DNA of 53,829 nucleotides from an uncultured Polynucleobacter sp. (GTDB lineage: Bacteria; Pseudomonadota; Gammaproteobacteria; Burkholderiales; Burkholderiaceae). The translations under genes were made by a program, and so were the position numbers. The notes below the pieces were generated by a model. It had not been told where the DNA came from. It saw only the letters and a program-made list of their open reading frames with translations, and made no database searches. This document shows positions 1 through 53,829 of this stretch, piece after piece (the first letter of the stretch is position 1; each line of letters opens with the position of its first letter). Where the stretch lies: the NCBI GenBank assembly GCA_964536365.1, contig CAZHWF010000002.1, forward strand, positions 1-53,829, written 5' to 3'.

Positions 1-1
1 G

Positions 2-36
2 AAAGCCCCATGAGAAATCTTGGGGCTTTTTCTTTT
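2..36 (+). terminator. Rho-independent terminator of an element upstream of the window (possibly a tRNA); could also act on ppc from the other side
   Basis: AAAGCCCCA-tgagaaatct-TGGGGCTTT stem followed by TTCTTTT. Confidence 0.75.
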
Positions 37-252
37 GGGGCTGGGAAATGTGTGAGGACTGTTGGTAACAACGTGGCGTCTAATAGGCGTTAGTTGGGTT
101 AGGATGATTACGCTGAATGACCGTGAGCGACTTGTAGGTGTCGCGTTTCAGGACAATTGTGGTGATTTGTCGGGTAAACCGACATTACTAGACGTGGTTA
201 GCAATGGACTGCAATCGACCCATAAGAGACTTTGGCAGATCCCACCCGAGAA

Positions 253-3069
253 TTAGCCCGTATTTCTCAATCCAGCCGCAATACCATTAATCGCAATATG
301 GATGCCTCTTTGCACTCGCTCATCATGCTTACCAGCACGGTAACGTCTGACTAACTCGACTTGCAGGTGATGAAGCGGATCAATATAAGGAAAGCGGTTG
401 CGTATTGATCTGGCTAATGCAGGATTTTTTGCTAAACGCACTTTTTCTCCAGTCACTAAGTTCAGTGCATTCACCGTCTTATGCCATTCATCTTCAATAG
501 CCCCAAAGATCTTTTTGCGCAACTTGGCATCTGGAACTAATTCGCTATATCTAGAAGCCAAAGCCAGATCACTCTTGGCTAGTGCCATATCCATATTGGA
601 TAAAAGCGTTCTAAAAAATGGCCATTCTTTGTACATTCTCTGAAGCAAGCTTAAAGCAGCTTTCTTATCGGTTGCTTTAGGCTGATTGAGAAACTGCTCC
701 ACTGCCGAACCAAATCCGTACCAACCCGGCAAAGTCAGTCGGCACTGCCCCCAACTAAATCCCCAAGGAATCGCTCTTAAGTCTTCAATCTTCTGACTTG
801 CCTTACGACTTGCGGGCCGAGAACCAATATTCAGTTTAGCAATTTCCCGAATGGGTGTGGCATCAAAGAAGTACTCTGCAAATCCAGGAGTTTCATACAC
901 CAGGCTACGATAAGCATTCATGCTCGCTTGCGATATTTGAGCTGCGGCATCCAAGAATGCTTTGCTTGCGGGCTTAGCCGGTTTTAACAGTGTTGCCTCT
1001 AATGTGGCGGCAACCAATGTTTCAAGATTGCGCCTACCAATCTCGGGATTGGCGTACTTTGATCCAATGACTTCACCCTGCTCTGTTAAACGAATTTGAC
1101 CGCGCACTGTACCAGGAGGTTGCGCCAGAATCGCCTCATAACTTGGGCCGCCGCCACGACCCACTGTGCCACCTCTGCCATGGAATAAACGCAGTTTTAC
1201 GCCATGCTTTTCTTCCAAGGGCGCAAACACCTCTACCAAAGCAAGCTCAGCGCAATAGAGCTCCCAATTACTGGTGACAATGCCGCCATCCTTATTGGAG
1301 TCGGAGTAACCCAACATAATGTCTTGCTCGGCGCCAGATCGCTTTACTAAATCGAGAATACCCGGCAAGGCATAAAAATCTCGCATGATGGGAGCGGCAT
1401 TACGCAAATCTTCAATCGTCTCAAAGAGCGGAACAACAATTAAATCAGTCGCAGGTTTTTTACCTAAAGTCCCCTGCATTAAACCGACTTCTTTTTGAAG
1501 CAATAAGACTTCCAATAAGTCACTGACAGTTTCAGTATGGCTGATGATGTAGTGGCGAATCGTGTCATTGCCAAAGAGCTGGCGCATTTTCTGGGCCATC
1601 TCAAAAATCGCAATCTCCGACACCGCAAAATCAGAGTACTGATGACCCACCACACGAAGCGGTCTTGGATCTTTTAAGAGGGATAGCAGGAGTACCCGTT
1701 TTTGCTCTTCAGAAAGACTAGAGTAATCCTGTTCAATTGAGGCAGCAGCGAGTAATTGGGCGAGCACAGCCTCATGCATATCCGAGCTTTGACGTAAATC
1801 CACAGTAGCTAAATGAAAACCAAATACCTCAACCGTTCTGACTAGGCCACGCAGGCGACGGTCCGATAAGGCCTTAGCACCCTGCGATACCAAGGAGGCC
1901 TCAATGGTTTTAAGGTCGGATAAAAATTCTTGCGCGCTGGTATAAGGGTTTTGGGGAGCTACGGCATGACGGGCCGCATCTGTACCAGTGAGCGCCTTCA
2001 GAGTAGCCGCTAGCCTGGAATACATTCCGGTTAATGCTCTACGGTAGGGCTCATCTTGGCGATGCTCATTAGTATCTGGTGAGGCAGCGGCAAGCTCTTG
2101 CATCTGCTTGGGGAACTTCAGGAGTAATGCGGAAACTGACAGCTCTCTACCTAAATGATGCACCTCAGTTAAATAGTGGCGCAATACCATCTCAGCCTGT
2201 CTTGAGATCGCGTACTCCAGCGTCTTGGCACTGACGTTAGGGTTGCCATCGCGATCCCCGCCAATCCATTGCCCCATTTTCAGAAAACTCGCTACAGCAT
2301 TACCCGCAAGCAAATCCTCCAATTGAGCATAGATCTTCGGAATTTCTCTCAAGAAAGTTGTCTCGTAATACGTTAGCGCATTCTCGATCTCATCAGCAAC
2401 CGTAAGCTTAGTAAATCGCAGTAGACGGGTATGCCAGAGCTGAAGTACGCGAGCCCGAATCTGCTCCTCATTAACCTTAAGCTCTTTGTTGAGTAAGGCA
2501 TCCTTTTGGGGATTATTCGCTCTAGAGGATTCTTTAATCTGATCACGCGCTGTCAATAAATTGGCAATATCGCGCTCAGCTTCCAAAATACTCGTTCTTT
2601 GTACTTCGGTTGGATGTGCGGTCAGCACTGGTGATATCAAGCTCTCTTCCAATGTCTTGGAGATCATCTTGCTTGTCACGCCAGCCGCATGAAGTTTTTT
2701 CATGGCGACGGGGATACTACCGTCTTGATAACTGCCCATGCGCTCATAAGCTACCCGGCGGCGAATGTGGTGCCTATCTTCCGCTAGATTAGCTAAATGA
2801 CTAAAGTAGGTGAAGGCTCTGAGCACCTTCATAGCGCTGTCGCTACTCAATCCCTTGAGTAGTTTAGTGAGCTCTTGATTGGCTTTCTGGTTGGCATCCC
2901 GATGAAAGGAAACAGATAGCTTTCTGACTTGCTCCACTAACCCATAAACAGCCTCACCCTCTTGCTCACGGACAATATCACCCAGAATCTTTCCTAAAAG
3001 CCGAATGTCATCAGTTAAGGGGACCTCCGCTTTTTTTAACTCCGTTGCAGATCTTTTAATGTCCTTCAC
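253..3069 (-). CDS. ppc: Phosphoenolpyruvate carboxylase
   Basis: 938 aa; [51 protein letters not shown] and C-terminal AAGLRNTG motifs. Confidence 0.98.
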
Positions 3070-3827
3070 TTAATTGATCCCTTTCTACGTATGGCACTCT
3101 GGCTGCGCTCAAACTCTTCTGCGCTGGCCTTCATACTTTCTTTTACATACTTAATATGTACTCTAGAAACTTCAAGAGCCTTCTCGGGGAGGCGATTTCT
3201 AATAGCCGACCAAATACCAAGGTGCTGGGCTTCCAGATGCATCCTATCTTTAGGTCTTGCATTTAGGTACTTTAGATTTCGAGTTACATGACTATTAATT
3301 AACTTTAATAAAGTTGCACTCAAATGGCCAATCAAAACATTATGAGAAGCTTCAGCTATAGCTTGATGAAATTCCACATCCGCATTCACCATCTCCGATA
3401 ATTCTCCATCAGCGTATGCCTTGCTGACTTTGATGTAGGCCTTCTCTAAATTTTGCAAATCAGCATCAGTAGCTCGTTGCGCAGCAAAGCATGCTGCCTG
3501 ACCCTCAAGCATGTCTCGAAAATCTAATATGTCATCTTGAATATTGGGATGCTTAAACAACATCTCCTGCCAGGAATCTGCAAATGATGAATCGAGCTTG
3601 TCTGTAACAACCGTCCCACCACCATGACGTGTATGAAGCAAACCCTTAGTTACCAGCGTTTTAATGGCCTCTCGAATAGTTGGCCTCGAAACCCCTAACT
3701 CTAGAGCTAGATCTCTTTCAGAGGGAAGCTGATCACCAGGCCTTAAAGAGCCTTCCAGAATTTGCACCTCAATGACCTTCACCACCTTGTCTGAGATGCG
3801 TTCTTTATCTCGAATAAATTCTCTCAT
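3066..3827 (-). CDS. lldR: GntR/FadR-family regulator (LldR/GlcC-like)
   Basis: [21 protein letters not shown] winged HTH plus FCD domain ([14 protein letters not shown]); divergent from lldD-lldP. Confidence 0.85.
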
Positions 3828-3845
3828 TTGGTAAGACCACTTTAC
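3827..3845. promoter_or_regulatory. LldR/PdhR-type operator 1
   Basis: tttGGTAAGACCActttac with TGGT-N3-ACCA palindrome, abutting the lldR start codon. Confidence 0.75.
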
Positions 3846-3953
3846 TTTTTTGTTTCACTATTTGAAATCCTACCAAATTCCAGCTATTAAACCCATATAT
3901 AAGGGAATATACCTACATTTGATATGTTTCACTCTACTCACAATATGCTTTGT

Positions 3954-3972
3954 TTTGGTATTACCACTTTAC
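3954..3972. promoter_or_regulatory. LldR/PdhR-type operator 2
   Basis: tttGGTATTACCActttac, 17/19 identical to operator 1, just upstream of the lldD RBS (AGGAG). Confidence 0.8.
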
Positions 3973-3996
3973 CATTAAAGATATTACAGGAGCAAC

Positions 3997-5142
3997 ATGG
4001 CAATCATCACCAATATCGAAGACCTGCGGGTGCTTCATCAAAAACGTACCCCCAAGATGTTCTATGACTACGCCGACTCCGGCTCTTGGACTGAATCCAC
4101 CTATCGCGCTAACGAATCCGATTTTCAGAAGATCAAACTGCGTCAGCGCGTTGCCGTGGATATGACCAATCGCACCACTAAAACAACCATGGTGGGTCAA
4201 GAGGTAAAGATGCCGGTAGCATTAGCCCCGACCGGGTTGACCGGCATGCAACACGCCGATGGGGAGATTTTGGCTGCCCGTGCCGCGGAAAAATTCGGCG
4301 TTCCCTTCTGCTTATCCACGATGAGCATTTGCTCGATTGAAGATGTGGCGGAGCGCACCACTAAACCTTTTTGGTTTCAGCTCTACGTTATGAAAGATCG
4401 TGGCTTTATTGAGCGCCTGATTGAGCGCGCCAAAGCCGCCAAGTGCTCCGCCTTAGTTCTCACCTTAGATTTACAAATTTTGGGGCAACGCCATAAAGAC
4501 TTGAAAAATGGTTTGTCTGCGCCTCCAAAGCTGACGATCGCCAACATGATCAATATGATGACCAAACCACGCTGGTGCATGGGCATGGCGATGACTCCCC
4601 GCAGAACCTTCCGCAATATTGTGGGTCATGCCACCGGGGTGGGCAACATGTCCTCTCTCTCTTCCTGGACGGCCGAGCAGTTTGATCCAGGCCTCAATTG
4701 GGGTGACGTTGAGTGGATTAAAAAACTCTGGGGTGGCAAGTTAATTATTAAAGGCATCTTGGATGAAGAGGATGCTCGCTTTGCCGCCAACTCCGGAGCG
4801 GATGCTTTGATTGTCTCCAATCACGGTGGCCGTCAATTAGATGGCGCCATCTCCAGTATCAAAGCATTACCCGGCATTGTGAATGCCGTTGGCAAAGATA
4901 TCGAAGTGTGGATGGATGGCGGTATTCGATCTGGACAGGATGTTTTGAAGGCCTGGGCGCTAGGCGCGCGCGGCACCATGATTGGTCGTCCTTTCCTCTA
5001 TGGCTTGGGCGCCATGGGCGAAGCAGGTGTTACCAAATGCTTAGAACTCATTCACAACGAATTGGATATCACCATGGCATTTACAGGGCATCGTGATATT
5101 CAGAATGTGACTAAAGATATTTTGTATCCGGGGACTTTTTAA
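3997..5142 (+). CDS. lldD: FMN-dependent L-lactate (alpha-hydroxy acid) dehydrogenase
   Basis: SNHGGRQLD, WFQLY and DGGIRSGQDV motifs; next to lactate permease. Confidence 0.93.
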   Translation: MAIITNIEDLRVLHQKRTPKMFYDYADSGSWTESTYRANESDFQKIKLRQRVAVDMTNRTTKTTMVGQEVKMPVALAPTGLTGMQHADGEILAARAAEKFGVPFCLSTMSICSIEDVAERTTKPFWFQLYVMKDRGFIERLIERAKAAKCSALVLTLDLQILGQRHKDLKNGLSAPPKLTIANMINMMTKPRWCMGMAMTPRRTFRNIVGHATGVGNMSSLSSWTAEQFDPGLNWGDVEWIKKLWGGKLIIKGILDEEDARFAANSGADALIVSNHGGRQLDGAISSIKALPGIVNAVGKDIEVWMDGGIRSGQDVLKAWALGARGTMIGRPFLYGLGAMGEAGVTKCLELIHNELDITMAFTGHRDIQNVTKDILYPGTF

Positions 5143-5184
5143 GTTTTAAAACAATATTCATATATTTAGAAAAGGAAACACAAA

Positions 5185-6846
5185 ATGATCTGGCAGCAAG
5201 TGTATAACCCAATGGGGAATATGTTCCTCTCAACCTTATGTGCATCAATACCCGTCATTGTCATGTTAGTTGGCCTAGGCTTTTTGCATATGAAGGCTCA
5301 CATAGCTGCGGGACTAGGTTTAGTATTTGCCATTCTGATAGCCGTCTTAGTTTTTGGAATGCCACTTGAAATGGCAAGCAAATCTGCCATCCTTGGCGGT
5401 TTGACTGGCCTACTTCCGATTGGCTGGATTGTCCTAAACATTATTTTTCTCTACCAATTAACCGAACAAAATGGCTCTTTCAAAATTCTGCAAGATTCTA
5501 TCGCTGGAATCACGGAAGACCGTCGTTTGCAATTACTCTTGATTGCTTTCGCATTTGGTGCGTTCTTTGAAGGTGCGGCCGGTTTTGGCACACCAGTTGC
5601 CGTTACAGCCGCAATCTTAATTGGTCTGGGTTTTTCGCCACTTGCAGCCTCAGGACTCTCTTTGATTGCCAATACCGCACCTGTGGCCTATGGGGCTCTT
5701 GGCACCCCAATCATCACAATGGCCAAAGTACATGGTTACGACCTGATGGCCCTCTCAGGCATGGTTGGACGTCAATTACCCCTCTTTTCTTTCTTGGTGC
5801 CTTTCTGGTTAATTTGGGCTTTTGCTGGTCGCAAGGCCATGATGCAAATTTGGCCAGCTATCGTAGTAACTGGTCTATCTTTTGCTCTCTCCCAGTTTTA
5901 TGTATCCAATTACATAGGACCTGAGTTAGTTGATGTAATAGCAGCCCTCGTATCGATGATTAGCCTAGTGCTCTTCCTGAAAGTATGGTCGCCAAAAGAA
6001 ATCTGGAGATCTACTAGCTTGAAAAACCATGAAGAGACGCCAATCTCCGCAGAAAACTTAAAAGCTCCAACAGTGCATTCCCGCGGTGAAGTGATTCGCG
6101 CATGGATGCCCTGGATTATTTTGACTGTATTTGTTTTCATTTGGGGATTACCTAGCGTCAAGGCATTTTTCAATGGGATTTATGCTCCAAAATTCCCTAT
6201 TGATGGCCTACACAACATGATAGAAAAAGTAGCGCCAGCAGTAGCAAACCCAACCAAAGAGGCTGCAGTTTATGTATTTGGCTTATTGTCAGCTACAGGC
6301 ACAGGTATTTTGCTTGCTGCAATTGTTGGCGGCCTATTCATGAAATACAACCCTCTTAAACTCGTCACGAGTTACTTTAAAACCATTTGGAATATTCGCC
6401 TCTCGTTGCTAACAATTGTCTTAATGCTTGGCTTGGGAACAGTCACCAGATATTCCGGTCTTGATACAACCTTAGGTCTAGCATTCGCAACTACCGGGGT
6501 CTTGTATCCATTCTTTGGAACTTTGATGGGTTGGTTGGGTGTCGCTCTAACAGGTTCAGATACCGCATCAAACGTACTATTTGGCGGAATGCAAAGAGTT
6601 GCCGCCGATCAATTAGGTCTTAGTCCGAACCTAATGGGTGCTGCGAATAGCTCTGGCGGGGTTATGGGTAAGATGATTGATGCGCAGTCGATTGTTGTTG
6701 CCTCAACCGCCACCCGTTGGTATGGTCATGAAGGTGACATCTTGCGATATGTATTCTTCCACTCAATCGCCCTTGCATCGCTTGTAGGCATCTTTATCAC
6801 CCTTCAAGCATATGTTTATCCATTTACCGAAATGGTCATCAAGTAA
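5185..6846 (+). CDS. lldP: L-lactate permease (LctP family)
   Basis: AFFEGAAGFGTP, ANTAPVAYGALG, LTGSDTASN and GGVMGKMI motifs; polytopic hydrophobic protein. Confidence 0.95.
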   Translation: MIWQQVYNPMGNMFLSTLCASIPVIVMLVGLGFLHMKAHIAAGLGLVFAILIAVLVFGMPLEMASKSAILGGLTGLLPIGWIVLNIIFLYQLTEQNGSFKILQDSIAGITEDRRLQLLLIAFAFGAFFEGAAGFGTPVAVTAAILIGLGFSPLAASGLSLIANTAPVAYGALGTPIITMAKVHGYDLMALSGMVGRQLPLFSFLVPFWLIWAFAGRKAMMQIWPAIVVTGLSFALSQFYVSNYIGPELVDVIAALVSMISLVLFLKVWSPKEIWRSTSLKNHEETPISAENLKAPTVHSRGEVIRAWMPWIILTVFVFIWGLPSVKAFFNGIYAPKFPIDGLHNMIEKVAPAVANPTKEAAVYVFGLLSATGTGILLAAIVGGLFMKYNPLKLVTSYFKTIWNIRLSLLTIVLMLGLGTVTRYSGLDTTLGLAFATTGVLYPFFGTLMGWLGVALTGSDTASNVLFGGMQRVAADQLGLSPNLMGAANSSGGVMGKMIDAQSIVVASTATRWYGHEGDILRYVFFHSIALASLVGIFITLQAYVYPFTEMVIK

Positions 6847-6854
6847 GTAAAAAC

Positions 6855-6884
6855 AAAATAACCCAGGCAACTGGGTTATTTTTT
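6855..6884 (+). terminator. Rho-independent terminator of lldDP
   Basis: AAAATAACCCAG-gcaa-CTGGGTTATTTT plus further T residues. Confidence 0.9.
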
Positions 6885-6888
6885 GCAA

Positions 6889-7293
6889 ATGTCCAAAACG
6901 AATTTAGTTATTGAAATTTTGTACTCTTCACCCAAGAGAGGTTCACACCCCTTTAGTAATCTAGTTGAAAATTTAGAGGAAATTAGAAAAATTCATGGGG
7001 TCACCTCAAAAAATGCATTAAATAAATTTTTAACTATTGCATCTTTTGAAGAGCAAGATGCCTATTACAAAGAAGTGGTTAAGTATCTGAGCAAGGACTT
7101 ATGTCACCAGATCTTAAGTACCAGAATTAGCCCATCAGAAAAGCAATGGAGGTTATTAAGCTTTGTTGCCCTATGTAGAGAGTGCTTCATAGAAACATCA
7201 CTTAATCATTTTCTTGGTGCAAGTGATGCAGTTCTTAACCCCATTTATAAATCGTATCAAGAAAAAATTAAGAAGTTACGAGACAGTAAATAG
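6889..7293 (+). CDS. Hypothetical protein (AT-rich orphan)
   Basis: Open frame of about 134 aa; the track's TTG start lies inside the terminator so ATG 6889 is preferred; no motif recognised. Confidence 0.45.
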   Translation: MSKTNLVIEILYSSPKRGSHPFSNLVENLEEIRKIHGVTSKNALNKFLTIASFEEQDAYYKEVVKYLSKDLCHQILSTRISPSEKQWRLLSFVALCRECFIETSLNHFLGASDAVLNPIYKSYQEKIKKLRDSK

Positions 7294-7451
7294 AGAAGGT
7301 CATTAAATATGCAATGGTTGAGCGCCAACAGTTAATATTTTCCCAATCCAACAATAATCACCGGCTTCTAATGGCCGAAAGCGGCCACTCATCCATATGA
7401 TAGTTTTCTAATTTATGTATTAAGTTGAGCCTGTCTGGGCCAATTAAACAG

Positions 7452-7496
7452 CTTTAGCCCCGTTGGTCGCGAGTTCGAATCTCGCCCGACCCACCA
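7452..7496 (+). repeat. Degenerate 3' half of tRNA-Lys (att-like direct repeat, copy 1)
   Basis: ...TTGGTCGCGAGTTCGAATCTCGCCCGACCCACCA: intact T-arm (GCGAG-TTCGAAT-CTCGC), acceptor strand and CCA; no D-arm or 5' acceptor strand upstream. Confidence 0.88.
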
Positions 7497-7503
7497 GCAT
7501 TAC

Positions 7504-7531
7504 AAAGCCTCGCCTCTTGCGGGGTTTTTTT
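7504..7531 (+). terminator. Terminator following the tRNA fragment (may also serve the convergent toxin gene)
   Basis: AAAGCCTCGC-ctctt-GCGGGGTTTT plus T-tract. Confidence 0.8.
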
Positions 7532-7612
7532 CTTCTTCAATAATCATCAAAAAAGCTTCTTTACATCTGTTTAAGGCCTATTATTTACTGGCAAATCAAA
7601 TCAAATCCACTC

Positions 7613-8278
7613 TCACTTAAGTGAGCCCAGGAATGTAGTCGCTCTTTGCGCTGCCTCGTCGTAACCTAGTCTGTAATTGAGCACATCAATTTCAGAGAAC
7701 TGGGCTTTTAGTAGTACCGCCCTGCTAGCAATCTGACTAATAAATTGCTCAGCATTCTTTCGCAAGAACTTAGCAGCTTTTGCCAAGGCCTCAGGTTCAC
7801 GCTCTATAACCAAAGACAGATCAAATAAATCACGAGCAGTTGCCCTATCACCTCGATGCCATAATTTCTTCGCCACAATCTCCACAGCAGTTTCCACCCG
7901 AATATGCTGCCCACCAATATTCCATATCTCAAATGGAGCTTCAGTTAGATTTGGGGATGCCACAAAATCAATCTCCCCTTCTGGACGAATTAACTTAACG
8001 TAAGAACTCTGATCTTCAACATAGTCAGTACTTACTGCAGCAGCTACATCGCTCAAGCGCGGAGTAGCAAATCCTAGATACTGAGGATCAGGTACAAAAA
8101 TATCAATGTCTTTACTATGACGATGCTGATAACGAAACATCAACACTGTGCCTCCGCCAAAAGTCCAGAATGGTTCAGGCGTTCCGTGATTCTTAATATC
8201 CTCAATAATAGAAAGCGCATGGGGCAGCAAATCTTTCCATACACCCTCAGGAAGATCGGGCTCCATAATATTACTCAT
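7613..8278 (-). CDS. Nucleotidyltransferase, AbiEii/AbiGii (MenT-like) toxin family
   Basis: FGGGTVL, HRHSKDIDIF, EIVAKKL and RATARDLFDL motifs. Confidence 0.9.
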   Translation of the reverse strand: MSNIMEPDLPEGVWKDLLPHALSIIEDIKNHGTPEPFWTFGGGTVLMFRYQHRHSKDIDIFVPDPQYLGFATPRLSDVAAAVSTDYVEDQSSYVKLIRPEGEIDFVASPNLTEAPFEIWNIGGQHIRVETAVEIVAKKLWHRGDRATARDLFDLSLVIEREPEALAKAAKFLRKNAEQFISQIASRAVLLKAQFSEIDVLNYRLGYDEAAQRATTFLGSLK

Positions 8279-8281
8279 AGA

Positions 8282-8764
8282 TTAAGCCCAAGCCGATCTT
8301 GGTGAGTGCATCTCATGCGCCCACCGTTGAATATTTTTCCAAATAACTTTGGGTGCCACGCGATTAATCTTCGCCGCCTCCTCAACTGCAGACACAATAA
8401 TCTCTAATGGCGCTTCATCCAATAAAGATGCCACATGAGGATAGATATTCTCAGGCAACTCTCCGCACACCAATGAACGTGATAAGTCACTACTTTGTAG
8501 CCTTGTCCTGTAACTTACGCTTGCCGTCTTACTTGCCATATCAAGGCCATGGTGCTTTTTATGATGTTCTTGAGTAATTACATCCAAACCCAGCAAAGAC
8601 AGCAAAGACAGCAACTTAGCTGCGCCCAAATCATTCAAACTACCCTTCTCTAAATGATGGATGGTTGATCTCGAAAGGCCACAAAGCTTTGCCAACCGCT
8701 CTTGAGATAAACCCAGATCAGTACGGCGTTGCCCAACTTTCAGACCGATTTCGCGTAAGTTCAT
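8282..8764 (-). CDS. XRE-family HTH protein, putative antitoxin
   Basis: RRTDLGLSQERLAKLCGLSRSTIHHLEKG HTH; 3 bp upstream of the toxin; ATG 8764 preferred over the track start. Confidence 0.85.
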   Translation of the reverse strand: MNLREIGLKVGQRRTDLGLSQERLAKLCGLSRSTIHHLEKGSLNDLGAAKLLSLLSLLGLDVITQEHHKKHHGLDMASKTASVSYRTRLQSSDLSRSLVCGELPENIYPHVASLLDEAPLEIIVSAVEEAAKINRVAPKVIWKNIQRWAHEMHSPRSAWA

Positions 8765-8770
8765 AGTTGC

Positions 8771-8802
8771 ACTATAGCATAAATTGTGTAATATATTACA
8801 CA
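8771..8802 (-). promoter_or_regulatory. TA promoter with palindromic operator
   Basis: Extended -10 TGcTATAGT ending 6 nt before the ATG; perfect 18-bp palindrome TGTGTAATATATTACACA (8785-8802) over the -35 position. Confidence 0.75.
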
Positions 8803-8945
8803 TTATTTAAATAGGGATAATCTACCATTTCCCAAGATTTGAAGTCAGACTAAGGCTTTGAACTATTTACCGAGAGGCAATCGCACACCTGTTTTAACCA
8901 ACTAGTAAGCATTAATTTATATAGGGTTTTGAATAGCCGCGACGT

Positions 8946-9012
8946 CTTTTAACCCCTTGGTCGCGAGTTCGAAAATGAAGTTTCGGCGGAGCCAATCTCG
9001 CCCGACCCACCA
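8946..9012 (+). repeat. 3' half of tRNA-Lys(UUU) with a 22-bp insertion in the T-loop (att-like direct repeat, copy 2)
   Basis: CTTTTAA anticodon loop, TTGGTCGCGAGTTCG [AAAATGAAGTTTCGGCGGAGCC] AATCTCGCCCGACCCACCA. Confidence 0.88.
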
Positions 9013-9031
9013 GTTATACAAAAGCCCCTTG

Positions 9032-9067
9032 GTTGGACATAACGTCCAACTTTTGGGGGTCAGTTCA
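9032..9067. mobile_element. IS3-family (IS150-like) terminal inverted repeat remnant
   Basis: GTCCAACTTTTGGGGGTCAGTTCA (9044-9067) resembles IS150-group ends and terminates in CA; an inverted GTTGGAC lies 5 bp upstream; no transposase. Confidence 0.6.
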
Positions 9068-9185
9068 TAGAAGTGACCTTAACTTGTGTAAGATTTTGAC
9101 TGAAAGCCAATGCCAAGCGAACTAGCTTGTGTTTAGAAAATAATCCGCCTATTCTTAGGCATATAGTTATAAATTCCAAATACAA

Positions 9186-9989
9186 ATGTCTAAAGCCTCT
9201 AATGCAATTAGGCTATCTCTTGCTCTGATGACCCTATTGGCGGCGCTCGCTCAAGCTGAAAATACACCAGCCGATCAATACGATAGGCCGGCGATATTCG
9301 ATTCAAAACCTTATGCAGAAGTTGGGGCTAGCTATGAAGGTCTCACAAATGGCTACGCAGCCTGGCAAAGTCAATATGTTGACCTTCTATTGCCACTCAA
9401 AAAAGATGGTCTGGTTTACATACAACTTCTCAATGCCGAACGATTTTCACAAGTAGACCAATCCGCATATTTAAATTACGCCTACCCATTCAAATATGAT
9501 GTAGTCAATGTCGAAGGATCTGTAACACATAATCCGCAATTTCTTGCGCAGAATTTTTATGGTGCCGGGTGGAATGGCAAACTGCCCTATCAGTTTAATT
9601 ATTTAATATCTGGTCGCGAGAGCAGTTATCTAGATGGAAGAACTAGCAATCAAAATATTGGGATTGATAAATATTTTGATCAATGGCGATTAGCGTATGT
9701 CGCAACATACTCAACATTAAATAGTCAAAAAAGTGGCTGGCTTAGCAAATACCAAGCACAGTGGTTTTTTAAGAACAATCATAGAGTTGGCTTGACCTAC
9801 TCGAGCGGACATGAGCCTACTGTTGTCAATATTGGAAATCTAACCACCATTGATACACAACAATATCAATTAGATGGCCTGTACTGGCTTACAAATGAGC
9901 TTGGTCTAACCATGGCAGCATGGCATGCAAAGCAAGGCAACTACTACCAAAGAAATGGAGGGCAGATTGGCTTACGTTTTGTATTCTGA
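9186..9989 (+). CDS. YaiO-family outer-membrane beta-barrel protein
   Basis: Signal peptide (..LAQA|EN), YEGLTNGYAAWQ start, alternating aromatic strands, C-terminal Phe (GLRFVF). Confidence 0.8.
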   Translation: MSKASNAIRLSLALMTLLAALAQAENTPADQYDRPAIFDSKPYAEVGASYEGLTNGYAAWQSQYVDLLLPLKKDGLVYIQLLNAERFSQVDQSAYLNYAYPFKYDVVNVEGSVTHNPQFLAQNFYGAGWNGKLPYQFNYLISGRESSYLDGRTSNQNIGIDKYFDQWRLAYVATYSTLNSQKSGWLSKYQAQWFFKNNHRVGLTYSSGHEPTVVNIGNLTTIDTQQYQLDGLYWLTNELGLTMAAWHAKQGNYYQRNGGQIGLRFVF

Positions 9990-10644
9990 CCCCCTGCTTC
10001 TATATGCCCTTACCTTAACCGCCATACTATTTGGGGGCATATTCTTTTTGGTTCTTACCATCATCTTCAAGCATGGTCGGCGCCTTAAGAGCCAAAAGAT
10101 ACAAGAACACTTTGTATCAATCCTTAATCAAGCCAAGCAGCGCACCATTGAAGGAAAAAATATTGGGGCGCAGATTAGCCAAATTAATTCTTTGATAGAG
10201 TTTCATAAAACCGATATTGCGTATGGGTGGGTAAGATTGCTAGAAAAGACGCCAAAAGCAAAACGTGATGAATATATCAGGATTGCGACTCAAACCAATA
10301 TGCTGCATTGCGTTCCGCACTGCTTAAATGATGGTGGAATTGCTGAAAAATGCATCGCTCTTGAAGCAATTGGATTGTCTGGATTTCATGCCTTTACAAA
10401 TGATGTTAACAAATACACACTGAGAGAGTCTATCGCTCCATATGCTTGCATTGCCCTAGCACGACTGACTGGCGGCGATTCTATCTCAACCATCATTGAG
10501 TCTTACGAGCTTGGATTTCTTTCAACCACTCAGGCTTTATCTGCATTAGTAGAAATTCCAAATCAGCAAATCATTAGCCATATAAAGAACTCGACTGGCA
10601 AAAAAATTCCAGCGAATCTTTCCAATTACTTGGCGATGAACTAG
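9925..10644 (+). CDS. Single-TM membrane protein with HEAT-like helical domain; true start probably 9955 or 9967
   Basis: One hydrophobic helix then basic stretch; ALEAIG and ACIALARL HEAT-like motifs; overlaps upstream gene and abuts the GT2 gene. Confidence 0.65.
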   Translation: MQSKATTTKEMEGRLAYVLYSDPLLLYALTLTAILFGGIFFLVLTIIFKHGRRLKSQKIQEHFVSILNQAKQRTIEGKNIGAQISQINSLIEFHKTDIAYGWVRLLEKTPKAKRDEYIRIATQTNMLHCVPHCLNDGGIAEKCIALEAIGLSGFHAFTNDVNKYTLRESIAPYACIALARLTGGDSISTIIESYELGFLSTTQALSALVEIPNQQIISHIKNSTGKKIPANLSNYLAMN

Positions 10645-12027
10645 ATGAATCTTACGTCCATCGTCTCTCAAGCCGTTCGCTTCATGGAATATTTTTTCCA
10701 TATCCATTTGCTAGTTGCCTTAGTAACGTATATTGTTGTGGCGGCTTTATTGAGAAAGCACTTACGGCATTTAAGCTATAGGTCGGTTAGCCATGAAAAA
10801 GTACCTTTTGAGAAATTTCAGGCCCCCAAAATTAGCATTATTGTCCCTGCGCATAATGAGGCGGACGGAATCATTGAAAGTGTTAATGCCGCGCTTTCAA
10901 CAGACTATCCAAACTACGAAATCATCGTAGTAGATGATGGCTCAACTGACGACACCCTTAAAATGCTTAAGGAGCGCTATAACTTAATAGCAGTTTCTTT
11001 AGAGTCTCTAAATAAGCTCAGCAAATCAGAGCCAATTGCCAGCTTTCAATCACAGAGCTACCCCCATTTAATGGTGGTTCACAAGACACACACGGGTAAA
11101 GCTGATAGTCTCAATGTAGGCATTGAGTACAGCTCGGGTATTTATATTTGCTGCATTGACAGCGATTCAATCATCACGCCCGATGCCCTTAGAAAGTTGG
11201 TCATTAAATTTATTAACGAGCCAACATTGGTTGCACTTGGGGGTGCCATTGCGCCAAGCAACGAAATCGTCATTAGAAATGGAAATGTTGAGAGAAAAAG
11301 AACCGCTCAATCTATTTTCGTCGGAGTGCAGATTATTGAGTATCTACGCTCTTTTACCTCTTGGCGAACCGGTTGGTCATACTTAGACGGACTTTTAATC
11401 ATCGGCGGCGCACTAACCGTATTTACAAAAGATGCGCTCATCAAGGTTGGTGGATATAGATCAGAAGCTTATTGCGAAGATCTTGAAATCATTCTCTCTC
11501 TACATGAATATCACCTACAACATAATCTCCCTTACAAAATTTGGACCATTCCAGAGGTCATTTGCTGGACTAGAGTTCCCAAAAATAAGGTGGGACTTAA
11601 AAAACAGCGAATCCGCTGGATGTGGGGTGCTTTACAAAGCCTTAATTGGCATAAACATCTGATGTTCAATAAGCAAAGTGCATTAATAGGCTGGTTTTCA
11701 TTTCCGCATATTGTCTTCATTGAAGCATTTGCCCCGGTCATCGAGCTACTGGGCTTGCTATCCCTATGGCTTTGCATTGCCTTAGGATTACTGTCTTACT
11801 CTTCATTTTTAATCTATGGTCTGCTGATCTACGCTATTACTGGTTTTTATTCATGGTATGCAATTGCTACAAACGACAATTACATCAGTAGCTTTAATTC
11901 ACTAAAGCAAATTCTTCGACTTGGGGCAATAGGACTCATCGAGCCAATTGGATATCGACAGCGCGATGCTTATTGGCGAATGATAGGCTGGTGGCGCTGG
12001 CTTAGAGGAAAGCCAATCAATTGGTAA
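10645..12027 (+). CDS. Processive membrane GT2 glycosyltransferase (PgaC/IcaA-like)
   Basis: IIVPAHNE, VDDGSTD, GKADSLN, DSDS, CEDLE and QRIRW (D,D,D,QxxRW) motifs; N- and C-terminal TM helices. Confidence 0.93.
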   Translation: MNLTSIVSQAVRFMEYFFHIHLLVALVTYIVVAALLRKHLRHLSYRSVSHEKVPFEKFQAPKISIIVPAHNEADGIIESVNAALSTDYPNYEIIVVDDGSTDDTLKMLKERYNLIAVSLESLNKLSKSEPIASFQSQSYPHLMVVHKTHTGKADSLNVGIEYSSGIYICCIDSDSIITPDALRKLVIKFINEPTLVALGGAIAPSNEIVIRNGNVERKRTAQSIFVGVQIIEYLRSFTSWRTGWSYLDGLLIIGGALTVFTKDALIKVGGYRSEAYCEDLEIILSLHEYHLQHNLPYKIWTIPEVICWTRVPKNKVGLKKQRIRWMWGALQSLNWHKHLMFNKQSALIGWFSFPHIVFIEAFAPVIELLGLLSLWLCIALGLLSYSSFLIYGLLIYAITGFYSWYAIATNDNYISSFNSLKQILRLGAIGLIEPIGYRQRDAYWRMIGWWRWLRGKPINW

Positions 12028-12112
12028 TTTTTATAGCTGGTTCATTTATTTGTGCCGCTTATAAAAACTGTCCGACAGCGGCTTAAATCTAGGAGAACCT
12101 TACTTTTACTCC

Positions 12113-12328
12113 TTATTTTTTAAATATATTTGGGATTCCCTCTACTAATACCTTTTTTACAATTGCAACAGACTCATTAGCGTTTAATTCAACATCCTCT
12201 CTTGCAGCCCTGCAACCGGATCGATACTCACACCCAGCCAAGGTGCCACTTTCTTTGTGATCCATATAAATTGTGCAACTATTTTGCAACCAACTTCCAT
12301 CCATCGGACAAGACTTGCTCTTTTCCAT
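12113..12328 (-). CDS. Small Cys-containing hypothetical protein or gene remnant
   Basis: 71 aa, 4 Cys, starts 10 bp after the nitroreductase stop with a GGGA RBS. Confidence 0.4.
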   Translation of the reverse strand: MEKSKSCPMDGSWLQNSCTIYMDHKESGTLAGCEYRSGCRAAREDVELNANESVAIVKKVLVEGIPNIFKK

Positions 12329-12338
12329 GAATATCCCA

Positions 12339-12929
12339 CTAAAAATTTAAAGTGGAGACAAATTCAGATGGAACCATGCGTGGTTTTGCTGGAGTGGATC
12401 GATCTGGCGTGCCAATATTAATAAAACACAGCGGATCCTCGTGATCCTTCAAACCAAATAAATCTCTTACAGGCTTCATATACATCGATTTTCCGCTGGT
12501 TGGACTTGCGCCAAACCCCATGGCATTAGCCATCAGAAAAATGTTTTGAATCGCGCATCCAGCAGAGATGATTCTTTCACTGGGAGGCACTTCTGTTTCA
12601 GTTCCTCTGGCATTTACAACTGCCAGCATTACCAATGGCGCCCTATGCGCCTTAACCATCGCGTCCTGTATTTGCTGTTCAGTTGCCCCAGGATCCCTCT
12701 CTAAAAGGGCTTTAGCAAAGGCATCGGCAAGCAATCCCCTACATTCCAATGGGCAGATAACAAACCTCCATGGTCTAGTGAGGTTATGGTCTGGAGCGGT
12801 TGCTGCCATCGAAAAAAGCAAATCCAATTGCTCTTGATTGGGCCCCGGTTGAAATAGTCTCTTAGGTAAATAAGATTGGCGTGAAGAAATCAGCGCGGCG
12901 ACTGTTTCGGTCATTTGATTATTGGGCAT
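12339..12929 (-). CDS. Nitroreductase family protein (YdjA-like)
   Basis: ISSRQS, APDHNLTRPWRF, AIQNIFLMANAMGFG motifs; ATG 12929 has a GGAG RBS. Confidence 0.9.
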   Translation of the reverse strand: MPNNQMTETVAALISSRQSYLPKRLFQPGPNQEQLDLLFSMAATAPDHNLTRPWRFVICPLECRGLLADAFAKALLERDPGATEQQIQDAMVKAHRAPLVMLAVVNARGTETEVPPSERIISAGCAIQNIFLMANAMGFGASPTSGKSMYMKPVRDLFGLKDHEDPLCFINIGTPDRSTPAKPRMVPSEFVSTLNF

Positions 12930-13593
12930 GATTTTGATCTCCATCGAAACAATCATTCATATAAGGGCCAGTGCCGCAGTTATCAGCATGAGCCGCGGGA
13001 ATAAATTTCCCTTCCGCAACATCGAATACCTGCACTTCACCATCTTCTATTACGTAATACCAGCCGTGTAAGGTGAGTTGATTTTTCTCAACCTGGGAGC
13101 GCACCATGGGATAGTCCATCAAACGCTCTAATTGCAAAATAATGGAGCGCTGCTCCACTCTTCTCAATGCTTCTGATGTTTGACGAACCGGCAATAAAGC
13201 TTCTTTGATTAAATCCAACCAAGCACTGAGATTGATTGCCTCTTTAGGAACGCCCTCGTAGGCAGATCGCACGGCGCCACAATGACTATGACCACACACC
13301 ACAATCCTGCTGACTTTTAATTGCATTACGGCAAACTCAATACCCGCCGCAGTACCATGAATCCCATAGGAGCCATCATAGGGTGGAACAATCGCACCTA
13401 CATTACGCAAAATAAATAAATCCCCAGGACCGGTTCCTGTAAGCAAGTAGGGAACAATTCTGGAGTCCGAGCAGCCCAAAAACAATGTTTTTGGGGTCTG
13501 TCCGTTCTCAATGAGCGAAGCAAATTCTTGACGATGCGCAGGAAAGTATTCTGTTCGAAACTTTCTTAATCGTTCTAATAATTCATCTGGCAT
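12919..13593 (-). CDS. Beta-class carbonic anhydrase
   Basis: GCSDSRI, GDLFILRNVG and GHSHCGAV zinc-ligand motifs. Confidence 0.95.
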   Translation of the reverse strand: MPDELLERLRKFRTEYFPAHRQEFASLIENGQTPKTLFLGCSDSRIVPYLLTGTGPGDLFILRNVGAIVPPYDGSYGIHGTAAGIEFAVMQLKVSRIVVCGHSHCGAVRSAYEGVPKEAINLSAWLDLIKEALLPVRQTSEALRRVEQRSIILQLERLMDYPMVRSQVEKNQLTLHGWYYVIEDGEVQVFDVAEGKFIPAAHADNCGTGPYMNDCFDGDQNHAQ

Positions 13594-13608
13594 CGTCTAT
13601 CCAAAAAT

Positions 13609-14310
13609 TTATTTGCGGCCTATGCCAAGACGGCGGCTGCGCACAATTTGGTAAGGTCTTACTAAATAAGTAATAGATGCAAATCCACTCCAAATATGAA
13701 CTAAGCGTGTGAATGGAAATATGAGGAAAATAGTCATTCCCAAGAACATATGCAATTTGAATACCCAATCAACGCCATTCATGAGTGCTGCGGCACCGGT
13801 ATTAAAGGTCACAATATCTTGAGCCCACCCAGCTAACTTCATCATTACCGAGCCATCTAAATGCTGTCCTGATAAAGGAATCGTGGCAAGCCCAAGCAAT
13901 AATTGGAACCACAAAACCACGGCAATCAAGATATCACTTGGCTTAGATGTCGCACGAATGCGATCATCCGTTAAGCGACGATGCAGCAATATCGTTAAGC
14001 CAATAAAACCAAATGTGCCAGCCACGCCGCCTGAAATCATTGCCATCAACTGCTTTTGTCCAGCGGTAATAAAGGACTCATACAAGAAGTGCGGGGTGAG
14101 CATGCCAAAGAAATGTCCAAAGAACAAAAATAGAACTCCAATATGAAAGAAGATGCTTCCAATTCGTAACTGCTTCTTACGAAGCAATTGGCTGGAATCA
14201 CTCTTCCATGTGTACTGATCCCTATCAAAGCGGATCAAACTACCGACAAAAAAGACAGTCAAGCAAATGTAGGGGTAAATGCCGAAGATAAATGTATCTA
14301 AATAGCTCAT
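13609..14310 (-). CDS. narI: Respiratory nitrate reductase gamma subunit (cytochrome b)
   Basis: YPYICL, DQYTWKSDSSQLL, FHIG..GH, PFTRLVH. Confidence 0.97.
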   Translation of the reverse strand: MSYLDTFIFGIYPYICLTVFFVGSLIRFDRDQYTWKSDSSQLLRKKQLRIGSIFFHIGVLFLFFGHFFGMLTPHFLYESFITAGQKQLMAMISGGVAGTFGFIGLTILLHRRLTDDRIRATSKPSDILIAVVLWFQLLLGLATIPLSGQHLDGSVMMKLAGWAQDIVTFNTGAAALMNGVDWVFKLHMFLGMTIFLIFPFTRLVHIWSGFASITYLVRPYQIVRSRRLGIGRK

Positions 14311-14984
14311 GAACGAACTCCTTCTAATTCTTTTGCGCGCTTCACAAAATGTAATGGCTGCTCTTCACCTGGTTTTGATTGGCCGCGAGTCGAACAACCT
14401 CCAAACGCAGGTGGCTCAGCCCACTCCTCATCCATAGACTCTTCTTCGGACTTTAATTCCACAATCTTGAATTTCTCTCCTGAAAATTCAATTGCAGCCG
14501 CAATTAACCAGGCATATTGATTGTTTCTAGCAACTAATGTTGAATACACAGAATTCAAGATATGGGCCATTTCACCAACAAACTGCCTTGCCTGATCCAG
14601 TGGCAGTGTTGATGCAAACTCCAGAATGATTGAAAGATGGTCTGGCAGCTCATTGGCGCTTAGCTGCAAACCCCCTTCTTTATAGGTTTGCAATAAATCC
14701 ACCATTGCTTGGCCACGTTCGCGTGAATCACCATGCACATGCTCGAATAAATGCAGCGACGTTGCTCTGCCGCGATCAAAGCACTCTACATAATTCTCTT
14801 GTGAATCAAATAGGTCAGCAATTTTTAAAGTCTGGATAAAGCCATCCAAACCCATTTGTACTTTCTTACTTAGCTTTGGCATATCGTATAAGGCAACCGA
14901 TACCTCGTCCAAATGCTCATTAAGTTCAGCATCGGGATACTGAAGCAATCTTGAAAGCGCTCTTAAAGGCAATGAATGTTTCAT
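14307..14984 (-). CDS. narJ: Nitrate reductase molybdenum-cofactor assembly chaperone
   Basis: LLQYP, FDRGRATSLHLFEHVHGDSRERGQAM, ELPDHL. Confidence 0.97.
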   Translation of the reverse strand: MKHSLPLRALSRLLQYPDAELNEHLDEVSVALYDMPKLSKKVQMGLDGFIQTLKIADLFDSQENYVECFDRGRATSLHLFEHVHGDSRERGQAMVDLLQTYKEGGLQLSANELPDHLSIILEFASTLPLDQARQFVGEMAHILNSVYSTLVARNNQYAWLIAAAIEFSGEKFKIVELKSEEESMDEEWAEPPAFGGCSTRGQSKPGEEQPLHFVKRAKELEGVRS

Positions 14985-14993
14985 GATTTCTCC

Positions 14994-16517
14994 TTACACC
15001 ACAGGTTTAATGGGAATGGTGCGACGTTTTGTGCCGCCAAAGAGACTTGCTTCAGAGTCGCCATCTGAACAACCATTACCAAATGTGAATCCGCAGCTAC
15101 CCTTCATATCAAAGGTGTTTTCGGCATACTCGCGATGAGAAGTTGGGATAACAAAGCGATCTTCATAGTTTGCAATCGCCATGATTTGATACATATCCTC
15201 AACTTGATCCTCGGATATGCCAGCCTGCTTGAGAGCCTCGTGATTGCGCGTGCCATCCACATGTTTATCTCGCTGCCATGCGCGCATAGCTAGCATCTTC
15301 TCAAGAGCAGACACCACTGGCGCTTCATCTCCAGCCGTGAGCATATTTGCCAAATACTGAACTGGAATACGCAACTGTTTCACATCCGGGATGTGGCCAT
15401 TCACACCCACATAGCCAGCCTCAACCGCTCCAGTCACTGGAGATAACGGTGGTACATACCAAACCATTGGCAAGGTTCTGTACTCTGGATGCAAAGGTAA
15501 TGCAATCTTCCAATCCATTGCCATCTTGTATACAGGGCTCTTTTTAGCTGACTCTAACCATGAAGGCGGAACACCATCCAATAAAGCCTGTTTTTGGACT
15601 TCTGGATCATTTGGATCCAAGAACACCTTCAATTGAGCGTTATAGAGATCTTTCTCATTCTCAACACTGGCGGCATTTTCAATTTGATCGGCATCGTACA
15701 GCATGACACCCAAATAACGAATGCGGCCAACGCAAGTTTCTGAACATACTGTTGGCTGACCAGCCTCAATGCGTGGGTAACAGAAAATACATTTTTCCGC
15801 TTTGCCACTCTTCCAGTTGTAATAGATCTTTTTGTACGGGCATGCTGAGACACACATACGCCAGCCGCGGCACTTGTCTTGATCAATCAGAACAATGCCA
15901 TCCTCTTCGCGTTTGTAGATCGAGCCAGATGGGCAAGAAGCTACGCAAGCAGGATTTAAACAATGCTCGCAAAGACGTGGCATATACATCATGAACGTAT
16001 TTTCAAATTGACCCCAAACATCTTTTTGCATCTGGTCAAAGTTGGAGTCTTTGCTACGCTTAGAGAACTCCCCACCAAGAATCTCTTCCCAGTTTGGACC
16101 CCATTCGATCTTCTCCATCCGCTTGCCAGTAATTAAGCTGCGAGGTCGTGCAGTTGGAGCCGCCTTTGTTTCAGGAGCAGATTGAAGATGCTCGTAATCA
16201 AAGGTAAATGGCTCGTAGTAATCATCGATCTCTGGCAAGTTTGGGTTACCAAACAGATTCATCCAAATCTTGGATCTACCGCCCTGCTTTGGTTCAATCT
16301 TGCCATTGGCCTTACGCTTCCAGCCACCCTTCCACTTCTCTTGGTCTTCCCAGTTTTTGGGATAACCAATGCCAGGCTTTGATTCAACGTTATTGAACCA
16401 GGCATATTCCATACCAGGACGATTAGTCCAAACCTGTTTACAAGTAACGGAACATGTATGACATCCAATACATTTATCCAGATTTAAAACCATGCCAATT
16501 TGTGCGCGAATTTTCAT
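14994..16517 (-). CDS. narH: Respiratory nitrate reductase beta subunit
   Basis: MKIRAQIGMVLNLDKCIGCHTCSVTCK and further Fe-S Cys motifs. Confidence 0.99.
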   Translation of the reverse strand: MKIRAQIGMVLNLDKCIGCHTCSVTCKQVWTNRPGMEYAWFNNVESKPGIGYPKNWEDQEKWKGGWKRKANGKIEPKQGGRSKIWMNLFGNPNLPEIDDYYEPFTFDYEHLQSAPETKAAPTARPRSLITGKRMEKIEWGPNWEEILGGEFSKRSKDSNFDQMQKDVWGQFENTFMMYMPRLCEHCLNPACVASCPSGSIYKREEDGIVLIDQDKCRGWRMCVSACPYKKIYYNWKSGKAEKCIFCYPRIEAGQPTVCSETCVGRIRYLGVMLYDADQIENAASVENEKDLYNAQLKVFLDPNDPEVQKQALLDGVPPSWLESAKKSPVYKMAMDWKIALPLHPEYRTLPMVWYVPPLSPVTGAVEAGYVGVNGHIPDVKQLRIPVQYLANMLTAGDEAPVVSALEKMLAMRAWQRDKHVDGTRNHEALKQAGISEDQVEDMYQIMAIANYEDRFVIPTSHREYAENTFDMKGSCGFTFGNGCSDGDSEASLFGGTKRRTIPIKPVV

Positions 16518-16529
16518 TTCTTTTCTCCG

Positions 16530-19500
16530 TTACGCTTGAACTGTGTTGGCATTTTCACTATCAAGCCAATCAATATTTCGCATCTTCCGAACCTTCACAA
16601 ACTCATCTCGGTTTGTGCCGATCGTTCCGTAGTAGTTAAAGCCATAACTAAGCTGCGCATAACCGCCAATCATGTGAGTAGGCTTAAGCACAATCCTAGT
16701 AACAGAATTGTGAATACCGCCACGCATACCGGTAATTTCAGATCCCGGGGTGTTGATGATCTTTTCCTGAGCGTGGTACATCATGATCATTCCTGGGTTA
16801 ACGCGCTGACTTACTACGGCGCGTGCCGCAATGGCGCCATTCGTGTTGTATAGCTCAACCCAATCGTTATCTACAATTCCAGCTCTTGCAGCATCGTCTT
16901 CACTCAACCACACAACTGGACCGCCACGGTTAAGGGTAAGCATCATCAAGTTATCGCTATAAGTTGAGTGAATACCCCACTTCTGATGCGGCGTAATGAA
17001 ATTGAGCACAATTTCTTTGTTGCCGTTTGGCTTAATGCCATCCACTTCGCCAATGGTTTTCAGGTCAACTGGAGGTCTATAGGATACAAACCCTTCACCA
17101 AATGCACGCATCCACTTGTGATCCTGGTAAAACTGCTGACGACCCGTTAGCGTTCTCCAAGGAATGTACTCATGCACATTGGTATAGCCCGCGTTATAGG
17201 AAACCTTCTCGCTTTCTAGGCCTGACCATGTAGGCGAACTAATAATCTTTCTTGGTTGCGCTTGAATATCACGGAATCTGATCTTCTCATCTTCGCGATG
17301 CAATGCTAAATGCGCATGTTCACGCCCAGTGATCTTTGAAAGCGCATCCCATGCCTTAACAGCCACATGTCCATTGGTCTCTGGCGCAAGCATCAACACA
17401 ACTTCAGCGGCATCAATATCAGTTGAGATTTTAGCCATGCCTTGCATTTCGCCATGCTCAATCTTGCCATTGAGTTCGCGGAGCTGCTCGACCTCTACCT
17501 TAGTATCCCAAGCAATACCTTTACCGCCATTACCTACTTTATCCATCAATGGACCCAAGGCAGTAAATCGATTGTAGGTATTTGGGTAATCCCTCTCTAC
17601 CACGGTAATTTGTGGTGCTGTTTTTCCAGGAATTAAATCGCACTCGCCCTTTTTCCACTCCTGAACATCAAAAGCCTGGGCCAGCTCAGCTGGAGTATCA
17701 TGCATCAGGGGGGTAAGAACCAATTCTTTTTCCACGCCTAGATGACCAACGCATACCTCTGAAAACTTCTTGGCGAATCCTTTATAAATCTCCCAATCAC
17801 TACGCGCTTCCCATGCTGGATCTACCGCTGTAGAGAGCGGGTGAATAAAGGGATGCATATCACTGGTATTAAGGTCATTCTTCTCATACCAAGTTGCAGT
17901 TGGTAAAACGATGTCTGAATACAAGCAGGTTGTACTCATACGGAAGTCCAGAGTAACCAACAAATCTAACTTGCCTTCTGGAGCTTTATCGTGCCACTCA
18001 ACTTCAGATGGTCTGGCCTCATCTGTACCTAAGTCCTTACCTTGCACACCATGACTGGTTCCTAGCAAATGCTTTAAGAAATACTCATGCCCCTTGCCTG
18101 ATGAACCCAAAATATTGGATCGCCATACAAACATATTGCGTGGCCAATTATTTGGATGATCAGGATCCTCACAACTCATTTGCAATGTGCCGGATTTGAG
18201 GCTGTTAACGGCATATTCTTTTGGATCCAAACCAGCGGAAACAGCCTCTCTTACAACCTCCAAAGGATTTGTCTTGAGTTGTGGCGCGGAAGGCAACCAA
18301 CCCATACGTTCAGCGCGAACGTTGTAGTCAATCATGCTTCCCTTGTAATCATCCTTATTTGCCAAAGGAGATAAAACCTCTTCCATACCTAATTTTTCAT
18401 AACGCCATTGATCTGTATGGGCATAGAAAAAGCTAGTTGAGTTTTGCTGGCGTGGAGGACGAATCCAATCCAAAGCGAAAGCTAAGGCAGTCCAACCTGT
18501 TTGTGGGCGAAGTTTTTCTTGGCCAACATAGTGAGCCCAGCCGCCGCCGCTTTGGCCGATACAACCACACATCATCAACATATTGATAATGCCGCGGTAG
18601 TTCATATCGCAGTGGTACCAATGGTTCATCGCTGCGCCAATAATGACCATAGATTTACCTTTGGTCTTCTCAGCGTTTTCCGCAAACTGGCGCGCAACAG
18701 CAATGACTTGTTCACGTTTTACACCCGTTATGGCTTCTTGCCATGCTGGGGTGTAAGGCACGTTATCTTCATATGATTTGGCGCAATCACCACCGAGACC
18801 TCTATCAATGCCGTAGTTACCCGCTAGCAAGTCAAACACGGTGGCCACATACACTTCTTTAGTTGCGCCATTTTCAACAAACGACATTTTCTTGGCAGGA
18901 ATATTGCGTACCAATACATCGCTTTGCTTATTGACATCAAAATGGGGCGTATCAATGCCACCAAAGTATGGGAATCCAACTGGAACCACATCATGAATCG
19001 CCTGGTCTTCCATCAATGAAAGTTTGAGCGTCACATCTTTATCGTGGTGCGCTTCTTTTGACTCTAAATTCCACTTGCCCTGATCTTTGCGACCTTCTTG
19101 ACCCCATCTAAAACCAATCGAACCATAAGGAACTACCGGTTTACCTGCGGTATCTAATGCAACCGTTTTCCAATCCGATCCATTGGTTTGCCCAAGATTG
19201 CCATCAAAGTCACTAGTACGAGCATATCTACCAGGAACCAAAACTGTTCTGCCATCATCCAATACCTTTTCCTCGAGTACAACGAGGTTTGGCATGTCGG
19301 TATAGCGACGCACATAATCATCAAAATACTCAGTGCGTTTATTGAAATAAAACTCTTTCAAGATGACATGGCCCATCGCCATCGCTATGGCAGCATCAGT
19401 ACCTTGCTTTGGATGCATCCAAATATCTGCCAATTTTGAAACTTCAGCATAGTCTGGAGTAATCGCGACAGTTTTCGCGCCCTTATAACGAACTTCAGTA

Positions 19501-20303
19501 AAGAAATGGGCATCAGGAGTACGGGTTTGCGGAACGTTTGAGCCCCACGCAATGATGTAGGTTGAGTTATACCAATCAGCCGACTCTGGAACGTCTGTCT
19601 GTTCACCCCAAACCTGTGGACTTGCTGGCGGCAAATCACAATACCAATCATAGAAACTCATACAGACGCCGCCAATCAAGCTCAGGTAACGCGAGCCAGC
19701 TGCGTAGCTAACCATAGACATTGCTGGAATTGGTGAGAAACCAATAATGCGATCTGGGCCATGCTTCTTGATCGTATACACATTGGCAGCAGCGATAATT
19801 TCATTTACTTCATCCCAGGAAGATCTTACGAATCCACCCTTGCCGCGCATCTCTTGCCATGATTTTCTTTTGGCTTCACTCTCAACCAAAGTTGCCCAAG
19901 CATCTACTGGACTCTTTGATACAGCGCGAACTTCTCGCCATTGCTTTAATAGCTTGCCGCGAATCATAGGATACTTAACGCGATTGGCGCTATACATATA
20001 CCAGCTATAGCTTGCGCCACGAGCACAACCACGGGGCTCATGGTTTGGAAGATCTGGTCTTGTACGTGGGTAATCTGTTTGCTGAGTCTCCCAAGTCACT
20101 ATGCCGCCTTTGACGTAGATTTTCCAAGAGCATGATCCAGTACAGTTGGTGCCATGGGTTGAGCGCACAATCTTATCGTGCTGCCAACGTGAGCGATAAG
20201 CATCTTCCCATGTACGGTCTTCACCTACAACCTTACCGTGCCCATCTGAAAAAGTTTCGGAATCCGCAGATAAAAATTTGAGGCGGTCTAAAAAGTGGCT
20301 CAT
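16530..20303 (-). CDS. narG: Respiratory nitrate reductase alpha subunit
   Basis: MSHFLDRL, RSTHGTNCTGSC, SFYDWYCDLP, TPHQKWGIHS; 1257 aa. Confidence 0.99.
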   Translation of the reverse strand: MSHFLDRLKFLSADSETFSDGHGKVVGEDRTWEDAYRSRWQHDKIVRSTHGTNCTGSCSWKIYVKGGIVTWETQQTDYPRTRPDLPNHEPRGCARGASYSWYMYSANRVKYPMIRGKLLKQWREVRAVSKSPVDAWATLVESEAKRKSWQEMRGKGGFVRSSWDEVNEIIAAANVYTIKKHGPDRIIGFSPIPAMSMVSYAAGSRYLSLIGGVCMSFYDWYCDLPPASPQVWGEQTDVPESADWYNSTYIIAWGSNVPQTRTPDAHFFTEVRYKGAKTVAITPDYAEVSKLADIWMHPKQGTDAAIAMAMGHVILKEFYFNKRTEYFDDYVRRYTDMPNLVVLEEKVLDDGRTVLVPGRYARTSDFDGNLGQTNGSDWKTVALDTAGKPVVPYGSIGFRWGQEGRKDQGKWNLESKEAHHDKDVTLKLSLMEDQAIHDVVPVGFPYFGGIDTPHFDVNKQSDVLVRNIPAKKMSFVENGATKEVYVATVFDLLAGNYGIDRGLGGDCAKSYEDNVPYTPAWQEAITGVKREQVIAVARQFAENAEKTKGKSMVIIGAAMNHWYHCDMNYRGIINMLMMCGCIGQSGGGWAHYVGQEKLRPQTGWTALAFALDWIRPPRQQNSTSFFYAHTDQWRYEKLGMEEVLSPLANKDDYKGSMIDYNVRAERMGWLPSAPQLKTNPLEVVREAVSAGLDPKEYAVNSLKSGTLQMSCEDPDHPNNWPRNMFVWRSNILGSSGKGHEYFLKHLLGTSHGVQGKDLGTDEARPSEVEWHDKAPEGKLDLLVTLDFRMSTTCLYSDIVLPTATWYEKNDLNTSDMHPFIHPLSTAVDPAWEARSDWEIYKGFAKKFSEVCVGHLGVEKELVLTPLMHDTPAELAQAFDVQEWKKGECDLIPGKTAPQITVVERDYPNTYNRFTALGPLMDKVGNGGKGIAWDTKVEVEQLRELNGKIEHGEMQGMAKISTDIDAAEVVLMLAPETNGHVAVKAWDALSKITGREHAHLALHREDEKIRFRDIQAQPRKIISSPTWSGLESEKVSYNAGYTNVHEYIPWRTLTGRQQFYQDHKWMRAFGEGFVSYRPPVDLKTIGEVDGIKPNGNKEIVLNFITPHQKWGIHSTYSDNLMMLTLNRGGPVVWLSEDDAARAGIVDNDWVELYNTNGAIAARAVVSQRVNPGMIMMYHAQEKIINTPGSEITGMRGGIHNSVTRIVLKPTHMIGGYAQLSYGFNYYGTIGTNRDEFVKVRKMRNIDWLDSENANTVQA

Positions 20304-20321
20304 ATCAATCCTTTATTTTTC

Positions 20322-21704
20322 TTAACAAGGCATAGGGGCGTTTTTACGGCTGTAGTACCACCATGTGATCAAGGTACATGTGACGTAAAACACAATAAAT
20401 GCGTATAGCGCAGCTTCTGGTCCTCCAGTTGCCGCAATCGAGGTTCCATAACTCTTTGGAATAAAGAAGCCACCGTAGGCGCCAACTGCTGAACTAAAGC
20501 CAAGTACGGCTGCCGCTTCTTTATTGGCATCTTTAATAGCCTGCTCCTTCTCGGCGGGGCTATTGCCTGCGGCACGTTGACGTTCCGTTAAGAAAATCAC
20601 CGGGATCATGCGGAAAGTTGAACCATTACCAATGCCTGATGTCGCAAAAAGCACCATGAAGGCGATCAAGAATCCATAAAAGTTGCCTCCCACACCTTGT
20701 GATGGCAAAAATTTCAATACCAAAAATACGCCAGCACCCATCGCAATAAAATTCCAGAACGTTACGCGAGCACCACCCAATTTATCGGCCAGCCAGCCAC
20801 CAAAAGGACGGGCTAAGGCGCCAACCAATGGTCCAAGCCAGGCATAGCTCAGTGCATTTACTCCTGGAAATTGGCTTTTGATTAGCAATGGAAAACCGGC
20901 TGAATAACCGATAAAAGAACCGAAGGTTCCCAGATACAACCAGCACATCAGCCAGTTATGTTTACGCTTGAAAATTACTGCCTGATCAGAAAAAGATGCT
21001 TTTGCATCAGCCAGGTCATTCATACCAAACCAAGCAGCAATTGCGGAAACTGTAATAAATGGCACCCAGATAAATCCAGCGTTTTGTAACCACATTGGCA
21101 CTTGCTGCCCTGCCTTTGTCAAAGTCTGTGGTTCACCACCTAAAGCACCAAATACGCCTGCCGTAATCACCAAAGGAACCACTAATTGAACAATCGATAC
21201 GCCCAGATTTCCTAAGCCAGCATTAAGACCTAATGCAGTTCCTTTTTGTGCTTTTGGATAAAAGAAGCTGATGTTGGACATGGATGAAGCAAAATTGCCG
21301 CCACCAAATCCACATAACAAGGCCAAAGTGATGAAAAATTCATATGGAGTCGCTGGGTTTTGCACAGCAAAGCCAATGCCAACGGCTGGGATTAATAAGG
21401 AAGCAGTTGAAATCGCTGTCCAACGGCGACCGCCAAAAATGGGCACTGCGAATGAGTAAAAGATTCGCAACGTTGCACCACATAATGCAGGCAATGATGC
21501 AAGCCAAAAGAGCTGGTTAGTGGAGAATTTAAATCCCACATTTGGCAAGTTCACAACTACCACCGACCAAACCATCCATACGGCGAATGCCAAGGTTAAC
21601 GCCGGGATTGAAAGAATCAGATTCCGTTTTGCGATCGACTTGCCCGTAGATTCCCAGAAATCTTTACTTTCTGGTTCCCATCGAGTAATTACAGTGGAGG
21701 ACAT
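20322..21704 (-). CDS. narK2: Nitrate/nitrite antiporter (NarK2 type)
   Basis: GFGGGNFASSMSNISFFYP and GIGNGSTF nitrate-signature motifs. Confidence 0.93.
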   Translation of the reverse strand: MSSTVITRWEPESKDFWESTGKSIAKRNLILSIPALTLAFAVWMVWSVVVVNLPNVGFKFSTNQLFWLASLPALCGATLRIFYSFAVPIFGGRRWTAISTASLLIPAVGIGFAVQNPATPYEFFITLALLCGFGGGNFASSMSNISFFYPKAQKGTALGLNAGLGNLGVSIVQLVVPLVITAGVFGALGGEPQTLTKAGQQVPMWLQNAGFIWVPFITVSAIAAWFGMNDLADAKASFSDQAVIFKRKHNWLMCWLYLGTFGSFIGYSAGFPLLIKSQFPGVNALSYAWLGPLVGALARPFGGWLADKLGGARVTFWNFIAMGAGVFLVLKFLPSQGVGGNFYGFLIAFMVLFATSGIGNGSTFRMIPVIFLTERQRAAGNSPAEKEQAIKDANKEAAAVLGFSSAVGAYGGFFIPKSYGTSIAATGGPEAALYAFIVFYVTCTLITWWYYSRKNAPMPC

Positions 21705-21739
21705 GTTATGCCTTTCTTTTTAAATAATTAAGGTGTGGC

Positions 21740-22990
21740 TTAAGCAGATTTTTGACCCATCACTTCGGTCTTACGAACTTCAGTTAAATACATCCAGATC
21801 AATGAAACCCACACCACTCCGTACATCAACATAAATGCGCTAGAGCGAATTCCAGTGATATCTAAAATTGCACCGAACATGATTGGCAAAATAAATCCGC
21901 CTAAACCACCTGCTAAGCCAACAATTCCGGAAATAGTTCCAATATTGCTTGGGTAGTCATCACCGATATATTTGAAAACGCTTGCTTTGCCGAATGCCCA
22001 GGCAATACCTAGCACGGCCATCAATCCAGTAAAGGCATAAATATTCAAACCAATGTGATAGGTCTGTGGACCATTGATGGTTTGAATCGTGAAATCTGTT
22101 TGTGGATAAGACAAGAGGAATAAGCAAACCCAGCTTACCCACATAACCCACCAAGTAACCTGATGAGCGCCATATTTATCTGATAACCAGCCACCAATCG
22201 CTCTTAATACGCCGCCTGGCAAAGAGAAGCACGCGGCCAATAACGCAGCAGTACGAATTTCTAATCCGAATTCGCCTACGTAGTACTGCACCATCCAAAG
22301 GCTAAGACCTACATATCCACCGAAAACAATGCTGTAGTACTGACAATAACGAAGCACCTTAGGATCTTTCAGTGCCTTAAGTTGATCCATAAAAGAAACA
22401 TTGCTTGATGCGAGGTGAGATGGATCAGTTGCACTAAATATCCAAAACAACACCGCCATACCCAACATGACTGCTGCGTATACCTGAGGCACCATTGCCC
22501 AACCAAATGCAACCACCAAGGCAGGGGCGATAAATTTATTGACTGCAGCTCCTGAATTACCGGCGCCGTACACACCCATGGCAAAACCTTGGCGGTTTTT
22601 TGGAAACCATCTTGCGACATAAGGCGTGCCAACAGAAAAAGATCCTCCCGCCAAGCCAACAAAAAGACCAATAACTAAAAACTGCCAATATTCAGTTGCA
22701 TAGGACATCATCCAGATCGGGATGACGGTAGAAAGCATCAAAATGAACATCACGATTCTGCCGCCGTATCGATCTGTCCAAATACCTAATGGAACACGCA
22801 CTAGCGATCCAGTCAGAATAGGCATGGCTGTTAATAAACCGAACTGGGTTGCATTCAGGTTCAGCGCTTTTTTAATTGGAATCCCAATCACGCCAAACAT
22901 CATCCAAACCATAAAGCACACCGTAAATGCCAGGGTGCTGACAATCAGAACTGAATAAGCCTTGCCATTTGTTTTAGTGGTTGTGCTCAT
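21740..22990 (-). CDS. narK1: Nitrate/proton symporter (NarK1 type)
   Basis: GLAGGSFSVGTPYVARWFP, YYSIVFGGYV and GKASVFKYI motifs. Confidence 0.92.
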   Translation of the reverse strand: MSTTTKTNGKAYSVLIVSTLAFTVCFMVWMMFGVIGIPIKKALNLNATQFGLLTAMPILTGSLVRVPLGIWTDRYGGRIVMFILMLSTVIPIWMMSYATEYWQFLVIGLFVGLAGGSFSVGTPYVARWFPKNRQGFAMGVYGAGNSGAAVNKFIAPALVVAFGWAMVPQVYAAVMLGMAVLFWIFSATDPSHLASSNVSFMDQLKALKDPKVLRYCQYYSIVFGGYVGLSLWMVQYYVGEFGLEIRTAALLAACFSLPGGVLRAIGGWLSDKYGAHQVTWWVMWVSWVCLFLLSYPQTDFTIQTINGPQTYHIGLNIYAFTGLMAVLGIAWAFGKASVFKYIGDDYPSNIGTISGIVGLAGGLGGFILPIMFGAILDITGIRSSAFMLMYGVVWVSLIWMYLTEVRKTEVMGQKSA

Positions 22991-23052
22991 GAATACCCCT
23001 TAATCTCATAGTGATTATGAAAATTAAGAGGCTTTTGGAATATCCCCCAGAA

Positions 23053-23111
23053 GACTACTTTTAAAAAGCAGTCGAACTATGTCACAAGAAAGACATAGTT
23101 CTTAAGAACTA
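23053..23111. promoter_or_regulatory. Array of inverted repeats upstream of narK1, putative NarL sites
   Basis: GACTACTTTT-a-AAAAGCAGTC (23053-23073), GAACTATGTC-N8-GACATAGTTC (23074-23101), TAGTTCT-ta-AGAACTA (23096-23111). Confidence 0.65.
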
Positions 23112-23115
23112 GTAC

Positions 23116-23775
23116 TTACGAAGTAATGCCCTCAGCACTAGCAAAAACCGCAATTTGAACGCGGGAAGATAGATTGAGCTTTCGCAAAACATGTTGAACA
23201 TGAATCTTGACGGTTGTCTCAGCAATTCCAAGCTCTCTGGCGATTTCTTTATTGCTTAATCCAGTAGCAATGAGCTTTACCGCATCTAGCTCACGAGGAG
23301 AAAGGCTAGCTGCTAGCGAAGCGTTTGCTGATTTTTCGTCTGGCTTTTTATTGGACTTAAATGCGCTAACCAATTTATGCGTCATTTCTTTACTAATGAC
23401 CGACTCCCCAGCATAAGCCTTGCGTATGCCGAACAATAAATCATCTTTTTCACTGGTTTTCAGCAAATATCCTTGAGCGCCATTTTGCAAGGCTTGAATC
23501 AAGTCACCCTCATCCTCGCTCACCGTCAACATCATTACCGTGGACTCGGGGGAAACGTGAAAAATATCAGGCAGGGACTGTATGCCGCTGGCACCCGGTA
23601 AATGGTTATCCAGCAAGATTACATCGGGCTTGAGGGTTTTGCACAAACGAATAGCCTCAATCGCGTCGCCCGCCTCACCTATCACCTCAAAATCATCGGC
23701 CTGAGATAGCAAGGCAATCAAGCCACGCCTAAATAAGGTGTGATCGTCAACGACCAGTATATGAATCTTTTCCAC
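23116..23775 (-). CDS. narL: NarL-family response regulator
   Basis: VVDDHTLFRRGL receiver domain, LSPRE...GLSNKEIARELGIAETTVKIHV LuxR HTH. Confidence 0.95.
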   Translation of the reverse strand: MEKIHILVVDDHTLFRRGLIALLSQADDFEVIGEAGDAIEAIRLCKTLKPDVILLDNHLPGASGIQSLPDIFHVSPESTVMMLTVSEDEGDLIQALQNGAQGYLLKTSEKDDLLFGIRKAYAGESVISKEMTHKLVSAFKSNKKPDEKSANASLAASLSPRELDAVKLIATGLSNKEIARELGIAETTVKIHVQHVLRKLNLSSRVQIAVFASAEGITS

Positions 23776-23815
23776 GTCTAGAGCTTTCGCTATTCAAGTC
23801 AAATGATTATGTGCG

Positions 23816-25666
23816 TTATGCGGGCAATGTTAATGATATTTTTGCACCATTTGGAGTATTTGCACCAATTTCTAGGAGGGCGTCGATTTTTTCCGCCCGC
23901 TCGCTCATGATGCTCATACCAACATGGGTACTATCCACCGTACTATCACCCGCCCCAAAGCCTACACCATCATCCATTACCTCAAATCGCCATTGCGGTG
24001 ATTGAGTAACCCGAACTTTGACATGACTGGCTTTTGAGTGTTTGCGAATATTAGAAAGTGCTTCCTGTATCACATGCATTACCTGTATTTGCACATCTGG
24101 AGCTAAAGGTAGACCCTGCCCACTAATTTCTAATTCACTACGAATACCTGATTGATGCTCAAACTTTTGCAAAGTGGTGCGAATAGCCGTTTCGATATCT
24201 TCGGTATTAGTTCGAGTTCTGAAGTGTAATAGCAATTCCCGTACGTCGCTATAACTCTCACGTAAACCTTCATCTAATTCACCCAGAATTTTTTTGGCTT
24301 TAATGCTTGTCGAATCTAATAATTCATCTTTTAGCATTCCCACTTGCATTTTTAAGAACGCCAGGGATTGAGCGATAGAGTCATGCAGTTCTCTAGCCAA
24401 GAGACTGCGCTCCTCTGAAATGGCGGCTTCTTTTTCCATCGCTTTAATTCGAACTGCCTCCATTGCGCCAGCTAAATGGTGCGCAAGCGTTTCAAATAAA
24501 GCTTTTTGCTCTTGATCTAGAGAAGATTCTTTTGCATAAAAGATATCGATCTCACCAAGCAAATATTGCTGGAACAGAATTGGGACCGTGATTAATGTTT
24601 TATAGCCAGCCTTTACGCAATGCCTTTCTGCTTCTGTCTTGGGATTAAAAGTAACCACCTGAACTTCATTATGCGCACTCGATTGACCACAATAGCAATC
24701 CCCTGCCACCACGCACTGCTCCTCATGCGAAATCGACTTTGGCAGATTGGTGCCTGACAATAAGAAGTATCTCCGATTAGCCTCATCAGTCCAGCGAATG
24801 GCAATGGCAGATGCCCCACTTAAGGTCATAATGCGCTCTGAGAACCCCTTGGCTAGGCGCTCAAGATTTTCTTCGCGCGATACAAATGAACTTAAATCAT
24901 ATAAAGCCTGCAAGCGACTTTGACGTTCCTGCAAGTGCAGTGTCTTTTCCTGAACTTTCGCCTCAAGACCGCCATACAAATCACTAATCGTTGCCGTCAT
25001 AGAATTAAAGCCTGAGGCCAAATCGCCAAACTCATCATGAGCATCAATTTGCACCCGAGTATTGAGCCTGCCTGATTTAACGCTATCAAACCCTAATCGT
25101 AATTTTTCTACGGGATCTAAGATGACTGAATAACCAATATACATAATCACCAAGGTCGCAATAAGAGAAGTTGCCAACATTGCGAACTGGAATAAATGCA
25201 ATAAGCTTGTCCAGTAATCAACCTCACTTTCAATTGATCCAACGAAACGATCAATGCTAGAAACAAAATTATCTATTTGAGCTACGGGAATTGTTTGCGA
25301 CTTTTTTACATTCAATGAGTTTTTGATTTCACCCCACTGACTGGAAATGTTCGTGAAATAAGAGCGATTTAATCTGTTCCAAGGAACAAATAATGGCCGA
25401 GATGGGTCCCCATATTTTAGAACGCTCATACTATCGTCAAATTTCTTAATCAATTTAGACGATGCTTCTTGATTGCCATCGCTAACCAAAAGCGCTAATT
25501 GATAGGTTTGCATGCGCATACGACCTGCTTCATTAATGGCTGCAGCACCACCCTCTAATTTCCAGGTTACCCACAATGTAAAACTAATAGAGATCATCGC
25601 CAGCACCAAAAGGGCAACGCCAATGAACGTGAGCTTCTTTTTTAAGGTAAATTCTGTAGTCATCAT
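23816..25666 (-). CDS. narX: Nitrate/nitrite sensor histidine kinase
   Basis: P-box AINEAGRMRMQTY, HAMP, GAF-like region, ARELHDSIAQSL H-box. Confidence 0.95.
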   Translation of the reverse strand: MMTTEFTLKKKLTFIGVALLVLAMISISFTLWVTWKLEGGAAAINEAGRMRMQTYQLALLVSDGNQEASSKLIKKFDDSMSVLKYGDPSRPLFVPWNRLNRSYFTNISSQWGEIKNSLNVKKSQTIPVAQIDNFVSSIDRFVGSIESEVDYWTSLLHLFQFAMLATSLIATLVIMYIGYSVILDPVEKLRLGFDSVKSGRLNTRVQIDAHDEFGDLASGFNSMTATISDLYGGLEAKVQEKTLHLQERQSRLQALYDLSSFVSREENLERLAKGFSERIMTLSGASAIAIRWTDEANRRYFLLSGTNLPKSISHEEQCVVAGDCYCGQSSAHNEVQVVTFNPKTEAERHCVKAGYKTLITVPILFQQYLLGEIDIFYAKESSLDQEQKALFETLAHHLAGAMEAVRIKAMEKEAAISEERSLLARELHDSIAQSLAFLKMQVGMLKDELLDSTSIKAKKILGELDEGLRESYSDVRELLLHFRTRTNTEDIETAIRTTLQKFEHQSGIRSELEISGQGLPLAPDVQIQVMHVIQEALSNIRKHSKASHVKVRVTQSPQWRFEVMDDGVGFGAGDSTVDSTHVGMSIMSERAEKIDALLEIGANTPNGAKISLTLPA

Positions 25667-25693
25667 CTTCTTAAACTATACATAAAAACGACT

Positions 25694-26656
25694 ATGCCAA
25701 GAGATAAAGAACCAAATTGGCTACATCGCCTGCATCCTGGGCTATTTGGTATGCCACTAGGACTCCTCAGTCTTTCATTTGCATGGAGCAAATACTCTCA
25801 CGTCACATCAATCTCCACTTATTGGTTTGAGCGCTGCTTTCTTGGTCTTGGTTTATTCATTCTTTGCTTTCTCGCCATTCTGTGGGGTATTAAGGCAATC
25901 TTTTACCCAAAAGCAATAAAGGAAAAATTCTTAAACCCGGTGCTCGGTCCAATGATGGCCTTTTTCCCGATCAGCACCATGCTTGCTATTGCGCTTTTAT
26001 TTCCCCGCTTTCCAGAATATGCCTCATTTGCCTATTCCCTCACAGCAATTGCTCTTCTGATTCAAGTCATCATCGCTTGGCGTGTTGTGTACTTACTTTC
26101 CATGGGTAATATGCCCGCAGATCAAGTTACCCCAGCGCTTTACATTCCGATTGTTCCCGGAGGTTTAGTTGGCGGCGCTGCTTTAACCGCAATTGGCCTG
26201 CCTGGATTTGGTTATCTTGTTTGGGGAATGGGTCTTGGTGGTTGGGCATTATTAGAAATGCGAATTTTGCATCGTCTATTTGCCGGTCCACTGCCTCCTC
26301 AGTACAGAGCAACTATTGGAATCGAGATGGGACCAGCAGCAATCAGCACGATTACCGCTGTGAGTATTTGGCCAAACATACCGGTTGATGCCATTCTAGT
26401 AGGACTAGGAATTGCTTCTGGACCAATCTTTGCCGTATTAACCAGATGGAAGTCTTGGACTGCGGTTCCATTCTCATTTGGTTTTTGGTCATTCGCCTTC
26501 CCTGTAGCCGCAACAACATCTTGCATTATTGAAGCGGTCATTCGCGGTGGATGGCCTCATATTGCGGGAACGATTGCCATCACAATCGCTACAGCTCTCG
26601 TGCTTTACTTGCTACTCAGAACGTTTGTGTTGCTTGTAAAAAGACAGCTTTATTAA
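25694..26656 (+). CDS. TDT/SLAC1-family anion transporter (TehA-like)
   Basis: FGMPLGL, TPALYIP and FWSFAFP motifs; about 10 TM helices. Confidence 0.88.
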   Translation: MPRDKEPNWLHRLHPGLFGMPLGLLSLSFAWSKYSHVTSISTYWFERCFLGLGLFILCFLAILWGIKAIFYPKAIKEKFLNPVLGPMMAFFPISTMLAIALLFPRFPEYASFAYSLTAIALLIQVIIAWRVVYLLSMGNMPADQVTPALYIPIVPGGLVGGAALTAIGLPGFGYLVWGMGLGGWALLEMRILHRLFAGPLPPQYRATIGIEMGPAAISTITAVSIWPNIPVDAILVGLGIASGPIFAVLTRWKSWTAVPFSFGFWSFAFPVAATTSCIIEAVIRGGWPHIAGTIAITIATALVLYLLLRTFVLLVKRQLY

Positions 26657-26670
26657 AAACCTAACTATCT

Positions 26671-29094
26671 TCACCCACAAGAACCGACATAACCACAACT
26701 GGTGCAGTAATCACAGCCATCCTTCTTGATCATGGCATGAGCACCACAGTCCGGACATTTCTTACCGGCCATCACACCCGCTGTCGCATTTTTATTTACT
26801 TCGACATCGCCAATTCCAAAATCTTCAGATGATTTAAATTCCGCGATTCCTCGCTTGGCCAAAATATTCTCAATTGCAAAAGCAACTGCGGCCACTTCAG
26901 AATCGTGCCACATAGGCGCAACAGCACCATCTTGTTTTTTCTTAGCACCCAAACGCACTGGACCTCGATCCCAAGCAACCTTTTTCATATCACTTAGAGC
27001 TCTTGAGAGAAATCCGCCGCGCGCTGCCAGCGATAGCATACGCATGCTTGAAGTAATCCATTGCTGTGATTCGCCACTTTGACCAACTGGCATAAAAAAC
27101 TCGATTGCGCGCTCTACGCTTGCTTTCTTGCCATCAATTACACCCTCGACAGCTAAGAAAGAAATAATCAAGTAAAGCGTTTTTTGCCCATCTTGAGTCC
27201 AGTAAGTAATTTTTTCAGCTACTGCTGGCAACTCTCCATTGGGCCTTCTATCGATGACTTTCCTAGAGGGATTGGAGTGCATAGCCCCATCCTCAATCAT
27301 TTCAGAAGCACCCTCTGTAGCAGTTGGCGTAACTTGTAACACTGAACCTAAAATACTATTTGGTCGATACGTTGCTAGGCCTTTTAAGTGGGATTTCCAT
27401 GCGGTGAAATACAAATCTTTGAATTTCTCATACGGATAGTCAGCAGGTACATTGACGGTTTTCGAAATAGCCGTATCAATGAATGGTTGAACTGCCTCCA
27501 TCATCAATACATGATCTTCCGCAGACATTTCTAATGCGGTTACAAAATACTCTGGAAGATTGTCTACATCACCGCCAAGATCACGGTATACCCTCCAAGC
27601 ATGATCTTCAACCGCGTATTCCTTGCTTGTTCCGTCGGCCTCACGCTTCTTTCGGGTATAAGTCCATGAGAATGGTGGCTCAATACCATTCGATGCATTA
27701 TCTGCAAAAGCGAGACTGACTGTTCCCGTTGGCGCTATCGAGAGTAGATGACTGTTACGAATACCGTGCTTCCGAATATCAGCCTTAAGCACATCGCCAA
27801 GACGACTCGCAAAATTACCGCCACTAAGGTATTGATCAACATCCAAGTCAGGGAACGAACCTTTCTCCTTGGCTAGCTCTACTGAGGCGCCATAAGCTAG
27901 ATCACGCATTTTCTCGGCGATCTCAGCCGCCTTGATACGAGCGGCGGCGCTGTTATAAGAGAGCTTGAGCATAATCAAAGCATCCCCAAGACCGGTGAAA
28001 CCGACCCCAATACGGCGTTTCGCATGAGCTTCCAAGCCTTGTTCATCCAAAGGCCAATACGTTGCATCCAACACGTTATCCAGCATCCGCACCTGAACCT
28101 TCACTACTTTTGCGAATCTTTCAAAATCAAAGTATGGCTCTCCATCTATGCCAAATGGATTTACCACAAATTGCGGAAGAATAATGGGGCCAAGATCGCA
28201 GCAACCATAAGCAGGTAGAGGCTGCTCGCCGCAAGGATTGGTTGCATCAATACGCTCGCAATAATACAAATTGTTATCGCGATTAATATTATCGAGAAAG
28301 AGAATTCCTGGCTCCGCAAAGTCATAGGCGGATTGCATTACCGCATTCCAGATCTCCCTGGCTTTTACCTTCTTATATGTCCAGAATCGATCTGTTCTCT
28401 GATAGGCGCCAGCCGCAATTAAAGCCTCACATGGCTTAGCCTTGTGACAAAGCTCAATCTCTCCATCCATGCCAACCAATTTCATGAACTCATCTGAAAC
28501 GCCAACGGAGACATTGAAGTTATTCCAGCGCCCTGGAGTTCTTTTGGCTGTGATGAATTCCAAAATATCAGGGTGATCAATTCGAAGAACGCCCATTTGC
28601 GCGCCCCTGCGCGCTCCAGCGCTCTCTACGGTTGAGCAGGATTGATCAAATACATTGATATAGCTGCATGGGCCAGAAGCAATAGAGGCAGTTCCTTTAA
28701 CCTCCGCACCTTTAGGGCGGATTCTAGAAAAATCATAACCAACACCCCCGCCGCGACGCATTGTTTCTGCGGCTTGCTTTAAGGCTTCGTAGATTCCTGG
28801 GTATCCATCTTCATCAGTATCCTGAATGCAATCGCCTACTGGTTGGACAAAGCAATTAATTAATGTCGCCTTAATGCCGGTACCGGCTGAACTCATAATG
28901 CGCCCCGCACCTATCGCGCCAGCATAGAAATTTTCTAGAAATTGCTTCTCTACCTCTTCTTGAATGCTTAAATCCTCAACAGAGGCGAGATGCTTTGCAA
29001 CCCTTCTAAAAATCGTATCCGCGTCTTTTTCACCGCTTTTTAAATATTTCTCAGCTAATACATCGGTGCTAATTGGCTGCATAACCATATTCAA
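26671..29094 (-). CDS. nrdJ: Adenosylcobalamin-dependent (class II) ribonucleotide reductase
   Basis: [42 protein letters not shown]; C-terminal CPDC/CTSC zinc ribbon; no R2 subunit nearby. Confidence 0.93.
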
Positions 29095-30307
29095 GCGGCT
29101 CCATATCTGACAACAATTGAGTGATTAAATCTAAAACAGGACGAATTTGATTGCCAAATGGCAATGCGCCCGCCCCTCTAAAGAAAAGCCCTTTTTGCAC
29201 GCTACCCACCAAGGCGCTTCCTAGTACCTTATCAATGCAAAATTGACCCCATGAACTATTGCCATCTCTTAAACCGCAATCATGAAGACAATCAAAAATC
29301 ATGGTGCAACGGGGCTTTTTGCGAGCAGTCTCTTGTAGAACGCTTTCTACTTTTAAATACTTACCTAGCCACGGTGTTTTTACCGCTCTCGCAGGTAAAC
29401 CTGCCACGCTTAAAAACTCAACAATGTCTTTCTTCTTGGCGTTAGCAAGGACATGCTTAAAAGCGTCATCAGCATCTCCTTCAACTGTGACAGCAAATGC
29501 GGTCCCTAGCTGTACCGCGGACGCCCCTAAGGATTGCAATCGTTTTATATCAGCAAGACTTGAAATGCCGCCTGCGGCAATGAGTGGAATTTGCTCCTCA
29601 ATACCTGCGGCTTTAAAAAATTCAAGAACTTCGGGAATTACATTTTCAAAGTCAAATTTGGTATTGTGAATATCGGAAACATTAGAGGCGCCAACATGGC
29701 CGCCAGCCAGACGAGGATTTTCAATCACGATAGCATCGGGCAGTCGCCCTTTTTTCATCCACTTCTTCACCAATAATTGCACACCCCGCGCCTCGGAAAG
29801 AATCGGCACCAAAATGGCATTTGGATGATCCGCAGCCAAATCTGGCAGATCTAGTGGTAGCCCAGCGCCAACCACAATCATGTCGGCACCATTTTCTAAA
29901 GAGCACTTTACATATTGCGCGTATTCATTCACCGCTTTCATTACATTGACTGCAATCAGACCAAATCCATTCGACTCTTTTCTAGCCTGAATAATTTCAC
30001 GCTTAAGCGCCTCAATATTGGCGGCATTGATTAATTCACGACTATCAGCGCATGGTGTTAGGTGCTGGGTTTGCTCCATTAAGTCGGAATGGAGCCTTCT
30101 CAAATCAATGGATGAAATAGTCCCAATGCCACCAGATTTAGCGACAGCACCCGCTAGTCGATGAGCCGAAACCCCGACGCCCATTCCACCTTGCACAATC
30201 GGCAGAACTGTTTTTCCCTTGATCACCAGAGGAGTAACACCGCTCTTAGAGAGCAATTCAGAAATGCCAGCAGGAATTAATGTCGTCAATTGATTCACCC
30301 AATACAT
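29069..30307 (-). CDS. Nitronate monooxygenase / FabK-like flavoprotein (start uncertain)
   Basis: [36 protein letters not shown]; Cys cluster CxxxxCxxxC...FCID. Confidence 0.9.
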
Positions 30308-30320
30308 TAAGCGTCGAAAA

Positions 30321-31475
30321 CTATCCCGGCCGGCCATCTATACGGGGCTTCGTTAACCAAGGAAAGTACTTATACAGATACAAAATAAAAGCAGTGCACC
30401 AACATATCCCAGCCCATCCAATCAATGCATGAAACCATGTGCCGCTTAATAGATGCGCCAATATCCAGAATATGACCGTCGCCTGCACCAAAGCGTAAGA
30501 AAGATTCTCAATAGTGCCAGCAACCAGTTGGCGACCTGTGTGCCCCAATGCGGTCCTGGTAATCATGCCAATAATGAGTCCGGCGGTAGCACCGATTCCA
30601 AATGCATGCACTGGAATGTAAATACTGATGTATCCAAGTGCGGATAAGCCGAGCAAAATAAATCCTATCGGAATCCAGAAATAAGCAGCATGCAATACCA
30701 AAACAATCGGTTTTGAGAAGGTCGCAAAAGGCCTCCAACCCCATAACAAGATCAATTGAATGGTCCCAGTAAATAAGCAAAGGATTGCGGTGATGTAGCT
30801 ATTAGGGACGAATACCCACAACACAAAAGAAGCGCCGCAACAAGCCATTACCAATGTGGCCAGGTTCTTATTGCGAACCTGCTTTAATCCAAAAAAAGCA
30901 TTGGCAGTAAATCCGGGAATGACTCTGCCCCCAATCATGATCTCAATCATCACAATCAAAAACAGAGAAATGATCAATACCTGATTAGCATCAATATCAA
31001 TTCGGTCAAAAACGGATAAATAAAATACTGCATTCAGAATCCCCAGGAAACTCAGAATGAAGGGGAGAAATAAATTTCTATACATCCGTTGCAGCAAAAT
31101 CAATCTGCCAATCGCAATAGCGATAGCTGGCAAAAATAAGACGTCGATAATAGCGAGATACGGACTTAATAGAGGCCCAATCCTGCCGCCAATCCAGAGA
31201 AGAACCAGCAACATTAGGGATGTTCCTGTTGGGGTTTCCAACCCAGTCCACGCCTTTACCGCAGTAAGCGCAAATCCCGCAACGACAGTAGCAGCAAAGC
31301 CAAATATCATTTCATGTGCATGCCATTGAATACCCGGTATTTGAGTGTTTCCCCTAAAGCTATAGCCATTTAATTCAAATAACCATTCAATAATGGCAAT
31401 GACCGACCAAAGAGCAGCCAACAGATAAAACGGCCTGAAGCCCAACGCAAATATTGACAGCTCTTTTTTTGACAT
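30321..31475 (-). CDS. nnrS: NnrS-family NO-tolerance membrane protein
   Basis: GFRPFYL, WHAHEMIFGF, GGRVIPGFT and RTALGHTGR motifs. Confidence 0.95.
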   Translation of the reverse strand: MSKKELSIFALGFRPFYLLAALWSVIAIIEWLFELNGYSFRGNTQIPGIQWHAHEMIFGFAATVVAGFALTAVKAWTGLETPTGTSLMLLVLLWIGGRIGPLLSPYLAIIDVLFLPAIAIAIGRLILLQRMYRNLFLPFILSFLGILNAVFYLSVFDRIDIDANQVLIISLFLIVMIEIMIGGRVIPGFTANAFFGLKQVRNKNLATLVMACCGASFVLWVFVPNSYITAILCLFTGTIQLILLWGWRPFATFSKPIVLVLHAAYFWIPIGFILLGLSALGYISIYIPVHAFGIGATAGLIIGMITRTALGHTGRQLVAGTIENLSYALVQATVIFWILAHLLSGTWFHALIGWAGICWCTAFILYLYKYFPWLTKPRIDGRPG

Positions 31476-31480
31476 AACAG

Positions 31481-31912
31481 TTAACTCTTAGACGCAGCTT
31501 CTAACTCAGCAATACGCTTCTTTAATGAACGATCATTTTGAAAGCGCTCAGTATCATCCCGCACGATTGCCGCGATTCCGGTAACCTTTCCGAATTCATT
31601 CGTCAACATTGCTACCGTAAATGCGATGGAAAGTGGTTTACCTTCTTTATGCAAAGCTGGAACAGTCAACAATGTTGTGCCATAACGTGTTGTGCCAGTT
31701 TCCATTGAATGCTTATACCCATCATTGTGACGCTGACGTAGGCGCTCAGGAATAATCAGGTCTAGACTTTTTCCGATCGCCTCAGCCTGTGTGAACCCAA
31801 AAATTCTCTGGGCAGCGGCATTCCAAAAAATAATATCGCCCTTGGCGTCTGAAATCACAACCCCGTCACCCATGACATTTGCAAGCTGCTCGAAATCCAC
31901 TTGGTTTTGCAT
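31481..31912 (-). CDS. Stand-alone PAS-domain protein
   Basis: WNAAAQRIFGFTQAEAIGKSLDLIIPE; short coiled tail, no output domain; GGAGGA RBS before ATG 31912. Confidence 0.9.
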   Translation of the reverse strand: MQNQVDFEQLANVMGDGVVISDAKGDIIFWNAAAQRIFGFTQAEAIGKSLDLIIPERLRQRHNDGYKHSMETGTTRYGTTLLTVPALHKEGKPLSIAFTVAMLTNEFGKVTGIAAIVRDDTERFQNDRSLKKRIAELEAASKS

Positions 31913-31991
31913 ACGATCCTCTTCCATAATTAACCGGCACGCCGTCATTCAATTACTCAAGGATTTTCTTTTTAACTAGGAAAGATTGAAA

Positions 31992-32007
31992 TAGCTCGTA
32001 AGAACTA
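31992..32007. promoter_or_regulatory. Putative NarL-type 7-2-7 site
   Basis: TAGCTCG-ta-AGAACTA, 14/16 identical to the palindrome at 23096-23111. Confidence 0.55.
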
Positions 32008-32054
32008 TATGAAGAAATAAGGTTTCTAGCTAATATTCAATAAAAGCCAATTAC

Positions 32055-32068
32055 TTGCTTTAGATCAA
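32055..32068. promoter_or_regulatory. FNR/DNR-type box
   Basis: TTGCT-ttag-ATCAA, one mismatch to TTGAT-N4-ATCAA, in the divergent promoter region. Confidence 0.65.
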
Positions 32069-32097
32069 ATGTGGCGACCTTGGTTTACCATCAAATA

Positions 32098-32301
32098 ATG
32101 TCTATGCAGAAGAAATTCCCTATCAATCCACCACATCCCGAGCGCATTTGCTGGGGGTGTGAGCGCTATTGCCCTTCTGATTCCATGGCATGCGGCAATG
32201 GATCCGAAAGATCACAACATCCATTTGAGCTATTTGGCGAGGGCTGGGAGACATGGGGAGTGGATGACCGCGATTTACTGCAAAAGAATACTAATTCATG
32301 A
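32098..32301 (+). CDS. DUF3079-family small Cys-rich protein
   Basis: KKFPINPPHPERICWGCERYC...CGNGSERSQHP.ELFGEGW signature; start 32098 or 32104. Confidence 0.85.
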   Translation: MSMQKKFPINPPHPERICWGCERYCPSDSMACGNGSERSQHPFELFGEGWETWGVDDRDLLQKNTNS

Positions 32302-32771
32302 ATGATTTAACGCTAGCCAGAGCAATTCATATTCTCAGCATCGTAGTTTGGATGGGTGGCGTTACTTTCGTAACCCTAATACTCATACCTGTATTAAGAA
32401 GATCTGCGCCAAAAACCGATCAATTGACTATATTCAATCTTATAGAAAATCGTTTTGCCTCGATTGCGAGATTCATGGTTTTATTGGCTGGCATTAGTGG
32501 CTTTTACATGACATACAAATTAGATGCTTGGGATCGGTTTTTGCAAGCCCAGTTCTTTTGGATGCATGCGATGGTTATCGTCTGGAGTTTATTTTTCCTG
32601 GCGCTTTTTGTGATTGAACCATTCATTCTCAAAAACCATGGTCGCATGGTGAAGAATGGCCATAACATCAGCAATCTTCGCAAAACCCAAATAGTTCATC
32701 TAATTATTCTGACGCTAAGCCTATTCACAATTGTGGTTTCTGTATTGGGTGCCCACGGATTCTTCTATTAG
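32298..32771 (+). CDS. Four-helix membrane protein (CopD-like, possibly heme-binding)
   Basis: ARAIHILSIVVWMGG, WMHAM, IVHL and GAHG intramembrane His; ATGA overlap with DUF3079. Confidence 0.75.
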   Translation: MNDLTLARAIHILSIVVWMGGVTFVTLILIPVLRRSAPKTDQLTIFNLIENRFASIARFMVLLAGISGFYMTYKLDAWDRFLQAQFFWMHAMVIVWSLFFLALFVIEPFILKNHGRMVKNGHNISNLRKTQIVHLIILTLSLFTIVVSVLGAHGFFY

Positions 32772-32947
32772 CGCATTTAGATTGCTCCGTCTTCTCGAGC
32801 ATATGAGGCAGGGAGAATAAATAGACCGCTATAGCGGCAACCTTCTTCATTTGAACCCCACCGCATCCAGCAACAAACTAAGTCCCCTCCACATCAATTT
32901 TCGATAATCGCTAAAATCAATGCAAAACATTATTAGGCGAGACAGCA

Positions 32948-34048
32948 ATGATTTTAGATTTTTTGAGAAAGTGGTCAGGCGCTCTTGTCACCACCCGCAA
33001 AGAACTCTATATAGGCGCAATTGGTGCAAGTTTAGGCCTGCTATGCACTGAGGCCGTTTGTCGATGGACACTAGGAATTTCCCAACCCTGGTTTGCAATC
33101 CCCATGGGCGCATCCGCAGTGTTGTTATTTGCAGTACCAGCCAGCCCACTTGCTCAGCCCTGGTCCATTATTGGCGGCAATACCGTTTCCGCCCTCTCCG
33201 GAATCATTTGCTACAAATTACTGGGCGACAGTGGCTATGCAATAGCACTTGCAGGTGGACTCGCCGTAGGCGGCATGTTCTTTTTTAGATGCGTTCACCC
33301 GCCGGGAGGCGCAATTGCTTTAACTGCAGTACTGGGAAGCAGCTCTATTCATGAACTTGGATTCGGATTTGCATTTGTACCGGTAATGCTCAATAGCGCA
33401 ATCCTATTATTGATTGCGATTTTATTTAACAAACTCTCTGGTAGAAAATACCCCCATCATCCGCAACCCGCCAAAAATACACATATCACCAGCGATCCAA
33501 TGCCCAGTCAACGTTTTGGCGTACAGCGCGAAGACCTTGATGCCGCCCTTGCATCTTATGGTGAAGTACTCGACATTAATCCAGGTGACTTGCAGGAAAT
33601 TCTTGTACGCGCACAGATGCAAGCACAACGCCGTCATTGGGGCCACCTGCTTTGCAAAGACATTATGTCTCAAGACTTAATTACAGTAAATCCAGACTCA
33701 TCCATTGCAGATGCCTGGAAATTATTGGCTCAACATAGAATTAAAAGCCTGCCTGTTACCACCTCAGATAACGAACTCGTTGGGATTGTGTCTGTACCTG
33801 ATTTTTTCATTGATCGACATAATCCGGCAATGCAAAGCACTCCCCGGATGATTAACTCTCAATATGTGCATGAGATCATGTCCACCAAGCTTCGAACAGC
33901 CAAACCAAATCAATCAATATCCGATCTTGCGCAAGCCTTTACTGATCTCGGAACACACTATATGCCGGTCGCCGATGAAACGGGAAAACTAGTGGGAATG
34001 CTGACCCAGTCTGATCTGCTGGCCGCCCTGTTCTCGAAAAGCGACTAA
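32948..34048 (+). CDS. HPP-family membrane protein with tandem CBS domains
   Basis: MGASAVLLF, SPLAQPW, HPPGGA; CBS pair (DIMSQD..., GMLTQSDLL). Confidence 0.93.
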   Translation: MILDFLRKWSGALVTTRKELYIGAIGASLGLLCTEAVCRWTLGISQPWFAIPMGASAVLLFAVPASPLAQPWSIIGGNTVSALSGIICYKLLGDSGYAIALAGGLAVGGMFFFRCVHPPGGAIALTAVLGSSSIHELGFGFAFVPVMLNSAILLLIAILFNKLSGRKYPHHPQPAKNTHITSDPMPSQRFGVQREDLDAALASYGEVLDINPGDLQEILVRAQMQAQRRHWGHLLCKDIMSQDLITVNPDSSIADAWKLLAQHRIKSLPVTTSDNELVGIVSVPDFFIDRHNPAMQSTPRMINSQYVHEIMSTKLRTAKPNQSISDLAQAFTDLGTHYMPVADETGKLVGMLTQSDLLAALFSKSD

Positions 34049-34099
34049 AGAAGAATTAGAGGAGAATATCCAGGTTGTTCACCAAAACATGGCGGCTCT

Positions 34100-34618
34100 A
34101 TGCAAAAGTATTATGGGATTGGAGATAGCTTTTCTTACGGCATTAGACCAATTCACCAAGATGATAAGCAGAAACTGGTTGAGCTATTTAATCAGCTTTC
34201 GCCAGAAAATCGCTATCTACGGTTTGCCCATGCTATCTCAAAGCTGCCTGATGAATTTTTGGAAGATGTACTGGAGCTAGACTACGAAAAGGAAATGGCT
34301 TTAGTAGCATACCTTGAGCAAGAAGATGGCAATGGAGCGATTATTGGGATTGCAAGGTATGTTTCTGATGCGACTGGGAATACTTGTGAATTTTCAATTA
34401 GCGTGAGCGATCTATATGCGGCACATGGCGTTGGAATGAACCTCATGAAACATCTGATTGATTACGCCAAACACAATAAGATACAAAAGATGGTTGGTTA
34501 TATCTTAAGCAGCAATGTGAAAATGCTACACATGACCAGAGAATTAGGCTTTCAGATTGAATTTCTGAATAATGAACCTGAGTTTAAGATCGCCACTCTT
34601 GACTTAAAATCTCCTTAA
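34100..34618 (+). CDS. GNAT acetyltransferase (Pat-like GNAT domain)
   Basis: IRPI..DD, LSPENRYLRF, IIGIARY, CEFSISV, NVKML..ELGF. Confidence 0.88.
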   Translation: MQKYYGIGDSFSYGIRPIHQDDKQKLVELFNQLSPENRYLRFAHAISKLPDEFLEDVLELDYEKEMALVAYLEQEDGNGAIIGIARYVSDATGNTCEFSISVSDLYAAHGVGMNLMKHLIDYAKHNKIQKMVGYILSSNVKMLHMTRELGFQIEFLNNEPEFKIATLDLKSP

Positions 34619-34628
34619 ATACCGATAA

Positions 34629-35168
34629 ATGCTAATGAAATTCTCATCTCACGAATCTACGCTGATATTCATTGATCTACAAAGTAGGCTAATGCCATCA
34701 ATTGATCGTGGCAATGATGTTTTGCAGCAATGCATTCGAATCGCAAAAATTGCTCAAATTCTAGGGGCACCCATTATTGGCACGGAACAAAGTCCTAATA
34801 GCTTAGGTCATAACGTCACTGAAATCTCCGACTATTGCCAAGTAACCATTCATAAAGAGCACTTCAATGCATGTCAAGACGGTCTTATCGAGGCGCTCCC
34901 AAAAAATAGAGAAAGACTTGTTATAGCCGGCTGTGAAACCCATGTTTGCGTCATGCAAACCGCTCTAGAGTTGCTCAATCAAGGCTACCAACTCACTATT
35001 CTGGTTGATGCGGTAGGCTCTAGAAGATCTTTGGATAAAGAAGTTGCCATTCAAAGACTCTGCGCCAATGGTGCCATAGCGTCCACGGTTGAGATGATAG
35101 CTTTTGAATGGTTGGGAGCAGCTACCAACCCAAACTTCAAAAAAGTGCTTGAGCTGATTAAAGCCTAA
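34629..35168 (+). CDS. Isochorismatase-family (YcaC-like) hydrolase
   Basis: IDLQSRL, TEQSP..LG, GCETHVCVMQT, DAVGSR. Confidence 0.93.
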   Translation: MLMKFSSHESTLIFIDLQSRLMPSIDRGNDVLQQCIRIAKIAQILGAPIIGTEQSPNSLGHNVTEISDYCQVTIHKEHFNACQDGLIEALPKNRERLVIAGCETHVCVMQTALELLNQGYQLTILVDAVGSRRSLDKEVAIQRLCANGAIASTVEMIAFEWLGAATNPNFKKVLELIKA

Positions 35169-35185
35169 ATTCAGAATGGGCAAAA

Positions 35186-35216
35186 TAAAGCCACCCAAGT
35201 GGCTTGGGTGGCTTTA
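35186..35216. terminator. Bidirectional terminator between convergent genes
   Basis: TAAAGCCACCCAAG-tgg-CTTGGGTGGCTTTA, 14-bp stem. Confidence 0.88.
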
Positions 35217-35254
35217 CTCAGATGAGTTTATTCAATACTGATTGAAATACTTTG

Positions 35255-35908
35255 TTAATGCTGATGGCCTGAATTACCCGCAGGCATGCTTTGATGCATT
35301 TGCTTCATTTGCTGCATTTGTTCTGGGGTCATATTTCCCATCATCTGTTCGTGCATTTGCATCATTTGTGAATGCATAGCGGGATCACATTGTTCATGAG
35401 TTGCGCCACCGCCCATTTGATGAGTATTTGCACCTTGATAACCAAGTAAAGATGGATCTAGCATTCCAGCGATCATGGCAATGTGACCAAACACTAAGAA
35501 CAAAGCGACGCAAATTGCATGCACTCTCATCTTACCCATTTGATCCAGGGCTTTATTCACCAACCCAAACTCTTGCAGGGCAATCCAAATCAAAGGCAAG
35601 CCACCAATGAGGTAACTACCTACCGCGATAACATCAATCGCAGTCCTCCATTGGCCAGCCTTTGTAATGGGAAGAACTGCGGTTGTCACCAAGTAAACAA
35701 TAATCCCGATGAAGTAAAGCCCAACAGTTGTACCTGAAAAGCGATTCAGGTGATAAACAAAGCCATCAAACTTGCGCGTAAAGAGGATATACAGCTCAGT
35801 AATTGCTAGCGTTTCAGCTAGCACCACTGGTATAGCCATAAAGATCAACAGATTCCATGGCTGGTTATCAGCCAATAACTGCATATAGTGAGTCATATTC
35901 ATTACCAA
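35255..35908 (-). CDS. Membrane protein (DUF6803-like) with Met/His-rich tail
   Basis: MTHYMQLLADNQPWNLLIFMAIPVVLAETLA..ELY; 4 TM helices; MHSQMMQMHEQMM...HQH tail. Confidence 0.8.
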   Translation of the reverse strand: MVMNMTHYMQLLADNQPWNLLIFMAIPVVLAETLAITELYILFTRKFDGFVYHLNRFSGTTVGLYFIGIIVYLVTTAVLPITKAGQWRTAIDVIAVGSYLIGGLPLIWIALQEFGLVNKALDQMGKMRVHAICVALFLVFGHIAMIAGMLDPSLLGYQGANTHQMGGGATHEQCDPAMHSQMMQMHEQMMGNMTPEQMQQMKQMHQSMPAGNSGHQH

Positions 35909-35984
35909 ATCTCCAAAACATAAGTTATCAATACGGCTAAAGCGGTGAAAATGGTCACCACAATAGTCGTTTAATCAAAAGTGA

Positions 35985-36320
35985 TTACAGATGATGTTTT
36001 GGTGGCTTATAGATTGATTCGGCAATATATGAAACGAGCCTCGCCGATTGATTTGGCTGGTAAATATAGGATGGGGCTTCAATTGGGAAAGTAACTGAAT
36101 TATGCAACACCGCCATAGTGAAACAGCAATAGTGATTAACGCTTAACTTTCCAGCAGTTTTGGATTCTTCATGAGAGGCGAAATTGACCGCTTCTTCGCA
36201 ATGTCTATGCGAGTCGGTTTGAGCGGCATTTGAGGGTCCGCCTGAAAAAATAGGCATTGCGCTGGCATTTACCGCGGTCACCAAGATACTCAAAAAGAGC
36301 ATGACTGCAATCTTCTTCAT
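35985..36320 (-). CDS. Small exported His/Cys protein (CzcI/CopL-like)
   Basis: Signal peptide, HRHC and HYCC motifs, C-terminal IYKPPK. Confidence 0.65.
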   Translation of the reverse strand: MKKIAVMLFLSILVTAVNASAMPIFSGGPSNAAQTDSHRHCEEAVNFASHEESKTAGKLSVNHYCCFTMAVLHNSVTFPIEAPSYIYQPNQSARLVSYIAESIYKPPKHHL

Positions 36321-36360
36321 GGTCTGATTCTACGCCTGACCAATCAATTTTGCTTAGCCA

Positions 36361-36636
36361 TTAGCCGCAACAACAACCAGCACCACCGCAACCACCCTCT
36401 TTGCCAGGCTTTTGCTCAGACTGCTCATTTAAATCTAGACTAGAAGGGTAACCTTCCTCGTTTAAGGTATGGATCAAGTCAGCTGACTCATTTGAAGTCC
36501 TCTCCACCTGAACACGCCCTGATTCTAAGTCAACATGGATACCTTGCACCCCAGCAAGCGACTCTAATGCCTTAGTAACATGAGCAACACAAGACCCGCA
36601 ACTCATTCCCTGTACGTTTAGATTAATGTGAGACAT
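36361..36636 (-). CDS. Heavy-metal-associated (CopZ-like) chaperone with Cys-rich tail
   Basis: VQGMSCGSCV; C-terminus GGCGGAGCCCG; GGAG RBS. Confidence 0.92.
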   Translation of the reverse strand: MSHINLNVQGMSCGSCVAHVTKALESLAGVQGIHVDLESGRVQVERTSNESADLIHTLNEEGYPSSLDLNEQSEQKPGKEGGCGGAGCCCG

Positions 36637-36660
36637 TGCTTTCTCCTAAATTAGGTATTG

Positions 36661-36688
36661 ATCATATATATGCTGGCATATAAGACAA
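36661..36688 (-). promoter_or_regulatory. Sigma70-type promoter with palindromic operator in the spacer
   Basis: -35 TTGTCT, 16-bp spacer TATATGC-ca-GCATATA, -10 TATGAT, upstream of the HMA gene. Confidence 0.7.
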
Positions 36689-36804
36689 AAACAAGGGTTT
36701 ATTTAGGCTTTGATTGAAATAAATGTAATTAGCCAAATGGGCATCTGAGTGACATTTGGACAAAATAAGCATAAGATGAATCAGATTCTAAGCAATCCTA
36801 TTTC

Positions 36805-37041
36805 ATGTCTCTTATTTTTCTTATCCTTTCCCCCGCTTTATTTGGCCTCTATTTAATTATTCGCTTCCAGATATGCGCCGCCCGTCGCAGGCGGCTTATT
36901 GACACCTATGGGATTGATGCAAAAAAACTAAGAAAAATGAGCTGTAAAGAGGTCAGAAAACTGAGAGACCGCATTGATGAGCTGCAAGACAAGTATGACG
37001 TATATGGGCTCGAATCATTGCTCAGGCCCTATAGGGCATAG
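36805..37041 (+). CDS. Small single-TM hypothetical protein
   Basis: N-terminal hydrophobic helix then basic helical domain; fills the intergenic space. Confidence 0.6.
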   Translation: MSLIFLILSPALFGLYLIIRFQICAARRRRLIDTYGIDAKKLRKMSCKEVRKLRDRIDELQDKYDVYGLESLLRPYRA

Positions 37042-37116
37042 ATATATATAATTGTTTAGTGCATTAATTTGACTTACACTGAGACAAGAAATTTACTATA
37101 AATAGAAAGGGTAAAA

Positions 37117-37542
37117 ATGAAAGTATTGCTACCGATAGATGGCTCAAAATCCTCCCTAAATGCAGTCAAATATGTTGCCAAGTTAGCGAAAAACTCTCGC
37201 AGCCCGGTAAAGGTTACTTTGGTAAACGTTCATGATGACGCTGGACTGTCACATGTAAAGCAATTTGTATCTAAAAGCGTAGTTGACGATTACTTGCGCG
37301 AAATAAGCGAAAAAGAGTTGAAACCAGCGCAAAAGGTTCTAGATACAGCCAGTGTCAAACATAATATGGTGATTAGACGTGGTCATATCGCAAACGAAAT
37401 CATTGCCTTAGCCAATAAAGACAAAGTTGACATGATTGTTATGGGCGTCAAGGGCCGCAGTGGTCTTTTAGATGTTCTGATTGGATCCGTAGCACAGCGT
37501 GTATCTAGCTCAGCTAAACAGCCAGTTTTATTAATTAAGTAA
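37117..37542 (+). CDS. Universal stress protein
   Basis: VLLPIDGS, IVMGVKGRSG..LIGSVAQRV, PVLLIK. Confidence 0.95.
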   Translation: MKVLLPIDGSKSSLNAVKYVAKLAKNSRSPVKVTLVNVHDDAGLSHVKQFVSKSVVDDYLREISEKELKPAQKVLDTASVKHNMVIRRGHIANEIIALANKDKVDMIVMGVKGRSGLLDVLIGSVAQRVSSSAKQPVLLIK

Positions 37543-37549
37543 AACCTCC

Positions 37550-37580
37550 CTCAGTTGGCCGTGTTTAGCGGCCAACTGAG
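37550..37580. other. Perfect 12-bp inverted repeat between usp and the ATPase
   Basis: CTCAGTTGGCCG-tgtttag-CGGCCAACTGAG, no immediate U-tract. Confidence 0.7.
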
Positions 37581-37606
37581 TCCATTGATTTTCTCGACTC
37601 GCAATC

Positions 37607-40105
37607 ATGCAAATTCCTGCACCCTCGCAGGGCCTCACTAAGTCAGAAGTCATTCATTTACAGAAGCAGCATGGATTTAACGAGCTTGCAGCTGCGGATA
37701 AAAAAACGATCTTAAAGTTACTGTTGCGAATATTGGCTGAGCCCACATTCGCACTACTATTATTGGCGGGCACAATTTACCTTGTCATTGGAAAAATTGA
37801 TGACGCATTAATTTTGCTTGGCTTTATCTTTATATCTGTTGGAATTACCCTATTCCAAGAAAGAAAAAGTGAAAAGGCGATTGACGCCCTTAAAGAATTA
37901 TCGAGCCCCAGAGCAATCGTGATTCGCAATGGCATTACCGAACGAATTGCCGGCAAGGATATTGTTATTGGGGACATTCTTATTCTTGAAGAAGGCGATA
38001 GAATTCCAGCGGATATTATCCTGCTAGAAACTCACGACCTACTGGTAGATGAATCTATGCTTACTGGCGAATCGGAACCTGTAAGTAAGGGTAATGCTAG
38101 CTCCGCTTACTCTGGGTGTATGGTGATCCGAGGTGGTGGAGTAGCGAGAGTTACTGCTATCGGCATGAAAACCGAGTTAGGCAAGATTGGCGGTAGCCTC
38201 AAACAAATTAATAAGCTCGATAGCCCTCTACAAGAAGACATAGGTGTCCTAATTAAAAGGTTTACGATATTCGGGATTTCGCTCTCAATTCTCGTACTAG
38301 TCATTTACGGACTCATACATGACAACTGGCTTCAGGGGGCACTTACCGCAATTAGCCTAACCATGGCTTTACTACCCGAAGAATTTACTGTCATTTTGAC
38401 GGTATTTATGGCGCTTGGGGTCTGGAGAATCTCCCATCAAAAGGTGCTCACTAGACATGCACCTGTGATTGAAACTTTAGGAAGCATCACCACTCTATGC
38501 GTCGATAAAACTGGCACCCTCACTGTAAATAAGATGTCTCTTGAAACGCTTGTCACTCCAGAAGATATCTTCACGTTTGACTTGAAACATGGAGAGCTAA
38601 ATTCATCGCAAAAGGAGCTTCTTGAATATTGCATTCTTGCAAGTGAAATAAAACCTTTTGATCCCATGGAACAAGCGTTTCATGAGAAACGTCATCTCAT
38701 ACCCGAGTATGAACTTGAATATTCAGGCTACGAATTAATTCATGAATATGGTTTAAGTCCTGAACTTCCTGCAATGACCCATCTTTGGCAAAAACCAAAC
38801 TCAAATGAATGCATCGTGGCCATGAAAGGGGCTCCAGAGGCCGTACTTCAATGCTGCAATTTAACGCCAACCCAGAAATTAGCGATTGAGAGCCAGATCC
38901 AAAATCTTGCTTCCCAAGGATTACGTTTGCTGGGGGTCGCAAAGTCGTGCTATATCAAGCAATCCAGCGATTGGCCAAGTGACATAGGATCTTTTGAATT
39001 TACTTGGCTAGGTCTTGTTGGACTGAAAGATCCAATCCGCAAAGAAGTTCCAGAAGCGATCAAGCGGTGTCAAGATGCCGGTATTCGAGTCATCATGATC
39101 ACGGGGGATCATGCCATAACTGCACAGGCAATTGCAAAACAAGCAGGCATCGACAGCGCCAATGTTTTATCGGGTGCGGATATCAATGCACTCGACGATA
39201 TTGAACTTCGAGAAGCGGCAAAGAAGACTTCTGTGTATGTTCGCATTAAATCCATCCAAAAATTACGACTTGTTAAAGCATTGCAAGCAAATCATGAAAT
39301 CGTCGCTATGACAGGCGATGGCGTGAATGATGCGCCCGCCCTAAAAGCTGCCCATGTTGGAGTGGCTATGGGACAACGAGGAACAGATGTTGCTAGGGAA
39401 GCTGCATCCTTAGTATTACTCAATGATGATTTTGCTTCTATCGTTCATACCATTGGGCAAGGCAGACAGATCTACGATAACTTACATAAGGCTATTATTT
39501 ATGTGGTTGCCATCCATATACCAATGGCAGGCGCGGTCTTTATTCCGATTCTATTTGGAATTGAGCCGATTCTGGATCCCATCCATATCGTTTTCTTGCA
39601 GATGATTATTGATCCAGCTTGCGCCATTATTTTTGAGAGGGAGGCGCCCGAGAAAGACGTCATGCTCAGACCCCCGAGAGACATTAATCAAAAGCTTTTT
39701 AGCTTGGAAAACATTTCAATGGCCCTGCTTCAAGGGACTGGCTTAACCTTTATTGTTGTTGGCCTGTATTTTTGGCTTCTCAAGCTAGGTCACTCCCATG
39801 CCATGGCCACAACCCTATCGTTTGGTTGCTTGGTGCTTGGCAATATCTCCTTAATTATTGTTAGTCGTTCGAAAAAAGATCACCTGTTTAACATTCTCAG
39901 AAAATCCAACCCTTCTCAAAAATGGATTCTAGGAGTTGGAGTGGTGTCATTTATCTTTTTAGTGACAACCCCATTCCTACGTGATCGCTTTCAATTTACA
40001 CAACCCACTACAGAAGGCGCATTAGTGATTCTTGCCTCTGGTTTAGTTGGACTAGTATGGTACGAACTTGTTAAATTCGGCTATAGAAGAAATTGGGCTC
40101 AGTAA
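37607..40105 (+). CDS. Cation-transporting P-type ATPase (P2-like)
   Basis: LTGES, LPEEF, CVDKTGTLT, KGAPE, MITGDH, TGDGVNDAPAL. Confidence 0.95.
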   Translation: MQIPAPSQGLTKSEVIHLQKQHGFNELAAADKKTILKLLLRILAEPTFALLLLAGTIYLVIGKIDDALILLGFIFISVGITLFQERKSEKAIDALKELSSPRAIVIRNGITERIAGKDIVIGDILILEEGDRIPADIILLETHDLLVDESMLTGESEPVSKGNASSAYSGCMVIRGGGVARVTAIGMKTELGKIGGSLKQINKLDSPLQEDIGVLIKRFTIFGISLSILVLVIYGLIHDNWLQGALTAISLTMALLPEEFTVILTVFMALGVWRISHQKVLTRHAPVIETLGSITTLCVDKTGTLTVNKMSLETLVTPEDIFTFDLKHGELNSSQKELLEYCILASEIKPFDPMEQAFHEKRHLIPEYELEYSGYELIHEYGLSPELPAMTHLWQKPNSNECIVAMKGAPEAVLQCCNLTPTQKLAIESQIQNLASQGLRLLGVAKSCYIKQSSDWPSDIGSFEFTWLGLVGLKDPIRKEVPEAIKRCQDAGIRVIMITGDHAITAQAIAKQAGIDSANVLSGADINALDDIELREAAKKTSVYVRIKSIQKLRLVKALQANHEIVAMTGDGVNDAPALKAAHVGVAMGQRGTDVAREAASLVLLNDDFASIVHTIGQGRQIYDNLHKAIIYVVAIHIPMAGAVFIPILFGIEPILDPIHIVFLQMIIDPACAIIFEREAPEKDVMLRPPRDINQKLFSLENISMALLQGTGLTFIVVGLYFWLLKLGHSHAMATTLSFGCLVLGNISLIIVSRSKKDHLFNILRKSNPSQKWILGVGVVSFIFLVTTPFLRDRFQFTQPTTEGALVILASGLVGLVWYELVKFGYRRNWAQ

Positions 40106-40151
40106 CTAACAGTCAAAAATTAGTCCTACTAAGATCCAACAAAATGACACA

Positions 40152-40181
40152 CCAAAGAAAAACCACCCGAAGGTGGTTTTT
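40152..40181 (-). terminator. Terminator, repeat copy 1 (likely bidirectional)
   Basis: CCAAAGAAAAACCACC-cgaa-GGTGGTTTTT. Confidence 0.85.
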
Positions 40182-40200
40182 GTTTCCTTACAACAAACCA

Positions 40201-41310
40201 TTAATTTGTTGGGATAGTAAGCAAAGGCTGGTTCAGTTTAGTGAACTTAATGTCTTTTGCATTCATGTCCATCTTCTTCATATCAAAGACATAGATATTA
40301 GTATTCTCAAACATTTTGACCGCGTATGTCATGCTCTTGTTGTTTGCCGTCACGCTCCATTCGGTAATTTCAATACCACCAATACCACCACCATAAGGAT
40401 TGCTAGCTGGTAGCGTGATTGCGCCAGGAGGTATATCAAAGCTACCCAAAATGTGCCAAGCTGCGGCATTCATTTGCGCGGTGCTGTAATTTTTAGGAAC
40501 GGAATTCGATAGGAATAAGGCACGAATAAAACGGCTTGGACTTAAAAAGTCGCCAGGCAATCCATGCAAACCAGATCCAGAGCTTGGAGCACTAAATTTA
40601 GCGCCATTTATGATGATTGGTGGTTTTTCAATATTAGAGAGATTGATGTAGCTGCCAATATTGTTTAGATGATCTTGAAATGGAGGATCATTTGTCATTA
40701 CACCAATCGGATTATCGGTAATCTGCAACTCGCCTTTAATGTACTCAACAACAATACTTTTTCCATTGGCATCATGAAATGTGTAATGAACAAGTGGTGT
40801 ATTGTTGTTGTAAAGAGCAATTTTGGCGCCATTTACCTTGATCTTTCTTAACCCCACCTTAACTTCATCAACTGTCGCAAAATTTGTCAGCGCATAAGTA
40901 AGCACTTGAAGTGAGCTAATACTTTCCCCAGAATTAGCCTGCGTCACTGCTTGGTACTGGGCGCTATCAGGCAAATTTAAAACGCCTCCAATGAGGCCTT
41001 TCTCATTCATACCATCGACTAACTCAGGCAAACCCATTGGATTCATGCCAACAGCAGCATACTTTGTTGTCCAACCCAATCCAGAGCCATATTTACCATC
41101 CAAGCCAATACCTTTAGCAGCGTAGTTTCTTGGGATGGAAGTTAATTCAGACTTGAGCGGCAAACCAAACTCCATCGTGCGCCCATATACGGTACCGCCA
41201 TCATTGCCTTTTAAGATAAAACTAGTGCAAGCATTGCTTGCAATTGGTGCAAATGCCAAAGACATTGATAGGCCAGTAATTGCCATTTTCTTCAAGAAGC
41301 GATGTTTCAT
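40201..41310 (-). CDS. Exported linear amide C-N hydrolase (choloylglycine hydrolase / penicillin V acylase family)
   Basis: Signal peptide then catalytic Cys (ASNA|CTSF), GRTMEF, DGMNEKGL, VMTNDP, LPGDFLSPSRF. Confidence 0.93.
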   Translation of the reverse strand: MKHRFLKKMAITGLSMSLAFAPIASNACTSFILKGNDGGTVYGRTMEFGLPLKSELTSIPRNYAAKGIGLDGKYGSGLGWTTKYAAVGMNPMGLPELVDGMNEKGLIGGVLNLPDSAQYQAVTQANSGESISSLQVLTYALTNFATVDEVKVGLRKIKVNGAKIALYNNNTPLVHYTFHDANGKSIVVEYIKGELQITDNPIGVMTNDPPFQDHLNNIGSYINLSNIEKPPIIINGAKFSAPSSGSGLHGLPGDFLSPSRFIRALFLSNSVPKNYSTAQMNAAAWHILGSFDIPPGAITLPASNPYGGGIGGIEITEWSVTANNKSMTYAVKMFENTNIYVFDMKKMDMNAKDIKFTKLNQPLLTIPTN

Positions 41311-41358
41311 AAATCAACCTTTCTGGTAAAAGCTTTTATTTCACAAGCACATAATGCG

Positions 41359-41385
41359 CCAAAGAAAAACCACCTAGGGTGGTTT
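41359..41385 (-). terminator. Terminator, repeat copy 2
   Basis: CCAAAGAAAAACCACC-tag-GGTGGTTT. Confidence 0.8.
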
Positions 41386-41399
41386 CATCCATCCGATGC

Positions 41400-41804
41400 T
41401 TATTTAATGAGATCCAAGAATTGAACGTTGTTATTAATGTTTACGAATGATGATGAATCATATACATAGTTACCATTGGTCGTGAACAAGAACATATAGG
41501 CTTTTAGTGGGCCATAACCGCCTGAGCGTTCTTTAGCATTCACATCGCAAACCACCATCCAACCAAATTTAGCTGGTTCATGGCTAAATTCTCTAGCCCA
41601 TGCTTTGCGTGGAGGAGCACACTCTTTCCTAGCAGCCTCAGGCTCATTGATATTTGCTTTGAGATACGAATTTACCTCTTTATCAATCTCCGCTTGTTTT
41701 GGCTGCGCAGTGAATTTAGCTTGCTGGATCTCTGTTTTGGTTACAGGTGTGGCACAAGCTACTAATACAATAGCGGCCAAGGCACTTAAGAGTTTGGTTT
41801 TCAT
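41400..41804 (-). CDS. Hypothetical lipoprotein
   Basis: MKTKLLSALAAIVLVA|C lipobox; GWMVVCDVNAKERSGGY motif. Confidence 0.8.
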   Translation of the reverse strand: MKTKLLSALAAIVLVACATPVTKTEIQQAKFTAQPKQAEIDKEVNSYLKANINEPEAARKECAPPRKAWAREFSHEPAKFGWMVVCDVNAKERSGGYGPLKAYMFLFTTNGNYVYDSSSFVNINNNVQFLDLIK

Positions 41805-41993
41805 ATTTTTAAGTTCTCTAATAATCAAATAATTTGAAGCAAGAATATCTCTTGCTTCTATGTGCGGATTATAGAAGAAGGTCTTAAAAGATGACCCTCA
41901 TTACTGCGCCTTCATAATAGGTGACAGCTCCCAGCTGCCACCCAAAATTGATGGGTTTTTTGAGCTTGAGCCAGTATTTATTGGAGAGTTGAC

Positions 41994-42317
41994 TTAGATT
42001 GAAGTCTTTGCAATAAAGAATGCTTTAGGCACTTCAGTGCACCACACAACACCATCACCAACCTGCCCTGTTTGACAAACAGTGACAATTTTATCCATGA
42101 GTACTAGCGCGATTTCATCATTACAGATGATCTCTATCCTCACCTTTGCTGAGTAGTCAGTTAACTCATCTTTGATATTGGTCTTATTTGTTTTATTTGG
42201 AGCACTACATCCTTCGACCTTAGCAACAGTCATTCCGGGAAAGCCAGGCGTTTCCATTAGAGCTGTTCTAAGGGCGGGTAATCTATTGGGGCGAATAACC
42301 GCCTTGACTTCCATCAT
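41994..42317 (-). CDS. Non-canonical PII-family protein
   Basis: KAVIRP, GMTV, KVRIEI and TGQVGDG align with GlnB; ATGA overlap with the RND gene. Confidence 0.92.
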   Translation of the reverse strand: MMEVKAVIRPNRLPALRTALMETPGFPGMTVAKVEGCSAPNKTNKTNIKDELTDYSAKVRIEIICNDEIALVLMDKIVTVCQTGQVGDGVVWCTEVPKAFFIAKTSI

Positions 42318-45300
42318 GCTTCCACCTCTTTCTCTTCAAACCATCTGTACAAGACGGGCAATACTAATAGGGTTAGCGCTGTCGAGGTAAGCAAACCTGC
42401 GATCACCACAGCGGCTAAAGGGCGGGTCACTTCGGAACCAGGACCTCCTGAGAACAACATCGGCACCAATGCCAACATCGCCACTGAAGCCGTCATCATG
42501 ACCGGTCTAAAGCGATGGCCGCAACCATGCAGTAAAGCTTCTTCCATGCTGTAACCATCTTCACGCAATTGTTTAATAAACGAAATCAACACCACACCAT
42601 TGAGCACCGCAATACCCCAGAGATTAATAAATCCTACGGCGGCGGGAACCGATAAATATTCGCCCGTTAGGAATAATCCAAACACACCACCAATTGATGC
42701 AAATGGCAAAACCATAATGATGAGACCAGCCAAGCGAACGGACTTGAATAACATAAACAACAAGAAGAAGATGGCCAAAATCGTGAGCGGAATAATGATC
42801 ATCAAACGAGCCATCGCGCGCTGCATATTTTCGAATTGGCCACCCCACTGCAAGGTATACCCTTGGGGTAATTCCACATTCTTAGCAATGAGCGCTTGGG
42901 CTTCTTTGACAAAGCCACCTAAATCTCGACCTTCCACATTCACACCAACCACCAAACGTCGTTTACCCGATTCTCGTGAAATCTGCGCAGGACCTTCTAC
43001 CAAGCTAATCTCAGCCAAATCTCGCATCAACACCTGGGCGCCGTCTGGGGAGTGCAAAATAATATTTTGGATGGCATCAATATTATTTCGATAAGCGCTT
43101 GGGTAACGCAACAGCAATGGGAAGCGACGCTCCCCTTCGTAAATCGTACTCGCCTGTTTACCCCCAATAGCAGTTTCAATGACTTCATTGACATCAGAGA
43201 CATTGATTCCATAGCGCGCGATCGCATCACGATCGATCTTGATGTTAAGGTAATTTTGTCCTGAGGCTTGCTCAATGCGTAAGTCATTACTTCCTTTCAT
43301 CTTGGTCAAGATCTGACCAATTTGAGAGCCTAATTTTTGCAGGATGGCGAGATCATCGCCAAATATTTTGACGGCTACTTGTGAACGGACCCCCGAGACC
43401 ATTTCATCGACTCGTGCCGCGATTGGCTGTGAGATCGCTAATTCAATACCAGGGAGCGTTTTAAGCTTCTCGCGAATTTGTTGAGCAATCTCTTCTTGGC
43501 TTAAATCTCTATCCCCAAGCGGTTTAAGCGTCACAATCGGATCAGACTCATTTGGCTGGCCTGGATCAGCGGGCGACTCGCCCTTACCTAAACGAGAGAC
43601 CGCCATCTCCACTCCAGGAATAGTCATGATGCGCTTGATTGCCTCAAACTCCAGTTTGATTGACTCATCTAATGAAATATTCGGGGCGCGTACGATCACC
43701 GGAGTAATTGATCCCTCCTGCATTACCGGAATAAATGCTTTACCCAAGAAAACAAACCCAACCAAGCTAACGCCCAATGCAATGACAGAACGCTTTACTA
43801 CTAACCTTGGATGTTCCAGACTCCAGTGCAGCCAGCGTTCATAGGGGCCGCGCATTTTTTTGACCACTTTCGTGTCATCCTCGCTGCCACCCTTGAGAAT
43901 ATAGGAACAGAGCGCTGGCGATAAAGTGAACGACAGAATGAGGGAGATTGTTAAGGCGATCGCAATGGTGATTGCCATTGGCGAAAACATTTTGCCTTCC
44001 ATTCCCTCGAGCGAAAGCAGCGGCATAAACACCAAAATGATGATGCCAACACCAAAAAGCACAGGCTTACCTACTTCTGAAGCTGCCTCCAAGATGATCC
44101 TGTTTTTAGACTCACCGGATTTGAGGCGTTCACCCAGTTTTGCGAATGTGTTCTCCACCACCACAACTGAGCCATCGACCATAATGCCGATCGCAATCGC
44201 CAAACCACCTAACGACATCAAATTCGCAGAGATGCCATAACGGTTCATAACCAAGAAAGTCAACAATGGCGTTAGCAATAAAGTGGCCACCACAATGAGG
44301 GATGAGCGCACATCCCCCAAGAAGAGAAAGAGCAATATGATGACCAAAATCACACCTTCAATAAGCACCTTAGCCACATTGAACATGGCAGCATTTACTA
44401 GGTCGGTGCGGTCATAGAAGGGCACAATCTGCAAACCATCGGGCAACAACTTGCCCTCGTTGATTTCCTCTACTTTAAGCTTGATGCGATTCACCACTTC
44501 TCTTGCATTGCCACCGCGAATCATTTGCACAATACCAGCAACGCTCTCTGTATAGCCATTCTTAATCGCAGCACCCTGTCGGATTTCACTACCAATAGTG
44601 ACTTCGGCAACGTTTTTGACATATACCGGAATACCTTTGACTTCTTTGAGAATAATTTTGCCAATGTCCTCCGGCTTATTAATTAATCCCAGGCCGCGGA
44701 TGAGGTATCGCTCCGCATAAGTGGGCAATTGACCGCCACCAGAATTCGCATTATTTCTGGCAAGTGCTTGATAGACTTCATGCAAACTGATTTGATAATG
44801 GCGTAATCTTTCAGGGTTTACAAGCACCTGATACTCTCGAGCATAACCACCCTGTGTATTGATCTCCGCAACACCAGGTATAGAGCGCAACATAGGACGC
44901 ACGATCCAGTCCTGCACAGCCCGTCGGTCAGATAATTCATCCTCAGAAAGCTCACGGTCTCCATCGGATGGATGATCCAAGGTGTACTGATAAATTTCAC
45001 CCAATCCTGTAGAGGGTGGAGCCAGTACCGGAGTAATGCCTACCGGCATCTTCGAGGCTACCTCAATCAATCGCTCAGTAACTAATTGACGAGCAAAGTA
45101 GATATCCGTTTTTTCAGTAAACACCAAGGTGATAATTGAAATGCCATTCCGATTTAATGAACGCATCTCAGTTAAACCAGGTAAACCAGTCATACCCAAT
45201 TCAATAGGGATGGTCACAAAGCGCTCCACCTCCTCTGGTGACTTACCAGGAGCCTCTGCAGCAACCTGGACTTGCACATTAGTCACATCTGGAAACGCAT

Positions 45301-45409
45301 CAACAGAGAGTCTTTTCGTTGCCAACAGGCCAGCAATAAGCAAAACAATGGCGATAATGACCACCAAAAGACGTTGCTGTAACGAGAGGCGAACGAGTCT
45401 TTCAATCAT
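42314..45409 (-). CDS. CzcA/CusA-family heavy-metal RND permease
   Basis: VDAFPDVTNVQVQ, TGLGEIYQY, NLMSLGG..GIMVDGSVVVVEN, RFRPVMMTA. Confidence 0.96.
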   Translation of the reverse strand: MIERLVRLSLQQRLLVVIIAIVLLIAGLLATKRLSVDAFPDVTNVQVQVAAEAPGKSPEEVERFVTIPIELGMTGLPGLTEMRSLNRNGISIITLVFTEKTDIYFARQLVTERLIEVASKMPVGITPVLAPPSTGLGEIYQYTLDHPSDGDRELSEDELSDRRAVQDWIVRPMLRSIPGVAEINTQGGYAREYQVLVNPERLRHYQISLHEVYQALARNNANSGGGQLPTYAERYLIRGLGLINKPEDIGKIILKEVKGIPVYVKNVAEVTIGSEIRQGAAIKNGYTESVAGIVQMIRGGNAREVVNRIKLKVEEINEGKLLPDGLQIVPFYDRTDLVNAAMFNVAKVLIEGVILVIILLFLFLGDVRSSLIVVATLLLTPLLTFLVMNRYGISANLMSLGGLAIAIGIMVDGSVVVVENTFAKLGERLKSGESKNRIILEAASEVGKPVLFGVGIIILVFMPLLSLEGMEGKMFSPMAITIAIALTISLILSFTLSPALCSYILKGGSEDDTKVVKKMRGPYERWLHWSLEHPRLVVKRSVIALGVSLVGFVFLGKAFIPVMQEGSITPVIVRAPNISLDESIKLEFEAIKRIMTIPGVEMAVSRLGKGESPADPGQPNESDPIVTLKPLGDRDLSQEEIAQQIREKLKTLPGIELAISQPIAARVDEMVSGVRSQVAVKIFGDDLAILQKLGSQIGQILTKMKGSNDLRIEQASGQNYLNIKIDRDAIARYGINVSDVNEVIETAIGGKQASTIYEGERRFPLLLRYPSAYRNNIDAIQNIILHSPDGAQVLMRDLAEISLVEGPAQISRESGKRRLVVGVNVEGRDLGGFVKEAQALIAKNVELPQGYTLQWGGQFENMQRAMARLMIIIPLTILAIFFLLFMLFKSVRLAGLIIMVLPFASIGGVFGLFLTGEYLSVPAAVGFINLWGIAVLNGVVLISFIKQLREDGYSMEEALLHGCGHRFRPVMMTASVAMLALVPMLFSGGPGSEVTRPLAAVVIAGLLTSTALTLLVLPVLYRWFEEKEVEA

Positions 45410-45414
45410 CGGTA

Positions 45415-46761
45415 TCAACCACCACTTAACTGACGCTTGCGCTCAGTATTTAAGTGATACGCGCCTTCAATAGCAATCTCTTGCCCCTCTTTTAAACCAG
45501 AAATCACTGGGCGGTAACCCTTACCTTCTGGACCAAGTTTTACGGGAACCATGCGATAAGTGTCATCATCCAGTCGAACATAAACGTGATCGTGATTATC
45601 TTCACGCACGATTGCCGCCAATGGAACTACCAATTTATCTACTGGCTGACTATCAATCAACATAGTTGCCAACATACCAGGCTTAATTAGGCCATCATGA
45701 TTTGGCAGATCCATTCGAACCACTACAGTGCGGGTCTGGGGATTCACAATCGAATCGACATGCGCAATGACGCCATCAATTTCCATATTTCTTAAGGCGG
45801 GAATAATGACTGAGGCCTTCTGACCCTTTTGCATCAGATAAGCATTACTCTCAGGCACCTCAGAGACGGCCCATAAGGTATTCAGATCAGCCACTGTGAA
45901 TAGCGCATCAGATGGCTGAACTACCTGACCACGATTAATTTTACGCTCCACAATTTCACCGGGAATCGTAGCAATCACATTATTAATCGATTCAATTACG
46001 CCAGATTTAGCAAGCTCATCAATGTTCGCCTGATCCATGCCCTGGACCTTTAACTGATCATTAGCAGCGCGAAACTCTGCCCTAGCGCTACTCGCCTCAG
46101 CCTCGCGTCTTTGCAACTCCGCTAACGCAATAACATCCTCTTTATAGAGAATCTTTGCGCGATTAGCAGCTTGATCAGCTAACTGACTTGCGCTTTTTGC
46201 CTTTAAATACGCTAACTGTGATTGAGTTAATTCTGTAGAGGTGATTTTGGCTAACACATCACCCTGCTTGACCACTTGTCCAGGCACAGCCAAGATTTCA
46301 GAAACTCGTCCAGTAACGTTTGCGCCAATTCGCGCCAAAAAGCGCTCATTAAAATCAATTCGACCAGAAGCGCGCAACTCTTCCACGAATGGAGATACTT
46401 GGGCTTTGCCATCGGCAATCATTTTGCGTAAGTCATCATTCACAATCACCACATTGGGATCTTGGACAGACTTAACAGGCGGCTTGAAATCAAAAACATT
46501 GAAGTAATTCAGGACTACTAAAAAAACACAAAACCAAGGCAAATAAAATACGCCCTTCTTGAACCAGGACGGAGTTTTGTCATAGCGATTACTCACTACA
46601 GGCGCATGACCTGCAATCCATTGATGGACTTGTTGATATAACTCATCTTGAGTCTGCAAAACTTGAGTAGTCCATTCCTTGGCATAGAATTTGACCTTTC
46701 TCATCAGAAAGGTTTTCCAGGCCTTTGCTTTTCTTAAGGCTTTAGACAGTTCTTGGTTCAT
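45415..46761 (-). CDS. RND periplasmic adaptor (CzcB-like)
   Basis: GQVVKQGDVLA lipoyl motif, VNPQTRT, IKPGMLA; ATG 46761 overlaps the stop of the TolC-family gene. Confidence 0.93.
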   Translation of the reverse strand: MNQELSKALRKAKAWKTFLMRKVKFYAKEWTTQVLQTQDELYQQVHQWIAGHAPVVSNRYDKTPSWFKKGVFYLPWFCVFLVVLNYFNVFDFKPPVKSVQDPNVVIVNDDLRKMIADGKAQVSPFVEELRASGRIDFNERFLARIGANVTGRVSEILAVPGQVVKQGDVLAKITSTELTQSQLAYLKAKSASQLADQAANRAKILYKEDVIALAELQRREAEASSARAEFRAANDQLKVQGMDQANIDELAKSGVIESINNVIATIPGEIVERKINRGQVVQPSDALFTVADLNTLWAVSEVPESNAYLMQKGQKASVIIPALRNMEIDGVIAHVDSIVNPQTRTVVVRMDLPNHDGLIKPGMLATMLIDSQPVDKLVVPLAAIVREDNHDHVYVRLDDDTYRMVPVKLGPEGKGYRPVISGLKEGQEIAIEGAYHLNTERKRQLSGG

Positions 46762-48032
46762 TGCAATCCACTTTCTATCTTTGCAAGCCATTCTGGACTT
46801 GCTCTTAATCTCTGAATTTCCGTTGTGACAGCCGCCAAATCAAAGCGCGCCCGAATCAAATCGTTCCTAGCGGCCCGGAATGTTCTTTGCGCGTCTAAAT
46901 ATTCGAGCATGCCGCGCTCGCCATAACGATAGGAAACTTCCGCAATTCGCTGAGCACTAGCCGCCAACTGCACCACTTCCTGACTTAATACTTTTACTTG
47001 GTAACTCGTCATTTGATAGAGCTTGTAAGCGGTTTCCATTTGCTGATCTAAGGTTTGGCTTTGGGCGTTTAATTGGTTTTTCGCCTTCGAAGCATTTGCC
47101 TCCGCTTCCGCAATCTGACCACCTTTGAAATCCCAGATAGGAATGCTAATTTGCAAACCATACAAACGATCAGTAAAGTTTGGATCGTTATATTGCGAGG
47201 CCTTAAATGCTAAGCGCGGCAAACGAGAGTTTTTTTCAAAACTCAGTTTTGATTCTGACGCATCGACCTCAGCCTTCGCTTTTTGTAACTCTGGACTTTG
47301 GGCTTGAACTTCGCTTAAAAGCGTTGGCAAGGGCGGCAATACTTCAGGCTTTGGTTGCTCAACAACCACCGTGAAGTCTGCCGGCAACTGGTGACCGACT
47401 GTTTGGCGCAATTGACTCCTAGCTTGCTCTACGCGCAACTTACTGGACTCAGCGGCAATTTGCGCATTAAGAAATTCGGTTTGCACGCGAATAAGTTCAA
47501 AGCGAGCGGTCTCACCAACGTCATAACGAATTTGCATGCGATCACGAATTTGCTTAGTCAAATTCATATCTTCTTCGGCAGCCTTTTGCTCTGCTTCACG
47601 GCGCATCAACTCATAAAAACGCTGCTGCACCTTAGAAATCGTCTCCACCTCAAATGCGATACGCGTAGCTTCTGCCGCCCTAAGGTTTGCCTCAGCCGCA
47701 TTCACACGAGGAAAACGCGTGTATGGCATATCCAATGGTTGAGTCACCGCCCATGAAGAAACATTGCCTACTGTTAACGGGCCAGTGGCAGAGCGTTGCT
47801 GGCCAGTTGAAATCTCAAACTCGGGATTAGGTATCGCCCTGGCGGTTGATAACTGCCCTTTAATTGCCTTAGCCTGATCTCGAGCTGCCAAAACTTGGGG
47901 ATTAGACTCTAGCGATAAAGCAATCAAATCATTTACGGTGAATGATTTTTGAGTTTGTGCGTTGGCATGAGCGGTCATAGTGATTACCGCGAAGGCAACT
48001 GCGACAATATTCAAACTACGATAGAGCAACAT
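46758..48032 (-). CDS. TolC/CzcC-family outer-membrane factor (frame open up to TTG 48173)
   Basis: Signal peptide after ATG 48032, ALSLESNP, ISIPIWD, YRYGERGMLEYLDAQR. Confidence 0.93.
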   Translation of the reverse strand: MLLYRSLNIVAVAFAVITMTAHANAQTQKSFTVNDLIALSLESNPQVLAARDQAKAIKGQLSTARAIPNPEFEISTGQQRSATGPLTVGNVSSWAVTQPLDMPYTRFPRVNAAEANLRAAEATRIAFEVETISKVQQRFYELMRREAEQKAAEEDMNLTKQIRDRMQIRYDVGETARFELIRVQTEFLNAQIAAESSKLRVEQARSQLRQTVGHQLPADFTVVVEQPKPEVLPPLPTLLSEVQAQSPELQKAKAEVDASESKLSFEKNSRLPRLAFKASQYNDPNFTDRLYGLQISIPIWDFKGGQIAEAEANASKAKNQLNAQSQTLDQQMETAYKLYQMTSYQVKVLSQEVVQLAASAQRIAEVSYRYGERGMLEYLDAQRTFRAARNDLIRARFDLAAVTTEIQRLRASPEWLAKIESGLQ

Positions 48033-48195
48033 AGGCACGAGTCGTGAATAATTTAGATATAAATTATCCAAGCCCTCAACAGAGGAATTTAAAAATATTC
48101 CCCACTTTAGGGCAGGAAAGCGCCTATAAATGCGACTACTGTGGCAGTAAGTTTTTTGCTTGTACGGTATCAATATATGGCCATTTAATTAAAGG

Positions 48196-48291
48196 TAAAT
48201 GGTCTTGCCTTAAAAATTACCCGCATACCGGACCTATTAGTCGTAATGACGATATGCGGGACCCATTGCTAGGCAGGCTACTCCCCGTTTA
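48196..48291 (-). ncRNA. yybP-ykoY manganese riboswitch aptamer
   Basis: Minus strand: P1 TAAACGG/CCATTTA, L1 GGAGTA...AAGA, P1.2 GCCT/AGGC, P2 GCCTA-gcaa-TGGGT, P3 CCCGCATATCG/CGGTATGCGGG, L3 TCATTAC, P3.2 GAC/GTC. Confidence 0.9.
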
Positions 48292-48333
48292 AGTCCTTAT
48301 TAGATCACAATTAAGTGATAAAAGTGATTTAGC

Positions 48334-48666
48334 CTATACATACACTTGCTTAGATAGACGTCCGTACTTCTGGGCTTTATGAAAGGCTTTCTGCATATGC
48401 TTGTAAACCTTTTTTAAGCCCATATCGAGAGCGGTTCGACGATCCCTTGCCGTAAAGCTGACCTCAATCTGGCGATTATCAAAAGTATGAAGTTCGATAA
48501 TGCAATTTTGATTGCAGCTTGATTTTGCTTGGGCTACAGAGGCGTACTTCACCTTAATTTTGCGCACGAGCCAAAATAGACGCTTTAGGGAAAACTTCAC
48601 GCGATTTTCAGTAAATGTTTTGAACTCTGGCTCAATGGCTTCTTTTGTTTCTAGTATGACATTCAT
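48334..48666 (-). CDS. Divergent HPF/RaiA-like protein
   Basis: 110 aa basic protein, ..ENRVKFSLKRL..VRKIKV...CIIEL...IEV...TALD pattern; AAGGAG RBS. Confidence 0.65.
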   Translation of the reverse strand: MNVILETKEAIEPEFKTFTENRVKFSLKRLFWLVRKIKVKYASVAQAKSSCNQNCIIELHTFDNRQIEVSFTARDRRTALDMGLKKVYKHMQKAFHKAQKYGRLSKQVYV

Positions 48667-48723
48667 GATTTATCTCCTTTTTTGAAGTTATGGGATAAAT
48701 ATAGGGACATTATTATTCCTAAT

Positions 48724-48767
48724 AAAGCAGATATTTTTTGATATTAGTTCAGTTATTTACAGAATAT
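48724..48767. promoter_or_regulatory. 44-bp promoter element, copy A (putative NhaR/LysR sites)
   Basis: 33/44 ungapped identity to 50194-50237; contains TTC...GAA dyad. Confidence 0.7.
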
Positions 48768-48772
48768 AAAAT

Positions 48773-48798
48773 AAAAAAAATGCCCTCATAAGAGGGCA
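48773..48798 (-). terminator. Terminator of terC-usp
   Basis: TGCCCTC-N4-GAGGGCA followed by T8 on the minus strand. Confidence 0.88.
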
Positions 48799-48832
48799 AA
48801 AGAGAACCGCAGGAAATGGATTAAATCTAAAA

Positions 48833-50101
48833 CTAATCAATTACCGCCGCCAGCAAAGCAGTGGCTGCGCCTGCTCCAGCAGCAGGTATTCCCCAACGCT
48901 CCAAGGTTGACTGGGATTGACCAGTAACCACCTCCACTGGGATATCGCTAATTTCTAGCAATTTGGCTGTAGTAGAGTTTTCAAACAAACGACTTAAGGT
49001 GTTCTTTTTGGCAGTGCCAATCACAATTCGACTGCACTCTAAACGCTGTGCCTCATCACGCAAGGCCTCACCTTTATCGCCAGTTACGTAGGTGAATGAA
49101 AAATTTACACCCGCTTTTTCCAAAAACTGTGCGGCTGACTGGGATGCCATCTTTGCACGCTCGGCCTGCCACTCGCAAATGGTTTTCTTATTCAAAAACT
49201 TGCGGATGTGGGTATAGAGTGTTGGCTGCACATTACAAATATGAAAGTGCGCCTGCGGGTCCCTACCGTACACATTTACAGCATGCTTCAAGGCCAGCAT
49301 GGAATTACTAGATTCATCTACTGGTATAAGGATTTTATTCATAGCACTACCTCCTAGAGTATGAGACTGCTCGTTAAGCTGCGCTTGGGACGCAACAGAT
49401 TCAACTTCTGCTGGCGCAATAGATTCTTCCAGCGCCAACCGACTTTTAATAAAGCCCCCAAATAGAACACCAACAATCACCAAGACCTGAATTACGTAAT
49501 CAACCAGCGAGTTTTGGAAGAGAGCCAAATCTCGCACCATAGGCTCGGAAGTCATCATCTTGGCTGCAGTCCATGCCAGCACGCCTGCGCCGATATAGGT
49601 AACCGAAGGGAAGCGCTCAACTAGCTTGAGAACTTGCGTAGACCCCCAAATCACTACCGGAATGCTGATCAATAATCCAAGAACAACCAACACATAACTT
49701 CCATGCGATGCGCCTGCTACCGCCAACACATTGTCCAAGCCCATCACTGCGTCTGCGATCACAATGGTTTTCATCGCACCCCAAAAACTAGTTGAAGCAT
49801 GATCATGCGCGCCATCTTCCTCTTTTGCAGGATTCAGAAGCTTGTAGGCAATCCATACCAAGAGCAGGCCGCCAATCAACATCAAACCTGGAATTTTGAG
49901 TAGATATACGACCAATAAAGTCATTGCACTTCTAACCGCAATTGCACCGACCGCTCCCCAAACAATTGCTTTCTTTTGAAGATGTGGTGGCAAATTGCGA
50001 GCAGCCATTGCAATCACGATTGCGTTATCACCGGCCAATACCAAGTCGATCACGACGATTGCCAGTAATGCAGAAAAAAACTCGGGGCTAAATAGTTCCA
50101 A
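48833..50101 (-). CDS. TerC/YjbE-family metal transporter fused to a C-terminal USP domain
   Basis: IDLVLAGDNAIVIA and ADAVMGLDNVLAVA acidic motifs; USP part NKILIPVDES...IVIGT...IPVEVV. Confidence 0.93.
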   Translation of the reverse strand: MELFSPEFFSALLAIVVIDLVLAGDNAIVIAMAARNLPPHLQKKAIVWGAVGAIAVRSAMTLLVVYLLKIPGLMLIGGLLLVWIAYKLLNPAKEEDGAHDHASTSFWGAMKTIVIADAVMGLDNVLAVAGASHGSYVLVVLGLLISIPVVIWGSTQVLKLVERFPSVTYIGAGVLAWTAAKMMTSEPMVRDLALFQNSLVDYVIQVLVIVGVLFGGFIKSRLALEESIAPAEVESVASQAQLNEQSHTLGGSAMNKILIPVDESSNSMLALKHAVNVYGRDPQAHFHICNVQPTLYTHIRKFLNKKTICEWQAERAKMASQSAAQFLEKAGVNFSFTYVTGDKGEALRDEAQRLECSRIVIGTAKKNTLSRLFENSTTAKLLEISDIPVEVVTGQSQSTLERWGIPAAGAGAATALLAAVID

Positions 50102-50193
50102 TTGATTAACCTCTATTTGTGTAAGTTAAATAAGAAGTACATGAATGCCATGACTTTTCATGGGGTTAATGTAGGCGTATTTGCACTAAGCAA

Positions 50194-50237
50194 AAAGCAG
50201 ATATATATTGATAATAATTTCGTAAAAAACTGAATAT
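50194..50237. promoter_or_regulatory. 44-bp promoter element, copy B, between terC-usp and nhaR
   Basis: AAAGCAGATATATATTGATAATAATTTCGTAAAAAACTGAATAT; matches copy A at 33/44. Confidence 0.7.
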
Positions 50238-50246
50238 CCCCTGAAT

Positions 50247-51128
50247 ATGTCCATTAGCTATAACTACCGCCATCTCTACTATTTCTGGGTTGTTGCCAAG
50301 GAAGGCAGCATGTCCAAAGCCGCAGAACGCCTTGATATGGCTATTCAAACCATTAGCGCCCAAGTACATGAATTAGAAAAATCCTTGGGTTACATGCTTT
50401 TTAAGCCCGCCGGACGCGGCATCACACTTACGGAATCTGGATACGCCGCCCTAGCAATTGCCGATCAAATTTTTTCTATTGGAGAAAAACTCCCCGAGGC
50501 AGTAAGAGATGCCGCCAAATCCCCAAAAACCAAAATTACTGTGGGTGTTTCAGATGGTCTGCCAAAGTTTGTGACCCGACAGTTGTTAGAGCCGATCTTG
50601 AAACACAAGGGTGTGCAGCTTGTTGCTCACGAAGGTGAATTTGAAGATTTATTAGCTGACCTCGCATTGCATCGTTTGGATATCGTGCTAGCTGACCGCC
50701 CCGCCCCTAGCAATAAAAATCTTAATGTCTATAGCGATGAGTTAACTAAAACAGAAATTGCTTGGTACGCACCAAAGCAACTGGTGAAAAAGCTAAAAGG
50801 AAAGTTTCCGGAATGCATTAAAGATTTGCCCGTATTACTCCCCACTGCTCATTCCACCGCAAGACCATTAATTGATCAATGGCTCAGAAAGAACGACATC
50901 AATCCTAATATTGTCGGCGAGTTCGAAGATAGCGCCCTTCTCAAGACCTTTGCAGCCAACGGCCTGGGAATCTTTCCCGCAGGCAAGCTGATTCAAAAAG
51001 ACCTCAAAGATATCTATGGCATCGAATTTTTAGGCGCTTGCGATGACATTCATGAATACTTCTATGCCATTCGCTCAGAAAAGAAAATTCAGCACCCACT
51101 AGTTCAGGCAATTATTAAGCAACAATAA
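50247..51128 (+). CDS. nhaR: LysR-family regulator, NhaR type
   Basis: NYRHLYYFWVVAKEGS, LALHRLDIVLAD, GEFEDSALLKTF, KIQHP.V. Confidence 0.88.
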   Translation: MSISYNYRHLYYFWVVAKEGSMSKAAERLDMAIQTISAQVHELEKSLGYMLFKPAGRGITLTESGYAALAIADQIFSIGEKLPEAVRDAAKSPKTKITVGVSDGLPKFVTRQLLEPILKHKGVQLVAHEGEFEDLLADLALHRLDIVLADRPAPSNKNLNVYSDELTKTEIAWYAPKQLVKKLKGKFPECIKDLPVLLPTAHSTARPLIDQWLRKNDINPNIVGEFEDSALLKTFAANGLGIFPAGKLIQKDLKDIYGIEFLGACDDIHEYFYAIRSEKKIQHPLVQAIIKQQ

Positions 51129-51161
51129 TGAAGTAGCAGCAGTAAAACTCAAAATAGACAC

Positions 51162-52130
51162 ATGACCAACTTTCTTGATCCCGCAATATTATTTTTTATA
51201 TTTGGGGTATTCGCAGGATCCGTTAAATCGAATTTGGAGATTCCACCACAAATCTCCCGGTTCTTGTCGCTCTATTTATTAATGGCACTGGGACTAAAGG
51301 GTGGCTTTGCACTTCATAAGTCTGGCTTTACAAGCGAAATTGCCCTCTCATTGGGTCTCGCCATTTTTCTAGCCGTCACCATTCCCGTAATTGGGTATTG
51401 GATTTTGCGTAGAAAGCTTAGCGCCTTTGATGCTGCAGCAATTGCCGCAACTTATGGATCGGTGAGTGCCGTTACCTTTATCACTGCCACACAATATTTA
51501 GATCAATTTCATATTGCCTATGGCGGACATATGGCAGCGGCGATGGCACTCATGGAGTCACCCGCAATTATTCTGGCAATAGTACTAGCCAATAAAGCAA
51601 GAAAATCCATGGCCACAAACCCAGCAGAAAAAAATGGGGCGGTTGGGATTTCAAAAATCCTTCATGAGTCGTTTACTGATGGCGCTCAATTGCTTCTTCT
51701 AGGTTCAATGGTAGTTGCCTTGGTTAGCGGTGATGCTGGGCAAAAATTAATGGCACCCTTCTCAATTGATTTATTTAAGGGTATGTTGTCATTCTTCCTA
51801 TTGGATATGGGACTTATGGCCGCCAGAAATATGAAAGGTCTTAAGGGTAAGCCAACTATCACTTTGCTATATGCCATTGGCTCACCACTTACGCATGCGC
51901 TGTTAGCGCTAATACTGTGCAAACTCCTTGGCCTCCCACTAGGAAACACCATCTTGCTGATGGTGCTAGCTTCGAGCGCATCGTATATTGCAGTACCAGC
52001 AGTACTGCGCCACGCATTACCTGAAGTTAATCCTGCTTTGTATATGGGGATGTCGCTAGGGATCACTTTCCCCTTTAACATTATTTTGGGTATTCCGCTC
52101 TACAGCCTCATTGCAAGCGCCCTTCTGTAA
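51162..52130 (+). CDS. sbtA: Sodium-dependent bicarbonate transporter family permease
   Basis: LSLYLLMALGLKGG, AATYGSVSAVTF, MESPAI, ASASYIAVPA, LGITFPFNI. Confidence 0.92.
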   Translation: MTNFLDPAILFFIFGVFAGSVKSNLEIPPQISRFLSLYLLMALGLKGGFALHKSGFTSEIALSLGLAIFLAVTIPVIGYWILRRKLSAFDAAAIAATYGSVSAVTFITATQYLDQFHIAYGGHMAAAMALMESPAIILAIVLANKARKSMATNPAEKNGAVGISKILHESFTDGAQLLLLGSMVVALVSGDAGQKLMAPFSIDLFKGMLSFFLLDMGLMAARNMKGLKGKPTITLLYAIGSPLTHALLALILCKLLGLPLGNTILLMVLASSASYIAVPAVLRHALPEVNPALYMGMSLGITFPFNIILGIPLYSLIASALL

Positions 52131-52746
52131 TCTGAAGCTTGTCGAGCCAAACTGGATGTTTTTGCATCACACTCTTAAATAGATCTGACTCTAGATGATT
52201 AGCTAACCATTTTTTGGTTGCCGGCAATGGAAGTTGTTCAAATTTATTTTGATCAACCATAGAAAACTGTCTGATAAATGGAAAGATGGCGATATCAATC
52301 CAGCTCAACTTGCTCCCAAGCAAATATTGCGTTCTTTGCAACGCCATTTCGATTGGCAAAAGCATGAACTCTAAAGCTTCATTGAGAACTGCTGCTTGAT
52401 CATGGTCCGGAAATCTGTTGGGGTACTTATATTGATCAAGCAAAGATTTAAATCGACCGTCATTTTTCTCAATCCAAGAATGCGCAATCACCTCATCCAC
52501 TTCACTCCACTTATCTAGATCCGACTGCTGCATTGCCCAGCGCATGATGTCAATGCTCTGGTCAATCACTTGATTTTCCAAGCAAAGTACCGGAACAGTT
52601 CCCTTGGGCGACAACTCGAGCATTGATCTTGGCTTATTACGAAGCTCAATCTCTCGATGCTCGAGCTCGATGCCGGCGTATTTCAAGGCCATACGCGCAC
52701 GCATAGCATAAGGACACCTGCGATAGGAGTATAAAATTGGCTTCAT
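52108..52746 (-). CDS. Glutathione S-transferase family protein
   Basis: LYSYRRCPYAMRAR, SPKGTVPVL, DIAIFPFIRQF. Confidence 0.95.
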   Translation of the reverse strand: MKPILYSYRRCPYAMRARMALKYAGIELEHREIELRNKPRSMLELSPKGTVPVLCLENQVIDQSIDIMRWAMQQSDLDKWSEVDEVIAHSWIEKNDGRFKSLLDQYKYPNRFPDHDQAAVLNEALEFMLLPIEMALQRTQYLLGSKLSWIDIAIFPFIRQFSMVDQNKFEQLPLPATKKWLANHLESDLFKSVMQKHPVWLDKLQITEGRLQ

Positions 52747-52864
52747 TAACCTATTGTCTAATATTCTCCGAACTTAATGGTCTATTTAGCTAGCGCCCCT
52801 AAAATGCTGCCCGCCCCTGAAATTGAGTAGAATATTTTTTCTATTTACACAAAAGGATGCGCTA

Positions 52865-53829
52865 ATGTTGGCACCAAAAAAGCGGGGGATTCCTTCCCAA
52901 TTACTAGCAGGTATGCTGGTTACCGCGCTCAGTTTTCCCGCGGTAGTTCCAGTCACTTACGCTCAAGGTAGCGGTCAAACCCAAACAGCTAAACAATCAC
53001 AAGCGCAATTGGAAGCACTCGTTGCACCAATCGCTTTATACCCAGATCCCTTGGTATCGCAAGTGCTGATGGCCTCTACCTATCCTTTGGAAGTTGCCGA
53101 AGCCAGTAACTGGCTTCGTAGCAATAGCAACCTGAAAGGCGATGCGCTCAATAATGCTTTGCAACAACAAAACTGGGATCCAAGCGTTAAATCTCTGGTG
53201 TCCTTCCCGCCCGTTCTCGAGATGATGGGTTCACAATTAAGCTGGACCCAAAACTTGGGTAATGTTGTGCTGGCTCAGCAATCAGATGTGATGACCGCAA
53301 TTCAAGCATTGCGCGCTAAAGCAAAAAGCAGTGGCGCATTGCAATCAAATGCTCAGCAAACCGTGACAACCCAAGGCAGCGGCTCTTCTCAAGTCATTGT
53401 GATTCAACCAGCTAATCCGCAAGTTGTCTATGTTCCATCCTACAACCCAACAGTGGTGTATGGTGCCTGGCCATACCCAGCTTATCCGCCAGTCGCCTAC
53501 TATCCCCCAGGATATGTAGCCGGCACCGCGCTACTTTCTTTTGGCGTGGGTATGGCAGTTGGAGCAGCGCTTTGGGGTGGATGCCATTGGGGCGGCGGCT
53601 GGGGTGGTGGTAATTCACTCACTATCAATAACAATAACTTTAATAACTTCAACCGCAATACCAACAATAACTGGAGTGGTAGCAACAATCGCGGCACTAG
53701 CAATTGGCAAGCTGATGCGCAACGCCGTAATGCCAATCTTGGTGGCCAAGGCGGCAACCTCAATCGTGATGCAGAGCGTAACCAGCTACGCCAAAACATG
53801 GAACGCAATGGCATCAGCGGTGGCGATCG
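52865..53829 (+). CDS. DUF3300-domain exported protein, truncated by the window end (absent from the ORF track)
   Basis: Translated by hand: AAGGA RBS, signal peptide, LEALVAPIALYPDPLVSQVLMASTYPLEV, WDPSVKSL, VYVPSYNPTVVYG, Asn/Gly-rich tail. Confidence 0.92.
   Translation, partial: MLAPKKRGIPSQLLAGMLVTALSFPAVVPVTYAQGSGQTQTAKQSQAQLEALVAPIALYPDPLVSQVLMASTYPLEVAEASNWLRSNSNLKGDALNNALQQQNWDPSVKSLVSFPPVLEMMGSQLSWTQNLGNVVLAQQSDVMTAIQALRAKAKSSGALQSNAQQTVTTQGSGSSQVIVIQPANPQVVYVPSYNPTVVYGAWPYPAYPPVAYYPPGYVAGTALLSFGVGMAVGAALWGGCHWGGGWGGGNSLTINNNNFNNFNRNTNNNWSGSNNRGTSNWQADAQRRNANLGGQGGNLNRDAERNQLRQNMERNGISGGD

Follow-up and report, generated by a model that had tools for sequence, protein, structure and literature searches.

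Why should an RNA resembling the yybP-ykoY (Mn2+) riboswitch stand at the head of a tripartite metal pump? In the window, the whole 53,829-nucleotide stretch of an uncultured Polynucleobacter sp. analysed here, such an element occupies 48291-48196 on the minus strand, and behind it on the same strand lie genes for a TolC-family channel, a periplasmic adaptor, an RND permease and a PII-like protein. The reading preferred here, with a probability of about 0.5, is that the riboswitch would act as a Mn2+-triggered translational ON switch and that the pump, of the HME3b type, would export Mn2+ across the envelope.

The aptamer (48196..48291, minus strand) folds as a four-way junction. Helix P1.1, read from the sequence, pairs 48291-48285 with 48202-48196 with one C.A mismatch, and L1 is made up of GGAGUA (48284-48279) and AAGA (48206-48203); the other helices read are P1.2, P2 with a GCAA loop, P3.1 of 11 bp, P3.2 and a short P4. 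In the L3 loop, UCAUUAC (48243..48249), the C and an A are invariant in 26/26 leaders, and both the purine-rich L1 strands and the L3 adenosine of the yybP-ykoY class are present as invariant columns. We take A48247 to be the equivalent of A41, whose placement onto the L3 loop is likewise our assumption. The role of A41 in yybP-ykoY RNA is described in PMC11672702.

An Rfam scan of the whole window at the gathering score returned no match. Reported by E-value, RF00080 matches 48186-48298 on the minus strand with 20.7 bits (E=0.0067), against a gathering cut-off of 45 bits, and is the best, and a significant, covariance-model match for the element. The covariance-model search suggested in an earlier note on this DNA gave a significant E-value with a score under the cut-off. 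The aptamer is the better of two RF00080 matches in its own genome (E=7e-4; the other, E=0.22), weak RF00080 matches occur at 5/16 relatives' loci, and all nine non-genus loci with the motif (9/9) also fall below the gathering cut-off. A weak RyhB match proved to be the terminator hairpin after terC-usp, and a SNORD20 match was rejected as chance. Folding of the single sequence is within chance (z=-1.69; 11/200 shuffles equally good). Among 26 homologous leaders of the genus, which are kin and hence non-independent, 95% of cells are paired and two-sided changes occur in 15/33 pairs, a covariation reached by 0/500 shuffles, while slid controls were 14-45% paired. On this comparative evidence the element is a real yybP-ykoY-type RNA, and the complete fold that the earlier note had seen at this position is borne out. 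The sub-threshold scores suggest a branch of the riboswitch that Rfam-based surveys have overlooked.

All four operon genes are on the minus strand and overlap at every junction (tolC/MFP, MFP/RND and RND/PII), confirming the gene order noted earlier. The HmyC-like TolC-family outer membrane channel (46758..48173; PF02321, E=3e-43) starts at TTG 48173 or at ATG 48029, and its named relatives are Polynucleobacter TolC proteins. It is followed by the adaptor (MFP; 45415..46791), which has a long N-terminal segment and scores above the cut-off of TIGR01730 and below that of TIGR00999 (CzcB/NccB), by the HME-RND permease (42314..45418; TIGR00914, 1114.7 bits, cut-off 701) and by the PII-like gene (41994..42317; PF00543). 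A small unannotated ORF lies directly downstream of the operon. An independent DNA run spans 46984-48677 without indels. Contigs from RNA libraries (3 runs, 2 studies) contain scattered pieces of the operon; none joins the aptamer to tolC, and one stops at 48295, though such contigs cannot show ends or levels.

The permease was called CzcA-like in the earlier note, a label that has to be given up. TM4 reads GGLAIAIGIMVDGSVVVVEN and carries the HME3b (HmyA-type) signature AIG-x3-DGS-x3-VEN (PMC7060636 supplement 3), not the DFG-x3-DGA-x3-VEN of CzcA (HME1; PMC3637150). One of the closest known systems, HmyCBA of Cupriavidus metallidurans CH34, is an HME3b pump with no assigned role, its hmyA interrupted by IS1088 (PMC7060636, PMC2864759). 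The permease is 63.8% identical to HmyA but belongs to another, well-supported subclade with the motif QPIAARVDEM (FastTree tree; two truncated sequences, L139 and L141, excluded). In print the HME3b substrate is given as 'monovalent cations', a prediction (PMC7060636, PMC3637150). CusA (HME4) was rejected as a label too; the periplasmic Met triad is absent, its three positions being Val, Glu and Glu. Positions of the ZneA site are acidic in 4/5 cases, with Ala at ZneA D654; the CusA and ZneA residue numbering used for this placement is assumed. The acidic periplasmic site thus predicted argues against a monovalent-cation substrate. It is almost unchanged in riboswitch-less pumps, HmyA included, and is therefore no marker of Mn2+.

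The PII tail appears to be of the already known PII-NG type and an ordinary part of such operons. It scores 53 bits against a curated cut-off of 202 for canonical GlnB/GlnK proteins, has Glu at the Tyr51 position in the GlnB alignment, and combines a PII fold with a place in a heavy-metal RND operon, as PII-NG does in the description by Sant'Anna (2009), as cited in PMC7726332, where it is a companion of such pumps; a PII-NG-czc operon of Geobacter is induced by Co and low Fe (PMC7726332). A role as SbtB-like partner of the nearby SbtA-like protein is not favoured, since most loci that lack sbtA still have the PII gene behind the pump, and at L114, L140, L166 and L169 it is sbtA that comes after the pump, with no PII gene.

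Upstream of the aptamer is a small gene (48334..48666, minus strand) without a Pfam match, whose ESM-atlas neighbours are HPF/RaiA (0.90-0.95), a lead only. Then follow an intrinsic terminator (48774..48798, minus) and, ahead of it, a TerC (YjbE-type)-Usp fusion gene (48833..50101, minus; TIGR03717 above cut-off, PF03741 and PF00582). Divergent from terC-usp is a NhaR-like LysR regulator (50247..51128, plus; 203 bits, NhaR cut-off 219), followed by an SbtA-family (Sbt_1) transporter gene (51162..52130, plus; PF05982). The absence of a flanking regulator, noted earlier, holds for two-component and ECF genes, none of which was seen among 12 ORFs scanned between 37.6 and 52.7 kb, but the NhaR-like LysR gene lies 2 kb upstream. 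The genome has other candidate Mn exporters, GDT1 and TerC, which counts against the preferred reading; MntP was not found (the genome is 75% complete), nor was a yybP motif upstream of the GDT1 gene.

The pairing of riboswitch and pump recurs. A model, R1, built from pump leaders alone, gave 70 matches across 151 genomes of the genus, and 63 of them immediately precede this tolC, the arrangement that the earlier note described for the window; coordinates were compared by eye and 20 of the 63 are training sequences. Among hand-picked matches in the genus that do not precede tolC, terC is behind the RNA in 14/16. Across 150 genomes of the order, R1 found six elements, before TerC (3), MntP (2) and GDT1/UPF0016 (1), with 4/6 of these genes Pfam-confirmed. 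The pairing with the pump also recurs in other lineages of Burkholderiales, the order for which a survey of downstream genes had been proposed earlier. Outside the genus the RNA is present at 7/40 fetched HME3b loci, twice directly before tolC and five times before terC-usp-tolC-MFP-RND, Quisquiliibacterium transsilvanicum (L155) being among the named loci. Riboswitch-linked pumps fall almost entirely (14/15) in one clade of 28, and the pairings are therefore not independent. The motif occurs at 19/58 named loci with a QPIAARVDEM-type signature, some of them truncated, an intact aptamer is absent at 16/59 genus loci, and no yybP element was found at the CH34 hmy locus. A loose pattern hit 140/241 genus genomes; its reversed control matched about equally often, so this tally was not used and L3-motif matches were picked by eye. 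Regular-expression matches in coding regions (L117, L126, L135, L137, L142, L150) and at C53 and C114 were likewise rejected by eye. The literature searched, which did not extend to the main yybP papers, yielded no report that links yybP-ykoY with an RND pump.

The leader between aptamer and tolC appears to hide a start codon. A putative promoter element, TGTGATCTAAT (48299..48309, minus strand), is situated just 5' of the aptamer and has the same or a near-same counterpart in L003-L005 and L007-L010; a sigma-70 scan did not flag it. In the minimum free energy fold, the 3' strand of P1.1 is taken up by an OFF hairpin, CCAUUUA/UAAAUGG (48181..48202, minus), that encloses an AUG, and this fold is 4.8 kcal/mol below the one with P1.1 enforced. 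The hairpin is weak (-5.4 kcal/mol) and AU-rich; it is 86% paired across leaders, with no covariation signal and 113/500 shuffles as well paired. It holds a start codon in 40/43 leaders, and 38/43 open into the tolC frame, which makes a translational ON switch likely. One clade of the genus has CCAGUUUU/AAAACUG in place of this hairpin, and there the in-frame start is GUG. No evident Shine-Dalgarno motif lies ahead of the hidden AUG, which opens a 4-codon uORF (MAIY*; 48170..48184, minus) whose TGA overlaps the TTG opening the tolC frame, an arrangement shared by 23/43 leaders, while 15/43 have a direct fusion to tolC. From this TTG, a 48-codon extension (48030..48173, minus) precedes the TolC signal peptide. 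Its frame is open in 27/28 long leaders, vs 4 and 0 for the other two frames, and its amino acids are not conserved; a functional peptide was rejected because substitutions are even over codon positions (0.49/0.50/0.51). The frame closes early in 4/6 main-clade long leaders with a lost or decayed aptamer.

In the preferred reading, the OFF hairpin would recruit the 3' strand of P1 and conceal the AUG when Mn2+ is low, and Mn2+ bound between L1 and L3 would lock P1 and free the AUG. Ribosomes would then translate MAIY* and restart at the overlapping TTG (in fused relatives they would run straight into tolC), and the overlapping stops and starts would carry translation along the operon. The acidic periplasmic site (E141, D618, E624, D626, D671, E672) is expected to bind a hard divalent ion, with proton antiport via D415/E422 in TM4, and a PII trimer might tune the pump. 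Basal expression probably comes from a further promoter that is independent of the riboswitch. More tentatively, one subclade of HME3b pumps may be the exporter of Mn2+ across both membranes that the described Mn efflux families lack. In Polynucleobacter it would be switched on by a yybP-ykoY variant that falls under Rfam's cut-off, through the hidden AUG of a tolC-coupled micro-uORF, and would be part of a Mn module with TerC-Usp, PII-NG and the SbtA-like protein.

The riboswitch could also work as described with Mn2+ merely its cue or one cargo, the pump exporting Mg, Ca, Co and Zn too, or belonging with TerC and the NhaR-like and SbtA-like proteins to an alkaline- or carbonate-stress module; this is possible but rather unlikely. 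A stress module would fit the way E. coli alx responds to alkaline conditions, as well as the recurrence of terC-usp, NhaR-like LysR and sbtA-like genes with the pump, the SbtA-family gene travelling with it in several lineages; at loci where the RNA stands directly before tolC, however, it has no other gene under it. A wider cargo is suggested by riboswitch-less pumps of the same signature beside MgtE (L172) or CNNM/CorC (L197, L223), 3/16 examined, by the response of a yybP-ykoY RNA to Ca2+ in vitro (PMC11672702) and by the Co and low-Fe induction of the Geobacter operon, although all other transporters found behind this RNA type here are of Mn-linked families. It is very improbable that the aptamer is a relic of a relocated terC gene and no longer controls the pump. 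In one family (f61) the RNA does head terC-usp, which stands between it and the pump, decayed copies exist (G222, G252, G065), and the aptamer survives before broken pumps (G086, G089); against this, compensatory changes extend across genomes with intact pumps, and the start-hiding hairpin is conserved together with the open frame.

Two further rivals concern the long leader, which contains a conserved palindrome, CCCTAAAGTGGGG (48112-48100), with a T-rich tail (48098..48119, minus; operator or attenuator hairpin), its pattern found in 25/28 long leaders, and GATAAT (48063..48068, minus), a candidate -10. The earlier note had counted a promoter bypassing the aptamer as fatal to its reading; such a promoter is in play because GATAAT and the palindrome, before the signal-peptide ATG, outlast decayed aptamers, though the sigma-70 scan gives none, and these elements may represent it. 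That a protein-controlled promoter here drives most expression from ATG 48029, with the riboswitch a minor layer, is nevertheless distinctly unlikely. In its favour, GATAAT is present in 26/28 long leaders at a near-fixed distance from the palindrome and has almost no synonymous variants, unlike a protein motif, the palindrome is ~50 nt upstream of the predicted start, GATAAT is retained at five main-clade loci with a lost or decayed aptamer (G252, G173, G126, G065, G068), and the signal peptide that starts at ATG 48029 looks normal. Yet no consistent -35 is seen, short-leader clades without the long leader or its spacing still have aptamer and in-frame start, and the frame above ATG 48029 stays open while the aptamer is intact. 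A transcriptional switch, in which RNA polymerase would be stopped by the hairpin that competes with P1, or by that of the palindrome with its T tail, unless Mn2+ or a leader ribosome prevents it, appears improbable. An open yet unconstrained frame would suit ribosome-coupled attenuation, U-rich tails follow the OFF hairpin in some relatives, and 48119-48098 gives a terminator-like match; such matches number 4 vs 2.5 expected, near chance, so that this one alone is not significant. Against termination, the OFF hairpin is weak and AU-rich, lacks a U tail here and in the GUG clade, and conserves above all the start codon inside it.

The riboswitch offers a substrate clue for an RND subfamily with no reported role and opens two questions to direct test, namely which cargo HME3b pumps carry and whether periplasmic Mn2+ is cleared by Gram-negative bacteria. 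To our knowledge, the Mn exporters MntP, CDF, UPF0016, TerC and P-type ATPases cross the inner membrane only. The genus is common in fresh water, and since 115/241 of its genomes have this operon's tolC, the gene may be a sign of adaptation to waters that are rich in Mn or lie at redox boundaries.

Compared with known systems, the RNA shares with yybP-ykoY (RF00080) the GGGGAGUAG L1, the CGUCA L3 with its invariant A, the CAAGACC strand and the four-way junction, and in relatives precedes terC, mntP and UPF0016. It departs from other members in its low score and in heading a tripartite RND operon. In E. coli, the members ahead of mntP and alx are translational ON switches; here a start codon appears to be hidden, with coupling through a 3-4-codon uORF, rather than a Shine-Dalgarno sequence. 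HmyCBA of CH34 has the same C-B-A order and TM4 signature, but HmyA reads QPISDRVDEM with T where this subclade has QPIAARVDEM with D626, and here the riboswitch replaces hmyF and a PII tail is added. CzcCBA (HME1) and ZneCAB (HME3a, PDB 4k0e) share the tripartite HME-RND architecture, and ZneA part of the acidic site, whereas this pump lacks DFG in TM4, the aspartate of ZneA D654 and an adjacent two-component or ECF regulator. The TM4 is of the GG(I/L)AIA(V/I)G type, as in CusCBA (HME4), without the Met residues or cusF of that system. From PII-NG, as described in the cited account, the tail gene showed no difference. Finally, the NiCo/czcD riboswitch, found in 5' UTRs of czc genes of Clostridium and Erysipelotrichaceae (PMC11672702), likewise places a metal riboswitch before metal-efflux genes, but with another class of RNA and another metal.

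Read from the sequence, the RNA element at 48291–48196 (minus strand) is consistent with a four-way junction whose L1 and L3 loops read GGAGUA/AAGA and UCAUUAC. A scan of the whole window at the Rfam gathering score gave no match. The covariance-model check proposed in the earlier note came out only in part: by E-value, RF00080 has a match here (E = 0.0067), the best in its own, 75%-complete genome, but at 20.7 bits it falls under the 45-bit gathering cut-off. Single-sequence folding lies within the range of shuffles (z = −1.69). The claimed yybP-ykoY fold is confirmed by 26 homologous leaders, over which the drawn structure is 95% paired, with two-sided changes in 15 of 33 pairs; none of 500 shuffles match this level, and slid controls are only 14–45% paired. 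The element is almost certainly a true, low-scoring member of the class.

Within the genus, the tolC orthologue is present in 115 of 241 genomes (broken copies counted), and the aptamer in 43 of 59 loci, a sample biased by being composed of top-scoring and hand-picked loci. A search model built from the pump leaders was run on 151 genus genomes and on 150 genomes across the order. It matched 69 of the former, with 70 matches (20 of them training sequences; downstream gene fetched for 69); comparing coordinates by eye, 63 directly precede the same tolC, five terC and one a LysR gene. Across the order it finds six elements, before TerC (3), MntP (2) and GDT1/UPF0016 (1), the families expected for yybP-ykoY RNAs. 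PMC3766115 names ykoY, COG2119 and COG1971, among others, in the first eight entries of its list of 18 genes, and COG3696, COG1538 and czcA are absent from its eight supplements.

Several other arrangements occur in the genus. In a sister clade (L083–L096), the same aptamer type heads a stand-alone terC whose clear AAGG Shine-Dalgarno could pair with UCCUU of the aptamer; the pump persists in several of these genomes without any aptamer. In two genomes (G168 and G221; L097:971-2067 and L098:3951-5032), a LysR regulator gene that diverges from terC-usp is immediately preceded by a yybP-ykoY-like element, a Mn riboswitch that may control a transcription factor. In small complete genomes (G089, G086, G103, G088, G022, G090; also L072 and L077), stops or frameshifts disrupt the pump genes while the aptamer is still recognisable. 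Throughout the main clade, a small HPF/RaiA-like gene with no Pfam match (48334–48666 in the window) separates terC-usp from the aptamer.

Outside the genus, 40 stretches were fetched out of 92 places, chosen by score and family, and seven carry the RNA: two (family f13) directly before tolC, and five (f61) at the head of a terC-usp-tolC-MFP-RND run that continues with PII, an sbtA-like gene or both. Among 80 named loci, incompletely scanned and overlapping with these sets, so that counts are not additive, at least 19 bear the motif: 10 Polynucleobacter-type and nine others, including Quisquiliibacterium transsilvanicum, none of the nine passing the Rfam cut-off. All 19 have the permease signature QPIAARVDEM, and none of 22 loci with other signatures bears the motif; 39 of 58 signature loci, some truncated, are without it. 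Since the motif is confined to these pumps and missing from many, the link may have arisen once, long ago, and been lost many times, rather than gained repeatedly. A few riboswitch-less signature members adjoin MgtE or CNNM genes. In most of the riboswitch- or terC-headed runs at L113–L116, L140, L165–L167 and L169, an SbtA-family (Sbt_1) gene lies same-strand 3' of the pump; in the window it is 3 kb upstream, beyond an NhaR-like gene, and a role in Mn or carbonate handling is possible. Tandem HME permease genes share one operon at L125 and L128 (also L218, L221, L228), and six same-subclade HME3b permeases (L117, L118, L123, L200, L204, L206) have no tolC/MFP match upstream. On the opposite strand, 2 kb past the pump end, are a Usp gene and a PMR1-like cation P-type ATPase (37117–40105); related ATPases export Ca/Mn.

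The 3' strand of the terminal aptamer helix P1.1 (48202–48197) can alternatively pair with 48187–48181, and the fold of minimum energy contains this competing hairpin, lying 4.8 kcal/mol lower than the one in which P1.1 is enforced. An AUG (48184) sits in the 3' arm of the hairpin. A start codon takes this position in 40 of 43 leaders: in 23 it opens a uORF of 3–4 codons whose stop overlaps or abuts the tolC-frame start, 15 run straight into tolC, and two are other short uORFs. Over the ~45 codons up to the signal-peptide ATG, 27 of 28 long leaders have no stop in this frame (other frames, 4 and 0), with substitutions equal across codon positions (0.49/0.50/0.51; mature TolC, 0.18/0.11/0.58). 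Of six long leaders of the main clade that have lost their aptamer or carry a decayed one, four close the frame early. These features fit an ON switch at the level of translation, one that would require ribosomes to traverse the leader to reach tolC. Against it, the hairpin is conserved (86% paired across the 26 leaders) but has no covariation within them, its sole compensatory change being between clades, and no Shine-Dalgarno is evident before the hidden AUG. Such a start-hiding platform is unusual. The leader also holds a palindrome (48112–48100; 25 of 28 long leaders) and GATAAT (48068–48063; 26 of 28) at near-fixed spacing and with almost no synonymous variants. Together they may be an internal promoter with its operator, as favoured by the retention of GATAAT at five loci whose aptamer is lost or decayed; the palindrome region may instead form an attenuator hairpin. 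A promoter at this place would bypass the aptamer, which the earlier note named as counting against its own reading. Dual control, by riboswitch and internal promoter, seems most likely. Aptamer-less pump loci L073–L080 have a palindrome, AGGGAT(T/A)ATCC(C)T, upstream of tolC, a candidate operator.

Downstream follow TolC (to 46758; named relatives all Polynucleobacter among the matches listed), MFP (46791–45415, with ~100 extra N-terminal residues relative to homologues outside the genus), the HME-RND permease (45418–42314) and a PII-like gene (42317–41994), with overlapping ends. The PII-like protein is without Tyr51 and scores far below the GlnB/GlnK cut-offs. The tail gene noted earlier is real and ordinary: PMC7726332 describes PII-NG genes that cluster with czcABC. 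In a 60-sequence tree, the permease belongs to a clade of its own with 28 members (support 1.0), among them 14 of the 15 riboswitch-linked pumps. Its periplasmic positions E141, D618, E624, D626, D671 and E672 are acidic, two of them at the Met sites of CusA, and most are shared by riboswitch-less pumps of the set. Such a site would suit a hard divalent ion, without singling out Mn2+.

The association between this known riboswitch class and an orphan RND subfamily is real and conserved. It is apparently unpublished so far: our literature search found no paper joining yybP-ykoY to an RND pump and none on Mn2+ export by an HME-RND, though gene tables of riboswitch surveys could already list the pairing. 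Such export is our best guess for the predicted function, at a probability of about 0.5, and is cheap to test. The permease exceeds the TIGR00914 cut-off, and the earlier note took it as CzcA-type. This assignment fails at TM4, which reads AIG-x3-DGS-x3-VEN, without the DFG motif that CzcA carries there (PMC3637150), and matches the HmyA/HME3b row in supplement 3 of PMC7060636, a paper that gives the role of Hmy as unknown. A chromid gene of C. metallidurans CH34 (63.8% identity), preceded by an inserted transposase, ranks with the best matches in the plasmid collection. Such an insertion is described for hmyA (PMC2864759, PMC11647585).
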